Shown here: piece after piece, positions 1 to 64,000 of the stretch
Position numbering within the stretch: position 1 is the first letter of the stretch
Layout of the letters: each line of letters opens with the position of its first letter
From: an uncultured Nitrospiraceae bacterium
Lineage (GTDB): Bacteria > Nitrospirota > Nitrospiria > Nitrospirales > Nitrospiraceae
Direction: 5' to 3'
Length of the DNA: 64,000 nt
NCBI GenBank assembly: GCA_963706325.1
Contig: CAVPLT010000007.1
Coordinates: forward strand, 384,001 to 448,000
Made by a program: the position numbers and the translations under genes
The notes under the pieces: generated by a model
The model's input: the letters and a program-made list of their open reading frames with translations, nothing else
Told to the model about the DNA's origin: nothing
Databases searched by the model: none

Positions 1-1382
1 AAAGCTACAAGCCGGAAGAGCTGTTCGATGAATCGGGCAAACTGATATCTGCGTTGGCGGCGCTGGCGCCGACGGGCGAACGGCGCATGGGCGCAATTCC
101 TTGCGCGAACGGCGGCATCCTTCTGCGTGATCTTCGGATGCCGGATTTCCGTGACTATGCGGTGCCGGTGACCAAACCCGGAGGGGATCAAGCCGAGGCG
201 ACGAGGGTCCAAGGACTCTTTCTGCGCGACGTGCTGAAAACGAACATGCGGAATTTCCGTATTTTCGCTCCTGACGAAACCGCGTCCAATCGATGGACGC
301 CTGTCTTCGAAGTGACGGACCGTTGCTCCATGGAGGAAATCCTAAAGACCGATGACCATGTCGCCCCCGATGGGCGGGTCATGGAGATACTGAGCGAGCA
401 TCTCTGCCAGGGATGGCTCGAAGGGTATCTGTTGACTGGGCGTCACGGGTTTATGAACTGCTACGAAGCGTTCATTCACATCGTGGACTCGATGTTTAAT
501 CAACATGCGAAATGGCTCAAGTCCTCGCGTGAAATTTCGTGGCGGCGGCCGATCGCCTCCTTGAATTATCTCCTGACATCGCATGTGTGGCGACAGGACC
601 ACAATGGGTTCAGCCATCAGGACCCCGGGTTCATCGATCATGTGGTGAATAAAAAAGCCGAAGTCATTCGTGTCTACTTACCACCCGACGCGAACACGCT
701 GCTCTCGGTGACGGATCACTGCCTGCGCAGTCGCGACTATGTGAATGTGGTCGTGGCCGGCAAACAGCCGTCGCCGCAGTGGCTGGATATGGAATCGGCC
801 ATCTTGCATTGCACGGCAGGAATCGGTATTTGGGAATGGGCCAGCAATGATCGAGGCGGCGAGCCTGATGTGGTGATGGCCTGTTGCGGCGACGTCCCGA
901 CGATGGAAACTCTGGCGGCGGTAGAAATCTTGCGCAATGCGCTGCCCAATTTGAAAGTGCGCGTCATCAACATCGTCGATCTCATGAAGCTGCAACCCAC
1001 CAGTGAGCATCCGCACGGACTATCCGATAAGGAGTTCGATGCCTTGTTCACCACCGACAAACCGATCATCTTTGCGTTTCATGGGTACCCCTGGTTGATC
1101 CACCGATTGACCTATCGCCGGACCAATCACGATAACCTGCATGTGCGCGGTTATAAGGAAGAAGGAACGACGACGACGCCGTTCGACATGGTCGTGTTGA
1201 ACGATCTGGACCGGTTTCATCTCGTGGCTGATGTGGTGGACCGAGTGCCGCAGCTCGGCGCCAGCGCCGCTTATCTCAAGCAAGACATGCGTGACAAGCG
1301 CATTCAGCACAAGCAGTACATTATGACGCATGGCATAGACATGCCCGAGGTCCTGAACTGGAAGTGGAGCGGCAAACGCTAG
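1..1382 (+). CDS. xfp: Phosphoketolase (XFP family), 5'-truncated by the window edge
   Basis: Frame is open to base 3 (SYKPEELFD...). Family motifs [58 protein letters not shown]. Confidence 0.95.
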
Positions 1383-1391
1383 AGGAAAAGC

Positions 1392-2075
1392 ATGACGACT
1401 TCGAGCATGGTGGTGCTGTTCGATGTGGACAACACGTTATTGGACAATGATCGGGTCACGGCTGATCTGAAAGAGCATTTGGAGAAGGAAGTCGGTCATC
1501 AACGTGAGCGGCTGTACTGGGACATTTTCGAGCAACTTCGCGAAGACTTGGGATACGTCGATTATCTGGGCGCGCTGCAATGTTATCGCCTTCGATACCC
1601 CCGCGATCCCCACCTCCTCACCCTGTCGCGATTCCTCGTGAATTATCCCTTTGCCGAGCGGCTCTTCCCGCAAGCGCTGGAAGTGGTGCGCCATGTCAGC
1701 CAATGGAGCCAAGCCGTCATTTTGTCGGATGGCGATGTCGTGTTTCAGCCTCGCAAGGTAGAACGGTCAGGGCTGTTCGAGGCTGTTCAGGAACGCGTGC
1801 TCATCTATATTCATAAAGAACAGGAATTGGAAGACGTGGAGCAACGATATCCCGCCGACCACTATGTACTCGTGGACGATAAGGTTCGGATTCTGAGCGC
1901 TGTGAAAACCTATTGGGGCAGTCGGGTCACCACCGTCTTCCCGCGTCAGGGACATTATGCCTGGGACCCCGAGGCACTGCGTACCAACCCTGCTCCTGAT
2001 CTCTCGATTGAGCGCATCGCAGACCTGCTCACGGTCGATCGGCGCATGCTGCTCGCTGCCTCACATGCTTCCTGA
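1392..2075 (+). CDS. HAD-superfamily hydrolase
   Basis: Motif I FDVDNTL, motif II LSDG, motif IV VDDK; 9 nt after xfp with GAGGA SD. Confidence 0.85.
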   Translation: MTTSSMVVLFDVDNTLLDNDRVTADLKEHLEKEVGHQRERLYWDIFEQLREDLGYVDYLGALQCYRLRYPRDPHLLTLSRFLVNYPFAERLFPQALEVVRHVSQWSQAVILSDGDVVFQPRKVERSGLFEAVQERVLIYIHKEQELEDVEQRYPADHYVLVDDKVRILSAVKTYWGSRVTTVFPRQGHYAWDPEALRTNPAPDLSIERIADLLTVDRRMLLAASHAS

Positions 2076-2293
2076 GTTCATGGGCCTGTCGCGCCTACCA
2101 TTTATCGACTCGCATTCCGCACCGAGGTCGGCTACATCGTCAGACCGAGACAGAAACCTGCCAAACTGGGCTTGAGCCTTGATGCAATCCTGTGGCACTG
2201 TCTTGGGTCTGCAGGCGATGGGTGGCTGGATAGGGGATTACTCGAGTGTCGGCCGGCACTATGCGATTGCCGCAGAACAACCAATGGATCGGA

Positions 2294-4891
2294 ATGACGA
2301 TGAGCGATCATCTGAACGTACGTGAATTTGAACCCGAAATGGTACGGCACCGCGCTTTACTGGAAGTGTCGAAGGCCATTGCGGCGCATCGGGATCTGCA
2401 CGACCTATTTCATGACCTCGCGCAGCGCCTCCCACAGGTCGTCGAGGTCAATTTTGTCGCCCTCTCGCTGCACGATTTTGAGCGCAATTTGATGAAGCTC
2501 TATACGCTGCAGGCCAATGTGCCGGCGGATATCATCGGCGGTCATGAAGAGCCCGTGGACGAGACGCCCACCGGATTCGTGTGGCAAACCCAACAGACGC
2601 TCATCATTCAAGACCTGGACGGAGAGCAGCGTTGGCCGGCGGTGACCTCGCGCATGCAGGAGGATGGGATTCGGTCTCTCTGCATCGTGCCTCTGACCAC
2701 GGCGCTCCGTCGTCTGGGCACGATGGGGTTTGCAAGTTTGAGGCAACAGGCCTATGGGAACACCGATGGGGAATTCCTTCAACAAGTCGGCAAGCAAGTT
2801 GCCGTGGCAGTGGACAACGTCCTCCATCACCAAGACCTCGCGCGGGATCGCGATCGGTTGCGGTTGCTCCTGGAAGTGTCCGAGTCCATCGCGTCGCATC
2901 GCGACTTGGACGAATTATTGCGCGATTTGGCGCAGCGGCTGCCGCACATCGTTCCCTTTGATTACATCAACGTCGTGCTGCACGACCCTGTTCGCCAGGT
3001 CATGCGACTGTGTTTTCTGGTGACAGCTGAACCGGGCACCATCAGCCCCGGTCTTGAAACACCCGTGCACGAATCTCCCGGCGGACTGGTATGGACTACA
3101 CAAGAACCCTTGATCGTGAATGACATTGCGCAAGAGCCTCGCTGGCCGGCCTTGATGTCGATGTTCCGCGATAATGGCGTGCAATCTTTCTGCGTCGTGC
3201 CCCTCACGACGGCGCAACGCCGCCTCGGCGCTATGGGGTTTGGAAGTCTGCAGCCGAGACGTTATCAACCGGCGGAAATCGACTTTATGCGCCAGGTGGC
3301 AAACCAGGTAGCCGTGGCCGTGGACAATGCGCTGAACGCGGAGGCCGCGCGTGCCGCTCAAAAGCAGTTAGCCCATGAGCGTGATCGGCAGCGGATGCTG
3401 TTGAAGGTCAACAATGCGGTGGTGTCTCATCTTGATTTAAGCTCCGTCTTTGCCGCCGTCAGCGATTGTTTGCGCACCGTCATTCAGCACGACGGGTCGA
3501 GTTTAGTGCTCTACGACGCGAAGACCCAACGCTGCCGCGTGCATGCACTGCACTTTACCGAGAAGCGTTCGGTGATCGAAGAGTGCGACGGGAATGCCCT
3601 CATCCCTTCTCCATCCGGTATTGCGATCACGACCAGGCAACCGGCTGTGTTTCGAGAGCAGGACTTGCAGGATATGGCATCGACCTCGCCGATGGCCAAA
3701 TACCTTCTGGCCGAAGGTGTGAAAGCATTGTGCTGCATGCCGCTGCTCTCGCATAACCAGGCATTGGGAGCGCTGAATGTCGGAAGACAACGCGACGACG
3801 CGTTTGCGGCCGAGGATGTCGAATTGTTGAATCAAGTGGCGCAGCAGATCGCGATTGCAGTGGAAAACGGTCTGGCCTACCAAGAAATCGCGGATCTCAA
3901 GGAAAAGCTCAGTAAGGAAAAATTGTATCTCGAGGAAGAGATCAAAACGGCCTACGACTTCGAGGACATTGTTGGAAGCAGCGCCGCGCTCAAACGGGTG
4001 TTGAAACAGGTGGAGATCGTTGCGCCGACCGATTCGACGGTCTTGATTTTAGGTGAAACCGGCACGGGTAAGGAGTTGTTGGCACGCGCCATTCATGATC
4101 GCAGCAGCCGCCGGGAACGGACCATGGTCAAACTGAATTGTGCGGCGATTCCGACCGGGCTCCTGGAAAGCGAGTTGTTCGGCCATGAGCGCGGCGCCTT
4201 CACGGGAGCTATCGCGCAAAAAGTGGGCCGTTTCGAGCTTGCGGACGGCGGAACGCTGTTCCTGGATGAGCTCGGCGATATTCCACTGGAGCTGCAGTCC
4301 AAATTGTTGCGCGTGCTGCAGGAACAGGAATTTGAGCGATTGGGAGGCACCCGAACGATCAAGGTAAACATTCGGTTGTTGGCGGCCACCAACCGCAACC
4401 TGATTCAGATGGTCGCCGAAAAAACGTTCCGCAGCGATTTGTATTATCGCCTCAATGTGTTTCCGTTGACGATTCCCGCGCTTCGCGAGCGTCGAGAAGA
4501 CATTCCTTCGTTGGTTCGATATTTTGCCCAGAAGTTCGCGCGGCGGATGAAGAAAACGATCGATTCGATCTCCACGGAGGGGATGGCGACGTTGACGCAG
4601 TATGACTGGCCCGGCAACGTTCGAGAGTTGGAGAATGTCATCGAACGAGCCACGATCCTTTCGCAAGGAGGAGAGCTGCAGCTGACGCTGGAAAAGGTCT
4701 CGGCCCAAACGAGGCCGGACAGTCCAGCCGTGAGCACCCTGGAGGTCGCCGAGCGCGCTCACATCATGCGAGCCTTGCAGGCTGCCAACTGGATCATCGG
4801 CGGGCCTCACGGCGCGGCCTCCAAACTCGGCATGAAACGAACCACCCTTCAATCAAGAATGCAGAAGCTCAGCATCGTTCGTCCGGCCTAG
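2294..4891 (+). CDS. FhlA-like sigma-54-dependent activator, 3 GAF + AAA+ + HTH
   Basis: Three repeated GAF units (LLEVS..IA.HRDL...QVAVAVDN), Walker [40 protein letters not shown]-terminal [12 protein letters not shown]. Start taken as ATG 2294 (2300 also possible). Confidence 0.93.
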
Positions 4892-5038
4892 CCCTCGTCA
4901 ATGTTGTCTGCGGCTGGTCTTCTCTCCCGCGTAGTGCTTCGCCGGCGCAAATCCAAACCATGCGTGACAGTAGTCCAACTCGTCCGCCCAGGAGTTGCGC
5001 GTATCCCTTAGCATTCGTGGATGCTTGACGCGGGCGGA

Positions 5039-5066
5039 GGAAACTAGTAGTACTGGAAGAGTTTCC
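5039..5066. promoter_or_regulatory. Candidate TetR operator (GGAAACT-N14-AGTTTCC)
   Basis: 7-bp inverted repeat between a TTGACG -35-like hexamer (5025-5030) and the tetR start at 5077. Confidence 0.5.
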
Positions 5067-5076
5067 GGCGTACCTA

Positions 5077-5712
5077 ATGAAGACCCCCACGCATCGGCAC
5101 AGGCAACCGCTTACGACCAAGGACCGTTCCACGGCCGAACGGATCGTGGCTTCCGCGAGGCGCCATTTCCTGACCCACGGTTTCCGACACGTCACCATGG
5201 ACGATTTGGCGCGCGAGCTCGGGATGAGCAAGAAAACCCTCTATGCCTCCTTTCAAAGCAAGACCCTGTTGCTCGAAGCCGTGATCGTAGATAAGTTCCG
5301 CCAGGTGGAACAGGACCTCGACAGCATTACTGCCGGCTGCTCGTCGGATGTGCTGGCGTCATTGCAGGAATTGCTGGCTTGCATGCAACAGCACACCGAC
5401 GAGATTAAGCCGCCGTTCGTGCGCGATATGCAGCGTGAGTCGCCGGAGAGATTCAAAATGGTGGAAGTCCGGCGGCGGAATGTCATCCAGCGTCATTTCG
5501 GAAAGTTGCTCACTGCTGGACGGAAAGTCGGGATTATTCGCAAGGACGTTCCGACCAACCTCATCCTTGAGATTCTGCTGAGCGCGCTCCAGGCCATTAT
5601 GAATCCTCCTAAAATTGTAGAGTGGGGCCTCACTCCGAAGAGCGGGTATTCGGCAATCGTGACGGTCATAATGGAAGGCGTGATGACCGATCGCGCGCGC
5701 GCGGCGCTATGA
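5077..5712 (+). CDS. TetR/AcrR family regulator
   Basis: HTH GFRHVTMDDLARELGMSKKTLYASF; stop overlaps the next ATG (ATGA). Confidence 0.92.
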   Translation: MKTPTHRHRQPLTTKDRSTAERIVASARRHFLTHGFRHVTMDDLARELGMSKKTLYASFQSKTLLLEAVIVDKFRQVEQDLDSITAGCSSDVLASLQELLACMQQHTDEIKPPFVRDMQRESPERFKMVEVRRRNVIQRHFGKLLTAGRKVGIIRKDVPTNLILEILLSALQAIMNPPKIVEWGLTPKSGYSAIVTVIMEGVMTDRARAAL

Positions 5713-6701
5713 ACTTGCGGCGGAGATCAGATAGACGGACCAGCACGTGCCTTGTCGGAGTCTGTTGGCTGGTCTGGGCGCTGGCAAGTTGTACCGATCA
5801 GGAACGCGACCGTTTGCAGGGATACGTGGAAGGAGAGTTTGTGTATATCGCGTCGCCCTTCGCAGGCGCGCTCGAGTCGCTTCAGGTCCAGCGCGGGGCG
5901 CAGGTCAAATCGGGCGACTCGTTGTTTTGGTTGGACAGCACATCCGAAAAATCCGTTCGGGATGAGGCCGAGCGCAAACTCGCGCAAGCGCGAGCCACGT
6001 GGGCGGACGTCAAAAAAGGCAAACGTCCCTCGGAAATTGAGGCGCTTCAGGCCCAACTCAAGCAGGCGCGGGCGGCGTCCACCCTGTCAGAACGCGAATT
6101 CAAGCGGCAGCAAGGGCTTATTGGTGTCCCAGGCGCCGCGGTGGAACTTGATTTTGACCGGGCGCGATCCTCCCGCGACCAGACTCGTCAGCGGATAGCT
6201 GAGCTTGAAGCTGAATTGCGAACGGCGCAGTTAGGGTCCCGGAGCGATCAGATTATTGCTGCTGGGGCAGAGGTTCGGGCACGAGAGGCTGCGCTAGCCA
6301 AGGCGGAGTGGGAGTTGTCGCAAAAGCGCCAGAAGGCTCCCAAGGCCGGCTTGGTCTTCGATACGCTGTATCGCGAGGGAGAATGGGTCGCTGCCGGTCG
6401 GCCCGTCGTTGTCTTGCTGCCCCCACTCAATATCAAAGTGCGCACCTTTGTGCCGGAAACTCTGGTTGGAACGATCCAACCCGGTCGCTCTGTCCGCATC
6501 TGGGTAGACGGAATCACCGAGCCGCTCAGCGGCGCCGTGAGCTACGTTTCGCCGAAGGCGGAATACACGCCACCGGTCATCTATAGTCAGACGAGCCGTA
6601 GCAAGCTGGTTTTCATGGTTGAAGCGGTCTTTCCTCCCGACATCGCTGCCGGCCTGCATCCAGGTCAGCCGGTGGATGTACAGTTCGGCTCTGCTCAATG
6701 A
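5709..6701 (+). CDS. HlyD/YbhG-like periplasmic adaptor
   Basis: QGYVEGEFVYIASP, long coiled coil, SPKAEYTPPVIYS, LHPGQPVDV; ATG 5709 overlaps the tetR stop. Confidence 0.88.
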   Translation: MNLRRRSDRRTSTCLVGVCWLVWALASCTDQERDRLQGYVEGEFVYIASPFAGALESLQVQRGAQVKSGDSLFWLDSTSEKSVRDEAERKLAQARATWADVKKGKRPSEIEALQAQLKQARAASTLSEREFKRQQGLIGVPGAAVELDFDRARSSRDQTRQRIAELEAELRTAQLGSRSDQIIAAGAEVRAREAALAKAEWELSQKRQKAPKAGLVFDTLYREGEWVAAGRPVVVLLPPLNIKVRTFVPETLVGTIQPGRSVRIWVDGITEPLSGAVSYVSPKAEYTPPVIYSQTSRSKLVFMVEAVFPPDIAAGLHPGQPVDVQFGSAQ

Positions 6702-7639
6702 CGAACGATCACGCCCCAGCTGATCTCGCGATCGATGTGCGTGGGATGACCAAACGTTTCGGCGAACGGACGGTCGTCGACCATATTGAACTTCAAGTAC
6801 GGCGAGGCGAAATTTACGGGTTTCTTGGACCGAACGGCAGCGGCAAAACCACATTTATCCGTATGCTGTGCGGGTTGCTTCGTCCAGACGAGGGGAGCGG
6901 GACCTGCCTCGGGCATGACGTGATCACAGAGAGCGAAGCGATTAAACTCGAAGTCGGCTATATGACTCAGCGATTCAGTTTTTACGAAGACTTGAGCATT
7001 GCCGAGAATCTTCATTTTGTCGCTCGCATCTTTTCGGTGCCCAATCGGCAAGAGGCTGTACGGAGCAGTATCGAACGGCTTGGCCTTGGCGGCAGGCAGG
7101 GGCAGTTAGCGGGTGAACTGTCCGGAGGATGGAAGCAGCGGCTCGCGTTGGCGGCCTGCCTCATTCACCAGCCGAAACTGTTGCTGCTGGACGAACCCAC
7201 GGCGGGAGTGGATCCGAAAGCCCGCCGGGAGTTTTGGGAGCACATCCATGATTTGGCCGCCGAGGGTCTCACCTTTCTCATCACCACCCATTATATGGAT
7301 GAAGCCGAGCGGTGCCACAGGCTCGCCTATATCGCCTACGGGAAATTGCTCGCGCACGGGACCGTCCCGGACGTGATTGCAGACGCGGGTTTGACGACAT
7401 GGTCGGTCGTCGGACCGGATCTGCATCAGCTCGCAGAGCAGCTGCGGGGTCGCCCGGGCGTCAAACAGGCCGTAGCTTTCGGCAGCATGTTGCATGTGAG
7501 CGGAGACGATGCCGAGGCGCTCGAACGGGCGATCGCACCGTTCCTCGCCAGCCCTTATGAGTGGACCAGGATCGGCGCCAGCCTCGAAGATGTGTTCATC
7601 CACTTGATGGAACGTTCGCCGGACAATTTCTCAGCATGA
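6698..7639 (+). CDS. ABC transporter ATP-binding subunit (YbhF-like)
   Basis: GPNGSGKTT, LSGGWKQR, LLLLDEPT, H-loop TTHY. Confidence 0.93.
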   Translation: MTNDHAPADLAIDVRGMTKRFGERTVVDHIELQVRRGEIYGFLGPNGSGKTTFIRMLCGLLRPDEGSGTCLGHDVITESEAIKLEVGYMTQRFSFYEDLSIAENLHFVARIFSVPNRQEAVRSSIERLGLGGRQGQLAGELSGGWKQRLALAACLIHQPKLLLLDEPTAGVDPKARREFWEHIHDLAAEGLTFLITTHYMDEAERCHRLAYIAYGKLLAHGTVPDVIADAGLTTWSVVGPDLHQLAEQLRGRPGVKQAVAFGSMLHVSGDDAEALERAIAPFLASPYEWTRIGASLEDVFIHLMERSPDNFSA

Positions 7640-8778
7640 AGCAAAGCCGATCATTTTCACCGTCTCGATTGTGGGCTGTCGTTGTGAAGGAATTCGTCCA
7701 GATGAGACGGGACCGGATGACTTTCGGCATGATGATCGGTGTCCCGCTCATGCAGCTCATCCTGTTCGGATTCGCCATTAACTCAGATCCGAAACAACTG
7801 CCTGCGGCGGTACTGTCGGCTGACTATGGGCCCCAGGCACGGACCCTTTTGAGTGCCGTTCAACAGAGCGGGTATTTTAGCTTTGTCCGTCAGGTGAGCA
7901 GCGAATCCGAAGCGCGCGATCTTCTCGCCCGCGGAGAGGTCCAGTTCGTCATCACTATCCCGGTTAGCTTCTCCCGTGACTTATTACGTGGCGATCGCCC
8001 CGTGATACTCGTCGAAGCCGATGCCACCGACCCTGCCGCGACCAGCAATGCGGTCGGTTCGTTGCGGACCTCGATCAACAGGGCTCTGCAGCATGATTTG
8101 AAAGGTCCGATCGGAGATCTGGTAGGAACGGACGGTCCGATCGATCTGCGCATCCACGCGAAATACAATCCGGAAGCCATCACCCAATACAACATCGTGC
8201 CGGGGTTGATGGGCGTAGTGCTGACCATGACCATGGTCATGATCACCGGCTTGGCGATCACACGCGAACGTGAACGTGGCACGATGGAAAACCTCCTGTC
8301 CATGCCGACGCGTCCATTCGAGGTGATGATCGGGAAGATTGTTCCGTACATTTTGGTGGGTTATGTGCAAATCGGGCTTATTCTAGTGGCGTCGCATGTC
8401 TTGTTTCACGTGCCGATGGTCGGCAGTCTCGGTTTGCTCCTGCTGGTCGCGCTCGTGTTCATCGCCGCCAACCTAGCCATGGGAATCACGTTTTCCACAG
8501 TGGCTCAGAACCAACTCCAGGCCATGCAGATGTCGTTCTTCTTCTTCCTGCCATCAATCTTGTTGTCGGGTTTCATGTTTCCATTTCGAGGCATGCCGCC
8601 GTGGGCGCAAACAATCGGCGAAGTGCTCCCCCTCACGCACTTCCTCAGGATCGTGCGTGGCATTCTCCTGAAGGGCAATGGCCTCGATGACATACTCCTG
8701 CATCTCTGGAAGATTGTACTATTCGCTGTGATCGCGTTGACCATCGGCGTGAAGCGGTACCGACAGACGCTCGATTAG
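7636..8778 (+). CDS. ABC-2 permease (YbhS/R-like)
   Basis: KEFVQMRRDR, RERERGTMENLL, LSGFMFPFRGMP; ATG 7636 overlaps the upstream stop. Confidence 0.92.
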   Translation: MKQSRSFSPSRLWAVVVKEFVQMRRDRMTFGMMIGVPLMQLILFGFAINSDPKQLPAAVLSADYGPQARTLLSAVQQSGYFSFVRQVSSESEARDLLARGEVQFVITIPVSFSRDLLRGDRPVILVEADATDPAATSNAVGSLRTSINRALQHDLKGPIGDLVGTDGPIDLRIHAKYNPEAITQYNIVPGLMGVVLTMTMVMITGLAITRERERGTMENLLSMPTRPFEVMIGKIVPYILVGYVQIGLILVASHVLFHVPMVGSLGLLLLVALVFIAANLAMGITFSTVAQNQLQAMQMSFFFFLPSILLSGFMFPFRGMPPWAQTIGEVLPLTHFLRIVRGILLKGNGLDDILLHLWKIVLFAVIALTIGVKRYRQTLD

Positions 8779-8806
8779 TTGCGCTGGTTGGTCCGTAGCT
8801 GGCAGC

Positions 8807-8866
8807 TTGCCGATCGGCAAGGCAAGCGCCGATTTTTCGGCACCGTGCCGCATTGTCGGCTCGGCA
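8807..8866. promoter_or_regulatory. Tandem palindromic enhancer-like sites (TGCCGA-N4-TCGGCA type)
   Basis: TTGCCGATCGGCAA 8807-8820, CGCCGATTTTTCGGCA 8827-8842, TGCCGCATTGTCGGCT 8846-8861; the same motif recurs at 35488-35561. Confidence 0.65.
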
Positions 8867-8971
8867 TAGTCGTCATCATTCGCTCGTGCTCTTAAACACT
8901 TTCAGAGTTGACCCACTCCGTCCCCTCTTCCATGGCCCTTCAAGATCACTGAACTCTCTGCGGTGCCCAAC

Positions 8972-8986
8972 TGGAACGGCTTATGC
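8972..8986 (+). promoter_or_regulatory. Sigma-54 -24/-12 promoter
   Basis: TGGAACGGCTTATGC (GG-N10-GC), about 110 bp downstream of the tandem palindromes. Confidence 0.65.
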
Positions 8987-9067
8987 GTATTGCGGAGACG
9001 CGGGCATGGCAGCGATTTAATAGCCGAAAAAATTCGGCCCCCAAAGTGTCGAGAAAGGAAGTGAACC

Positions 9068-9304
9068 ATGGCTTGGATGGCGGTACTCGCATCCTACTTT
9101 CTGCCGGTGGCACTGCTGTCAGTCTTCATCTTGCTGGATTGCGCACATACCGCAGCCGGCCCAAGGCTCGTGCGAGTCACGCCCCATCGATTGGGTAGCC
9201 ATCCAGCTGCTCGCCGCCGACAATCCATAGGTATTAGGCGTTGCGGAGAACGGCGACAGGCTCAAGGAAAGGAGACCGCTGATGGCAACGATAGCGAGAT
9301 CTGA
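9068..9304 (+). CDS. Small hypothetical protein with N-terminal hydrophobic segment
   Basis: AAGGAAG SD; first ORF after the sigma-54 promoter. Confidence 0.4.
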   Translation: MAWMAVLASYFLPVALLSVFILLDCAHTAAGPRLVRVTPHRLGSHPAARRRQSIGIRRCGERRQAQGKETADGNDSEI

Positions 9305-9503
9305 GTCGAAGCCCATAGGTGACGGGTCCCTCACAGGCAAACCCAACCACGACGGGATTCAGCATTGCTCGCGTTGTGGCGGGCTCATGGTCATGGTGCA
9401 GCTGATCGATCTTCCGGCTCAGCGTTGTGTGCAATGCGGAGAGTTGGTCGATTCCGTCATTCTGCATAATCGTCAACACGGTGTCACACAGGGGCTGAAT
9501 TGA
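9282..9503 (+). CDS. Small zinc-ribbon protein (CSRC...CVQC)
   Basis: AAGGAG SD; paralogue at 43142-43387. Confidence 0.7.
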   Translation: MATIARSESKPIGDGSLTGKPNHDGIQHCSRCGGLMVMVQLIDLPAQRCVQCGELVDSVILHNRQHGVTQGLN

Positions 9504-9524
9504 AGTAGGTCAGGGAGGTGCAAG

Positions 9525-10031
9525 ATGCGATTGTTCACAGGGACTCTGATGTTTGCATTGGTGCTAATTCTTGGAAACAGCCGGTTTCTCGACGCCAAGA
9601 CGAGCGATTCGCCACCCATGGCACCCCTTAAGACTGATATGGGAGAGAGAGTCGGGAAGGACTGGAACGTCATTGCCGTCGAATTGGCTCCGGGTGCCAT
9701 GAATGGTTGGCATTCCCAGCCTGGAGGTGAATTTCTCTATGTATTAGAAGGCGCAGGTCGCCTGGAGATGGATGGGAAGCAGGCTATCACCCTCAATCCG
9801 GGTTCCGCTTCCACGTTGACCTCAATTCCGCACCATGTATTGAAGAATATCAGTCGGACGAAGCCGCTGAAGATTCTCGTGGTGTTCCTCAATCAGAATA
9901 GTGGACCGCATCCGCTTCTGGCATCAGGACTTATGCAAGGAGATAATGGGTACCGGGATACGCCTCCGCCTGGCGAGGGCAAGGCGCGTACGGGGCGACA
10001 GAAGGCGGGAGAGATAGGACTGGTCTTCTGA
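9525..10031 (+). CDS. Exported cupin-domain protein
   Basis: Signal peptide; WHSQPGGEFLYVLEG cupin motif; GGAGG SD. Confidence 0.8.
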   Translation: MRLFTGTLMFALVLILGNSRFLDAKTSDSPPMAPLKTDMGERVGKDWNVIAVELAPGAMNGWHSQPGGEFLYVLEGAGRLEMDGKQAITLNPGSASTLTSIPHHVLKNISRTKPLKILVVFLNQNSGPHPLLASGLMQGDNGYRDTPPPGEGKARTGRQKAGEIGLVF

Positions 10032-10225
10032 GAAGGTCGTGCCCAGCCTCGGAATGTCGGGCGTGATGGGAATGGGCGCTCACTTCTTCAATTGCTGGCA
10101 GGGGAAGGGGGCTAGGCGTAGCATATTGCTTACTCTGGATCAGACGGTTCAGAATTGCCCCTGCCGGAAACAACCAGGATCTGGGCACATGGGTAAATTG
10201 AGACAAAAATCTGTGCAGGGCTCGA

Positions 10226-11374
10226 ATGCTTGAGAGGAACAGCCTGACGCGTCGCCGGTGGATCAAGTCCCTGCTGTTGCTCGGCGTGATCATCGCCTGC
10301 GGAGTGATGCTTGCGGCATGGAAGCATTCGGCCATGCAGGACAGCCAGGCGGCGTCGGCGAATCAGCCAGAGCCGATGGAGGTCGTGACGGCCTCCGTCG
10401 CCAAATTGCTTGATCATCGCCCGACAACGACGTCGATCGGGACGGTTTTGGCTCTGCGCTCCATTACCCTTCGTAACGAACTGGCCGGCACCGTCAGTCA
10501 ATCCCGGCTGACGTCGGGTCAAATTGTCGAGGCCGGCGCCGTGCTGGTGTTGCTTGATGTGTCTGTCGAGGAAGCGGAACTGCACGCGCAGGAGGCGCAG
10601 GCCGCACTGGCGAAAACGGTCCTGACCAGGCGTCAACACTTGAGTCGGGACCTTGCCACGGCCGAAGAAGAAGTGGATCGCGCGCGCGCGGACCTCCAGG
10701 TGGCAATGGCCCAGATTGCCCGCACAAAAGCGGTTATTGCCCGCAAAACCATCCGCGCACCGTTTCGAGCGCGGGTTGGCCTGGCGGACGTTCATCCCGG
10801 ACAGTACTTGAACGAGGGCACTCAACTCACCACATTGCAAGGTGTAGATAACGCCGTGCATGTAGACTTCACCGTCTCGCAGCAAGTCGCCGCCGGTTTG
10901 CGAGTGGGTGATGGCGTCGAAGTGCTGACCGCGACTTCGGCTATCCCAATCGTAGCCAGGATCGTCGCGCTCGACTCACGCATCGATCCCACGACCCGCA
11001 ATGCCATGGTGCGCGCGAGAATCGAAGAAGCAGCCAATGCGCCGGCGCCAGGCGCGTCCGTGCGAATTCAAGTGCCTGTCGGCTTGTCGCGCAAGGCCGT
11101 TGCCGTTCCCGCCAGCGCAGTCAAGAAGGGGCCGGGCGGAGATCAGGTGTTTGTACTCACGTCAGGGGAAGACGGGAAAACCAGGGCCTATGTGAGGACC
11201 GTGGGGATCGGAGCGATCCTGGGCGATGAGGTGGTCATTCTGACCGGATTGTCCGCCGGAGAGCGAGTAGCCGCTGCCGGAGCCTTTAAGTTGCGGGACG
11301 CGGTACTCGTGGCGATTACCGGTGACCGCGCGATCGGGCAGACGGATGGCGAACCGATCGAGAGACCGCGCTAG
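10226..11374 (+). CDS. RND periplasmic adaptor (MFP)
   Basis: N-terminal TM, lipoyl/hairpin region, IRAPFRARVG, IDPTTR, GLSAGERV. Confidence 0.9.
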   Translation: MLERNSLTRRRWIKSLLLLGVIIACGVMLAAWKHSAMQDSQAASANQPEPMEVVTASVAKLLDHRPTTTSIGTVLALRSITLRNELAGTVSQSRLTSGQIVEAGAVLVLLDVSVEEAELHAQEAQAALAKTVLTRRQHLSRDLATAEEEVDRARADLQVAMAQIARTKAVIARKTIRAPFRARVGLADVHPGQYLNEGTQLTTLQGVDNAVHVDFTVSQQVAAGLRVGDGVEVLTATSAIPIVARIVALDSRIDPTTRNAMVRARIEEAANAPAPGASVRIQVPVGLSRKAVAVPASAVKKGPGGDQVFVLTSGEDGKTRAYVRTVGIGAILGDEVVILTGLSAGERVAAAGAFKLRDAVLVAITGDRAIGQTDGEPIERPR

Positions 11375-11510
11375 GCGACGAGCCGCGGTCGTCCTCCGGC
11401 ACAGGAGAGTAACGACACCTGCGCCCTGAGGTATCCTTCGCGACTCATGAGTTCCAGGGCGTTGTCGAAACTCTTCTATCATTGTTCTCCGCACCGAGAC
11501 GAGGACCTGC

Positions 11511-14500
11511 GTGCGCGCCTTCACCGATATTTTTATCAAACATCCCGTGCTCGCCGTGGTCCTGAACCTCATGATCGTTCTCATGGGGTGGCGAGCGCTG
11601 ACTGTCCTTCCGGTCCAGCAGTATCCGAAGATAGAAAGTTCGTCCGTCGTGATCACGACCACCTATTATGGCGCCAGCGCCGAGACGGTTCGCGGTTTTC
11701 TGACGACGCCGATTGAACGCGTCGTATCGGCTATCGGTGGCGTCGATTACATCGAGTCGACCAGTCGCGCCGGCGTCAGCACCGTGACGGTGCAATTGAA
11801 ACTCAACCACAGTAGTACGGCGGCGCTTGCCGAGATCAGCGCGCGTCTGCAGCAAGCCCGCGCTGAATTGCCCGCCGCAGCCGAGCCACCGGTCGTCGAA
11901 GTACGGCGCGCCGATCGGCCTAGTGCGTCCTTCTATCTGAGTTTTTCGTCTACAGAACGGGATGTCCCCGGAATTACCGATTGGCTCTCGCGGACGCTGC
12001 AACCGCAGATGGCGACGTTGCCTGGAGTGCAGCGTGTCACCATCGAGGGCGGCCGCGCAATCGCCATGCGTATTTGGATCGATCCTGATCGGCTAGCCGC
12101 GCTGAATCTGTCCCCAGGTGACGTGCAGGCGGCGTTGCGGCGCAACAATTTTCTGGCGGCCGTCGGTCGAACCAAGGGCCACCTGGTTCAGCTTAACCTG
12201 CTGGCTAATACGGACTTGCGCTCGGTCAGCGAATTTGAAGAGTTGATTGTGAGTGACCGGGGAAGCGCGTTGACGCGCCTGAAGGATGTGGCGAAAGTCG
12301 AGCTGGGCGCGGAAGAAGCCGACATGATGGCGAAGTTCAATGAGCGTGAAGCAGTGTACTTTGGGATATGGCCGCTGGTCGGCTCCAATGAGATCGAGGT
12401 CGCCCATCGCCTGCATGCTGAAATGGAGCGGCTCCGTCCGACGCTGCCGAAAGATATCGGCATGGAACTCGCGTACGACGCGACGGTGTTTATGGAGGAC
12501 GCGCTGAAGGAGATCACCAAGACCCTGTCGGAAACCATCATGATCGTCGGCCTGGTCGTATTTCTCTTCATGGGGTCGGTGCGGACTGCGCTGGTGCCAT
12601 TAGTGGCGATGCCGGTTTCGCTCATCGGGGCTGCCATCGTCATGCTCGCATTTGGATTCAGTCTCAATCTCCTGACGATGCTTGCGATCGTATTATCTGT
12701 CGGACTGGTTGTGGACGATGCGATCGTCGTGGTGGAGAATGTAGAGCGACACGTGCGTCGAGGCAAATCTCGGCTCGATGCAGCGTTGATCAGCGCGCGT
12801 GAGTTGCTCGGCCCCATCGTTGCCATGACGATTACCTTGGCGGTGGTCTATACGCCGATCGCCTTTCAGGGAGGATTGACGGGCTCTCTGTTCTTAGAAT
12901 TTGCAATCACACTTGCCGCCGCAGTGGTGGTCTCAGGGGTGGTGGCGGTGACACTGTCGCCGATGATGAGCTCGCATTTCGTGCACCCCCAGGGCGAACA
13001 GGGCCGACTGACCCTGCTGGTGAATCGCGCCTTCGAGGCGGTGCGCCGAGCCTATGCCCATGGACTCGACGGCGCGTTGGAAATACCATGGACAATTGTG
13101 GTGGCCTCGCTGCTTGTGATGGTTGCCGCCTGGCCTCTTTATTCATTTTCACGGCAAGAGCTCGCGCCCGTTGAGGACCAGAGCCACATCTTTTTCTTTC
13201 TTGAAGCAGCGCCCGACTCGACGCTGGATGCGACCAATCGAGAATCTCTATCGGTGGTCAAGGCTGTGGCGTCGTTCCCCGAGGCCAAATTTATGTGGTC
13301 TCTCACGTCGGCGTGGGGAGGCTTCGGCGGGATGGTGACGAAGGATTGGCGCGAGCGGACGCGTTCGACCGAAGCGATGTATGGCGAGGTGTACGGCAGG
13401 GTGTCGCAGGTAGCGGGACTGCGTGTGTTCCCGCGTCTGGATCCCCCGCTGCCGACGCCGGGCCAGTACGATGTCGAATTAATGCTCCAAAGTGATGTGC
13501 CGCTTGAACAGCTTCAGGAGACGGTGGCGGCGGTTGTCGGCGCGGGCTGGAAAAGCGGAAAATTCATGTACGTCGACACGGACCTCAAAATTGACTTGCC
13601 GCAAGCGAACGTGGTGCTCGATCGCGAGCGCCTGGCAGATCTTGGGCTTGATCTGGCCGGAGTCGGGCAGGAGCTCGGGACGTTGCTTGGCGGCGCGTAC
13701 GTCAATCGCTTTAATTTTTTCGATCGAAGCTACAAAGTGATTCCTCAAATCGGCGACAAGGGCCGAGAGACTATCGGCCCGCTGCTGGACCTCAAAATCA
13801 AGACGCCCGGAGGCCAGCTCGTCCCGGTTTCGACGTTCACCCATATCGAGGCCGGTACGGCGCCGCGCACGTTGAATCGCTTCCAACAACGCAATGCCGC
13901 GCGGGTGTTCGGCGGCGTCAAGCCGGGCGTCACCAAGGAAGAAGGACTACGCGTGCTTGAAGCTGCCGCGACCAATGCGCGAGGGCCGGGGGTCGTGCTG
14001 GATTATGGAGGGGAATCACGGCAAATCCGTCGCGAAGGCTCCGCGCTGACCGTGACGCTCGGCTTTGCCGTCGTGCTTATCTATCTTGTTCTGGCCGCGC
14101 AGTTCCGCAGTTTCCGTGATCCCTTGATCGTGCTTCTGGGATCGGTTCCACTGGCCATTTCCGGCGCGCTCATATTCAGTTTTCTGGATTTCACCACGAT
14201 CAATATTTATTCACAGGTCGGCCTGATCACGTTGGTCGGGCTTATTGCAAAGAATGGAATTTTGATCGTGGAGTTTGCCAATACGCTGCAGACCCGCGGC
14301 CTTTCAAAGGTAGCGGCCTTACGGGAGGCGTCGCTGACGCGGCTCCGGCCGGTACTGATGACTTCCGCAGCGACCGTCTTCGGCCACCTTCCACTGGTGC
14401 TGGTGTCGGGCCCTGGAGCCGGGGCTCGTAACAGTATAGGCGTGGTACTCGTCAGCGGTATGATCGTGGGCACGATTTTTACCCTTTTCGTGGTTCCGGT

Positions 14501-14573
14501 ATTTTATTCGCTGCTCGCAGAGCAACACCGACCTAATCAAGTGGACGAGCAAGCCGAGCAGCAGGCGACTTGA
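11511..14573 (+). CDS. RND permease (MexW/VexB-like, AcrB family)
   Basis: 1020 aa; LPVQQYP, GLVVDDAIVVVEN, GLIAKNGILIVEFAN, RLRPVLMT. Confidence 0.95.
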   Translation: MRAFTDIFIKHPVLAVVLNLMIVLMGWRALTVLPVQQYPKIESSSVVITTTYYGASAETVRGFLTTPIERVVSAIGGVDYIESTSRAGVSTVTVQLKLNHSSTAALAEISARLQQARAELPAAAEPPVVEVRRADRPSASFYLSFSSTERDVPGITDWLSRTLQPQMATLPGVQRVTIEGGRAIAMRIWIDPDRLAALNLSPGDVQAALRRNNFLAAVGRTKGHLVQLNLLANTDLRSVSEFEELIVSDRGSALTRLKDVAKVELGAEEADMMAKFNEREAVYFGIWPLVGSNEIEVAHRLHAEMERLRPTLPKDIGMELAYDATVFMEDALKEITKTLSETIMIVGLVVFLFMGSVRTALVPLVAMPVSLIGAAIVMLAFGFSLNLLTMLAIVLSVGLVVDDAIVVVENVERHVRRGKSRLDAALISARELLGPIVAMTITLAVVYTPIAFQGGLTGSLFLEFAITLAAAVVVSGVVAVTLSPMMSSHFVHPQGEQGRLTLLVNRAFEAVRRAYAHGLDGALEIPWTIVVASLLVMVAAWPLYSFSRQELAPVEDQSHIFFFLEAAPDSTLDATNRESLSVVKAVASFPEAKFMWSLTSAWGGFGGMVTKDWRERTRSTEAMYGEVYGRVSQVAGLRVFPRLDPPLPTPGQYDVELMLQSDVPLEQLQETVAAVVGAGWKSGKFMYVDTDLKIDLPQANVVLDRERLADLGLDLAGVGQELGTLLGGAYVNRFNFFDRSYKVIPQIGDKGRETIGPLLDLKIKTPGGQLVPVSTFTHIEAGTAPRTLNRFQQRNAARVFGGVKPGVTKEEGLRVLEAAATNARGPGVVLDYGGESRQIRREGSALTVTLGFAVVLIYLVLAAQFRSFRDPLIVLLGSVPLAISGALIFSFLDFTTINIYSQVGLITLVGLIAKNGILIVEFANTLQTRGLSKVAALREASLTRLRPVLMTSAATVFGHLPLVLVSGPGAGARNSIGVVLVSGMIVGTIFTLFVVPVFYSLLAEQHRPNQVDEQAEQQAT

Positions 14574-14651
14574 TTGGAGGTGCTCCCGCGTTGAGATGAG
14601 TCCATATCACTCGGCTTGCCCCTATGGGACGGCAGATAGAAAGGAAGGAAG

Positions 14652-15140
14652 ATGTCATATCCCGAGCCCCACTACCTTGGCGCCGGAGGCGAGTGTAGCG
14701 CGACGTTCCGTCCGGTGAACCAATCAATCGATGTAACGATCGGCCATGATACGGCCATGCAATATCTGGCCACCGGCGCCTCCACCCGCGGGCAATTCGG
14801 CCTCTACCGATGGGATGCCCAACCGCATTCTCGAGGGCCGAACGCACATTTCCACCGCACGATATCGGAGTCGTTCTTTATTCTGTCCGGCAGGCTGCGA
14901 CTCTTCAACGGAGAACGGTGGCTCGACGCGAAGGCCGGCGATTTTCTCTATGTTCCAGAAGGGGGGATCCACGGATTCCACAATGAGTCGGACGAACCTG
15001 GCTCCATGTTGCTGCTCTTTGCGCCCGGTGCTCCCCGCGAAGGCTATTTCGAAGCGATTGCGGAGAAAGCCGCCGGTCGCCGATTCAGCGAAGAGGAGTG
15101 GGCCGATCTTTGCCGCCGGCATGACAATTATTTTATCTGA
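14652..15140 (+). CDS. Cupin-domain protein
   Basis: HFHRTISESFFILSG ... GGIHGF. Confidence 0.85.
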   Translation: MSYPEPHYLGAGGECSATFRPVNQSIDVTIGHDTAMQYLATGASTRGQFGLYRWDAQPHSRGPNAHFHRTISESFFILSGRLRLFNGERWLDAKAGDFLYVPEGGIHGFHNESDEPGSMLLLFAPGAPREGYFEAIAEKAAGRRFSEEEWADLCRRHDNYFI

Positions 15141-15380
15141 GCCTGAGACAAGCCATTGATGGCACCGGACTTGATCGAACGAGAGTCGATGACCGCGATG
15201 CCCCCTCGTGCTGAAGACAGTCATCAGTTGGAATGGGTAGCCAATGAGGATCTGCTCGTCCCGGAAGGCCTGGTGATCAGGAGATGCTCGCATTCTTGAA
15301 GGCCTACGCAGTCACCGTCAGCATGGCTGAGACATTGCCCAGCCTCTGCAAGCAATACTCATGGCCAGAATGGAGACGTA

Positions 15381-16136
15381 ATGAACGACATAGCGAGAGT
15401 CACCGAAATAGCTCAGGACCACTATCTTATTTCAGTGTATGTGCCGGAGTTCAATCTCCGGTTCAATCATTTCCTGATTAAGGACGAGGAACCGTTACTA
15501 TTTCATACCGGCATGAAGCAGATCTTTCCGCTCGTACGTGATGCAGTTGCGCGCGTGCTCGATCCCGCGACAATCCGATGGATCTCATTCAGCCACTATG
15601 AAGCGGACGAGTGTGGCGCGTTGAACGAATGGTTACAGGTCGCGCCGAACGCTACCCCGCTCTGTGGCCTGGTCGGAGCCCTGGTCAGCGTCAATGATAT
15701 GGCCATTCGCCCAGCTCGCGTCATGGCCCATGACGAAGTGCTCCAGATCGGCCGATCTCGTGTGCGCTTCCGGCAGACGCCACATGTCCCGCACAATTGG
15801 GAGGCTGGGATGTTGTTTGAGGAAGTGAGCCGGACCCTGTTCTGCTCGGACCTGTTCACGCATGAGGGAGATACCCAACCGATCACCGAATCCGATGTCG
15901 TCGAACGCGCAAAACAATCATTGCTTGACGGACAGAATGGGCCCTTTGCCAATGCCTACCCCTACACGCCGTTGACCGAACCTCTCCTGCATGGCCTGGC
16001 CGAGCTGGAACCAGGGCAACTGGCGCTGATGCATGGCTCCGTGTATGCCGGAGATGGAGGACGAGCGCTACGCGAATTGGCCGTGATCATGCGCGAGGTG
16101 CTCGGCAAGGGTGCGTCAGTTCAGGCAGAAAAATAG
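15381..16136 (+). CDS. Stand-alone MBL-fold protein (FprA/ODP-like di-iron domain)
   Basis: [26 protein letters not shown]; no flavodoxin domain. Confidence 0.8.
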
Positions 16137-16178
16137 TCATCGTCGAACGGAGGGGCACAGTAAGTATTGGAGTATGCC

Positions 16179-16550
16179 ATGGGCATTACGCTTAACCACA
16201 CCATCGTTCCGGCGCGCGACAAGATCGCTTCAGCGAAGTTCCTGGCTAAAATCTTGGGACTTTCTTTTAACGAAGAGGCTGTCGGATTTTTTGCGCCGCT
16301 TCGGATCAATGAGACGCTGACGCTCGACTTCGATGAGGCTGCTGAACCGTTCCATATCCATCACTATGCATTCAAAGTGAGCGAATCGGACTTCGATACG
16401 ATGTTCAGCCGCATCAGAGCCGAAGGCATTCCCTATGGGAGCGGACCACAGGCACGAGAAAACTTGGCTATCAATCATCACGCGGGAGGCCGCGGGGTCT
16501 ATTTTTGCGACCCCAACGGGCATATTCTTGAATTGCTCACGGCCGAGTAA
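16179..16550 (+). CDS. VOC/glyoxalase family protein
   Basis: LNHTIV, HYAF, GRGVYFCDPNGHILEL. Confidence 0.88.
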   Translation: MGITLNHTIVPARDKIASAKFLAKILGLSFNEEAVGFFAPLRINETLTLDFDEAAEPFHIHHYAFKVSESDFDTMFSRIRAEGIPYGSGPQARENLAINHHAGGRGVYFCDPNGHILELLTAE

Positions 16551-16671
16551 TGTCAGAGGAGCCGCAAGCCGTGTACTCACACGAATTCGGCCGGCAGGAT
16601 AGTGTGTCGGCGGAGCGGGATGTCCGGGTACCTTGCGATACTTGGTCCCATTGCACGAAGAGCTTGCTCTC

Positions 16672-17256
16672 ATGAAAGCGATACGGTTGCATCGGGTTGG
16701 AGGAGCTGAATCACTGCGGTGTGAAGAAGCGCAGAAGCCCGTTCCCAAGGATGATCATGCCCTGGTGCGTGTCCATGCGGCTGCGGTCACGCCGACGGAG
16801 TTGATGTGGTATCCCACGTTCCATACCCCTCAAGGCGGACCCAGAGATTTTCCTCTCATTCTCGGTCACGAACTCTCAGGAGTGGTGGAAGCGTTCGGAC
16901 CGGCATGCGTTGGGGTTGAGGTGGGTCAGTCGGTGTATGGGTTAAACGATTGGTTCATGGATGGAGTACAGGCGGACTATTGTCTGACAGATTCTGCCAG
17001 CGTCGCCCCGAAGCCGCGCACGCTCGATCATATTCATGCGGCTGTGGTTCCGATTTCAGCCCTCACTGCCTGGCAAGCGCTCGTCGAGCGTGCCCGCCTT
17101 GCGAAAGGGCAGCGGGTATTGATCCATGGCGGGGCCGGCGCGAACGACCGGGGGGTATTGCGGGGATCAAATGGTTTTCGTCTCCTACTCCAACAGCATG
17201 GCTTGGCTCGGCAAACCGCCGTCGCCAAAGCATCGGAAGCCGGAGACGAACGGTGA
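16672..17256 (+). pseudogene. Truncated NADP-dependent (quinone) oxidoreductase, MDR family
   Basis: GroES-like N-terminus (ILGHELSGVV, LTAWQAL). Similarity stops just after VLIHGGAG (~17140); most of the Rossmann domain is missing. Confidence 0.75.
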
Positions 17257-17273
17257 CTCAAAAGGAGAAGCTC

Positions 17274-17624
17274 ATGAAACCCAATATTGAGAAGGTAAAA
17301 GCGTTCGTCCGGGATCTGCGGGATGACAAGGAAAGCCCTCGCAAGCCGCGCGAGACGCTGGCGGGCTATGCATTGGCCGCACGGGCAGTCGACAAGTGTC
17401 GGGCTGTCCTCGTGGGGTGTGAGGGGGAGTATTTTTCCAACTGTCCGCTCGATCAGCGGTGGCTCACGTTTGCCGGAATTGAATACGAGGCGTTCAGGTC
17501 TTTCGTCGCGACCGGAGCAACCGACGAGGAGATTGCTGAATGGATCGGAGAGCATGCCAAGAAACGGACGCAGGCCGAGATCGAGGAGTGGAATAAGCGT
17601 GAAGGCGCGGTGAGGATCAGCTGA
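17274..17624 (+). CDS. DUF5069-like protein
   Basis: AAGGAG SD; PRKPRETLAGY, RAVDKCRA, EYFSNCPLD, GATDEEIAEW. Confidence 0.75.
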   Translation: MKPNIEKVKAFVRDLRDDKESPRKPRETLAGYALAARAVDKCRAVLVGCEGEYFSNCPLDQRWLTFAGIEYEAFRSFVATGATDEEIAEWIGEHAKKRTQAEIEEWNKREGAVRIS

Positions 17625-18497
17625 GAGGACGGTTGGTATCGGCGGTCAGTCTAGTCGAGCGATGAAGGCTTTCGCTTCGGTCAGGCTCAATTCCTTGTGA
17701 AGTCGCAGCAAACGAATGGCATGCACCGTCCAGCTTTGTGCCACCGCGGCCTGCACGCTGCCCACGACAAGATCCGAGGTTGGGCGCGCTCAACCGTAGC
17801 AGGGACCGAATCGCCTCGGCGATCGTGTCATAGGCCTCTCCTGTCCCACCGGCATAGATCCTGCTGAACGGCACCTCCCCTTATTCAGTCATGAACGCGA
17901 GGCGAGAAGCGGGACGGGTCGCATCGCTCCCCAGGCAAGTTGGGAGCACCGCGGAGGTCACCTGGCTGAAAGGTAACCCGCCTGCCTTGGTGCAAAAGAC
18001 TCCTTTGGGACACCAGCGGATCTGACCTTCGCTTGGATCGAACTCACAGCGGCTTATCCTTCTCAAAGGGCTGACTATCCGCATCGTTTGATAACACTGT
18101 CCGTGCTTCCCGGAGCAAGTGGCACTGTCACCTTTCTGGCCATGTCCTCTGGCTGAGCCGACTCAGTCTCACCGCTCGATGTTTCAGAAAAAATGCCGAT
18201 ACATATCTGAGGATCATCCGGCCTGCGAAGGTCGATGTACGCCTATGGAAAAATCATCCCGACTTGGCGGACAGGCTGAGTCGAATGGGGCGGACAATCA
18301 GATCTCATCATGAACCACGAATGGGCGCAATCGTAGTGATGTCCATCTTGAGCAAGTGTCCGTTCCGTCGTTGTTCAGGAACACCTCGGACGTTCCGACC
18401 GTTCGATGCATGCTCCCGACTCAATGTCCTTGGGGGAGGGCCAACGCGCCTCCTGTGGCGACTGCTATGGCAGTGAGCCCGGAGTAAGGAGAGTCCC

Positions 18498-19780
18498 ATG
18501 GAACAGAGTCGGATAAACCAGTCATTCGCACTGGATTCAGCGACCGCGCACACGATCTTAGACAGCGCGTTGGATGCGCACATTCTCATGAGCCAAACCG
18601 GAACCATCGTCGCTTGGAACCCGCAGAGCGAACGGATCTTTGGATGGACTGCCCAGGAGGTGCTGGGACGCTGTCTCTCTGAAGTAATCATTCCACCTGC
18701 TTTTCGGGAGGCCCATGAACGAGGGATTCGAACGTTCGAGTCTACCGGGCAGGGCACTGTGCTGGGGAAACGGATTGAGGTTGACGGTTGGCACCGGGAC
18801 CAACGGCAATTCTCCATCGAATTGACAGTCACTTGTTGCCCGATCTGCCGATACCATGGAACTGGGATGAGGTCGTCGGCATGATGCAGGGCGGGGGCGA
18901 CCGGAAGAAAGTTCGTCTGCGTCAGGGTGATGGGACCGGCTGGATATTCATGGGCAAAGACATTACCGAACAAGTCAAACTGGAGCATGACATCGCGCAG
19001 TCCCAGAAGCTTGAATCCATCGGCCAGCTCGCCGCGGGTATCGCACATGAGATCAATACTCCGACGCAGTTCGTCGGCGACAACACCATGTTTCTCAATG
19101 AGTCATTCATCGATGTGTTACACGTGCTGCGGCAGTCAGGCTCTGCTTGCCGCCGTGCAGGCCGGCGCCTGTTCGCCGGCTCTCATCGATGCCTGCGTGG
19201 CTGCCAACGAGCAGGCAGACTTTACCTATCTGCTGTCAGAGATTCCTCAGGCTATCTTTCAATCGCTCGACGGCATCGCTCGGGTGGGGAGCATTGTGCA
19301 GGCGATGAAAGAATTCGCTCATCCTGGCACGCACGAAAAAACCGCCGTCAATCTGAATGATGCCATTATGAGCACCATCACCGTGGCCAGCAACGAATGG
19401 AAATATGTGGCGGAGATGCAGACTCGGCTGGATCAGTCGTTGCCGCCGGTGCCATGCCTGGTCGGAGAGTTCAATCAGGTCATGCTGAACATCATTGTGA
19501 ATGCGGCCCATGCCATCGCCAACGTCGTCAAGAGATCGGGCGCAAAAGGCATCATTACGGTGTCCAGGGAATGAGTTGGGGAATCGGCAGAGATACGGAT
19601 TGCCGATACCGGGGGCGGCATTCCGGAGTCGATTCGGTCAAAGATCTTCGACCCATTTTTAACGACCAAAGAGGTGGGAAAGGGTACCGGCCAAGGATTA
19701 GCCATCGCGCGTTCGGTTGTCGTGGACAAACATGGCGGCACTATCACCGTGGACAGCGAACCGGGACTGGGCTGCTCGCG
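18498..19780 (+). pseudogene. PAS histidine kinase pseudogene
   Basis: PAS (WNPQSERIFGW), H-box AGIAHEINTP and N-box NQVMLNIIVNA lie in three different frames. TGA at 19572-19574 precedes the G1/F/G2 boxes (DTGGGIP, IFDPF, GKGTGQGL). Confidence 0.85.
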
Positions 19781-20190
19781 TCGAAGGGGCAAGTGGTCAC
19801 TTCTTCTATGCGTATGCGATTTCAGAGTCTGGCCGGCTCGATGAAAATTCAAGAGCCCCTCATGGTCATGCACTCCAAGCAAGCACGCTCGCGACAGAGC
19901 GACCCTGGCCAGCAGGCTGTGAATTACCTCGTGCAAAAGCTTAAGACTGCCTAGTTGTCCACGCCCACTATTTGTGAAACCTCCGGCTCCCCCCTTCACG
20001 CTGTCGTGAGCATGCTTCAAAGGGATGAAAGAACATTCCATCCCGCCCTCTGTACGTCTTTTTGAACTGCTGATGCACCCTGCCGCTCAAATGCTAGGGG
20101 ATTCCCTGGTTGACGGTGTCTGTGACGGTGATACCGTGGAATCACCCAGCCAGGCCCAGGCGCAGGTCACCGTTAACCAAAGGATCTACG

Positions 20191-20580
20191 ATGCCGATGT
20201 TCATGCAACGATATGCGCCTCAGACCTATGCGTTGATGCGCATGATGACGGGCTTCCTGTTTCTGTGGCATGGCGCGCAAAAATTATTTAGCATCCCGAT
20301 GCCGCCTCCGATGCAGCTCCCGTCCTTCGTGATTGCGATCGCCGGACCGATTGAACTCGTTGGAGGCTTGCTGGTCATGATCGGGCTCTTTACCAGCTGG
20401 GCGGCCTTTCTGTGCAGCGGGCTGATGGCCTTTGCCTACTGGATGGGCCACGGCACGCAGGCGCTGTTGCCGCTTCAGAACATGGGCGAACTCGCGGCTC
20501 TCTATTGCTTCGTGTTTCTGTACATCTCCGCTCAGGGATCCGGTATCTGGAGCGTGGATGCGGCGCGCAAAGGCAGGTAG
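20191..20580 (+). CDS. DoxX family membrane protein
   Basis: HGAQKLF, ELVGGLLV, GELAALYCFVFL, GSGIWSVD. Confidence 0.88.
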   Translation: MPMFMQRYAPQTYALMRMMTGFLFLWHGAQKLFSIPMPPPMQLPSFVIAIAGPIELVGGLLVMIGLFTSWAAFLCSGLMAFAYWMGHGTQALLPLQNMGELAALYCFVFLYISAQGSGIWSVDAARKGR

Positions 20581-20600
20581 ATGATTCAAGAAGAGGGTGC

Positions 20601-20999
20601 ATGAGTCACGTGCTGCGCCTTAGTACCACGGAGCTCAAGCAGATTGTGGACTTGACCGATCAGGTCCAGGGCCTCATCCGGCAAGCGAACCTCAAAGAGG
20701 GGCTTTGCACCGTCTTTGTCACCCACACGACGGCCGCGGTCACCACCGGAGAAATCGGGGAAGGGACCGAGCAAGATTTTCTTCAAGTTGTGGAGCAGAT
20801 GATTCCCCGCATCCAATTTCGCCACGCGCATGATCCGTCACATGCCTGGTCCCACATGGCTTCTTCGATTTTGGGGCCTTCCCTTACCATTCCCGTGTCA
20901 TCCGGCAAACTCGTGCTTGGAACTTGGCAATCGGTGATGCTGGTTGAATTAGATGGTCCGCGTGAGCGGAATGTGCACGTCACCTTGCTTCGTTCCTGA
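20601..20999 (+). CDS. yjbQ: YjbQ/UPF0047 family protein
   Basis: HTTAA, SHM, LGTWQSVMLVELDGPRER. Confidence 0.88.
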   Translation: MSHVLRLSTTELKQIVDLTDQVQGLIRQANLKEGLCTVFVTHTTAAVTTGEIGEGTEQDFLQVVEQMIPRIQFRHAHDPSHAWSHMASSILGPSLTIPVSSGKLVLGTWQSVMLVELDGPRERNVHVTLLRS

Positions 21000-21092
21000 G
21001 TCATGTGTATTCCACGGGAGTGAGAACGGGCGCGGGGGAGGAGCTGTCGCGCTGCGCCGGTGAAGCTGACGGCATCTTTGCAGGAGGTCAAC

Positions 21093-21578
21093 ATGCGCAT
21101 TCTAGTGGCGGTGGACGAGTCGGAGAATTCTCATCGCGCCGTGCAGTATGTCGGCGCGCTGCTCCGCCGAACACCGGACGTGGCGGTCACGCTCTTTCAT
21201 GTGTTGAAGCCGATGCCGCGGGAATTGCTGGAGCATGGCGGCTCAGAGAATCCTGCCGCCGAGGCTAAGTTAGGGGCGCAGTTACGTTCGGATCAAGAAT
21301 CCTGGCTGCGAACGGAGCGAGAATCCGAATGCTCAGTGCTTCGAACGGCTTGGACCGCTTTGATGAGTTATGGATTTGATGCGAACCAAGTGAGCATGGC
21401 ATTCGGCCATGAGGACGACATCGCCGCGAATATTCTCGAGGAAGCGCGACGCGGCGAGCACAACACCATTGTCCTGGGGCGCCATGGAACGTCGCGCATC
21501 AAGCGCATGTTCGGCGGCGGCGTGACGGACCAGTTATTGCGCCAAGCCAAGGGGTTTGCGATCTGGGTAGTGGAATAG
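21093..21578 (+). CDS. Universal stress protein
   Basis: ILVAVDESENS, IVLGRHG...FGGGVTDQLL; AGGAGG SD. Confidence 0.88.
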   Translation: MRILVAVDESENSHRAVQYVGALLRRTPDVAVTLFHVLKPMPRELLEHGGSENPAAEAKLGAQLRSDQESWLRTERESECSVLRTAWTALMSYGFDANQVSMAFGHEDDIAANILEEARRGEHNTIVLGRHGTSRIKRMFGGGVTDQLLRQAKGFAIWVVE

Positions 21579-21689
21579 AGTGCTATGACGGGCCGAGGCA
21601 CGGCCCTTGATCTATCAACCCCGACGGATGGTTTCGCTCCACATTGTTATGGATGTGGAAGTCATCACAAAGCATGACTACAAAGCCAT

Positions 21690-22020
21690 ACGGACAAACG
21701 GTTTACGGTTCCGGACTCCGAAGGAGGGCGAATCAGCGCCGTGCTGTCCTCTCCTCCAGCCTCCACAGACAAAATCGTTATTCTCTGCCACGGTTCATGG
21801 GGTCCAAGGATAGTTGGACTAATCGGGTGCTGAGCGAGCGGCTCGCGAAGCATCAGATCTCCACTCTGCGGTTCGATTTTTTCGGGCATGGGCAGAGCGA
21901 TGGAGGGCTGAAAGGTTTGCTACTCACGACGCTCGTCGCTCAAACTGACAGCGTCATGGCCTTGATGCATGGATATGGGTTTGCGCATATCGCTTTACGG
22001 GGATCCAGCTTCGGTGGCTG
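21690..22020 (+). pseudogene. Alpha/beta-hydrolase fragment (frameshifted, truncated)
   Basis: ISAVL...IVILCHG in one frame continues as FMGSK...RFDFFGHGQSDG...GSSFGG in another; nothing recognisable follows the nucleophile elbow. Confidence 0.7.
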
Positions 22021-22093
22021 GAAACGGCAGCTGTCCTCCCCCAGAGGCGCTCCTGGCTGGAGCCGTTATCGATTCAGCATAGAAAGGCGACAG

Positions 22094-22603
22094 ATGAAGG
22101 CAGGTGCAGAAAGCGGACGGTCTCATCAGCTTGGCCTAGGATTGATCGCCGGGTTTCTCGGAACGGCAGCTATGACCGTGGCGATGGTTGCATTACATCG
22201 ACGATTGCCGCCGGAGCAGCAGGGCCCGCTTCCTCCCTATCACATTTCGATGGCGGTGGCGGAGCGCGTCGGCATCAAGCGGTATCTGAGTCCAAACAGT
22301 CGTTTTGCGACGACCCTGGCCTTGCACTTCGCCTATGGCAGCGCGGTCGGTTCGCTGTATTTCCCATTTGCTCGCCTGTTGCCTGGCCCATATCCGCTTA
22401 AAGGCCTTCTGTTCGGGGGGCTCGTCTGGACGGGGAGTTATCTGGGATGGCTGCCGGTGACCGGGCTCCTCACCCCTGCGACCAGGCACCCTGCTGGCCG
22501 CAACTGTCTCATGATCGCTGTACACCTCGTCTGGGGTAGCGTCATCGCCCTCGCGATTCAGCGCTTCATCCCTGCAAGGCATCCCACGATGGAGGTTAAG
22601 TAA
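22094..22603 (+). CDS. DUF1440/DUF6789-like membrane protein
   Basis: AGFLGTAAMT, HFAYG, GSYLGWLP, HLVWG; four hydrophobic segments; GAAAGG SD. Confidence 0.7.
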   Translation: MKAGAESGRSHQLGLGLIAGFLGTAAMTVAMVALHRRLPPEQQGPLPPYHISMAVAERVGIKRYLSPNSRFATTLALHFAYGSAVGSLYFPFARLLPGPYPLKGLLFGGLVWTGSYLGWLPVTGLLTPATRHPAGRNCLMIAVHLVWGSVIALAIQRFIPARHPTMEVK

Positions 22604-22645
22604 CGGCCAGACAAACAGGAAAGCCGTGAGGACGCCTGATCATCC

Positions 22646-23428
22646 CTAGAATCGAGCCCCCAGCGATACCAGCGCAATGTTGTACCAGCCAAACGCGTAC
22701 GTGTCGTTATCCACGCCGCCCTCGAACACGCGATAGCCGGCGGAAACATACCAGGCATCGCTGAGGTCGTAGCGGATCTTGGCCGCTGCGTCGATCGCCC
22801 GCCCTTGTGTGCTGACAAGCCCATCGAAATCGATCAAAGCCGTCCAGCGTGGCGCGATCGCATATTCTACGCCGGCGCTGAGCAGCGGCACGAAGCCGAT
22901 ATTGCTGTCGGAGGCCACGCGTCCGGCTTGACGCAATTCCACCTTGGCATCACGAATGAAAGCCGTAGCGCCGATTCGCCACCGCCAACGGTCGGACTCG
23001 TAGAGTAGATATCGGTAGGTCAGTCGATAGCTATCGAACTTATAATCCGAATCGACGGGGCTACCTGGAGTAAACGTCCCGCCGGCAAAGCGCACCGGAG
23101 TGGCGAAACTACCGCTGCCAGAAAAACCAATCGGGGCATAGACGAACCGAAGCGCATGCCGATGGTTCACATTCCATGTCAACTCAACCCGGCGGTGAGC
23201 TTCTGGACCATTGCCTTGTAGGTCCGCCAGATTGAAACGCGTGCCGTCCGCACTATCAGGGATCTGTATTTGGTTGCGGGACTGCCAGATGGCCCCGGTT
23301 TCAAACTCCAATACAAACCGGCGATCCGAAGAACCTTCCCAGGCCCAAGCGGAGCCGCCTGCCATCATTGAGAGCGCCATCAGGCCTATGATCGACAGCG
23401 CCTGAAAGTGGATGCAGCAGCGAGACAG
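22646..23428 (-). CDS. Outer-membrane beta-barrel protein
   Basis: Signal peptide ending AWA, alternating beta-strand pattern, C-terminal Phe (LGARF). GGAGG SD sits 6 nt before an in-frame CTG at 23428; the ORF track starts at ATG 23380. Confidence 0.75.
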   Translation of the reverse strand: MSRCCIHFQALSIIGLMALSMMAGGSAWAWEGSSDRRFVLEFETGAIWQSRNQIQIPDSADGTRFNLADLQGNGPEAHRRVELTWNVNHRHALRFVYAPIGFSGSGSFATPVRFAGGTFTPGSPVDSDYKFDSYRLTYRYLLYESDRWRWRIGATAFIRDAKVELRQAGRVASDSNIGFVPLLSAGVEYAIAPRWTALIDFDGLVSTQGRAIDAAAKIRYDLSDAWYVSAGYRVFEGGVDNDTYAFGWYNIALVSLGARF

Positions 23429-23514
23429 TGTTCACCTCCTCTTTAGCCATGAAGGTTGGCACCGAAAGTCACTTCTGCCACTTGGGCACTTCCCTAGTTG
23501 TCACAATTTTCCCG

Positions 23515-24453
23515 TCAAAATCCTACGGAGTCCTTCACTGGTTTGCGAGGCGGGACTGACCGCTGCGGTATTTTACAGATGGCACTGATGCCGGTGAACC
23601 ACTTGTCTTCATAGCGGTACACCCGGACTCCGGTCATGAGTTGACCGCTGGGACAGTCATGCCACTCGGTCCACCCGGGGCCATACACTCCCGCCTCGTC
23701 CTTGATGCAATTCGAGCGTGTAAATTCGCCTATTTGTCCGTGGAGCTCAACGTCGTCGGTCTCCGCTAGCAGACGGCCACCATGGACCTGCAGACCTTTG
23801 ATCTCCCATGACGTCGATGAATATGCCCCCTGCGGAAGGATGCCGGTATGTCCGCCACAGGCGCGGACGCCGCGCACGAACGTATCGGCAGAGTCGGGCA
23901 GTTGGGCTTGTTTGAAATCGACCAAGGTGGATAAGGGAAATGATCTGCATTTATCGAGTTCGAACTGTGCCAGCTTTCTATTCGCCGATTCAAAGGCTGG
24001 GTCAACCATTCGTCCCCACAGGGTGAGCAGGCAGGGATTATTCCCCTTCTCTTGGATCCCGATGCTGTTGATCGCGTAGTAACCGGCTGGGTTCGGCAAC
24101 GAGACGCCATCACCGACCTCCACCACGTTCGAGCCGGTTCCCGGCGACCCCGTCAGACCCGGACCGCTAGCCGGGAGTCTGATTGAGCCGTCGGTCGGGC
24201 TCGGGACGGGGACGACCATTTGAATCAGCGTGTTTGCCCGTTCATCGATGGAGATGGTGACATTGGATCCAGCCTTTGCCCAGAACCCGTCCACCATGAC
24301 GACGCTTCGCTGGTGGCCGAAGGTCTTCGCGACGCCCGGCTCCACGACTTCGTTGAGGGGTAATTGGAGCTCGCTGTTTTTTGCGGACGTTTCCGTGGAT
24401 GCCGCCATGGCGAGGACGAGAGCCGTGATCATAGTTGTGAGCAGGCCGTTCAT
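23515..24453 (-). CDS. Secreted Cys-rich protein, possible beta-prism (jacalin/VMO-I-like) fold
   Basis: Signal peptide; repeated units YAINSIGI, FVRGVRAC..IKGLQVH, CPSGQLMTGVRVY..FTGISAIC. Confidence 0.6.
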   Translation of the reverse strand: MNGLLTTMITALVLAMAASTETSAKNSELQLPLNEVVEPGVAKTFGHQRSVVMVDGFWAKAGSNVTISIDERANTLIQMVVPVPSPTDGSIRLPASGPGLTGSPGTGSNVVEVGDGVSLPNPAGYYAINSIGIQEKGNNPCLLTLWGRMVDPAFESANRKLAQFELDKCRSFPLSTLVDFKQAQLPDSADTFVRGVRACGGHTGILPQGAYSSTSWEIKGLQVHGGRLLAETDDVELHGQIGEFTRSNCIKDEAGVYGPGWTEWHDCPSGQLMTGVRVYRYEDKWFTGISAICKIPQRSVPPRKPVKDSVGF

Positions 24454-25253
24454 CGTCCGATCCTTTCTCCCTCGCGTGGGCTGAATGGTGATCGGGCGGT
24501 CGTGGGCGTGGGAGGCGCATGCTCCTGCTCCAGTTGCCTCACCTTACTGCTCAAGGCCTCAAGATCATTTTTTTGCTCGATCACATACAGGGTCAGCTCT
24601 TCAATTTTCGCCAGCAAGGTCGATTGCATCCGGCCGAGATCGATACCACGCTCCGCCACGTCGGTCGCGCTGGGGAGGTCCGGCAAATGATGGTTGTCGC
24701 GAATAAACGCTTCGACCTCGGGCAGGCTCTTCAACCGATAGCCCGGCTCGAACACATAGTCGGCCCAATCCTTGATCAATTTGATGCGAACTTCCTCGGC
24801 CAAGACTTTGCCGCCCACCAACAGCGTGTAGTCGTTGGGCCTTGGCATCTCGTTGATGTTGACCACTCCGATGGCGGCGCTTCGATGCACGGCGAAGTCC
24901 AAGTCGGCGGGCAGGATGCCGGCCTTGCTCCTGGCCCCGCCGGCGTAGGCGCGTCTTGTGTCCACCTCAAACTTCGGACTCGTTTCACCCTTGTACATCA
25001 TATTGGCGCTGAACAACCCATCGTCCTGATCGTTTGACGAGGCGAGAGGCCTGGTCACTTCGATCATGGCCCTCGGATCGTCTCTTCGCTGAGGCTCCTC
25101 CCCAACCGCCACGTTGCCTGGCCTCCAAATCGTACCCTTCGGATTCGTTGCGCCGTTCCATTGTTGCGCGTGAGTCACCGTGCTAAGCACAGTCAGTATG
25201 CCGGTGACGAGCGTGCAAATTACGAAGCCCGTGCGGATCATTTTGTCCTCCAT
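24450..25253 (-). CDS. Secreted protein with tail-fibre chaperone-like (S74-related) C-terminus
   Basis: Signal peptide; WADYVF...LPEVEAFI..NHHLP..PSA...LLAKIEELTLYVIEQ followed by a coiled coil. Confidence 0.75.
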   Translation of the reverse strand: MEDKMIRTGFVICTLVTGILTVLSTVTHAQQWNGATNPKGTIWRPGNVAVGEEPQRRDDPRAMIEVTRPLASSNDQDDGLFSANMMYKGETSPKFEVDTRRAYAGGARSKAGILPADLDFAVHRSAAIGVVNINEMPRPNDYTLLVGGKVLAEEVRIKLIKDWADYVFEPGYRLKSLPEVEAFIRDNHHLPDLPSATDVAERGIDLGRMQSTLLAKIEELTLYVIEQKNDLEALSSKVRQLEQEHAPPTPTTARSPFSPREGERIGR

Positions 25254-25380
25254 GTGTGAAAGATTCGATCACGGCGCATTGTACGGCTGATTCGTCGGGG
25301 CGGATGGTCGATTCCTTGTCCATCGAAATCATTCGAGCCTAGACGTACGTGTTGCACCAGCCTGCCTTGTCACTACGTAA

Positions 25381-25395
25381 GCAAGGAATCTGCCG
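25381..25395 (-). promoter_or_regulatory. Sigma-54 promoter for the 25253-22646 genes
   Basis: Minus strand CGGCAGATTCCTTGC(T), GG-N10-GC. Confidence 0.6.
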
Positions 25396-25470
25396 TGACG
25401 AGCGATCTGTTCAGATCTCAATACGGGAGCCACAAACATCGGGAGCATTGCGGCCTGTGCGGGTGCGGCT

Positions 25471-25488
25471 TGTATCCCTTTCGATACC
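25471..25488. promoter_or_regulatory. Enhancer-like palindrome GTATC-N6-GATAC
   Basis: TGTATC CCTTTC GATACC; same motif at 55881-55898. Confidence 0.45.
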
Positions 25489-25692
25489 CCATTTACCGAC
25501 GAGATACATCGCGTGAATTAGCTGAGCGATATGGTGTATTTTGGAACAGGTGCTGAAGCGTGCATGCATCTAACTGGGTTTCCGGTCGCTCGCCGCGATA
25601 GGATAGTATCCGTTTCTTTACCATGGACCCGAGATTGATGAGCGTGGCAAGGTTGACGATTGGATCACCGAATGATTGATGGAGGAACGCAT

Positions 25693-26487
25693 ATGCAGTC
25701 GTTGCGCGTCGTGATGGTGTTGTCGGCTTGGTGTTGGTTTGCCTCGGTGGCGGATGCGGAGGTACGCACCCGCGAGGTCGAGTATACACAGGGTGAGACG
25801 GTGTTACAGGGGCTCATCGCGTGGGATGATGCCGTGCAGGGCCGTCGGCCTGGTGTCCTCGTGGTTCACGAGTGGTGGGGGCATAACGACCATGCGCGTG
25901 CTCAGGCGAAACGTCTCGCTGCGGCTGGGTACGTCGGCTTTGCGCTGGATATGTTCGGGAAGGGCAAGGTAACGACCCATCCGAAGGAGGCTCAGGCGTT
26001 CATGGCCGAAGCTAAAAAAGATCCGGTCGTGCTCACGGCGCGTTTTCGCGCAGCGTTGGAGCAGCTCAAGCAAGATTCGCATGTGGATGGAGAACAGATC
26101 GCCGCAATCGGGTACTGCTTTGGCGGTTCTGTGGTGTTGGATCAGGCACGGTCGGGTTCCGATCTGGATGGAGTGGTCAGTTTCCACGGCATGCTTGCTA
26201 CGAAGACTCCCGCGGAACTGGGGAAGGTAAGAGCGAAAATCCTGGTGCTCACCGGAGCGGTCGATCCATTTGTCCCGGCGGAGCAGGTGGAAGCGTTCAC
26301 GCAAGAAATGAAGGCGGCCGATGCGAAATTCCAGGTGGTGACATTTTTAAATGCCAAACATGGATTCACCAATCCGGATGCGGGCAAGGCGGGGTTAGAT
26401 GCGCTGGAGTACAACGCGGAGGTCGATAATAAGTCATGGGTAGCGATGCTGGGGTTCTTTAAGGAAGTCTTTCCGGCGTTTCATTGA
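25693..26487 (+). CDS. Dienelactone hydrolase family protein (exported)
   Basis: Signal peptide; HEWWG, GYCFGG, SFHG, HGFTNP. Confidence 0.9.
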   Translation: MQSLRVVMVLSAWCWFASVADAEVRTREVEYTQGETVLQGLIAWDDAVQGRRPGVLVVHEWWGHNDHARAQAKRLAAAGYVGFALDMFGKGKVTTHPKEAQAFMAEAKKDPVVLTARFRAALEQLKQDSHVDGEQIAAIGYCFGGSVVLDQARSGSDLDGVVSFHGMLATKTPAELGKVRAKILVLTGAVDPFVPAEQVEAFTQEMKAADAKFQVVTFLNAKHGFTNPDAGKAGLDALEYNAEVDNKSWVAMLGFFKEVFPAFH

Positions 26488-26504
26488 CCTGTATCGTCTG
26501 GAGG

Positions 26505-26576
26505 TATCTGGCGAGCCCAGGGGCGAGCTTCATCACCGGCGCCAGCTTAGCCATCGACGGCGGCTATGCCGCCTGA
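26505..26576 (+). pseudogene. C-terminal remnant of an SDR oxidoreductase
   Basis: Translates as YLASPGASFITGASLAIDGGYAA*. Confidence 0.65.
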
Positions 26577-26643
26577 TCAGGCTAGCTTCCACGCAGATGC
26601 TCTTCTCCCTTGCACCGGCAATCCAGCTTGAGAGAATCGATCG

Positions 26644-27897
26644 ATGTCCGAGAACTCCCTCTCACCATCGCCTGAAGTTGTGGAGCAGGTCTATCGATCT
26701 GAGTCCCGCCAAGTGCTCGCCACCTTGATCCGCCTGCTGGGAGATTTTGATACCGCAGAGGAAGCATTGCACGATGCCTTTGCCGTGGCGGTCGAACAAT
26801 GGCCGCGCGATGGCATGCCTGCCAACCCCCGCGCGTGGCTCGTGTCCACCGGCCGGTTCAAGGCCATTGATGGTATGCGGCGGCGCGCGCGATTCAATGC
26901 ATCACTGGCGGAACTCGCCCGGCAACTGGAAACCAGCGCGAACGACGCGGAAGAACAAGCCGACGAGACCGTCGAGGACGACCGGTTGAGGCTGGTGTTT
27001 ACATGCTGCCATCCGACCCTGGCGCCCGAGGCCCAGGTGGCAATGACCTTGCGAGAGGTCTGTGGACTCACCACTGATGAAATCGCGCGAGCCTTCCTCA
27101 CCAAACCGCCTACGATCGCGCAACGCATCGTGCGCGCCAAGGCCAAGATTCGCGATGCAGGCATTCCTTACGAGGTGCCGGCTGAAGCGGAATTACCGGA
27201 TCGCCTCGATGCCGTCCTGCGGGTCGTCTACCTGGTCTTCAATGAGGGATACTCCGCGTCATCCGGCGAATCGCTGACCAGGCATGATCTATCGGGCGAA
27301 GCCATCCGCCTTGGACGATTACTCATGCATCTGCTCCCTGACCCCGAGGCTCTAGGCCTGGTAGCCCTCATGCTGTTGCATGATTCCCGGCGCGCCGCGC
27401 GCACGTCCTCAACGGGAGACCTCATTCTTATGGAAGATCAGGACCGGACGCTCTGGAACCGTGAGCAGATAGCCGAAGGCGCGGCGCTTGTGAAACGAGC
27501 ATTAGCGTCGCAACCGGTTGGACCGTATACGATTCAGGCGGCGATTGCGTCGGTGCATGCCCAGGCGCCTAGCTCTGCCGCGACGGAGTGGAGTCAAATT
27601 GTGGGTCTGTATGACCTACTGATGCAGGCTACGCCATCGCCAGTCATCGGGTTAAACCGTGCCGCAGCCGTCGCCATGCGTGACGGTCCGTCGGCTGGAC
27701 TCGCCCTCATCGATGCCATCCTCGATGGGGGTGACTTGACGACGTATCATCTCGCGCATGCCGCGCGCGCCGATCTCTGCCGGAGGTTGCGGCGTAACGG
27801 CGAAGCCCGCTCTTCCTACGAACGGGCTTTGAGCCTCACGCAACAAGAGCCGGAGCGGAGATTTTTGAGAAGGAGGTTGGCAGACCTGAAAGAGTGA
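26644..27897 (+). CDS. ECF42-type sigma factor with DUF6596/TPR C-terminal extension
   Basis: 417 aa; [57 protein letters not shown] genes nearby. Confidence 0.9.
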
Positions 27898-28351
27898 TGG
27901 GGTGACGCTTGTGGAGACAGGCTATTTTTAGTGGTGAGCAGGCGAAGCGGCCTTGAGGCATGGTCGTTTGAATGATGTGTCTAGTCCTTAGCGCTGGCAT
28001 GTCTGCGGTTGTTGGGAATTCCGGCTGCATTCACGCAGAACCCTGAGCATAAATCTTCTCCCTCTATCTGGTCAGTCGTCAGCGGGTTTTCGATAGTATT
28101 CATGCATGGACGGATGATGAGGTCGTCGCATCTGTTCTGGCCGAAGATGCGCACCCTCAAACCCCTCCTCGAAGAATCGGAGCAATTCCTGCGGGTGATG
28201 ATCGAGACGACCGCCTATTAGCCGTGTCAATAGCTTTCTAGAAGATGTCGCCAGTAAACGAATCGCATTCAACTCGACGACATCCTGAATCACACACAGA
28301 TGAGCCGACGTCTCATCCATTCCCGAGGCATGGCGGAATCGCGTCTAGCCA

Positions 28352-28741
28352 TCAGCATTGAATATTCAGGGCCGGGTCGCAGAAGAGCGGCCCGACTGTC
28401 GGGGGTCGCATGTAGCCGGCGCTGGGATCTCGCGCACCCACCGGAGCGTTTATCGGTGGGCCTCCTTGCATGCCAGGTAGACCACGGCCTGCACTAGTAA
28501 AGGGGGCCGGAGTCGCCCGTACGCCGGGATTTGGTGCCAGTTGCGAAGTAGTGGAGGGAGTCAACACATTCGCCGGCAGCCCGCTTGTCGGTGCAGAGGA
28601 TGGTTGGATGGGGGAAATGGAACCGGGAGATTGAGCCTGTGGCTGAAGCGTGCCGGGCACGGTCTGAGAGAATACGGTTGGGCTGAATGTAAGTTGGCTG
28701 ACGCATCCATACAACAGCAGGATGAGGAATCGGACCCACAT
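28352..28741 (-). CDS. Exported Pro/Ser-rich hypothetical protein
   Basis: AGGAAG SD, signal-like N-terminus, C-terminal LFCDPALNIQC. Confidence 0.6.
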   Translation of the reverse strand: MWVRFLILLLYGCVSQLTFSPTVFSQTVPGTLQPQAQSPGSISPIQPSSAPTSGLPANVLTPSTTSQLAPNPGVRATPAPFTSAGRGLPGMQGGPPINAPVGARDPSAGYMRPPTVGPLFCDPALNIQC

Positions 28742-28859
28742 ACTTCCTGTATCTCAGGGTTGAGAGCCGTTTACAGCTAGGATTTCCCCTCGTCCAGGGG
28801 GGCTTTTGATTCCGCCAGGGTGTGACTGTGGAATGCGGCCTCGTCATCCTACTGGCGGG

Positions 28860-29648
28860 TCAGATGATGGTGCGCACAAGCCCGCCCTCGGCGCGGATGC
28901 AGGACCCGTTGATGACCGAAGCACGCGCGCTGCACATGAAGGCGACGATGTCTCCGATTTCCCGTGGGTCGATGAGGCGGCCGATGAGTGACGACGGGCG
29001 ATTCTCCGCGATGAATCGACGTTCAGCCTCTGTCTGAGCAAGACCGGGAAAGACATCCTGAATGAACTTCTCCACGCCTTCCGTACGCGTGGGACCTGGG
29101 AGGACGGAGTTCACCGTCACCTTTGTGCCTTTGGTGAGTTCGGCGAGAGATCGAGCGATTCCCAACTGCATCGTTTTGGTGGCGCTGTAGTGAGCCATCT
29201 CCGGCGCGGGGGAAACCCCCGATTCGCTCGAAATGAACACAATCCGCCCATGACCCCGTTTCAGCATTCCTTTGAGATAATGTCGAGCCAGACGCACGCC
29301 GCTCATGATATTAATTTCGAACATCTTCTGCCAGGCTTCATCCGTTTCATCAAAAAATCCGATGGCTTCGTAGATGCCGAGGTTATTCACTAAAATATCA
29401 ACAGCGGGCCACATCGAGACGGTCTTCTCACATCCTGTGGCATTTCCGTTATCGGACGCCAATTCCTCTAGAGCGGCGCCGGGCAAGTCCCGGCGGAGTT
29501 CGGCCAATGCGTGGTTGACGCTGTCTTGCGTGCGGCCATTGATGATGACTTTTGCGCCCTCGGCAGCCAGCGAGCGGGCGATAGCCAGCCCAATGCCACC
29601 GGAGGAAGCGGTCACCAATGCGGTCTTGCCACTCAAGTCCAAGTTCAT
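28860..29648 (-). CDS. SDR family oxidoreductase
   Basis: [24 protein letters not shown]. Confidence 0.92.
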
Positions 29649-30036
29649 GAAGCGAGGCTCCTCACCTTGAATGGTTCGTCTGTATACGAGGGGCTCAACA
29701 GTGCCAAAACCTATGCTGCGCTTCAGTTAAGTTGGTTGCAAGAGGCCTTAGGGGCCATGCGGAGTTGTGGGTCTCAGCCAGGGCCTCTGCCAGAGACTGT
29801 GGTGAAGGGCACAAGTCTATAGGCCCCCACGAGCTGGCCTTGAGCCAGATGGAGCGAGAAACCGAAGCGAAGATTTGGGCAGGCCCGAATTATCCGGCAA
29901 GGCTTCCGGATGCAGGCGGTTAGTTGGCGTCTCCCACATCTCGCCCCTCCACATTTGGCACATTGCTGATTTCTGTGCGAAAAATCAGTTACTTGTACCC
30001 CCTTGTCAATTTCCCCATTCGGAAGAATGAAGCCAA

Positions 30037-30063
30037 TGTCGATTTTGCCCGAGTCCGACGACT
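30037..30063 (+). promoter_or_regulatory. ECF42-type promoter 1
   Basis: TGTCGA-N16-CGACT, ending 37 nt before the VOC gene start. Confidence 0.75.
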
Positions 30064-30100
30064 ATCTTCTGTCAGTAGGAACTTGAGGAGGGAGGATGTC

Positions 30101-30511
30101 ATGGCAACGGGGATTAAAAAGAGAGCAGTTAAGAAACCACAGGCGGCCAGTATCGTCTGGTTTGAGGTGCCTGCCGACGATCTCGGCCGGGCGAAGACAT
30201 TTTATGGCTCGTTGTTCGGCTGGAGTTTCGCAAAAATTCCTGCCGCTATCGACGACTATTGGCACATTGACACCGGTGGCAAAGATGCGACGCCTGACGG
30301 CGGGTTGATGCCGCGCATGCATCCGAAACAATCCATCACCAACTACGTCGGCGTGCCGTCGGTGACTGTTGCGATGAAGAAGGTCGATAAACTCGGCGGA
30401 ACGGTGTGCACGTCAAAGACGGCGGTGCCGCGCATGGGTTATTTCGCAATCTGTCAGGACACGGAGGGCAATACGTTTGCCTTGTGGGAGATGAACGAGC
30501 GCGCCAAGTGA
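30101..30511 (+). CDS. VOC family protein
   Basis: IVWFEV, FYGSLFGW, GYFAICQDTEGNTFALWE; GGAGG SD. Confidence 0.9.
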   Translation: MATGIKKRAVKKPQAASIVWFEVPADDLGRAKTFYGSLFGWSFAKIPAAIDDYWHIDTGGKDATPDGGLMPRMHPKQSITNYVGVPSVTVAMKKVDKLGGTVCTSKTAVPRMGYFAICQDTEGNTFALWEMNERAK

Positions 30512-30542
30512 GGCTGCTGCAGAAGGAGAGAGGGGAGTTGCC

Positions 30543-30899
30543 ATGAAATATCTCTGCCTGGTGTATGTGGAAGAAAAGACGTTGAATGCTCTGTCCCGTG
30601 ATGAGCGGGTCGCATTGTCGGATCAGTCCATAAGCTACTGTGATGAATTGCAGAAAAACGGCCAACTCCTTGGCGCCTCGCCTCTTCATCCGGTAGAGAC
30701 CGCGACGACTGTGCGGGTGCGTGGTGGACAAGTCTCGATGACCGACGGGCCTTTCGCAGAAACGAAGGAACAGTTGGGCGGGTACCTATTGATCGATGTC
30801 CGAGACCTCAATGACGCCGTCCGGATCGCCTCGAAGTTTCCCGCCGCTCAGTACGGCAGTGTCGAAGTGCGGCCGCTTAAAGAGGGCGGTTGTGCCTGA
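30543..30899 (+). CDS. YciI/DGPF family protein
   Basis: DGPFAETKEQLGGY, VEVRP. Confidence 0.92.
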   Translation: MKYLCLVYVEEKTLNALSRDERVALSDQSISYCDELQKNGQLLGASPLHPVETATTVRVRGGQVSMTDGPFAETKEQLGGYLLIDVRDLNDAVRIASKFPAAQYGSVEVRPLKEGGCA

Positions 30900-30949
30900 T
30901 GGTCAGTGTATAGAGGCAATGCATTGACGACCCTTGAAGGAGGCGCGGC

Positions 30950-31312
30950 ATGAAATTCATATTGCTGGTTCATCACGACGAGTCGGCATTCGAGCAGATG
31001 AGTGAGGAGGCACAGGGTGGATTACTGGCGGAGTCGCTCCGGCTCTGTCACCAATTGGATGCGAAGGGGGAGTATCTGCATGCCTCTCCGGTTCATCCTG
31101 CTGCAACAGCGACCCTTGTGCGGATGCGAGAGGGCAAGGCGATCGTGACCGATGGCCCGTTCATTGAAACGCGAGAGCAAATGGCGGGCTATTTTCTGAT
31201 CGAAGCGAAGGATCTCGAGGAAGCCACCGCCATCGCTACCCAGGTTCCGGGGGCACGCATCGGAACCGTCGAGGTTCGGCCGTTAATCGAAGTCATCGGC
31301 CTGCCGGAATAA
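30950..31312 (+). CDS. YciI/DGPF family protein
   Basis: DGPFIETREQMAGY, VEVRP. Confidence 0.92.
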   Translation: MKFILLVHHDESAFEQMSEEAQGGLLAESLRLCHQLDAKGEYLHASPVHPAATATLVRMREGKAIVTDGPFIETREQMAGYFLIEAKDLEEATAIATQVPGARIGTVEVRPLIEVIGLPE

Positions 31313-31324
31313 GCACTCTATCCA

Positions 31325-31351
31325 TGTCGATTCGAGGCTTCTCGTTCGACT
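31325..31351 (+). promoter_or_regulatory. ECF42-type promoter 2
   Basis: TGTCGA-N16-CGACT. Confidence 0.7.
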
Positions 31352-31486
31352 AACCGAGAGAGCCGTGCATACAACACGTCTCACGAAGGACAGACTGTGC
31401 ACATCATCAGCCTTTTCTGTGGTTCGACGACCAGGCCAAGAGGCAGCCAAATCTTATGTGTCAATTTTTGTCGCCTGTCCAGCGCC

Positions 31487-31513
31487 TGTCGAATTCGGAG
31501 CCATCGTGCGACT
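31487..31513 (+). promoter_or_regulatory. ECF42-type promoter 3
   Basis: TGTCGA-N16-CGACT upstream of the second VOC gene. Confidence 0.72.
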
Positions 31514-31580
31514 AATAGGCAGTGGACGGATCGAGCCCTTGCGAGAGGAGATCACCAATTGAAGCTTGAAAGGAGACGTT

Positions 31581-31982
31581 GTGGCCACCAAGATCTTCGT
31601 CAATTTGCCGGTCAATGATCTGCAAAAATCTATCGAGTTTTTCACTAAACTCGGCTTCACGTTCAATCCGCAGTTCACCGACGCCACGGGCACCTGCATG
31701 GTGGTGTCAGAGGACATTTTCGTGATGTTGCTCACAGAGGCGAAGTTTAAGACGTTCACGCCCAAAGCAATCTGTGATGCGACGAAGAACACGGAAGTAC
31801 TCGTCTGTCTGTCGCGCGAAAGCCGGGTCGACGTGGATGCGATGGTGCGCGATGCCATTCGCGCCGGTGGGACGACTTACAATCAACCGCAAGATCACGG
31901 GTTCATGTATGCGCACGGATTTCAAGATCTCGATGGGCACATTTGGGAATTGATCTTCATGGAGCCGGGCGCGGTCCAGTAA
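31581..31982 (+). CDS. VOC family protein
   Basis: KIFVNLPV, FNPQFTD, DHGFMY..FQDLDGHIWE; AAGGAG SD with GTG start. Confidence 0.9.
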   Translation: MATKIFVNLPVNDLQKSIEFFTKLGFTFNPQFTDATGTCMVVSEDIFVMLLTEAKFKTFTPKAICDATKNTEVLVCLSRESRVDVDAMVRDAIRAGGTTYNQPQDHGFMYAHGFQDLDGHIWELIFMEPGAVQ

Positions 31983-32068
31983 GATTCACAAGCCGGGGCA
32001 AGCTCGGATTTCGTCGCCTGTTACACGTGTTCAGCATGCAGTCATATCTTATCTACAAGGAGGTCCAT

Positions 32069-32662
32069 ATGCCATATCGCACGATGATCACTACCTGTTT
32101 GTGCCTGGTTCTAGCCACCGTTCCGGTCCTTGCCAAGGACAAGAAGCCGACTGAGGCGGAGATGCAGGCGATGATGGAGACGTACAAGAAACTGGCGATG
32201 CCCGGCGAGCCGCACAAGCAACTGGCCGCTTTGGCCGGCAGCTGGACCACACAGACTAAATCGTGGATGGACCCGAACAAGCCCCCGATGGAATCCGCCG
32301 GCACAGCTGAGATGAAGATGCTGCTGGACGGGCGTTTTCTCCAGCAGGAGTTCACCGGCGAGATGATGGGCCAACCCTTCTCCGGGATCGGGATCGATGG
32401 ATATGACAATCTTCGCAAAAAATATGTCACGACCTGGATCGACACCATGGGCACTGGGATCTTTTCGATGGAAGGCACGGCGAGCGCGGATGGCAAGACT
32501 ATTACGCTGAAAGGTCAGCATGCGGAGGCAGGCGGCGGGCACATGACCCATCGCGCCGTCTGGAAGATTCTAGACCATAACACTCACACCTTTGTGATGT
32601 ATGGTGCTCATGCAGGGGGGAAAGAAATGAAGATGATGGAGATTACCTACACACGGAAATAA
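32069..32662 (+). CDS. DUF1579 family exported protein
   Basis: Signal peptide; PGEPHKQL..LAGSW, GRFL, GYDN, WIDTMGT, MEITYTR. Confidence 0.82.
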   Translation: MPYRTMITTCLCLVLATVPVLAKDKKPTEAEMQAMMETYKKLAMPGEPHKQLAALAGSWTTQTKSWMDPNKPPMESAGTAEMKMLLDGRFLQQEFTGEMMGQPFSGIGIDGYDNLRKKYVTTWIDTMGTGIFSMEGTASADGKTITLKGQHAEAGGGHMTHRAVWKILDHNTHTFVMYGAHAGGKEMKMMEITYTRK

Positions 32663-32860
32663 GATCGCGTATGGTCAGGCCCAAGGCGCCGGCTGTTGGC
32701 CTTAAGCTCGGCCGGGCCTAGTTTCGCCGGCCCTAAGTCGACTCCGAAGACGGGGACGATTGGCGAGGTACCGGTCGATGTAATACGGGCTTGAGACATG
32801 CAAGCGGCGCACAATCGTTTCGTTGCACGATGATCACGCACCATTCAAACGGAGAAAAGC

Positions 32861-34042
32861 ATGAACACGATTCGGGTACTCGTCGGGACGAGGAAAGGCG
32901 CATTCATTTTGACGTCGGACGGGACGCGCCGGCAGTGGGCAGTCAGCGGACCTCATTTCGCCGGCTGGGAGTTGTACCATCTTAAAGGATCTCCCGTTGA
33001 TCCCAACCGATTGTATGCGTCGCAGACCAGCAGCTGGTTCGGCCAGGTCATTCAGCGTTCGGATGATGGTGGCCAGACATGGAACCCGCCAGGAACCAAA
33101 CCGGAAGACCTCATGGGTCAGGATGGGATGCCTAAGGGTGAAAGCAATATGTTTGTATATGACGCTTCCCAAGAGACCGGGAAGCCCCTGACGACGCACC
33201 AGCATTACGACGGCACGCAGCGTCCGTGGGAGTTTAGGCGCGTCTGGCATCTGGAACCGTCGCTTACCGATCCCGACACGGTGTATGCCGGCGTGGAAGA
33301 TGCCGCCTTGTTTCGTTCGACCAACGGCGGGAAGACGTGGCAGGAGCTGGCGGGACTGCGCGACGCAAAAGGAAGCCTCTGGCAGCCTGGCGCAGGCGGT
33401 ATGTGTCTCCACACCATCATGCTGGACCGGAGCAATCCTGAGCGTATCTTCATTGCCATTTCAGCGGCGGGGGCCTTCCGAACGGACGACGCCGGCAAGA
33501 CTTGGAAGCCGATCAACCGTGGTCTCAAGTCGCAGTATGAGCTGCCCGATCCGGAGGCTGAAGTCGGCCACTGTGTCCATCGTATCGCGATGCATCCGTC
33601 GCGCCCGAACGTGCTGTACATGCAAAAGCACTGGGATGTCATGCGGAGCGACGATGCGGGCGGGTCCTGGCACGAGATCAGCGGAAACCTCCCGACCGAT
33701 TTTGGGTTTCCCATCGACGTGCATGCCCATGAACCAGAAACCATTTACGTCGTCCCGATTAAGAGCGATTCAGAACATTTTCCTCCCGATGGCAAGCTGC
33801 GCATCTATCGGAGCCGTACCGGAGGGAACGAGTGGGAAGCGTTGACCAAAGGACTGCCTCAGCGAGACTGCTATGTGAATGTCTTGCGGGACGCGATGGC
33901 CGTGGATTCGCTGGACCCCTGCGGGGTCTACGTGGGCACCACTGGAGGGCAAGTGTACGGTTCGGCTGATGGGGGGGATAGCTGGGGGCCGATCGTGCGG
34001 GATCTTCCGGCGGTGTTGTCCGTCGAGGTCCAAACGCTGTAG
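32861..34042 (+). CDS. Cytoplasmic BNR/Asp-box beta-propeller (often labelled exo-alpha-sialidase-like)
   Basis: Repeated S/T-x-D/N-x-G-x-T/S-W Asp-boxes ([40 protein letters not shown]); no signal peptide. Confidence 0.88.
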
Positions 34043-34043
34043 C

Positions 34044-34163
34044 AGCGCTGAAGACGGCCTCCAGCGGCCTTCTCGCTTCCCAAGCGTCCTCAACGCAGCC
34101 TTTAGACTGCGCCTCCGGGGTTTCCATCGGCTGCGGCTTTGCTGAAAGGCCGTTTTGGACGCT
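34044..34163. repeat. REP/MITE-like palindromic element, copy 1
   Basis: Terminal inverted arms AGCG..GAAGACGGCCT / AGGCCGTTTTG..CGCT; inner hairpin CGCAG..CTGCG. Confidence 0.65.
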
Positions 34164-34212
34164 CGCGAGAAGTAGCGCGCTCCAGAATTCACTCCAAGGG
34201 AACTGACGCGAC

Positions 34213-34509
34213 ATGATTCGAGTCATACTGCCGGCACATTTGCGGACCTTGGCGCGCATCAACGGTGAGGTGACGTTAAACTTCGAGGGTCTGGTGACGC
34301 AGCGCTCGGTGCTTGACGCGATCGAGGCACGCTACCCGATGCTGCGGGGGACGATCCGCGACCACCTTACGCAACGGCGCCGACCCTTCGTGAGGTTCTT
34401 CGCGTGCGAGCAGGATCTCTCTCACGAATCGCCGGATGCGGCATTGCCAGACGCGGTCGCGACAGGAGCCGAGCCGTTTCTGATCGTGGGCGCGATGGCG
34501 GGAGGCTGA
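34213..34509 (+). CDS. MoaD/ThiS ubiquitin-like protein
   Basis: 98 aa beta-grasp pattern ending AMAGG. Confidence 0.9.
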
Positions 34510-34510
34510 T

Positions 34511-34625
34511 AGGCTTTTGATAGAGTCCGCCAGCGGGGTTTTCGGAGCGCTTCTGTTTGCGACGCACCGTTAAGGTACGCCTGAGTTGCCGCGCTTTCGA
34601 TGGCCTTGTCCGACAGCATGTTCCG
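34511..34625. repeat. REP/MITE-like element, diverged copy 2
   Basis: Shares the CC.CCAGCGG..TT.TCG / ACGCA...CGCCT / GGC.TTG blocks with 34044-34163. Confidence 0.45.
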
Positions 34626-34954
34626 CCTACAGTGTTCGACGAGCATCAACGCTCTGCTGAAGAAGATCTTTCCGCTCCTCAACGACTTCATGATTTCAGC
34701 GCCTGGCTCCCCCTTTGAAAAGCTGGACCCTACGATGAAGCGAATCTACGGCGCCGCCGCGAGCGGATTGGGGCTTGGTACGGGTGGGAAAGTGACGGGA
34801 AGGGTGACGTGGCTTGGAGATCGATCCTCATCGTCTCCACTTGATCGAGGACAGAAGAAATCGTTTAATACCTATAGCATCGAACTTGCGATGTCTTTAG
34901 AGGGCTTGGACACGCAACTCTTCCACCCTCGGAGGTCACAAAGGAGAATTTTAC

Positions 34955-35423
34955 ATGACTTACAGCCGAGGAATTGAGCGATGTGGGCTGGCGATCCTCT
35001 GTGTTTGCGCAATGTCAGTCGTTGCATCAGCCGCAGACCATCCCAGCGAAGACCTGAGTTGATGCGCAGTTCAAGACGATGGATACGGACGGGAATGGGA
35101 GGGTGTCACCGGATGAGCATGCGGCCGGGGCAAAAAAAATGTTCGATGCGATGGATGCCAACAAAGACGGCACGGTGACAATCGCTGAAATGGATACCAT
35201 CCATAAAAATATACCTGGAAAGCAGCCGAAGGGCAGCGATTTGTCTTCGGTCGAAAAGATTAAGGCAGTCGATAAGAATGGGGACGGACTATTGAGTGCG
35301 GAAGAGCATGCCGATGGTTCTAGAAAGATGTTCAGCAAGATGGACACAGACAGGGATGGCTTCCTCAGTCGGGCGGAATTGACGGCAGGCCATGAGAAGA
35401 TGCTGAAAAAAACCGAACCATAG
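34955..35423 (+). pseudogene. Secreted four-EF-hand protein, frameshifted near 35050-35062
   Basis: AAGGAG SD plus a signal peptide ORF (MTYSRG...VASA) that stops near 35062. Four EF loops (DTDGNGRVS, DANKDGTVT, DKNGDGLLS, DTDRDGFLS) lie in another frame. Confidence 0.7.
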
Positions 35424-35487
35424 AATTTCTTTGTGCGCGATCTACAAAGCCCCAACAGCGAATCTATTTCTGTGCTTGAAAATTGTC

Positions 35488-35561
35488 TGCCGACTTTGCG
35501 CAGATGAGTAAGCTGCCGACTGATGGGCAGTTGCCGATTATTCGGCAGCTGCCCGTCGGCA
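35488..35561. promoter_or_regulatory. Tandem palindromic enhancer-like sites (TGCCGA-N4-TCGGCA type)
   Basis: TGCCGACTGATGGGCA 35514-35529, TGCCGATTATTCGGCA 35532-35547, TGCCCGTCGGCA 35550-35561, plus a half site at 35488; 18-bp period. Confidence 0.65.
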
Positions 35562-35655
35562 GTTCTCATCTACGTTGCCGTCTCACTAATCTCACATCCC
35601 GTATTTTCCAATACAGTCCTTGATTAATTGGCTGTAAGCCCCTGCACCGTGACCA

Positions 35656-35671
35656 AGGAATGGTCATTGCT
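35656..35671 (+). promoter_or_regulatory. Sigma-54 promoter
   Basis: AGGAATGGTCATTGCT (GG-N10-GC, TTGCT), about 95 bp downstream of the palindromes. Confidence 0.55.
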
Positions 35672-35766
35672 ATAAGCACGAGCATGCGAGCACCACCACA
35701 TCGTCCGGGTTGTATGCACGAAGGATATCAGTAGATGTCTGGGATAACTGATCGTAAGGTGACGGC

Positions 35767-36051
35767 TTGCTGAGGATCACGACCGACTGTTCCAAGGATA
35801 CTGTGAAGCTGCGACTGGAAGGTCGTCTCACTGGCCCCTGGGTGCAGGAATTGGAGCGTTCTTGGATGGAGCTTTCTCCCGAGCAACGCAGAGGCGCCGT
35901 GGTGGATCTGGCTGGGGTCATTTCCATTGGAGAGGATGGAAGGCGATTACTGGTGACGATGTGGGAGCAGGGCGCGGTGTTTCATGCGACGGACTGCCTC
36001 ACACGATCGCTCGTGGAGAACATTACAGGATTCGGGCGGACCCAGGAATGA
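35767..36051 (+). CDS. STAS-like small protein
   Basis: MLRIT...LRLEGRLTGPWVQEL...VVDLAGVISI...G..LL. Confidence 0.75.
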   Translation: MLRITTDCSKDTVKLRLEGRLTGPWVQELERSWMELSPEQRRGAVVDLAGVISIGEDGRRLLVTMWEQGAVFHATDCLTRSLVENITGFGRTQE

Positions 36052-36211
36052 CCAGTAGGCGAAATCACACAGCCGCCTGACGAATAGAGATGATCTATTC
36101 CTCGGCGTGGTGCCGGGCACTCCGTTGCTTACAAGTGACTCAACCAGTAAGATAGGCGTCGTCCGTCACCTTATGCGAATTGCCGTTTTAGTTTTTTATC
36201 AGGGAGCGAGC

Positions 36212-37408
36212 ATGGCCAGGCGAACGCATACATCAACGCTAGCCTCGATTCTGACCGGATGTCTCGTTCTGGCTTTGTTGCCGGCGTGCAAGCAACAGGC
36301 CGCTTCGACGGCGCCTCCTCCGGTCACCCAAGTGGGTATCATTGTGGCGACAGCTCAGGATATCCCAGATGAACCGGAGTTCATTGGGCAGGCGGAATCT
36401 TCACGCCCGGTCGAAATCCGATCACAGGTCACGGGGATATTGAAGGCTTGGTTTTTTAAGGAAGGCCGCGATGTCAAGAAGGGCGACCGTCTGTATCAGA
36501 TCGATCCCGTTCCATTCCATGCCGCTATGCTAAGCGCCAAAGCGAAAGTCTCCCAATCGGAAGCACGATTGGTCCAAGCCCGGCAAAACTTTGCCCGTGT
36601 TAAACCCTTGTTGGCCGAGCAGGCCGTGAGCACGAAAGATGTAGACGATGCTGTCGCGGAGGAATTGGCGGCAAAAGCGGCGCTGGAAGGCGCCAAGGCA
36701 GAGCTCGTCAAAGCCAAATTTGATCTCGACAACACGCTGACTATAGCTCCGATCGATGGCATGATCGAGCGCACGCGCGTCTATGAAGGTCGACTGGTGT
36801 CGGCCCAGACCGACTTGCTGACGGTCATTCATCAGATCGATCCTATGTATGTAATTGTCAGTGCGCCGGAAAGCTTTTTGCTGAAACGACGTCGGGACAG
36901 CGATGCCAAGCGAATTCAACATCCTGGTGTCTATCAATTGCGCGGTGTGCTCACATTTGTGGACGGCACGATCTACGAGCATGAAGGGGTATTGGACCTT
37001 CTAGATATCGGACTGAAGACTGATACAGGGTCGCGGCAAGCGCGAGTCGTCTTTCCCAATCCTGATCGGGTGTTATTGCCAGGGCAGTTTGTGCGGGTGA
37101 AATTTAAAGGCACCCTCAAGACCGGGGCGATCCTCGTACCGCAGCGCGCGGTCCAGCAAGGCGCGAAGGGTTCGATCATTTTTGTCGTCGGAATCGAGGA
37201 TAAGGTTGAGATGCGGGAGATCCAGGCGACGAGTTGGCAAGGGAAGCAGTGGATCGTCGAGGAAGGTCTGCATGTGGGTGAACGTGTTATCGTCGATGGT
37301 CTGCATAAGATCGCACCCGGAGCCCCGGTGAAGCCTATGCCGCTTCCGGATCCTGGTGCGCCGACCGTTCCGACTGCTGCCCCGCCTAAAGCGGAGCAGG
37401 CCTCGTGA
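36212..37408 (+). CDS. RND periplasmic adaptor, lipoprotein (AcrA-like)
   Basis: Lipobox LPAC; VEIRSQVTG, LYQIDP, APIDG, LLPGQFV, VPQRAV. Confidence 0.92.
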   Translation: MARRTHTSTLASILTGCLVLALLPACKQQAASTAPPPVTQVGIIVATAQDIPDEPEFIGQAESSRPVEIRSQVTGILKAWFFKEGRDVKKGDRLYQIDPVPFHAAMLSAKAKVSQSEARLVQARQNFARVKPLLAEQAVSTKDVDDAVAEELAAKAALEGAKAELVKAKFDLDNTLTIAPIDGMIERTRVYEGRLVSAQTDLLTVIHQIDPMYVIVSAPESFLLKRRRDSDAKRIQHPGVYQLRGVLTFVDGTIYEHEGVLDLLDIGLKTDTGSRQARVVFPNPDRVLLPGQFVRVKFKGTLKTGAILVPQRAVQQGAKGSIIFVVGIEDKVEMREIQATSWQGKQWIVEEGLHVGERVIVDGLHKIAPGAPVKPMPLPDPGAPTVPTAAPPKAEQAS

Positions 37409-40400
37409 TCTCTCACTTTTTCATCGACCGTCCAATTTTTGCTTCGGTCTTGTCCATCGTCATTGTCGTGATCGGGTTGGTGGCCTTGCGGGCGCTCCCC
37501 ATCGCTCAATTCCCTGAAATCACTCCGCCTGTCGTTCAAGTCGAGGCCGACTATCCCGGCGCCAACGCGGAAATCGTGGCTGATTCGGTTGCGCGTCCCA
37601 TCGAAGTCCAGCTCCCAGGAATCGACAATTTGCTGTACTACGATTCCACCAGCACCAACGACGGGCACATGTCCATCAAGCTGACGTTCGAGATCGGCAC
37701 CGACGTCGACATCGCTCAAGTCCAAACGCAGAATCGGGTGAAGCTCGCCGAACCGCAACTTCCTCCGGAGGTCGTGCGCCAGGGCATCAGCATCACGAAA
37801 GTCTCGCCGGATCTGCTGGCGGTCGTGGCCTTGAGTTCGACCGATCCGACCCACGATACCGTCTATTTGTCCAACTACGCGATTCTCCGCGTTCTCGACA
37901 ACTTAAAGCGGTTGCGTGGTGTGGGCAATGCCATTGTCTTCGGCTCGCAAAACTATTCGATGCGGCTGATCCTGGATCCGATCAGAATGGCACAGCTCAG
38001 CCTCACGCCGACGGACATTTCGAGCGTCGTCCGTGAGCAGAACCGAGATTTTCCTGCCGGAACCATTGGCCGTGAACCGGCCTTGAAGGGAACCGAACTG
38101 ACCATTCCCGTCATCACGCAAGGCCGGCTGACCGAAGTGAAGGATTTTGAGGATCTGATTGTCCGTGCCATGCCGAACGGCTCGATGATCCGATTGAAGG
38201 ATGTGGCGCGCGTTGAGCTGGGGGCGCAATCGTACACGCTGGAAGGGCGATGGAACGGTAAGCCGAACGTTTTCCTGCTGACCTTCCTTTCGCCCGGGGC
38301 CAACGCGCTCGATACGGTCAAGCGGGTGAGGGCCGAACTAGCGGAAGTTTCCAAGAGCTTCCCCACCGGGGTGTCCTACGATATCCCCTACGATACGACA
38401 CGCTTCATCGAAGTCTCCATTCAAGAAGTGGTGAAGACGCTGGCAGAAGCCATGGTACTGGTCATTCTTGTGGTGTATCTCTTTCTTCAGAGCTGGCGCG
38501 CGACGTTGATTCCCGGCGTGGCGGTGCCGGTATCCTTGATCGGGACCTTCGCCGGCATGCAAGCCCTGGGATTTTCCATCAATACCCTGACTCTCTTCGG
38601 GATGGTGTTGGCCATCGGTATCGTGGTGGACGATGCCATCGTCGTGGTGGAAAACTGCGAACGTCATATGACGCAGGGAAAGCTGTCGCCGAAGCAGGCG
38701 GCCAAGCGGGCAATGGAAGAGGTGACTGGGCCGGTCATCGCCATCGTGCTGGTGCTGTGCGCGGTGTTCGTGCCGGTCGGGTTCTTGGGCGGTATCACCG
38801 GTGAACTGTACAAGCAGTTTGCGATTACCATTTCGATCGCGGTGATTATTTCGGGGTTTGTTGCCCTGACATTAAGTCCGGCGCTGTGCGCGCTCGTGTT
38901 GAAACCTGGCGAGGAGAGCCACGGTGGTTTCTTCGGTTTCTTCAATCGGACCTTTAGCTGGATGCAGACTCGGTACATTACCACCGTGGGTGTGGCGATG
39001 AAACGCCGCATGCTTTCATTAGCCGTATTCGGCGTCCTGTTGATAGCCGTATTTATGCTCTTCAGAGTTCTTCCCGGAAGTTTTTTGCCGGAGGAGGACC
39101 AAGGGTATTTCATCACGATTGTTCAATTGCCTGACGGTGCCTCCAAGCAGCGGACCGACGCGGTGTTGAGCAAGATCGAAAGCTATTTTCTATCGAATCC
39201 AGTGATCCATTCGACCGATGCCTTATCAGGCCAAAATTTTGTCTTTAATACACGAGGCCCTAACGCCGCGACAATGTTTGTGCCATTGAGGCATTGGGAT
39301 GAGCGTACGGCGCCGCAACATCATGTGAAAGCTATCATTGGTGCGGCCTATGCGGAGTTTGCCAAGATTCCGGAGGCGCTAATCCTGGCCTTCAATGCGC
39401 CGTCAATTCGAGGGCTGGGCGCCACGGGGGGGTTTACCTTACAGCTTCAGGATCCGAGCAGCGGGGACTTCAATAAGTTTTCCGCCGCTGCGCAAGAGTT
39501 TGTGACCAAGGCACGGCAACATCCGGCTGTCGGCGCTATCGGCACGAGCTTCCGAGTCAGTGCGCCACGCATTTATGCCAAAGTGAACCGCGAGCGCGCC
39601 AAGGCTTTGGGTGTGCCGATTTCTGAAGTGTTCGATACCATGCAGGCGTTTTTTGGAAACTTCTACATTAATGATTTCATCAAATTCGGTCGAGTATTTC
39701 GCGTACAGACAGAGGCCGAAGCGCAATACCGATCCACGCCCGAAGCTATTTCGAAAATCTATGTGCGGGCCCATGGGTCGCAAGGCACGACGATGATTCC
39801 CTTGGATACCGTCGTGAGTACCGAGTTTACGAGCGGCCCCGATCCTGTGACACATTTCAATGGGTACAATACTGCGCTCGTGCTTGGGGCGGCTGCTTCG
39901 GGATTCAGTTCGGGTCAAGTGCTCAATGCGCTGGAAGATATAGCGAATGAGGTGCTCGTGCCGAAAGGTTATGGGGTCGATTGGAGTGGAATCTCCTTTC
40001 AGGAACGCATGGTCGGGAGTCAGTCGCTCTATGCGTTTGCCTTTGGATTGTTAATGGTGTTTTTGGTGCTTGCCGCTCAGTATGAGAGTTGGGTCGTCCC
40101 CTTTGCGGTGATTTTAGCCGTGCCCATCGGATTGTTCGGCGCTCTCAGCGCTGTCTGGCTTAAAGGCATGAGCAACGACATCTATTTTCAAATCGGCTTG
40201 GTAACCCTAATTGGACTGTCCGCGAAGAATGCGATCTTGATCGTGGAATTTGCAAATAGACGTTACGAAGAAGGCCATCCCTTGTTGGAGTCGACAGTTG
40301 AAGCAGCTAAACTTCGCTTTCGTCCGATCGTCATGACTTCCATGGCCTTTATTCTGGGTGTGGTCCCGCTTGTTATTGCCACCGGCGCCGGCGCCGCCAG

Positions 40401-40587
40401 TCGTAATTCGATCGGCACCGGAGTGTTCGGAGGAATGTTGGCGGCCACATTTCTGGCAATTTTCTTCGTGCCGCTCTTCTTTGTGCTTATTCGATCACTG
40501 AGTCATCGATTGACAGGCAAGACCCCCCATCCGCCTCGAAGTGAAGCAGATGGAACCGAGAAGGAGCGAGATTATCAGCATGCGTAG
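37405..40587 (+). CDS. RND permease, HAE1/AcrB family
   Basis: FFIDRPIFA, AIGIVVDDAIVVVEN, FLPEEDQG, GLSAKNAILIVEFA, RFRPIVMTS. Confidence 0.95.
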   Translation: MISHFFIDRPIFASVLSIVIVVIGLVALRALPIAQFPEITPPVVQVEADYPGANAEIVADSVARPIEVQLPGIDNLLYYDSTSTNDGHMSIKLTFEIGTDVDIAQVQTQNRVKLAEPQLPPEVVRQGISITKVSPDLLAVVALSSTDPTHDTVYLSNYAILRVLDNLKRLRGVGNAIVFGSQNYSMRLILDPIRMAQLSLTPTDISSVVREQNRDFPAGTIGREPALKGTELTIPVITQGRLTEVKDFEDLIVRAMPNGSMIRLKDVARVELGAQSYTLEGRWNGKPNVFLLTFLSPGANALDTVKRVRAELAEVSKSFPTGVSYDIPYDTTRFIEVSIQEVVKTLAEAMVLVILVVYLFLQSWRATLIPGVAVPVSLIGTFAGMQALGFSINTLTLFGMVLAIGIVVDDAIVVVENCERHMTQGKLSPKQAAKRAMEEVTGPVIAIVLVLCAVFVPVGFLGGITGELYKQFAITISIAVIISGFVALTLSPALCALVLKPGEESHGGFFGFFNRTFSWMQTRYITTVGVAMKRRMLSLAVFGVLLIAVFMLFRVLPGSFLPEEDQGYFITIVQLPDGASKQRTDAVLSKIESYFLSNPVIHSTDALSGQNFVFNTRGPNAATMFVPLRHWDERTAPQHHVKAIIGAAYAEFAKIPEALILAFNAPSIRGLGATGGFTLQLQDPSSGDFNKFSAAAQEFVTKARQHPAVGAIGTSFRVSAPRIYAKVNRERAKALGVPISEVFDTMQAFFGNFYINDFIKFGRVFRVQTEAEAQYRSTPEAISKIYVRAHGSQGTTMIPLDTVVSTEFTSGPDPVTHFNGYNTALVLGAAASGFSSGQVLNALEDIANEVLVPKGYGVDWSGISFQERMVGSQSLYAFAFGLLMVFLVLAAQYESWVVPFAVILAVPIGLFGALSAVWLKGMSNDIYFQIGLVTLIGLSAKNAILIVEFANRRYEEGHPLLESTVEAAKLRFRPIVMTSMAFILGVVPLVIATGAGAASRNSIGTGVFGGMLAATFLAIFFVPLFFVLIRSLSHRLTGKTPHPPRSEADGTEKERDYQHA

Positions 40588-42016
40588 AATGGCTCTCGTA
40601 CTCGCATCAACCCTATTGGCCGCCTGCGCCGTCGGGCCGGATTTCACGAAGCCGGACGCCACAACGCCGAACGGGTTCCGCATGGCCGAACCAGGCGATA
40701 ATGCTGCCTCAATCGCCAATACGCCTTGGTGGAAATTGCTGAAGGATCAAGAGCTACAAAAGCTCATCCGCAGGGCGTTAGAAGAAAATAAGGATCTCAA
40801 ACGCGCAGCCGCGGCGGTGGAGGAATTTCAGGCCCGCTTGTTCATCTCGAAGAACGACTTTGCACCTCAATTGAGCGTGTCGGCCAATGCGCCGAGCTTT
40901 GGCCGAAGAAGCGTATTTCTAGTTCCAGGATTTCCGAACCCGTTCAACTACTACTTGCAGGGAAATTTGTCGTGGGAGCTCGACATTTGGGGCCGTATCC
41001 GTCGGTCAAATGAGGCGGCTCGCGGCGAACTTCTGTCACGTGAAGAGAACCGGCGCGCCATTGTGTTGCAGCTGGTGAGCGGTGTGGCAGAGGCCTACTT
41101 CGAGCTGCTGCAGTTCGATATGCAGCTCGATATTGCGCGGCGGACGCTGAAATCGTGGGAAGAGTCTGTCAGGATCGCGCAGGCACGATTGCGGCAGGGA
41201 ATGATCTCCAAACTCGATGCCGACCAATTTGAAGCTGAACGGGCCAATGCTGCAGCGAGGGCTGCTGAATTTGAACGTCAGAAGGTACAGAAGGAAAATC
41301 AGCTCAGTGTGTTGCTGGGTCGGAACCCTGGCCTGATTGCCCGGGGGCATTCCCTGACGGAGCAAGTGATGCCCCCGGATGTGCCGCCAGGTCTTCCCTC
41401 GGAACTCCTTCAGCGACGTCCGGATATCCTGCAGGCTGAACAGGATCTCGCCGCAGCCACGGCTCGCATTGGGATGGCAAAGGCTGATCGATTTCCGAAG
41501 CTCAGCATCACGGGCATTCTAGGAGTAGCAAGTCCGCATCTGTCACGGCTGGTGGCCAACGAAACCGCATTCGGGGTGGCTGGGCCTAGCCTCGCCGGGC
41601 CATTGTTTAACGCACAAATCCTTGGGTTTCAACAGCGGGCAGCGGAAGCCCAAGCCAGTCAAGCATTGGCGCAGTATGAACAATCGGTGTTGGTTGCCTT
41701 CAAGGAAGTGGAAGATTCTCTAGTGGCGGTTAGAACCGTGCGCGAACAACGAGCGGCACAGTTGCAACAAGTCGAGGCCTTGCGGTCGGCACTCAGTCTG
41801 GCCAGTCTTCGCTATAAGGGTGGTCTGGCGAATTATTTGGATGTGTTGATTGCCCAACGTAGTCTGTTCGAAGCCGAATTGGCGCTCATGGGTACGCATC
41901 GATTGCATTTGGTATCCATCGTACAGTTGTACAAGGCATTGGGGGGTGGATGGACTCCAGAAGAGAATCCGCCGATTCAACCGCTGCCGGTTGCCTCCGA
42001 TCTTGAAAAAACTTAA
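40580..42016 (+). CDS. Outer membrane factor lipoprotein (NodT/OprM-like)
   Basis: Lipobox LAAC-AVGP, WELDIWG, PSELLQRRPDI, LYKALGGGW. Confidence 0.93.
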   Translation: MRRMALVLASTLLAACAVGPDFTKPDATTPNGFRMAEPGDNAASIANTPWWKLLKDQELQKLIRRALEENKDLKRAAAAVEEFQARLFISKNDFAPQLSVSANAPSFGRRSVFLVPGFPNPFNYYLQGNLSWELDIWGRIRRSNEAARGELLSREENRRAIVLQLVSGVAEAYFELLQFDMQLDIARRTLKSWEESVRIAQARLRQGMISKLDADQFEAERANAAARAAEFERQKVQKENQLSVLLGRNPGLIARGHSLTEQVMPPDVPPGLPSELLQRRPDILQAEQDLAAATARIGMAKADRFPKLSITGILGVASPHLSRLVANETAFGVAGPSLAGPLFNAQILGFQQRAAEAQASQALAQYEQSVLVAFKEVEDSLVAVRTVREQRAAQLQQVEALRSALSLASLRYKGGLANYLDVLIAQRSLFEAELALMGTHRLHLVSIVQLYKALGGGWTPEENPPIQPLPVASDLEKT

Positions 42017-42171
42017 GAGCGCATTGTCTGTAGACTGCGAGCTTTGTCATCCTATCATTGACGGTTGTTCAATCTTCGCCTCCCCCACTTCTGTATATTT
42101 GCTTCGCCCCCCCTCAACGGGTTCACCATGGTAGTCCAGAGTTGGCCTGCATAGTCCGAGGGTCGGCCGTT

Positions 42172-42558
42172 TTACTGTGTAGGGGAGCAAAATGGCCGAG
42201 TTGATTTTGGCCGCGGGGACAGTATACGGGCGAGAGTTCCACCTAAAATCGCCATGAGTATGACGGTGACACCACTATGTATCCATGCCAGGTAGGTCTG
42301 GATCCCAAAGGCGATATTTGTGAGGTTAAAGGTCCAGAAAATGACGGCTACCCAGGCCACGTGTTCGACACGATTGCTGGGGATTCGCGTGCCTGTAATC
42401 GCAAAACCAATTGCTCCCGACAGCAAGTTCGCCAGGTAGGCACTTGATGGATTATTTTGCATGGTGAGGCCCGCAATGGCCGAGCCCAACCCGCCCACAA
42501 ATGTAAGCCCGTACACAGTGAAAGCGTCGAGTAGCACACATTGCACAGTAACGGTCAT
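42172..42558 (-). CDS. Hypothetical 4-TM membrane protein
   Basis: Four hydrophobic segments; GAGG SD. Confidence 0.6.
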   Translation of the reverse strand: MTVTVQCVLLDAFTVYGLTFVGGLGSAIAGLTMQNNPSSAYLANLLSGAIGFAITGTRIPSNRVEHVAWVAVIFWTFNLTNIAFGIQTYLAWIHSGVTVILMAILGGTLARILSPRPKSTRPFCSPTQ

Positions 42559-42770
42559 CGCGGATGCCTCTGGTGTGGATAGTCGCCCCATTTGCTGGAT
42601 TCCAATAGTTTAAAGATCAAGAATAGAAGTGTTGAGGGAGCTCGCTGGGAATGGTACTGGGGCGCGGTTCAGCATTCTTGCTGTTGATGTGGGAGGTGTT
42701 CATGGAAGATTCCTTCTGTGAAGCAGTGGAACGGTAAATGTTATGCTCAGATTCGATAATCATCCGGGAC

Positions 42771-42992
42771 TCACTTTTCCAGAACGTGCTTCTCTGCTGG
42801 TTTAGTGTATTGCTGCAGCCTTTTCTTCGGTCCCGAGCGACCAGGTTGGGCACTGGCGGGAGATGGACTTCGTTGGTGCAGCCAACGAGTGAAGCGCTTG
42901 TACAATGCATCCACCAAGTTATCGATGGCGAGCACAACAGCGCCAATTATGAATAAGCTTAGAACGAGTGCTATCTCCACATTGATGGACAT
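42771..42992 (-). CDS. Small single-TM hypothetical protein
   Basis: N-terminal hydrophobic helix, basic tail. Confidence 0.45.
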   Translation of the reverse strand: MSINVEIALVLSLFIIGAVVLAIDNLVDALYKRFTRWLHQRSPSPASAQPGRSGPKKRLQQYTKPAEKHVLEK

Positions 42993-43141
42993 ACTATTTA
43001 TTCGCACTCACGTTGCGCGTGTGTTGTAAGTGATGCGTACTAACCGAATCGGCTTCTCCACTCAAATGTGAGGATGCAGGGGTCAGGAGGCTTTTGCTAG
43101 CCCTGACAGGTGCATCCTGAATTTCCCTGAGATTCTGACCA

Positions 43142-43387
43142 TCAAGCGACCAGCCGAGTGATCGCCTTCGCTGCCACTTGGCCGGTATAGCCGTTGGCTG
43201 CGTGAGTACTGCAGGTGTTAGCTAGAGACGTGGATCCCTGTAGAGTGCGATTGTTCTGCAAAACGCTATCGAAGACATTGCCACAGTTCATGCAGCGCCA
43301 CGCTTGCAGCCACATGGGGCCGGACGAGTCCTCCATATCCAATAGATAATCTTCGACCATGCAGCCATTGCATCGTGAGCAACTCAT
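43142..43387 (-). CDS. Small zinc-ribbon protein (CSRC...CMNC)
   Basis: GGAGGA SD; paralogue of 9282-9503. Confidence 0.75.
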   Translation of the reverse strand: MSCSRCNGCMVEDYLLDMEDSSGPMWLQAWRCMNCGNVFDSVLQNNRTLQGSTSLANTCSTHAANGYTGQVAAKAITRLVA

Positions 43388-43930
43388 AATGATGTCCTCC
43401 ATTGTTCAGTGCCTATGTGTAAGCGTAGAACCTGAGCGTCGTCTCGGATAGACCTGAATGAAGTACCCTCTTAGTGGTACCTCTGTGGCAGTCGCTGCCC
43501 CGCTGTGAATATTGCTTCCAACTCTTGATTAACAATTGCGGAGATTTTGTTGGTCATGTGCATGTATGAGTTGGACCGCCATCCGTATGAATGCGGCGAT
43601 GGTGGTGCGGCTTACGGATTAGACCCGCTATTCTTAGAACGAACTCGCGATCCTTAACCTATTAGCTGGGTTGTGAAGTCGCTCTTTTTGTGGATCAGGA
43701 ACAAGAGGTGGAAAAATCTAAAGGGAAAGGCAACGCCTTGTCTGACGTGATGGTCTTCGGAATAATGCCCGCCGTCCAAACACATAATGGACGAATCCCG
43801 TTCCACTCACGTGGCGGGCTAAGGTCGGACTGGGCGAATCGAGTTTGGACGCTCTATGTGCGCGGAGGGGAGTTATTTCGACGTGCTGGTTGCCTGAGAT
43901 GATGATTACCTATGTGTTGCAAGATCCCAC

Positions 43931-44293
43931 CTAGTCCGCCGCCGTAATGATCAGCTCAGATCGTGAATCCTGAAATTCAAACGCCAGGGGGAGGTGTTCG
44001 CCGATCAAATGGCTGAGTCGACCGCGTTCGTCGGCATCCATCATGAGAAGCTCCACTCCGAATCGGCTCCCCTGCACCCACTTCACCTTCGCCAATTTCA
44101 CCATTACGGGTCGATGATGTTCGGGTATGCTTATCTTGAGCGTCAGATGGTCTCCATCCATTAGACTAGGAAGTGTCGTGCGCGAGATCCCGCTGAGGCT
44201 GGTATCAAAGATGCGGCCTTCCTCTGCACAACCCACGGCCAGATGCGAAAGGACGCAATAGACGACGAATTTCGGATGTGAGCGGCCTGCCAT
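43931..44293 (-). CDS. Single-domain PilZ protein (degenerate RxxxR)
   Basis: RSHPK ... DTSLSG ... AKVKW ... FGVE. Confidence 0.75.
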   Translation of the reverse strand: MAGRSHPKFVVYCVLSHLAVGCAEEGRIFDTSLSGISRTTLPSLMDGDHLTLKISIPEHHRPVMVKLAKVKWVQGSRFGVELLMMDADERGRLSHLIGEHLPLAFEFQDSRSELIITAAD

Positions 44294-44648
44294 CCTGTCC
44301 TCCCTGTGGCTTGTGGTCGATGCAGCCCATAGGCTGCATGTGACACTAACTCCTTGAAGCGGCAGCAGATAGTCTCCAAAGTGGGTACTTCAAATGATGG
44401 GTGCCTCATGATATGTGAGATGTCTCATCCGAAATGAAAACGAAACCTGAGGCGGGTCCCAGCAAATGCGTATCTCAAGCGGAGAACAGCTTGCTTCCGA
44501 GTGAATATTACGAGCGGGTAAATTGAAGACTGAAGGTCTTATCAGAACTCATCCCAACCGCAGTGTCTGAATAAATGCCTGCCTGCGCATGCAGGGAGCA
44601 TAAATCGGCCTGATCTAGCCGGGCTCACAAGATCGGCAAAGTTGAGCT

Positions 44649-45197
44649 TTACTGAGGTCTGCCTGTGATGACGAGGTCACGGTCTTGCTCAATCTGGGAT
44701 GCCAGACTGTGAAGGGCTTGGATAGTGGCATCCGCGATTGGTTCCTGATCGGAGGCGGTAGTCCAACGAACGGAGGATCCCATGGCCTCACCTTCCGCTG
44801 CATAGGTCTTGAGGACCGGCTTGCCTGAATAAGAAAGATCGCCCTCCAAATGCACTCTGTACAAATAACGGTCAGGCGCGCGAAGTGTGAGCCACGCTTT
44901 CATAACCAGGCGCATCTCAGCGGGCGCTGCACCAATCACGGTGAAGGTCTGCCGTTGGGTAAAGTACTCGACCGTCGTTTGGCGAAGTTCTTTCACTGGC
45001 CATTCGAGGAGGGTAATCCCCGGCATATGGTCGGGCCCTTCAATGGCGAGGAAGGGCAGATCCAGCTGCACGCTGACGGGGAGGGATGCGGAAGGTGTAT
45101 CAGTTGCTGGCACCATGACGTAAATTCGATGCACGCATCCGTTTCCGAGGAGGCTGACGCCAAGCAACAATGTGATTAATTGATGCCGCATGTCCAT
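44649..45197 (-). CDS. Hypothetical lipoprotein
   Basis: Signal peptide with LGNGC. Confidence 0.7.
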   Translation of the reverse strand: MDMRHQLITLLLGVSLLGNGCVHRIYVMVPATDTPSASLPVSVQLDLPFLAIEGPDHMPGITLLEWPVKELRQTTVEYFTQRQTFTVIGAAPAEMRLVMKAWLTLRAPDRYLYRVHLEGDLSYSGKPVLKTYAAEGEAMGSSVRWTTASDQEPIADATIQALHSLASQIEQDRDLVITGRPQ

Positions 45198-45222
45198 GAT
45201 TGCGAAGTGTCCAGATACCCCG

Positions 45223-45708
45223 CTACCGTACGGCAGGCGCAGGATTAAGGATGTTCAAGTCGCGGATGGCGCGCGCGGCCTGCTCGCGATAGGTGCGTTC
45301 CGTGGGACCGGCGTATGTGTCAATCACTCGCTGATAGGTCCCGCGCGCTTGGGAATACTGCTTCTTGATCGCTAGATACTGGCCTAGGGCCAGCCAGTTT
45401 TGAGCAGCCGTTTCATTGGCCGTGCGCATATCGGTCCATTCACGGTCGACCTGGTTCGTTTCTGCCTTGTTGACCCGTCGAGTTATGATCTCACCTAATT
45501 GCGCTGAAAGATGTTCGATGGCTTCATTCTCCCGCACAGCGGCCGCGACGCGATCATGTTTTAAGTGATCGTAGAAGGATTCCACATGAACTTTGATGGA
45601 ATCCGCGCGTTTTTCGTGGATGTCATGAGAGCAATGGGCGAGAGTGAGGCATAGAGAAAGTAGCCACAGTCCCTGCCACATCGAGAGCCCTCGTGAGCGA
45701 ATCACCAT
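45223..45708 (-). CDS. Lipoprotein with TPR-like C-terminus
   Basis: LAHC lipobox; WLALGQ...ARGTYQRVIDTY. Confidence 0.7.
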   Translation of the reverse strand: MVIRSRGLSMWQGLWLLSLCLTLAHCSHDIHEKRADSIKVHVESFYDHLKHDRVAAAVRENEAIEHLSAQLGEIITRRVNKAETNQVDREWTDMRTANETAAQNWLALGQYLAIKKQYSQARGTYQRVIDTYAGPTERTYREQAARAIRDLNILNPAPAVR

Positions 45709-45813
45709 CGTCGACTCCTCCCATGTAGAACATTCTCACTACGGTACGGTTAAGCGGAGGGATAATCGATCCTATCCCAGCGAGACCAAGAAACGCGAGG
45801 CCGTCTAGGAGTG

Positions 45814-47784
45814 CTATGAGACAGGTTTTAAGAAGAGCACTGCCAGGGGAGGTAGTGTGAGCGATAGGCAGTGCGAGCGCCCATGGGTCGGTACAATCTC
45901 TGCCACTAGGCCACCGAGATTGCCCAATCCGCTGCCGCCATAGACCGGGGCATCGCTATTCAACAGTTCCTTCCAGTAGCCACCTTGCGGGACGCCGATG
46001 TGGTAGTGCTGGCGCGGCACTGGCGTAAAATTGCAGATGACGGCTATGCTCTGCTGGGGGGACCGCCCATGGCGCAGCAGGCTGATGACTCCGGCGTCCA
46101 CATCCTGGCAGTCGATCCATTCGAACCCGCGCGCGTCAAAGTCGAATTCATGGAGCGCCGGTTCCGTGCGGTAGAGATGGTTGAGGTCGGCCACCCACTG
46201 CTGCAATCCCTGATGGGGAGGGTATTCGAGCAAGTTCCAGTCGAGGCTATCGTCATGCGCCCATTCGCGCCATTGGCCGATCTCTCCTCCCATGAAAATG
46301 AGTTTCTTGGCCGCTTGCGCATACATGTATCCGAAGAGCGTCCGGAGATTGGCGAATTTCTGCCAATCATCGCCCGGCATTTTCCGCAGGAGCGAGCCCT
46401 TGCCATGGACCACTTCGTCGTGGGAGAGCGGAAGCAAAAAATTCTCCTGAAAAGCATAGAGCATGCGAAAGGTGAGGTTGCGGTGGTGATGTTTACGATA
46501 GACCGGATCAAGCGCCATGTACTCCAGCGTGTCATGCATCCAGCCCATATCCCATTTCATCCCGAATCCCAGTCCTCCCGCGTAGGTGGGGCGCGAGACG
46601 GAGGGCCATGAGGTGGATTCCTCGGCAAAAGTTTGCACATCCGGGTGTCGACGATAGATCTCTTCATTCATTTGTCGCAGGAAGGCGATCGCCTCAAGGT
46701 TTTCTCGGCCACCATATCGGTTGGAAATCCATTCGCCTTCTTTGCGGGAGTAATCCAGATACAACATGGAGGCGACAGCATCCACGCGTAGCCCGTCGGC
46801 ATGATATTGCTCGAGCCAAAAGAGAGCGCTGCTGATCAGGAAACTGCGGACTTCATTGCGGCTGTAGTTGAAGACAGCGGTGTCCCAGTCCGGATGGAGG
46901 CCTTGCCGCGGATCCGCATGTTCGAAGAGATGAGTGCCGTCGAATCGGCTCAGGCCATGCGCATCAGTCGGAAAATGCGAGGGAACCCAGTCCAGGATCA
47001 CGCCGATCTCATGTTGATGGAGCTGGTCTATGAGATACATAAGGTCCTGCGGCGTACCGTAGTTGCCGGAAGGCGCAAAGTAGCCTGTCGTCTGATACCC
47101 CCAGGAACCAAAAAATGGGTGGTCCATGAGAGGAAGAAATTCCACATGCGTGAAACCCAGTCGCTGCACGTACTCGATCAGTTTCGGGGCGGCTTCCCGA
47201 TAGCTCAGTGACCGGTTGCCTTCGCTTGGCACACGCATCCAGGAGCCGAGGTGTACTTCGTAGATGCTGATTGGTGCGTTGAGCCCATTATGCCGCGCGC
47301 GACTCCCCATCCAGGATTCGTCCTGCCAGGCATAGTCTAGTGACCAGACGACCGAGGCGGATTTCGGTGGAATCTCATTCAGTCTGGCAAACGGATCGGT
47401 CTTGATGAGCTCGGCGCCGTGATGCCGTGATCGAATATGAAATTTATAGAGCGCGCCAATCCCGACCCCGGATATGAATCCTTCCCAAATGCCTGATGAC
47501 TGGCAGGGGCGAAGAGGGTGACGAGAGGGGTCCCAATGATTAAAGGTTCCGAAGACCGAAACCAGTTCAGCCGCCGGAGCCCAGACGGCAAAATAGGTTC
47601 CCTCGACTCCATCCACAGTCGTGGGGTGCGCACCGAGTTTGTCATAGAGGTGAAAATGGGACCCTTCATTAAATAGATAGAGATCGTCCGCCGTCAGGAG
47701 GCTCACGACTGCGGGCGTGACGTCGTTCTGCTGCGTGGTGGTCCCGGGGCGGTCGCCTATGCCATGATTTGAAAGTGGATCCAT
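45814..47784 (-). CDS. glgB: 1,4-alpha-glucan branching enzyme
   Basis: FAVWAP, IYEVHLGSW, SWGYQ, DWVPSHFP, GLRVDAVASM, AEEST, LSHDEVVHGK. Confidence 0.96.
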   Translation of the reverse strand: MDPLSNHGIGDRPGTTTQQNDVTPAVVSLLTADDLYLFNEGSHFHLYDKLGAHPTTVDGVEGTYFAVWAPAAELVSVFGTFNHWDPSRHPLRPCQSSGIWEGFISGVGIGALYKFHIRSRHHGAELIKTDPFARLNEIPPKSASVVWSLDYAWQDESWMGSRARHNGLNAPISIYEVHLGSWMRVPSEGNRSLSYREAAPKLIEYVQRLGFTHVEFLPLMDHPFFGSWGYQTTGYFAPSGNYGTPQDLMYLIDQLHQHEIGVILDWVPSHFPTDAHGLSRFDGTHLFEHADPRQGLHPDWDTAVFNYSRNEVRSFLISSALFWLEQYHADGLRVDAVASMLYLDYSRKEGEWISNRYGGRENLEAIAFLRQMNEEIYRRHPDVQTFAEESTSWPSVSRPTYAGGLGFGMKWDMGWMHDTLEYMALDPVYRKHHHRNLTFRMLYAFQENFLLPLSHDEVVHGKGSLLRKMPGDDWQKFANLRTLFGYMYAQAAKKLIFMGGEIGQWREWAHDDSLDWNLLEYPPHQGLQQWVADLNHLYRTEPALHEFDFDARGFEWIDCQDVDAGVISLLRHGRSPQQSIAVICNFTPVPRQHYHIGVPQGGYWKELLNSDAPVYGGSGLGNLGGLVAEIVPTHGRSHCLSLTLPPLAVLFLKPVS

Positions 47785-47944
47785 AGGTGCAGAGTACTGT
47801 GCATCGGGGCAGGGCGTCAATCAGCTGGCATGATCCGATGAAAGCTATTTGTCCGTAGCGGGAGCAGACAGTATCCACGATCAAGCTAGTGACACCTCTC
47901 AAGCAAGTATGGTATGAATCACCCGCTCGTAGGCGTCTCTGTGC

Positions 47945-48022
47945 GTCCCCATCGTCTAGCCTGGCCTAGGACATTGCCCTTTCAAGGCAGTAACACGGGT
48001 TCAAATCCCGTTGGGGACACCA
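47945..48022 (+). tRNA. tRNA-Glu (TTC)
   Basis: Acceptor GTCCCCA/TGGGGAC, anticodon loop CTTTCAA, T-loop TTCAAAT, encoded CCA. Confidence 0.96.
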
Positions 48023-48092
48023 GCCTAATAAACCCCGCACCAGCATTGGCGATTCAGCGTTTGGCTGTGATGTGTAGAAGGAGCTACACTTC

Positions 48093-49637
48093 ATGCCTAA
48101 ACTTTTACTGCATCGCGGCACCCTCTACCAGCGCTCAATAATCCCGAAATCACTACGGCACTTCTTCGACGGCAAGGTACAATCGTGGCGTAGTCTCCGG
48201 ACATTGGATAGGGAGTTGGCAGGGGTGCGCTCGGCTCGGCTGGAGTACGAGGCGAGGCGTTTATTTTACACTTTGGAGCATTCCACGATGGAAAAGGCTC
48301 AGATCGCGGCACTTATCCGGCAGTGGCAGGACACGGCGCTTGAAGCTGGAGAGGACGAACGGATAATAAACAGCCCCCTCTCGTCGAACAGAATCGACTC
48401 GGCAGAGACGGCACTCTCGGTGGCACTTGAAGAAACCCACGAGGCATTGGTATCCGGAGAGTATGGTGCAGTGGCCGGTGAAGTGGACGAACTACTGGCA
48501 GCGCACAACCTCACTCGGCTCGATCACGGCTCAGAGTCGTACAAGCGGCTGGCGAGGGAACTGCTCAAGGCAAAGGTGGAAGTGTTTCGGGTTGAGTTAG
48601 AGCGATGGCAAGGGGAGTACCGACACAATGGCTCAGCGGCGGTGCATTCTCCCATCCCATCGGCCAAGGAACGGACACCTAGCAAACCCTTCTCGGAAGT
48701 CGCGGCCCTCTACTTCAAGGAACACAAGCGTGCTCAGAGGACTGACGAACAGATTCAATCAAGTTTCAAGAAGTTCCTCGTGATCATCGACGGTAACAAG
48801 CCCATCGGTGACATCACGAAGGCTGACTGTCGGCAGTACAAGGAGACGCTGCTCAAGTCTGTTGGCATCGCCACAGTGAATAAGAATTTACACAACCTCT
48901 CGCACCTGTGGAATTGGGCGCTCGGGCAGGGGTTCGTTCAAGAGGGAAGCACATCGCCGGTTGCGGGACTGTTGATCAACAAGAGGCTAGCAAAGAAAGA
49001 GAAGCTACAGCGCAAGCCCTTCACTGATTCAGACCTCGCGGCTATCCTCGGCCACAAGGAATTTTTATCACAGCGGGTAGACTGTCCTGAGCGGTACTGG
49101 CTCGTGCTGTGTCTCCTGCTCTCGGGTGCTCGACGCGAAGAGATCGCACAACTTGCCGTTGCCGACATTCAGCACGCGGACGGTATTCACTACTTCGACA
49201 TCACCAACGAAGGCGAGTCTCAGTCGCTCAAGAACCAAGGCAGCAAGCGGTGGGTGCCCATTCACTCAGAGTTAGTGCGCCTCGGATTCATTGACTACGT
49301 AGGGAAGCAACGGCGCGGCGGTCGCTTGTTCCCACAACTGGAGAAAGGCAGCAACGGGTATGGTGACGCGGTTGGGAAGTGGTTCGGGCGGCTGCTTCGC
49401 CAGTTCCTCCGCATTACCGATCCAGGGCTTGTGCTGCATTCGACTCGGCACACAGTTATCACGAGGCTACATGCGGCGGGTGTGCCTACGAACCTCGTTG
49501 AGATATTGGTAGGTCACGCGAGTAACACGGTCCACGGCACTGTCTACGTACATCGTGAGGACATCCGCTCAAGTTGTTGGCTGATGCGCTTGAGCGGTTG
49601 GTCTATCCTGCCTTAAAGACATTGGAAGCGGCGTGAT
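48093..49637 (+). CDS. Tyrosine integrase (DUF6538-like N-terminus) with a probable -1 frameshift near 49565
   Basis: GARREE, HSTRH, VGH, TVY catalytic set. The annotated frame stops at 49616; the alternative frame gives PLKLLADALERLVYPALKTLEAA* ending 49637. Confidence 0.88.
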
Positions 49638-49980
49638 GTATTATCTCCGCAATTCCTGGGGAGGGGGGCATAGGAAGAGAATTTCCATTGTTCTCGCCAT
49701 TTTGATTCTAACTCTATCGGGCTGCTCCCACATCAAGGTCGTTTCGTTCGACAAGCGACATAATACCGTCACCATTCAGGGCGGCAAGTGGGCTTCTGAT
49801 GAGGATTATCAGAAAGCCGCCGATGAATATTGTCATCAACCAGCCACCTTGCTTGCAATGAACGAAACGACTGTGGGCACTTATACGAACACGAATGCTC
49901 AGTTCTATGGTAGGTCTGCAAATGCACAGGCAACGAGTATGGGAATTGCCAGGTACAATAAGACGTTTACTTGTTCTTGA
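49633..49980 (+). CDS. Hypothetical lipoprotein
   Basis: LSGC lipobox; additional Cys pair (EYC, FTC). Confidence 0.65.
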   Translation: MMYYLRNSWGGGHRKRISIVLAILILTLSGCSHIKVVSFDKRHNTVTIQGGKWASDEDYQKAADEYCHQPATLLAMNETTVGTYTNTNAQFYGRSANAQATSMGIARYNKTFTCS

Positions 49981-50015
49981 TTTCCTTTCCAACCAGAGTT
50001 CAAGTCTCTACTTGT

Positions 50016-50363
50016 TCAAGTAATCATCAGCGAACGGTAAGCCTTCTTCATCGCTCTCCGCAGTCTGCTGTACGCGGCACGCTTGGCCAACAACTCGGGC
50101 GTTCGTCGTTTCTTGTAGTTCGCACGCTCCCGCTTGAGTGACTTGGTGAGGTTCTTCAATCGACTCTTGCGGACAGCCTCACGGGTCGCCTCCGGACTCT
50201 TCTTGGCCCACTCTGCATTGATCGCCTTCGCCTTTACAGGGTCAGCCTTGTACGTAGCCTTGCTCCGTCTCCGGACTGCTTTGGCCTTCTGTCGTTGGAA
50301 TCCTGGCTTGTCCTTGAGCTTGTGATGGTAGACACGAGGGAGGGACTTCTTAGTGGCAGACAT
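50016..50363 (-). CDS. Highly basic helical protein
   Basis: K/R-rich with YKADP / WAKKSPE pseudo-repeats; overlaps the upstream 65-aa ORF. Confidence 0.55.
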   Translation of the reverse strand: MSATKKSLPRVYHHKLKDKPGFQRQKAKAVRRRSKATYKADPVKAKAINAEWAKKSPEATREAVRKSRLKNLTKSLKRERANYKKRRTPELLAKRAAYSRLRRAMKKAYRSLMIT

Positions 50364-50547
50364 AGAGCACTTCCTTTGCGTTTGGGCTGGTACGTACTTG
50401 GCCCTTGCGGCCTTCGATTGGCAGCATGACGAATCGGCCACCCTCGAGACTGGGCCGGTAGGGTGCGTAGAATTTCCCGAGAGGACTGTACGGCACGTTG
50501 AGGTCAATGTCGGTATCGAACAAGGCTAACAAGTCGCGGTTCTTCAT
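50350..50547 (-). CDS. Small hypothetical protein
   Basis: AAGGAG SD, 65 aa. Confidence 0.5.
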   Translation of the reverse strand: MKNRDLLALFDTDIDLNVPYSPLGKFYAPYRPSLEGGRFVMLPIEGRKGQVRTSPNAKEVLYVCH

Positions 50548-50716
50548 TGGCTCTCCTTCAATTTTGCTGTTGAGCGATGTAGCCTCGTGTGCTACAAGAT
50601 TTCACGTATGAATCGGCGCTTCCATCCCAAGCACAGCGTTTCCAACAGAGGTAGAAATTGTGCTCAATCATGGATAACCAAGGGCAGTGGTCGGGATCGC
50701 TGAAAGCTCAGGAGTA

Positions 50717-51265
50717 ATGGATGAAATCCTCAAGGATCTTCATGATCCACGGTGGTGGTTCACCGCAATCTTAATTGCAATTCTGGTCAGCATCCTCGCG
50801 GGGTTCCTTAAGGATGCAACCTCGCGGTGGATAGCTCGTTACTCAGACTGGTATCGGAAAAGAAGGGCGGCAACTCTGGCAAGGCGGGAGTTTCAGTTGG
50901 AGATGCTTGTTTCAAATCCAAACTTGTTATCCGCTCACAATTCGTTCACCATCACACGACTACTGATGTTCGTGATGATGTCTGCGGTGTTCCTTTACAT
51001 GCCTATTTTTATCGAACTGTCGTTCAGCGGCCAGTCGCCTTACTTCACCAAGAGTCGTCCTGCGGATTTCACGCTGATGAATTCAGCGCTTCGCACGTTC
51101 TTCATGCTGGTAGGGATCGTCTGCACCTGTCTTGGCTACTCCGCCATGTCCTCCCTCGCAGTAACCAGTCGGGCCTACCGTGAGCTTATCCGTCGGCATC
51201 TGGCAGTACTCAGAGAAGAGGAGGAGCAACGTGGGCAGGTGATGGCACACGACCGGCCTGAATAG
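50717..51265 (+). CDS. Hypothetical 3-TM membrane protein
   Basis: AGGAG SD; three hydrophobic segments. Confidence 0.65.
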   Translation: MDEILKDLHDPRWWFTAILIAILVSILAGFLKDATSRWIARYSDWYRKRRAATLARREFQLEMLVSNPNLLSAHNSFTITRLLMFVMMSAVFLYMPIFIELSFSGQSPYFTKSRPADFTLMNSALRTFFMLVGIVCTCLGYSAMSSLAVTSRAYRELIRRHLAVLREEEEQRGQVMAHDRPE

Positions 51266-51472
51266 TGTTCGGCGGTTCGTGCGACAATACGCCACAGCGT
51301 AGGGGCCTACCGGATTTCCGATAGACCCCAATCTGCCGTGATTCTCGCTCGCCATTTGCGCTGTCCTTATACGTACTTCTATCAACTCCTCATTAGACAT
51401 ATCGCACTTCCAAGCCTGCCGTGTTCCACTGTGCTGATTGACCTCTCCTCAAGGAAAGGACGCGGCACAGGC

Positions 51473-51568
51473 ATGGATGACCGTGATTACTGGATATATG
51501 GCGCGGTGGTGGTGGCGGTGGTGGTGGCGGTGCTTTGGATTGTAGTACTCGCTTGGATGGTGTGGTGA
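51473..51568 (+). CDS. 31-aa hydrophobic peptide
   Basis: MDDRDYWIYGAVVVAVVVAVLWIVVLAWMVW; stop abuts the next ATG. Confidence 0.4.
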   Translation: MDDRDYWIYGAVVVAVVVAVLWIVVLAWMVW

Positions 51569-51751
51569 ATGGAAAACGTCCGTCAAGAACTCCAAGACTT
51601 CGCGCGCGTGTGTGAGTCCCTGCTATCTACCTGGGACGACAAACCACCCATGAACATCGCTGAACTCTCCGTCGTTTGTTATTATGCATCGTCCATGATG
51701 GATCGCTGCAAGGCTCTCATCGCTGGCAAGAATGAGCAGAGGCCCCAGTAG
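51569..51751 (+). CDS. Small hypothetical protein
   Basis: 60 aa, translationally coupled to the upstream peptide. Confidence 0.45.
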   Translation: MENVRQELQDFARVCESLLSTWDDKPPMNIAELSVVCYYASSMMDRCKALIAGKNEQRPQ

Positions 51752-51962
51752 ATCGATCCACCAAGGGTCAGTCCATCCAAGTGTGTTTCTCGACTCATTA
51801 GCTTCAACGAGGAAGGCCGGGAATGGATCTACGTATCACCAAAAGGGCGGTAGGTATTCCATCAAGGCCGTAACGCTTGGGGAGTGGACGATCAGTGTGG
51901 TGGACTTGCCGTGATGCTCGGCTAACTGCGGTGCTGATCCTGTTCCAATGAACGTCGGGAGG

Positions 51963-52145
51963 TTAGTCTTTTGCAGATTCAAAACGGAGTTGCTGTTCAT
52001 CGTATTCCACTCGTGCTCTTAAGCCCTCATCCACTAATCGGCTCTCCGTTAGCCGACCATTGATTGCTCGGAGCTTGGTTACGCGTTCCTTGAGCGACTT
52101 ATCAACATAGTCGAATACTTTGGCCGAGTGTTTTACCCACGTCAC
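51963..52145 (-). CDS. Ribbon-helix-helix-like small protein
   Basis: GGAGG SD with GTG start; strand-helix-helix pattern (VFDYVDKSLKERV...TESRLVDEGL). Confidence 0.5.
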   Translation of the reverse strand: MTWVKHSAKVFDYVDKSLKERVTKLRAINGRLTESRLVDEGLRARVEYDEQQLRFESAKD

Positions 52146-52451
52146 CCTCCACCCGTAACTCCATGGACGATTGCGGCAGGCACCTCTGACACCAGCGAGT
52201 CCGGTTTGGCGGCTGCTTCATCGGGCCGAATTTCAGACGTTTTTCTCTTCTCCGCGTCCAACGACTTGTAGATTAATAATTTGAACGATGTCAACCCATA
52301 ACTGGTTGTGTCTTTGTCAGGGTTTTGCTCCCAAACCCAGTTGCAAGCGCGACATTTCGTCCTGAAGGACAATACCTCCGACCCTCTTTCCCAGTAGCTG
52401 TTAGCTAGAGTCCTTTGGTCTATTTCCCAATCATGTGGGTGACGAGAAATT

Positions 52452-52838
52452 CTACCTTGCGAATTTAATGGCTTGCCCGGTGCACGTAATACTTTTCCAG
52501 CATCGATTGAAGAAGGTCCTCCCTCGCGGAGCATCGCACTTGACATTCTTAACGCCGTCGGCCGCATGATCCTTTGCCCAATATTTCGCCTCGTTTATCG
52601 CATCTGTCTCGGTCGCCGCTCGGTCATCTCTCCTAAATTGGCACGAGGTCCCCGCCACACCATCGATGACGACATGCTCTTTCCCTGTCAGGTCGCTTTC
52701 GGTGTAAGCGGGCAGTTTGACCACGGCGTCACGGGCATCAGCAGAGAGCGACTCCATCTTTGTGACGGGAGCGCCAGTCGCGATACAACCTTCTATCAGG
52801 ACTATAGCTAGTAGCAAACCAGGACGCGTAATGAGCAT
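52452..52838 (-). CDS. RcsF-like lipoprotein
   Basis: Lipobox-like IEGC; GTSCQ...ADGVKNVKC...CWKSITCTGQAI four-Cys pattern. Confidence 0.65.
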   Translation of the reverse strand: MLITRPGLLLAIVLIEGCIATGAPVTKMESLSADARDAVVKLPAYTESDLTGKEHVVIDGVAGTSCQFRRDDRAATETDAINEAKYWAKDHAADGVKNVKCDAPRGRTFFNRCWKSITCTGQAIKFAR

Positions 52839-52983
52839 GAATACCTCCACTCAATTCTGACCAGCCGCGAAAACTGCTGCCATGTCCTGTCATTGACAAT
52901 GATGCCTCGGGCGAACCTGGGTGTGTAAAGGGCAGCACACTATGTCACATTGGCCGTCCTCAATCCGTTCATATCCCCCAGGT

Positions 52984-53085
52984 TTGTGGGTAGAAGCAAG
53001 CCCCGCCGGGAGCAGCGAGATTTCGAACCGCCTGGATAGCACAGACCGAGACCTTCACTCGTTGGCCTGTTCAATGCAAGTAAGG
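52984..53085 (+). repeat. Structured ~100-nt motif plus sigma-54 promoter, copy A
   Basis: Aligns with 58340-58449; ends in TGGCCTGTTCAATGC (GG-N10-GC). Confidence 0.7.
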
Positions 53086-53189
53086 CGTTTGATATGATGC
53101 ACCATCACCAATCAATACCCTCTAATCGTTTCATGAAAATGGATCGCTCATGACACTAGAGCAAACCGTCCGCTAAGTGAGGCACTTTC

Positions 53190-54086
53190 ATGCTGAGGTC
53201 ACTCGCGACAAAAATACTCCAGAAATGGAGCGACGATCCGGGGCCGCGCTTCGCCGCGGCGCTGGCCTTCTATACGGCATTGACCATCGTCCCACTGGTC
53301 GTGCTCACCATCATGGTGTCCGTGATCATGATGGATGAGAGTTCCATACGAGGCGGCCTGCAGCATCACATCGGTGACCTCATCGGGGCACCCGCTGCCA
53401 ACGGTCTGTTCGATCTTATAAACCAGTGGAGATCGGCAGGGTCCCCGTGGGTCAATGGACTGGTCGCCCTGGGAGTCTTTGTTGTTGGCGCACTCCAGGT
53501 GATGGACCAACTTCAGGACGCATTGAATTGTATTTGGGGGCTGAAACCCAAACAGCCCTCGGGACTTATCAATCGTCTGAGGCGGCGTGTCGCCTCGTTG
53601 TCCGGGCTACTGGGCATTGCCTTTATTTTGCTCGCATCGTTGACACTCAGCGCATGGATGGGTATTGCCGTTCAGTCGGGGCTCAGCACCATCGGCGGAT
53701 CCGGGATGGTCCGGGATGCGATCGGTGTGACCGTGTCGTTCGGGATCGTGTCAATGCTCTTTGCCATGATCTATAAATGGGTGCCTCAGGCCCAGGTAAC
53801 CTGGTCCAACGTGTGGGTGGGTGCCGCCATTACCGGGGCGCTCTACCTCGTTGGCAGCAAGTTGATCGTCGTGTACCTATCGCATAACGCGCTCGTAGCC
53901 TTCTATGGCGGAGCGGGCGCTTTGGTTCTCGTCTTGTTGTGGGCTTATTACGCATCGCAAATCTTCTTGTTCGGCGCGGCGGTCATTGCGGTCTATGCCG
54001 ACCACCACCGATCGCCGATACGGCCGACGGATGAAACCGTCGCGGTGCACTCGGCTTCTGAAGGCGATGCCATGACTGAGGAATGA
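53190..54086 (+). CDS. YihY/BrkB family membrane protein
   Basis: AAALAFY, LQDALNCIW, YKWVP, YGGAG, LLWAYY. Confidence 0.9.
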   Translation: MLRSLATKILQKWSDDPGPRFAAALAFYTALTIVPLVVLTIMVSVIMMDESSIRGGLQHHIGDLIGAPAANGLFDLINQWRSAGSPWVNGLVALGVFVVGALQVMDQLQDALNCIWGLKPKQPSGLINRLRRRVASLSGLLGIAFILLASLTLSAWMGIAVQSGLSTIGGSGMVRDAIGVTVSFGIVSMLFAMIYKWVPQAQVTWSNVWVGAAITGALYLVGSKLIVVYLSHNALVAFYGGAGALVLVLLWAYYASQIFLFGAAVIAVYADHHRSPIRPTDETVAVHSASEGDAMTEE

Positions 54087-55276
54087 GGCCGCCCACCATA
54101 AGATTACGAAGAGCGGTCATCTGCCCAGGCATTCCTTCCCTCGTCTCAATGATCTGTGCGCCGTTTTCTCCTCCGAATAGGGACTCATCCACCGGTCATG
54201 CCTTGGCCTCTGATCATCGTGACCATCGAGGATTTCCCGGCTTCGCCCCTAGGGTTGACCTAACTCCGGCTCATTTTGCGAAAATATTTGGTACATCGCG
54301 GCCGCGCTGGTAAGGTTTCCATTCCCAAGACTCCTTATCACTTGCGTCGTCGCCAGCAAAGGAAGACAGAGCCGCTATGTTACTGGTCACATTAGGATTA
54401 CTGCTTGGTGCTGCCGCGTTGCTGTGGGGCTTTGTCCTTGCCCTCACATGTGCCGATGGCGAGACTAGCCAAGGGGCAGGGTTCCACATTCGCTTGCCAT
54501 CTCACTCCACACATGACGGCCCACCGGGCGCCTCTGCCTTTCACCCATCGTCACGGAGCCAAGATTCCCAGGCGTTCGATTGACTGAGTGGTTTCGACGT
54601 CGTGTCAACCCCTATGGTTTCCGTCATGTCCGTTCACCATTCCACAGGCGATGGTGCGATTTTTCCGCTGATGCGTGGTAGTGACAGTCGCTTCATAAGT
54701 AAAATGTTCGTCATCACCGGATTCGCCGTTGATTCCCGAAGCGGCGGAATCCCTCAAAGCCATCCACGTCGTCTTCCACGGTTTATAACTGCCTGGTGAG
54801 GTAGGGTGCCCTGCTTCGACAGGGATGGGGTGACAGCGGCCATCAGATGCAACAGGTCTGCTCGCACTCTGCAGACAAGGAATCTGGCTAGGCGCGCTCG
54901 CTCCATCGCATTGGGCGGGTCAGTACGCCGACCATGGCGAGGCCGCAAATAAACACGAGAAGTAGCAGGCTCGCAGCCAGGAAAAACCAGCCTTTCAGTT
55001 CAGTCGTCATGGAAACAGTTTACCAATTTGTTCACTCCCGCGGACCTAGGCATTTCCATAGAGGTGAGAGTATATCCTTGCGCGGCGGAGTAAAGGGAAA
55101 AACTCATTTCACCGCTCCAGAATGATAAGGATTGCAGATGTACCGGGTCTCCACGCTGGTGAAAATCGCCATGCTGCTCGGGTACATGAAGGACGCCCTG
55201 ACAGTCAGCGAGAGGCAGAACTCTGGCCTACGTGCGCTCGAGGAATGAAGCGCACGTTGCGAGATGCCGACTCCAG

Positions 55277-55639
55277 TTACCTGCTCGGTGGCGCTGTCTG
55301 AGCTTCACCTTGATGAGAGCCGGAGCCTCCCATTTCAGTCTTCGAAGAAGTTTTCGGGCTTCCAGATCCCCCTCCATGAGTACCACCGTCTGATGATGGG
55401 TTTCCAATCGAGCCGCTGGATCCACTGTCTCCCCTTTCTTGTGGCTTCTTAGTCTCTTGGGATACTGCGGACTCTTGAAATCCCTTCATGCGGTCCTCGT
55501 ACATTTGTTCTTGCAGTCCCTGAGTACCTCCGTTGCGACCTGCGTTCGTTGCTCCCATCTGGGACTCCGCCGCACTGGCCAACATCAGAATTCCTACACT
55601 CGCTGCGAGCATGCCATAGCTAAGTGATGATGTAGTCAT
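55277..55639 (-). CDS. Exported low-complexity (G/S/Q-rich) protein
   Basis: GGAGG SD, signal peptide, disordered tail. Confidence 0.6.
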   Translation of the reverse strand: MTTSSLSYGMLAASVGILMLASAAESQMGATNAGRNGGTQGLQEQMYEDRMKGFQESAVSQETKKPQERGDSGSSGSIGNPSSDGGTHGGGSGSPKTSSKTEMGGSGSHQGEAQTAPPSR

Positions 55640-55880
55640 AATGCCTCCCTATGGTTGACTAAGAATTCACAGTCTCCCATTGAATCACCTGTGACGGATC
55701 TGCGGTACTAGAGAATCACCTGGTCATAGAAAGAATTGTCATGCCCCCCAGAAGGCAGGAACGAGCTGGCGAGAACTTAGGTCTGATGAAGTTGGGGTTA
55801 AGGGAGCCGGTGGCGAAGGGAGCATATGGAGTAGTACCAGTCGGTGCCGCCGTGGGAAAACTTGCTAAAAAGATACTAGG

Positions 55881-55898
55881 CGTATCGTATCGGATACG
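55881..55898. promoter_or_regulatory. Enhancer-like palindrome CGTATC-N6-GATACG
   Basis: Perfect 6-bp arms about 110 bp upstream of a sigma-54 promoter. Confidence 0.5.
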
Positions 55899-56007
55899 GA
55901 CTCGAGCCAGAAAGCCGTGATGTCGCACGGCATTAAAATGATTGGAAAGGCTCTGCATAGCGCATCAGGAGCGGTTGTTACGATTTGGACCTCCTGAGGT
56001 GGATAAT

Positions 56008-56023
56008 TGGTACAGAGTTTGCT
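56008..56023 (+). promoter_or_regulatory. Sigma-54 promoter
   Basis: TGGTACAGAGTTTGCT, near-consensus. Confidence 0.7.
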
Positions 56024-56327
56024 GACTTATGTTGTCATCGTTGTGAATTTGTCGAAAGGGGTAGTTGTGAATTACATGGTGACCGTTTCACTAGTAACAA
56101 TGGCAGTCAGTGGGCTCGTGATCATGAAAGTATGGAAGTCCTAAGCATCCCAATGCAGCGCGCGGGGCGCAGGAACCTTACCCGGTTCAGTATGTACCGA
56201 GCCGATTGGCCCAGGCGCACACGCGTTTCTCTCAGAGGCTCCGTCAATGTCGCCCGAGGTTCAAACTACGCCCGCCTGAAAGGGGAGCGGCCACAAGCCT
56301 GAGACAGGCGTATGGCGCTCAAAGCAA

Positions 56328-56702
56328 TTGTCGCGACTACTGGTTGTCGAAGATGATCCCGATCAATCCCGTATGCTCTGCGATCGGTTGAAGCTGTATG
56401 GCTATGCCGTCTCCTGTGCGAACGATGGCCCCGCAGCTCTGGAGATGATTCAGGCCGATTGCCCCAACGGCGTGCTGCTGGACTTGAACCTTCCTACCAT
56501 GCAGGGACACCAAATGCTGGAGCAGGCCCGAGACGCCTGTCCCAATCTTCCTGTCCTCATCGTGTCTGCCTCACGAGTGGCGATCCAGGCGGTCCAGGCC
56601 GCACAGCCCAAGGCCTGTGCATATCTCCTCAAGCCCTACAACAGCAGTGAATTGAAACAAGCCTTAGTGAAGTCTTTTGGCCCGCGACCGGTGCCTGTCT
56701 AG
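56328..56702 (+). CDS. Single-domain response regulator
   Basis: LVVEDD, LLDLNLP, VSA, LLKPY. Confidence 0.88.
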   Translation: MSRLLVVEDDPDQSRMLCDRLKLYGYAVSCANDGPAALEMIQADCPNGVLLDLNLPTMQGHQMLEQARDACPNLPVLIVSASRVAIQAVQAAQPKACAYLLKPYNSSELKQALVKSFGPRPVPV

Positions 56703-56735
56703 TGTACATATCAAGTGCCGGGAGCGAACGGCCGT

Positions 56736-57878
56736 ATGGATAATGACGAACGCCCTAGACCGGTCCCAAAGGTACACAGAAACTTGAAAGAAGGGGAAGA
56801 GTATTTCCTTCGTGTGCTGGAGGGAGTGCGCGATTATGCCATCCTCATGCTCAGTCCCGAGGGCCTGATCATGACGTGGAATGCAGGCGCCCAAGCTATG
56901 AAAGGGTACGGGGCTCAGGAAATTATCGGGCAGTCATTCTCCCGCTTTTATACCGAAACCGATCTTCACGCCCAAAAGCCCTTCAAGCTGCTTGAAGTTG
57001 CCGCACGATACGGCCGCGTGTCCGATGAAGGCTGGCGCGTGAGGAAAGACGGCTCCCACTTTTGGGCGTCCGCAGTGATAACGGCGTTCTATGATGAGAC
57101 GGGCGCCGTCCAGGGCTATGCGAAAATCACCCGAGATATGACGGAACTTCATGACACCGTACAACGGCTGGAAGAGGCAAATCGGCGGCTTCGCGACCTC
57201 GACGAGGCGAAATCATTCACTATCTCCGCGGCCTCGCACGAGTTGCGATCCCCCTTAACTTCAATTAAGGGATACGTGGATAATTTACTCGAAGGGGTGG
57301 CCGGGCCGTTGCCCGAGCAGGTCATGTCTTATTTGACTCGCATCGATCACAACGTGGATCGAGTCATTCGCATGACGAATATGTTATTGGATCTCTCCCG
57401 TATCGAGTCGGGCCAGATGGCCCTCCAGTTGAGCGCCGTCTGTACGAAGGAACTCCTTACCCATGTTCTCCAAGACTTAAAGCCACTCGCCGAAAAAAAG
57501 GCCATTTCGGTGCAAGCCGAGGATCTGGCCGATGTGCCGGTGCGGGCGGACCGGCATAAGTTAGAGCAGGTGTTCCTGAACCTGGTTCATAACGCACTCA
57601 AATTCACTCCAGAGCGAGGACGCCTCATTGTCCGATCCGACCTGACGAAGGACCGACATCTCACCATCACCGTCGCCGATACCGGCTGTGGAATCCCCCA
57701 CGAGCATCACGAAAAAGTGTTTGAAAAGTTTCATCGCGCCCCCTCGCCGATCCATGAAGGCGCCGGCCTCGGGCTCGCGATCACCCGGAAGCTGGTCGAA
57801 CTCCAAGGCGGCACCATCTGGCTTGAAAGCGAACCAGGCCATGGGAGCCGGTTCTTTGTGTCACTGCCTCAGGCGTGA
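56736..57878 (+). CDS. Cytoplasmic PAS histidine kinase
   Basis: PAS (WNAGAQAMKGY, RVRKDGS), SHELRSPL, NLVHNALKF, DTGCGI, GAGLGL. Confidence 0.92.
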   Translation: MDNDERPRPVPKVHRNLKEGEEYFLRVLEGVRDYAILMLSPEGLIMTWNAGAQAMKGYGAQEIIGQSFSRFYTETDLHAQKPFKLLEVAARYGRVSDEGWRVRKDGSHFWASAVITAFYDETGAVQGYAKITRDMTELHDTVQRLEEANRRLRDLDEAKSFTISAASHELRSPLTSIKGYVDNLLEGVAGPLPEQVMSYLTRIDHNVDRVIRMTNMLLDLSRIESGQMALQLSAVCTKELLTHVLQDLKPLAEKKAISVQAEDLADVPVRADRHKLEQVFLNLVHNALKFTPERGRLIVRSDLTKDRHLTITVADTGCGIPHEHHEKVFEKFHRAPSPIHEGAGLGLAITRKLVELQGGTIWLESEPGHGSRFFVSLPQA

Positions 57879-58273
57879 GAGATGCTGATCAACCGATCGG
57901 GGCTACGGGACCGCCGGCAGGACTGACGGAAAGTTGATTGAGGGGAAACGTTTGATAGGCTAGCCGGAAGAATGTAGGGAAGTCCCCGCGCTCCATGTTC
58001 CTACCATGAAGCTAATCCGAAGTCTGTCATTTGGCAGTGGAACTGTGCGGATCGCATCATCACGTATGAAGCCAGAATCTTGTTTTTCGGTAAATGGATA
58101 ACAAGCTTCTCGCTCGTGGCGGTTGTCTTCTTCCCCTTTATCGTCATGTTTACTGGTAGATGTTCGACCTGTTCAGTTTAACCAGGTCTGGCGACTATGA
58201 GGAGCGAGCGATGCGGTTTTTCGACGAAGCCGGCCGCAATTCAGTTGGGTGCCACTACAACAATCGTACGTAG

Positions 58274-58312
58274 AAAAAAGATGGACGAGCAGCACGAAAC
58301 CTCTGCTCAGTC
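58274..58312 (-). terminator. Intrinsic terminator (minus strand)
   Basis: GAC(T)GAGCAG-loop-CTGCTCGTC followed by CATCTTTTTT. Confidence 0.5.
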
Positions 58313-58339
58313 GCCCCCGTTATGAAAAATCGCGTGGAG

Positions 58340-58449
58340 TTGTGGGTGAAGGCAAATCCCGCCGGGAGGAGCGAGACTTCGAACGACCCTGGATGGGCAC
58401 AACCAGAGTCGAGACCTTCACCCGTATGGCTGAACAAAAGCAAGTAAGG
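58340..58449 (+). repeat. Structured ~100-nt motif plus sigma-54 promoter, copy B (candidate ncRNA)
   Basis: Closing stem GGGTGAAGG/CCTTCACCC with internal hairpins; ends in TGGCTGAACAAAAGC (GG-N10-GC). Confidence 0.7.
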
Positions 58450-58538
58450 GAGCCTTGTTTGTGACGGACCTTTCCTATTACGTGAGTTGCTACGTCGTTG
58501 CCGATCTCGACCAGCGCCTGACCGGGGCCGCTTAGGAG

Positions 58539-59186
58539 TTATTTTCGACCCATCTTTTCCCAGTCCGACAAAAACTTCTTTAAGCCAATGTCAGTCAGCG
58601 GATGCTTCACGAGTTGCTGGAAAATGGAATAGGGCATCGTGCAGATATGGCCTCCCGCAAGCGCCGACTCGACGACTTGTTGGGGGGTCCGCACGCTCGC
58701 CACCAGCACCTGTGTGTTGAACTGGTAATTCTCATAGATGCTCAGAATCTGCCGTATCAGTTCCATGCCGTCCGAGCTGACGTCATCCAATCGGCCGATA
58801 AACGGAGAGACGCACCAGGCTCCGGCCTTGGCGGCGAGCAGGGCTTGCGTGGGAGAAAAACACAAGGTGACATTGACTCGAATGCCCTCCGCTGCCAGCA
58901 TTTTCGTGGCGCGGAGACCTTCCATAATAAGCGGCACTTTCACGACAATATTGTTGTGTATTTTTGCCAGCTCCCGGCCCTCTTTGACCATAGCCGCGGA
59001 CTCTGTTCCCACAACCTCCGCGCTAATAGGGCCATCCACAAGATGACAAATTTCTAACAGCATTTCTTTGAAACTTCTGCCTTCTTTTGCCACGAGCGAA
59101 GGGTTCGTCGTCACCCCGTCGATCAGACCGAGCCTCGCTCCCTCTTCAATCTCTTTAATATTCGCCGTATCCAGATAGATCTTCAT
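58539..59186 (-). CDS. tal: Transaldolase / fructose-6-phosphate aldolase family
   Basis: [42 protein letters not shown]. Confidence 0.93.
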
Positions 59187-59789
59187 ACACGTGCCTTTCT
59201 ACTGTGGCGTGGTTTATCGAGCGTTCCCGCTCCACCAAACACCTCGCCATATGGCGAACCAAAGTGCTGACTTAACAAGCACGGGGGACGCTGGCTCTGC
59301 GGTTGCACATTTACCTTGTTTGCTTCTGGCATCACGAGACCTATTCCCTTAGCGAGGTGGGAATGTGAGTGTGCATCGTCGACTAAGTGAGGTGTACTGG
59401 GCAGAGCCCTTGCCGCGGTGTCATGAAGGCTTTCACCTACTAGTTCGACCACACGCATTTAGGGTTCTCCATTGTTTAACGAAGCCCAAGATGCCCATCA
59501 ATCTTTGTGCCCTGGAAATGCCCTGCCGGGGGACGGAGGTCAGTCTCTCCTACACTGACCTAATCGCGGCACCATCTGGATTGGAAACCGGGAAGACCAT
59601 TCCTTTGTGAAGCCCTGCGAAAGAGTCGACATGATGCTCAGTTTGTTCGGCCTTCTGCACTCCGCTCACATAGGCCAATGCGGGATGACGCGCGTTTCGA
59701 ACTAGCGGTATACCTAGTGGGATCCCGATAGATTCTCCTCCACAGTACATCTGCATGATCTGAAATCCACTTACACCTTAAGGAGACGT

Positions 59790-60266
59790 ATGAAAGGTTT
59801 CTTGCCGACCGTTACTGTTTTTAACTCGCCACTTCTTTTTGCCATGGCCCTGTGTATCGTGACCACGCCTCACGCGGTCAACGCGGCCATGGCGGGTACG
59901 TACGTCATTGCCCCGGCGGCCGGAACAGAGCCCAATTCGGCTATGAAACGTATCAAGGATGCCGCACCCGCGGCAGATGATACGGGACGCAATGCACGAG
60001 ATCGTGACGGCCAGACCATGACACCGTTGGATCAGTCCAATGATCCAGACGACGTCCAGGTCACGCGGGAGATTCGGAAGGCACTGGTGGCAGATGACGC
60101 ACTTTCCACAAGCGCGAAGAATATTAAAATCATCACAGTGCACGGCAAAGTCATCCTGCGAGGGCCGGTCGCGAATGCGCAGGAGAAGGCAAAAATTGAA
60201 AAGACCGCTCAGCAGTTCACCAAGCAACGTGTCGATAGCCAATTAGAAGTGGCAACACGCCATTGA
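59790..60266 (+). CDS. BON-domain exported protein
   Basis: AAGGAG SD; DDTGRNARDR, TPLDQSN, NIKIIT..GKVILRGPV. Confidence 0.88.
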   Translation: MKGFLPTVTVFNSPLLFAMALCIVTTPHAVNAAMAGTYVIAPAAGTEPNSAMKRIKDAAPAADDTGRNARDRDGQTMTPLDQSNDPDDVQVTREIRKALVADDALSTSAKNIKIITVHGKVILRGPVANAQEKAKIEKTAQQFTKQRVDSQLEVATRH

Positions 60267-60299
60267 TGTCAATGATCGCTCGTCTACAGGGAGGTTTTT

Positions 60300-60818
60300 A
60301 TGTCTAAAGCAGTATTCGGAATCGTCACAACCTATGCGCAGGCGGAAACCATCGTCGATAGCCTCAAAATAGCGGGGTTTTCAAATAACGACATCTCCGT
60401 GCTGCTCCCCGACAAAGACGGCACGCGTGATTTTGCCCATGAGAAGAACACCAAAGCGCCTGAAGGCGCCGCAGCCGGCGCAGGGACGGGCGGAGTCGTC
60501 GGAGGCGTATTGGGCTGGCTCGTCGGCATCGGGTCGCTCGCCATTCCGGGAGTGGGCCCTTTTGTCGCCGCCGGTCCGATCATGGCGGCCTTAAGCGGGG
60601 CCGCCGTAGGCTCCGCCGTCGGCGGTATCACGGGTGCCTTGGTGGGACTAGGGATTCCCGAGTTCGAAGCGAAGCGTTACGAGGGGAAGCTGAAGGAAGG
60701 CAACATTCTTATCTCGATACACTCGGAAGATTCTAAACAGACGGATCGCGCGGAGGCGATTCTCAAGGCAGGCAACGCGCAGGACATTTCCTCTGCAACA
60801 GAGAGTGCCGTGAAATAG
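60300..60818 (+). CDS. General stress membrane protein (YflT/DUF3341-like, glycine zipper)
   Basis: HEKNTKAPEGA, IPGVGPFVAAGP, GIPEFEAKRYE. Confidence 0.82.
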   Translation: MSKAVFGIVTTYAQAETIVDSLKIAGFSNNDISVLLPDKDGTRDFAHEKNTKAPEGAAAGAGTGGVVGGVLGWLVGIGSLAIPGVGPFVAAGPIMAALSGAAVGSAVGGITGALVGLGIPEFEAKRYEGKLKEGNILISIHSEDSKQTDRAEAILKAGNAQDISSATESAVK

Positions 60819-60859
60819 TCATGAGGGCCCGGTGACTCATTTCCTGGTTCATCACGCAC

Positions 60860-61136
60860 TGGGAGTGTCTCGCTGCAACTCTACGCGGGCGTGGAGCCCG
60901 GCATTTTCTTTGCCGAAACCTCGAACCAGTTCGGCCGGAGCACGGATAATGGCCGAGTAGGCGTCAATGCGCTGGCTGGGGCAAAGTATTTCCTGACTCG
61001 CAACTTCGCCCTCTACGCAGAGTATAAATTTAATTACGCGCACTTCGATTTCAACCAAGCGCTAGGTACGAACGCCGGGTTCGCGGGGGATTACAAGGCG
61101 AGCCATGTGGTCGGTGGGTTGGCGTGGCATCTTTAG
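60860..61136 (+). pseudogene. C-terminal fragment of an outer-membrane beta-barrel
   Basis: GVNALAGAKYFLTRNFALYAEYKFN...VGGLAWHL; no start or signal peptide. Confidence 0.6.
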
Positions 61137-61827
61137 TCGGTCACGCCAGGTCAGTGTCTTAGCCGGTAGAGAAATATGCGGAAAGGTATTCAGCCGAAGG
61201 GAGCGAGGTCGCATCCCTTCGGCTGTGCGAATACGGATGTGCATTCTGCTACGGGTAATCAATGACGAGTTACAGGCGTCTTGGTGTGAAGGGCCAATGT
61301 GGCAAATTTTCAGGAGGTATCGAGGTATCTATGCGCGTCTCGTGCTCCGGACGGCATCGAGGAATCGCGTCTTGTCTTTTCACGAGAGGCCTGATGACAG
61401 GGGCATGTGGCGTCACGAAGCTTCGACCGACACCACCATAAATTTTAGCTCCAGCACGGGTGGCGTACGAAAATTTGAGACAGAGGCTGCGGCGGGTGGC
61501 GTGCAACACGTGAGGGCCTTAGCCACGCTATACGGAATATCAGCAGAGAAGCAGGGAGAGGTTGGTTTGGTCCTGTAAAGTAAACATACTGAGCTCTGTA
61601 CGGCAGGGGTCGACGAAGACCGCACCGCGCATCTCTCACTGGTGAGCGCGCTGAATCGAGAGCTGGCAACCGCTTCGTAACTGTCGTGATCACGGTACGG
61701 AGGACCAGCCGATGAGGGCGTGATGTCACTCCACTGAACAAAACCAATTCCAGTACGCCGCAGACTGCGCAATAGTCTCAAGTATTTATGCTGCACGCGC
61801 TGAATCTGAGACTGCAGAGGACTCACC

Positions 61828-62436
61828 TCAGGGGATCAGGGCCCATCCTCGTTCCCTCATGCATTGTGAATACACACCATATGTGCTCGACAGTGATTCC
61901 TTCGCATACTGGCGGCATGATTCATCATCCTTAGCCCGACCATCACTCGCTTGGTACAGGGGTCGAGTCGGGGCTTCCGCCCGACCGCCAGACGGGGAGT
62001 GGGGAGGTACAGCTTGTGGAGTCTCCTCAGCAAAGGCTCCTCCCTCCTTGGCTCCTCGAGGCACACATTTGTGATAACCGAACGCGTCAATGGTAAGCCT
62101 TCCCTTCGAACAGTCCTCGAGTGGCAGGGGGGACCGTTGGGCCTCGGCGTTCAGAGGCGGCCGCCCTCGCGGCTCCAGGACCCACTGATAGCCTTTCGCT
62201 TGCATGCACTGGGCAAAGAGTCGTGCTTTATACGGCTCAGATTTGCCTACGGTGTCGCTCGCCACCAGCCCCTGGCACCGTTGTGAGTCAGTCGGATATT
62301 CCTGGTTGCTCAGCGCCTGCGATCTGTTGGGATTAGTCCAGTAACCATCCGGCCGAGCCTGACAAGAAACCGTGGCAAATCCGGCAGCCGCGATGAGTGC
62401 CAAGGGGAGGAATGAAGGAAAAGGTGTGATACCCAT
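61828..62436 (-). CDS. Cys-containing hypothetical lipoprotein
   Basis: AGGAG SD; duplicated D..C....(F/Y).QCM...G(Y/W) units. Confidence 0.65.
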   Translation of the reverse strand: MGITPFPSFLPLALIAAAGFATVSCQARPDGYWTNPNRSQALSNQEYPTDSQRCQGLVASDTVGKSEPYKARLFAQCMQAKGYQWVLEPRGRPPLNAEAQRSPLPLEDCSKGRLTIDAFGYHKCVPRGAKEGGAFAEETPQAVPPHSPSGGRAEAPTRPLYQASDGRAKDDESCRQYAKESLSSTYGVYSQCMRERGWALIP

Positions 62437-62550
62437 GTCCAGCTCCTGAATGACATTTTCACTATGAGTTGTCGACTGACGGAGTGGATCGACTGCCTTC
62501 TCCAGAATGGGCTGAGATGGCGGGGCTCAAAAAGTTGACGCGCACCTTAT

Positions 62551-63084
62551 CTACTGCGGACTACAGATGGGAACATCCTGGTCCTTGGCCTGATCCATTG
62601 ACCGACTGTTGACCTCGGAAACAGCAACGGACACACCACTTTTCTCTTCGACCGCTTGCTGGAGGCGAGGAATCATTTCGTTCAAAACAGAGTGGTAGGT
62701 ATCGGAAAAGCGTTCTTCCAGCACCTGCTCCATCGTCAACTGCGACAATATTCCCTGCCAGTTGTGCTCGACCTCGTCTTTCATCAGTTGCGCCGACGGA
62801 GAGGCTTTGCCCGCGGACAAATCCGCTCGACTCGCGGAAATATAATACAGCGCCTCGACCGGCTTCTTGTCTTTTGTGCAGGCCACTGCCTTGAACACAC
62901 GGCTATCGCGCTCATCAAACGTGTCGGGCTGTTTTGGTTCCGCTCGTCCGCTTCCCGGCATTGCCAGTGCCAATAAAACAAAGAAGATACCGCCGGAAAC
63001 ATTGCTTACCCATGTCCTTAGGCTGTCGCGTGCGAAAAGGCCAGGTAGTGATGACAATACGCGGCTCAAAAAGACTGTACTCAT
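62551..63084 (-). CDS. Hypothetical exported protein
   Basis: AAAGGA SD; hydrophobic segment then a soluble domain. Confidence 0.6.
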   Translation of the reverse strand: MSTVFLSRVLSSLPGLFARDSLRTWVSNVSGGIFFVLLALAMPGSGRAEPKQPDTFDERDSRVFKAVACTKDKKPVEALYYISASRADLSAGKASPSAQLMKDEVEHNWQGILSQLTMEQVLEERFSDTYHSVLNEMIPRLQQAVEEKSGVSVAVSEVNSRSMDQAKDQDVPICSPQ

Positions 63085-63315
63085 AATCGTCCTTTCATGA
63101 ATTGACGACGTTCAGGCTCATGCTAGCACCGAAGATCTTGCTGCGAGACTCGGAACTACCCTGGAGCCCAATAATCTCATGCCAGCCAGTGTCGACAGCT
63201 CATACCGTGGCGGCCGTTGCGGGTTTACGCCTCCTGTGTGCCCACGGGAGACCCCTAGTTGTTGTCCAACGTCATAGATGTCTTAATGGTTCAAGCCATA
63301 GGCTGGGGGATCTGA

Positions 63316-63642
63316 ATGAAACATCTGTTGTGGAGTGTTGTATGCATCAGTCTCCTTGGAGGATGCAGCTATTCCGACGGAGATCGGGTGGGTTATTTGC
63401 AGAAGCTGTCCCGGAAGGGATGGGTGTGTAAGACCCATGAAGGGGAACTCGCCATGACGACGGTCCCAGGCATGGCTCCCGTCCTCTGGAACTTTAGTGT
63501 ATGGAATGACGACATCGCCAAGAAACTGGACGGCCAGATCGGAAAGCGGGTCGTACTTCATTACCGGGAACTACGATATGTCCCCACGACCTGTTTCGGA
63601 GAGACGAACTACTTCGTGGATCGCGCCGACATCGTGGAGTAG
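63316..63642 (+). CDS. Conserved hypothetical lipoprotein
   Basis: LGGC; YSDGDRVGYLQKLSRKGWVCKTHEGEL...CFGETNYFV. Confidence 0.75.
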   Translation: MKHLLWSVVCISLLGGCSYSDGDRVGYLQKLSRKGWVCKTHEGELAMTTVPGMAPVLWNFSVWNDDIAKKLDGQIGKRVVLHYRELRYVPTTCFGETNYFVDRADIVE

Positions 63643-63741
63643 TGCAGGGGAGTTTATCGAAACCAGCGGGCAAGAAAAGTGGGTCCAGGAGAGCGGAAGG
63701 CAGAAACAAATGGACTCATCAGTAAGGGAGCAAGAATCAGC

Positions 63742-64000
63742 ATGAAGTCGAATGTGATAAAGCCGCTACAACTTGTGGTCTGTCTGGCGCTCATGGGAGG
63801 CTGCTCGACCACGTATGAACCGCACCTCGTGCTTCCGGCCACCGAGCTCACTCGCTCTATCGATGCCAACGTGGAGGTGCATCCCTTCGTCGCCTCCGAT
63901 GAGTTGGTTTCAGGACATTCCCCCTACGGTGTGCGCGCGGACGACTATTCCAACAAGGCCCCATCTGAATTGACCCAGGCTCTCACCAAGGAAGTGATCG
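63742..64000 (+). CDS. Hypothetical lipoprotein, 3'-truncated by the window edge
   Basis: MKSNVIKPLQLVVCLALMGGCSTTYEP..., open to the end of the window. Confidence 0.6.
   Translation, partial: MKSNVIKPLQLVVCLALMGGCSTTYEPHLVLPATELTRSIDANVEVHPFVASDELVSGHSPYGVRADDYSNKAPSELTQALTKEVI

What the first reader, a model, noticed from the sequence alone, without database searches (positions are those of the whole stretch)
32861..34509. Cytoplasmic Asp-box propeller paired with a ubiquitin-like protein, with no E1 or JAB nearby
Seen: a 393-aa BNR propeller with no signal peptide and two CxH motifs (GMCLH, GHCVH), followed by a MoaD/ThiS-type protein ending GG. No ThiF/MoeB, MoaE, ThiG or JAB gene occurs in the window. 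Established: the C-terminal GG of beta-grasp proteins is activated for sulfur transfer or conjugation. Inference: this is a dedicated Ubl module unrelated to cofactor synthesis, in which the propeller (probably not a sialidase) binds or uses the Ubl through its Cys/His sites as part of the ECF42 stress response. I recall this pairing being widespread but not functionally characterised.
Basis: partly seen in the sequence, partly recalled or inferred. Interest (0 to 1): 0.72.

Follow-up and report, generated by a model that had tools for sequence, protein, structure and literature searches.

The report
Metal-site propeller partnering a sulfur-carrier protein
A cytoplasmic seven-bladed propeller protein, usually annotated as a sialidase, sits beside a small ubiquitin-like protein ending in two glycines in many bacterial groups; it keeps three histidines that likely bind a metal, so it is likely an undescribed enzyme acting on that small protein's sulfur-loaded tail.

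Summary
Observation confirmed. The pair is a widespread two-gene module, which this scan has already noted in 29 other genomes. The Ubl is adjacent in 80 of 80 close loci and 88 of 97 phylum-sampled loci, down to 25% propeller identity: upstream, downstream or fused. It is CysO/SAMP1-type, not canonical MoaD or ThiS. The propeller belongs to the family of uncharacterised PDB 3B7F (7 blades, Z 50.9) and lacks the sialidase and GH74 hallmarks tested. The 'two CxH' idea is half right. His184 (76/79), His240 (71/79), His257 (73/79), Gln255 and Arg343 (78/79) are conserved on the active-site face, but Cys182 is not (39/79) and Cys238 swaps with Asp, which favours a metal ligand over a thioester cysteine. 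An E1 is available in trans (77 of 80 genomes; MoeZ or MoeB adjacent in 2 of 139 loci). ECF42 control fits this genus (promoter motif upstream in 20 of 23 loci) but not most lineages. Best model (0.45): a metalloenzyme that uses the Ubl thiocarboxylate as sulfur donor in small-molecule detoxification. Binding, metal and substrate are untested. None of the 10 literature searches found the pair described.

The parts
32861..34042 (+). Cytoplasmic 7-bladed Asp-box propeller of the 3B7F family; conserved top-face residues K12, W129, H184, S201, C238 (Asp in some relatives), H240, Q255, H257, F281-G282-F283, P299, H306 (Arg in most relatives), R343
   Evidence: ORF; Pfam; AF2 model pLDDT 94, pTM 0.93; VIA Z 50.9 to 3B7F, rmsd 1.8, 354 aligned; conservation
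34213..34509 (+). CysO/SAMP1-type beta-grasp ubiquitin-like protein, 98 aa, free C-terminal Gly-Gly
   Evidence: GG end in 80 of 80 close relatives
34043..34212 (.). 170-bp gap between the two genes holding an imperfect palindromic repeated element (about 34046-34160); many relatives outside this genus overlap the two genes by ATGA instead
   Evidence: inverted repeats; three more copies in the genome at 71-75% identity; gaps of 51-663 bp in the genus; overlaps
31487..31512 (+). ECF42-type promoter motif TGTCGA-N16-CGAC, the nearest one upstream of VOC-DUF1579-propeller-Ubl
   Evidence: resembles the mapped S. meliloti RpoE10 promoters (PMC6180224)
31325..31350 (+). ECF42-type promoter motif TGTCGA-N16-CGAC
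30037..30062 (+). ECF42-type promoter motif TGTCGA-N16-CGAC upstream of VOC-YciI-YciI
26644..27897 (+). ECF42-type sigma factor (sigma2, sigma4, DUF6596, TPR extension), 417 aa
   Evidence: Pfam; 68% identical to the sigma beside the P. aeruginosa pair
30101..30511 (+). VOC/glyoxalase-like protein (regulon neighbour)
30543..30899 (+). YciI/DGPF protein
30950..31312 (+). YciI/DGPF protein
31566..31982 (+). VOC/glyoxalase-like protein
32069..32662 (+). DUF1579 protein directly upstream of the propeller

Best explanation
The two genes form a conserved module in which the small CysO-type protein is likely a sulfur carrier, likely loaded as a C-terminal thiocarboxylate by a housekeeping MoeZ/MoeB enzyme encoded elsewhere, and the propeller is likely its partner metalloenzyme. 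Inferred steps: the Gly-Gly tail enters the top-face pocket, where Arg343 and Lys12 would hold it. A metal bound by His184, His240, His257 and Cys/Asp238 would then drive transfer of the sulfur to a small-molecule substrate, or its release as sulfide. In this genus the module is likely transcribed by the neighbouring ECF42 sigma factor together with VOC, YciI and DUF1579 genes, which points to handling of a reactive or toxic small molecule. Shown here: pairing, fold, conserved residues, Ubl class, E1 availability and promoter motifs. Not shown: binding, metal, thiocarboxylation and substrate.
For: Pairing in 80 of 80 close loci and 88 of 97 phylum-sampled loci: 56 downstream, 30 upstream, 2 in one ORF. 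Propeller and Ubl distances correlate (Mantel rho 0.60 over 73 pairs, 0 of 1000 permutations reach it; 0.69 among the 48 distant pairs; kin are not independent). The Ubl's closest solved relatives are the sulfur carriers CysO 4N6E and 3DWG. H184, H240, Q255, H257, S201 and R343 are invariant in the 73 paired sequences and the three His occur together in 66 of 79 non-redundant sequences. By the model's secondary structure they lie at strand-A starts and B-C loops, the face opposite the Asp-boxes, which is the active-site face in this propeller class (PMC2716378 passages). Position 238 is Cys 60 / Asp 11 of 79, as for a metal ligand. A MoeZ (E1-rhodanese) starts 15 bp after the Ubl in L047 and a MoeB-like gene ends 29 bp before the propeller in L044: 2 of 139 loci, rough Poisson P 0.002-0.04 under assumed expectations of 0.07-0.3. 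An E1 is present in 77 of 80 pair-bearing genomes. Ubls with residues after GG occur almost only where a strong JAB exists: 18 of 19 tailed versus 19 of 37 untailed distant genomes, Fisher P 0.001, as expected if a free GG is needed. One MoeZ serves both MoaD and CysO in mycobacteria (PMC3227635, abstract).
Against: No third enzyme or pathway gene recurs in 139 neighbourhoods, so no substrate is indicated. Some propellers keep the whole site with no Ubl nearby (L097, L133, L134, L137, L163/L185, and plasmid loci L269, L270). Four of five such genomes searched have only ThrC-, CysM-, MoeZ- or AOR-linked Ubls and one has none. Ubl-propeller fusions with an internal GG exist (L141, L173, P0193). 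E1s are common anyway (11 of 14 control genomes), and the tail/JAB contrast is confounded by phylum. Fifteen clusters fuse the intact propeller to a Ser/Thr kinase, which fits a sensor as well as an enzyme. His geometry was inferred from topology, not measured.
Confidence: 0.45

Rival explanations
1. Protein-tagging module: the E1-activated Ubl is conjugated to proteins (SAMP/TtuB/Urm1-like), and the propeller is a metal-dependent deconjugase or a reader/adaptor of the tag.
For: SAMP1 structures are among the Ubl profile's solved matches. The site resembles a Zn-hydrolase ligand set. A Kelch propeller, KLHDC2, binds di-Gly C-termini in its top pocket (PMC10591846 passages). Fusions with an internal GG would be resolved by such a protease.
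Against: No E2, JAB or protease gene recurs nearby. Cys238 becomes Asp in 11 of 79, so it is not an obligate thioester residue. If the propeller itself cut after GG, tails should be tolerated without a JAB, yet 18 of 19 tailed cases have one (phylum-confounded).
Confidence: 0.22
2. The Ubl is not chemically activated. It is a fixed subunit or plug of a metal- or small-molecule-binding propeller that acts as a stand-alone detox enzyme or as a sensor feeding ECF42 or kinase signalling.
For: Solo propellers with an intact site, Ubl-propeller fusions, and kinase-propeller fusions. No E1 beside 137 of 139 loci. ECF42 is proposed to be controlled through protein binding to its TPR extension (PMC8999054 passages). 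Both the close clade and the 29%-identical P. aeruginosa pair lie beside an ECF42-type sigma.
Against: GG is kept in 80 of 80 close relatives and internally in tailed forms. An E1 is adjacent in 2 of 139 loci. Most pairs have no ECF42 gene nearby (present in 9 of 139).
Confidence: 0.22
3. The propeller is a glycoside hydrolase (sialidase or GH74-like), as annotated, and the Ubl neighbour is incidental.
For: Database names 'exo-alpha-sialidase' and 'glycosyl hydrolase'; GH74 enzymes are the next structural and profile matches.
Against: Seven blades where sialidases have six (PMC2716378 table). [FY]RIP in 0 of 155 sequences, and only one Arg column is near-invariant. No conserved top-face Asp pair: the GH74 Asp that differs between 2CN2 and 2CN3 aligns with His257. 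No signal peptide, no sugar genes nearby, and tight pairing with the Ubl in either gene order.
Confidence: 0.05
4. An accessory branch of molybdenum-cofactor or cysteine synthesis, with the Ubl as a spare MoaD/CysO.
For: MoaA within 3 of 139 loci, directly after the Ubl in L032 and L054; the Ubl is CysO-like.
Against: No MoaE, MoaC, ThiG, ThrC or CysK in 139 loci. This genome has separate moaC-moaD-moaE-moaA, thiS-thiG and cysK/thrC-Ubl-moeB-JAB clusters. The window's Ubl falls in its own long-branch clade (100/100), apart from those Ubls.
Confidence: 0.06

Closest known systems
Sulfur-carrier plus acceptor-enzyme pairs: CysO-CysM, CysO-BexX (PDB 4N6E), MoaD-MoaE, ThiS-ThiG
   Same: A GG-ended beta-grasp protein of the CysO type genetically tied to one partner, with the E1 often shared in trans (PMC3227635 abstract)
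   Different: The partner is a His-rich Asp-box propeller, not a PLP enzyme, TIM barrel or MoaE fold (folds recalled); no pathway genes nearby; substrate unknown
PDB 3B7F (reut_b4987 / YP_299179.1, Ralstonia eutropha JMP134)
   Same: Same family: Z 50.9, rmsd 1.8 over 354 residues; keeps the three His, Gln, Ser, Lys and Arg
   Different: About 32-36% identical; lacks both Cys (K-M-H, D-P-H); listed as function 'Not known' (PMC2716378 table)
GH33 sialidases and GH74 xyloglucanases
   Same: Asp-box propeller fold; the source of the database names
   Different: Blade number (GH33), RIP motif, Arg triad and catalytic Asp pair not met; cytoplasmic single propeller
KLHDC2 di-Gly C-degron reader; Ycf48 and sortilin peptide-binding Asp-box propellers
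   Same: A propeller top pocket that takes a C-terminal peptide, di-Gly in KLHDC2; Ycf48 with D1 peptide and sortilin are among the fold hits
   Different: KLHDC2 is a six-bladed Kelch protein, so only an analogy; none is known to me to have a three-His site or a Ubl partner gene
TfuA-ThiS (thiocarboxylate hydrolysis) and SAMP/TtuB/Urm1 conjugation (recalled; the TfuA paper was not held)
   Same: Precedents for enzymes that consume a Ubl thiocarboxylate, and for Ubls with a dual role
   Different: Different folds; no YcaO/TfuA, TtuA (1 of 139, distant) or E2 neighbours recur

Membership tests
GH33 exo-alpha-sialidase | Six-bladed propeller | tested here: not met
   Full-length match to seven-bladed 3B7F
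GH33 exo-alpha-sialidase | F/Y-R-I-P motif and Arg triad (feature recalled) | tested here: not met
   [FY]RIP in 0 of 155; only R343 is near-invariant (78/79), R/H306 75/79
GH33 exo-alpha-sialidase | Sialidase activity | not testable with these tools
   needs an assay
GH74 xyloglucanase | Two tandem seven-bladed propellers | tested here: not met
   One propeller of 393 aa; 7+7 for GH74 in PMC2716378
GH74 xyloglucanase | Catalytic Asp pair (feature recalled) | tested here: not met
   No near-invariant Asp outside Asp-box/repeat positions; the 2CN2/2CN3 Asp position aligns with His257, blade register uncertain
3B7F-type cytoplasmic Asp-box propeller | Full-length sequence and structure match with shared His/Gln/Arg site | tested here: met
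   E 1e-68, profile E 3e-123, Z 50.9
ThiS/MoaD/CysO beta-grasp sulfur carriers | Beta-grasp homology | tested here: met
   Profile hits CysO, SAMP1 and MoaD-related structures; hits this genome's thrC-linked Ubl at E 6e-6; no direct Pfam hit
ThiS/MoaD/CysO beta-grasp sulfur carriers | Free C-terminal Gly-Gly | tested here: met
ThiS/MoaD/CysO beta-grasp sulfur carriers | E1-dependent thiocarboxylation | not testable with these tools
   Only indirect: E1 in 77 of 80 genomes, adjacent in 2 of 139 loci
Canonical MoaD-MoaE or ThiS-ThiG system | Linkage to moaE/moaA/moaC or thiG, and clustering with those Ubls | tested here: not met
   moaE 0, thiG 0, moaC 0, moaA 3 of 139 loci; separate clade in the tree
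Bacterial E1-E2-JAB ubiquitination operons | E1, E2 and JAB genes beside the Ubl | tested here: not met
   JAB 0 and E1 2 of 139 loci; no recurring unexplained neighbour; E2 not searched by profile
ECF42 regulon | TPR-extended ECF sigma and DGPF/YciI genes at the locus | tested here: met
   PMC6180224 section on ECF42
ECF42 regulon | TGTCG(A/G)-N16/17-CG(A/T)C promoter upstream on the coding strand | tested here: met
   Three sites in the window, the nearest 1374 bp upstream of the propeller; 20 of 23 genus loci within 1.5 kb, 1 antisense hit among the 25 loci scanned; not general, 1 of 72 elsewhere
ECF42 regulon | Sigma-dependent transcription through the pair | not testable with these tools
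   needs RNA data or a reporter

The most novel reading that the evidence does not exclude
The propeller is the founding member of a new class of ubiquitin-like-protein enzyme: a three-His metallo-propeller that takes the activated Gly-Gly tail of a dedicated CysO-type protein and uses it as a protein-borne sulfur nucleophile (a one-shot 'protein thiol') to inactivate toxins, or as a JAB-independent eraser/reader of a widespread, unrecognised bacterial protein-tagging system under ECF42 and Ser/Thr-kinase control.
Probability: 0.4. Interest if true: 0.82.

Novelty: new variant of a known kind. Interest (0 to 1): 0.62.

Why it matters
The module occurs in 20 of 301, 43 of 151 and 38 of 101 genomes drawn from three large phyla (propeller counts). 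One clade stays 71-86% identical across about 15 phylum-level labels. It is routinely annotated as a sialidase, also in P. aeruginosa, Burkholderia and Ralstonia. If the model holds, it adds a new fold to the short list of enzymes that use sulfur-carrier proteins and gives the ECF42 regulon its first concrete chemistry. A crystal structure (3B7F) and a short list of residues to mutate make it directly testable.

Tried and rejected
Complex prediction of propeller + Zn + Ubl with 73-row alignments returned 'no answer' (score 0.20, mark 0.32); it is used neither for nor against binding. RNA runs: none was listed. No phage record matched. Foldseek and VIA searches named no characterised metalloenzyme of this family; after 3B7F only generic seven-bladed propellers appear at Z 23-28, which excludes nothing. 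The three other BNR propellers in this genome have N-terminal hydrophobic leaders and unrelated neighbours, so they were rejected as paralogs. GG invariance in alignment A3 is by construction, because rows were cut at GG, so it was not used as evidence. The Ubl tree cannot show that all propeller-paired Ubls form one clade (base unresolved, 98 columns). The apparent sigma-propeller and propeller-Ubl 'fusions' P0317, P0392 and P0130 are frameshifted reads and were rejected. A general ECF42 promoter in close loci was not supported over 2 kb (12 of 80 against 8 antisense and 4 downstream), though 5 of 80 have one within 200 bp against 1 control. In the P. aeruginosa locus the motif points away from the pair. 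A sigma-70/terminator scan gave chance-level results. One search was an uninformative comparison and is not used. Literature: searches found no description of the pair; keyword passages of PMC1779556 and PMC2948915 had no BNR or sialidase mention. PMC11538994 says in one passage, with no data shown there, that PA1356 promotes adhesion and biofilm. The primary S. venezuelae ECF42 paper and the TfuA paper were not held; supplements were not read, and subscription journals were not searched, so a description there cannot be excluded.

Full report
Observation. The window encodes, on the + strand, a 393-aa protein at 32861-34042 and a 98-aa protein at 34213-34509 ending GAMAGG. The first has BNR/Asp-box and Sortilin-Vps10 matches and no signal peptide or membrane segment by hydropathy. 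The second has no Pfam or NCBIfam match. A profile of its relatives hits CysO of Amycolatopsis (4N6E) and M. tuberculosis (3DWG), a Thermus MoaD-related protein and SAMP1, and ESM Atlas names it MoaD/ThiS-like. tblastn with this genome's own MoeB, JAB, MoaE, ThiG, MoaA, MoaC, ThrC, CysK and TtuA found none in the window. The genome has three E1 genes, a JAB, and separate MoCo, thiamine and cysteine/threonine-synthase Ubl clusters elsewhere. The best-matching relatives are labelled Nitrospira.

Pairing. All 80 have the Ubl directly downstream, ending in GG, many with an ATGA overlap. Profile searches of phylum draws found the propeller in 20 of 301, 43 of 151 and 38 of 101 genomes (centres included). 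Among 97 loci from those draws (25-80% identity), 88 have a Ubl: 56 downstream, 30 upstream and 2 in one reading frame. Of the 9 without, two end at the contig edge, one has 262 bp downstream, and two are the same locus. L097, L133, L134, L137 and L163/L185 are true solo cases. Four of five solo-propeller genomes hold only ThrC-, CysM-, MoeZ- or AOR-linked Ubls, and one none. Two unpublished genomes (G425, G393) are in these tallies, and the fusion example L173 rests on G393; L141 and P0193 are the other fusion examples. Pairwise identities of propellers and Ubls correlate (rho 0.60 over 73 pairs, 0.69 among 48 distant pairs; relatedness inflates this). The window's Ubl sits in a long-branch clade (100/100) apart from the 12 MoaD, CysO, ThrC- and AOR-linked Ubls added; the base of the tree is unresolved. 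In the genus the propeller is in 22 of 24 relatives, with the Ubl in 22 of 23 loci fetched, the miss being at a contig end.

The propeller. AlphaFold2 with 73 sequences gives pLDDT 94. The best structural match by far is 3B7F, a structural-genomics protein (Z 50.9, rmsd 1.8, 354 aligned; next Z 28), listed as seven-bladed and 'Not known' in PMC2716378 (passages). Among 79 sequences non-redundant at 60% (from 155), conservation is: H184 76, H240 71, Q255 73, H257 73, R343 78, K/R12 75, S201 72, W129 72, R/H306 75; all three His 66. C238 is Cys in 60 and Asp in 11. C182 is Cys in 39; both Cys are present in 34 and neither in 14. 3B7F has K-M-H and D-P-H at the two motifs. By the model's strand assignment these residues sit at strand-A starts and B-C loops, opposite the Asp-boxes, the face that carries the active site in this class. 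I could not measure distances. Sialidase hallmarks fail (seven blades; [FY]RIP 0 of 155; one invariant Arg). GH74 hallmarks fail too (single propeller; the Asp that differs between 2CN2 and 2CN3 aligns with His257; that it is catalytic is recalled).

Is the GG used? The evidence is indirect. GG is terminal in 80 of 80 close relatives and is retained internally when a tail follows. Tailed Ubls occur almost only in genomes with a strong Prok-JAB match: 18 of 19, against 19 of 37 untailed distant genomes, at a threshold near E 1e-12 that I chose. This is confounded by phylum, since the JAB-poor genomes are mostly Pseudomonadota. A MoeB/ThiF E1 is present in 77 of 80 pair-bearing genomes (80 of 90 candidates were searched; controls 11 of 14). 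In 139 neighbourhoods (1.45 Mb) JAB, MoaE, ThiG, MoaC, ThrC and CysK never occur. An E1 is directly adjacent twice, a MoeZ-rhodanese after the Ubl in L047 and a MoeB-like gene before the propeller in L044, and MoaA occurs three times. No other enzyme recurs. One MoeZ loading both MoaD and CysO is documented in mycobacteria (PMC3227635, abstract only). Against a required Ubl: solo propellers keep the full site, and fusions bury the GG.

ECF42. The sigma at 26644-27897 has the TPR extension and DGPF/YciI neighbours that define ECF42 (PMC6180224 passages and ECF42 section; PMC8999054 passages). Three TGTCGA-N16-CGAC sites lie within 1.5 kb on the coding strand (30037, 31325, 31487), against 47 matches of the pattern in the whole genome on both strands. 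The nearest precedes VOC-DUF1579-propeller-Ubl, with no terminator-like hit in those gaps. In the genus 20 of 23 loci have the motif within 1.5 kb upstream, four of them within 200 bp of the propeller; one antisense hit was seen among the 25 loci scanned (kin not independent). Elsewhere the link is patchy: an ECF42 gene in 9 and YciI in 14 of 139 loci, and a direct motif in 5 of 80 close loci and 1 of 72 phylum-sampled pairs. A P. aeruginosa stretch has the 29%-identical pair beside a 68%-identical sigma, YciI and VOC genes, but transcribed divergently from the motif. That this is PA1355/PA1356 comes from an earlier scan note and was not checked by locus tag. I began with ECF42 as probably incidental and now read it as real in this genus and recurrent, but not general.

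Other architectures. Fifteen clusters fuse an intact-site propeller to an N-terminal Ser/Thr kinase, and one is a double propeller (best 120 of 247 listed). This keeps a sensing or signalling role open.

Mechanism. Best model (0.45): the Ubl is a sulfur carrier charged in trans, and the propeller is its metal-dependent acceptor enzyme, acting on a small molecule in a detoxification setting. Rivals: protein-tag eraser or reader (0.22); unactivated subunit of an enzyme or sensor (0.22); MoCo/cysteine accessory (0.06); glycosidase (0.05). It works like CysO-CysM or CysO-BexX but is a member of none of those systems. The Ubl is a member of the CysO/SAMP-type beta-grasp family by sequence, and the propeller is a member of the 3B7F family.

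Novelty. Ten literature searches found no description of the pair; subscription journals and supplements were not seen. This scan noted the same module in 29 other genomes; those notes are leads, not support. What is tested here: the three-His/Arg site with the Cys demoted, the tail/JAB and adjacent-E1 evidence, solo and fused forms, and the lineage limits of the ECF42 link. Verdict: real, widespread, uncharacterised; a new variant of the sulfur-carrier/partner-enzyme kind; interest 0.62.

Noticed in passing
window 34043-34212: A small imperfect palindromic element separates the two genes; three more copies (71-75% identity over about 110 bp) lie elsewhere in the genome, and genus relatives have gaps of 51-663 bp here.
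   Followed up: partly
window about 34980-35423 (+): A four-EF-hand protein (ORF called from 35079; the true start is probably earlier) follows the pair; it has weak similarity to lanmodulin and XopAW models, below their cut-offs. It was seen beside the pair in none of the 24 other loci checked.
   Followed up: partly
window 35767-42016 (+): A small STAS-like ORF (by eye; no Pfam hit) followed by an RND efflux operon (membrane fusion protein, 1060-aa transporter, outer-membrane factor; named by eye from the translations).
   Followed up: no
P0284-P0298, P0136: A family of about 700-aa Ser/Thr kinase-propeller fusions that keep the His/Gln/Arg site.
   Followed up: partly
L047 5001-7675: Three-gene run propeller-Ubl-MoeZ (E1 plus rhodanese), the best natural set for a reconstitution experiment.
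   Followed up: partly
L187 and L185: Chloroflexota loci with two nearby propeller paralogs: one Ubl between them in L187, none in L185; the downstream L187 copy has lost the His site.
   Followed up: no
G000:C4:624323-629817 and C4:434825-439401: Two sulfur-assimilation clusters with ThiS-like Ubls, CysK and MoeB genes (one also with ThrC, a second Ubl and a JAB; the other with a cysteine desulfurase-like and an encapsulin-like gene, by eye); several E1 hits in Chloroflexota genomes contain an in-frame TGA, possibly selenocysteine.
   Followed up: no
L267 (NZ_CP133752.1): A P. aeruginosa record annotated as a plasmid carries what looks like a chromosomal ECF42/YciI/VOC/Ubl/propeller/YbaK stretch.
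   Followed up: partly
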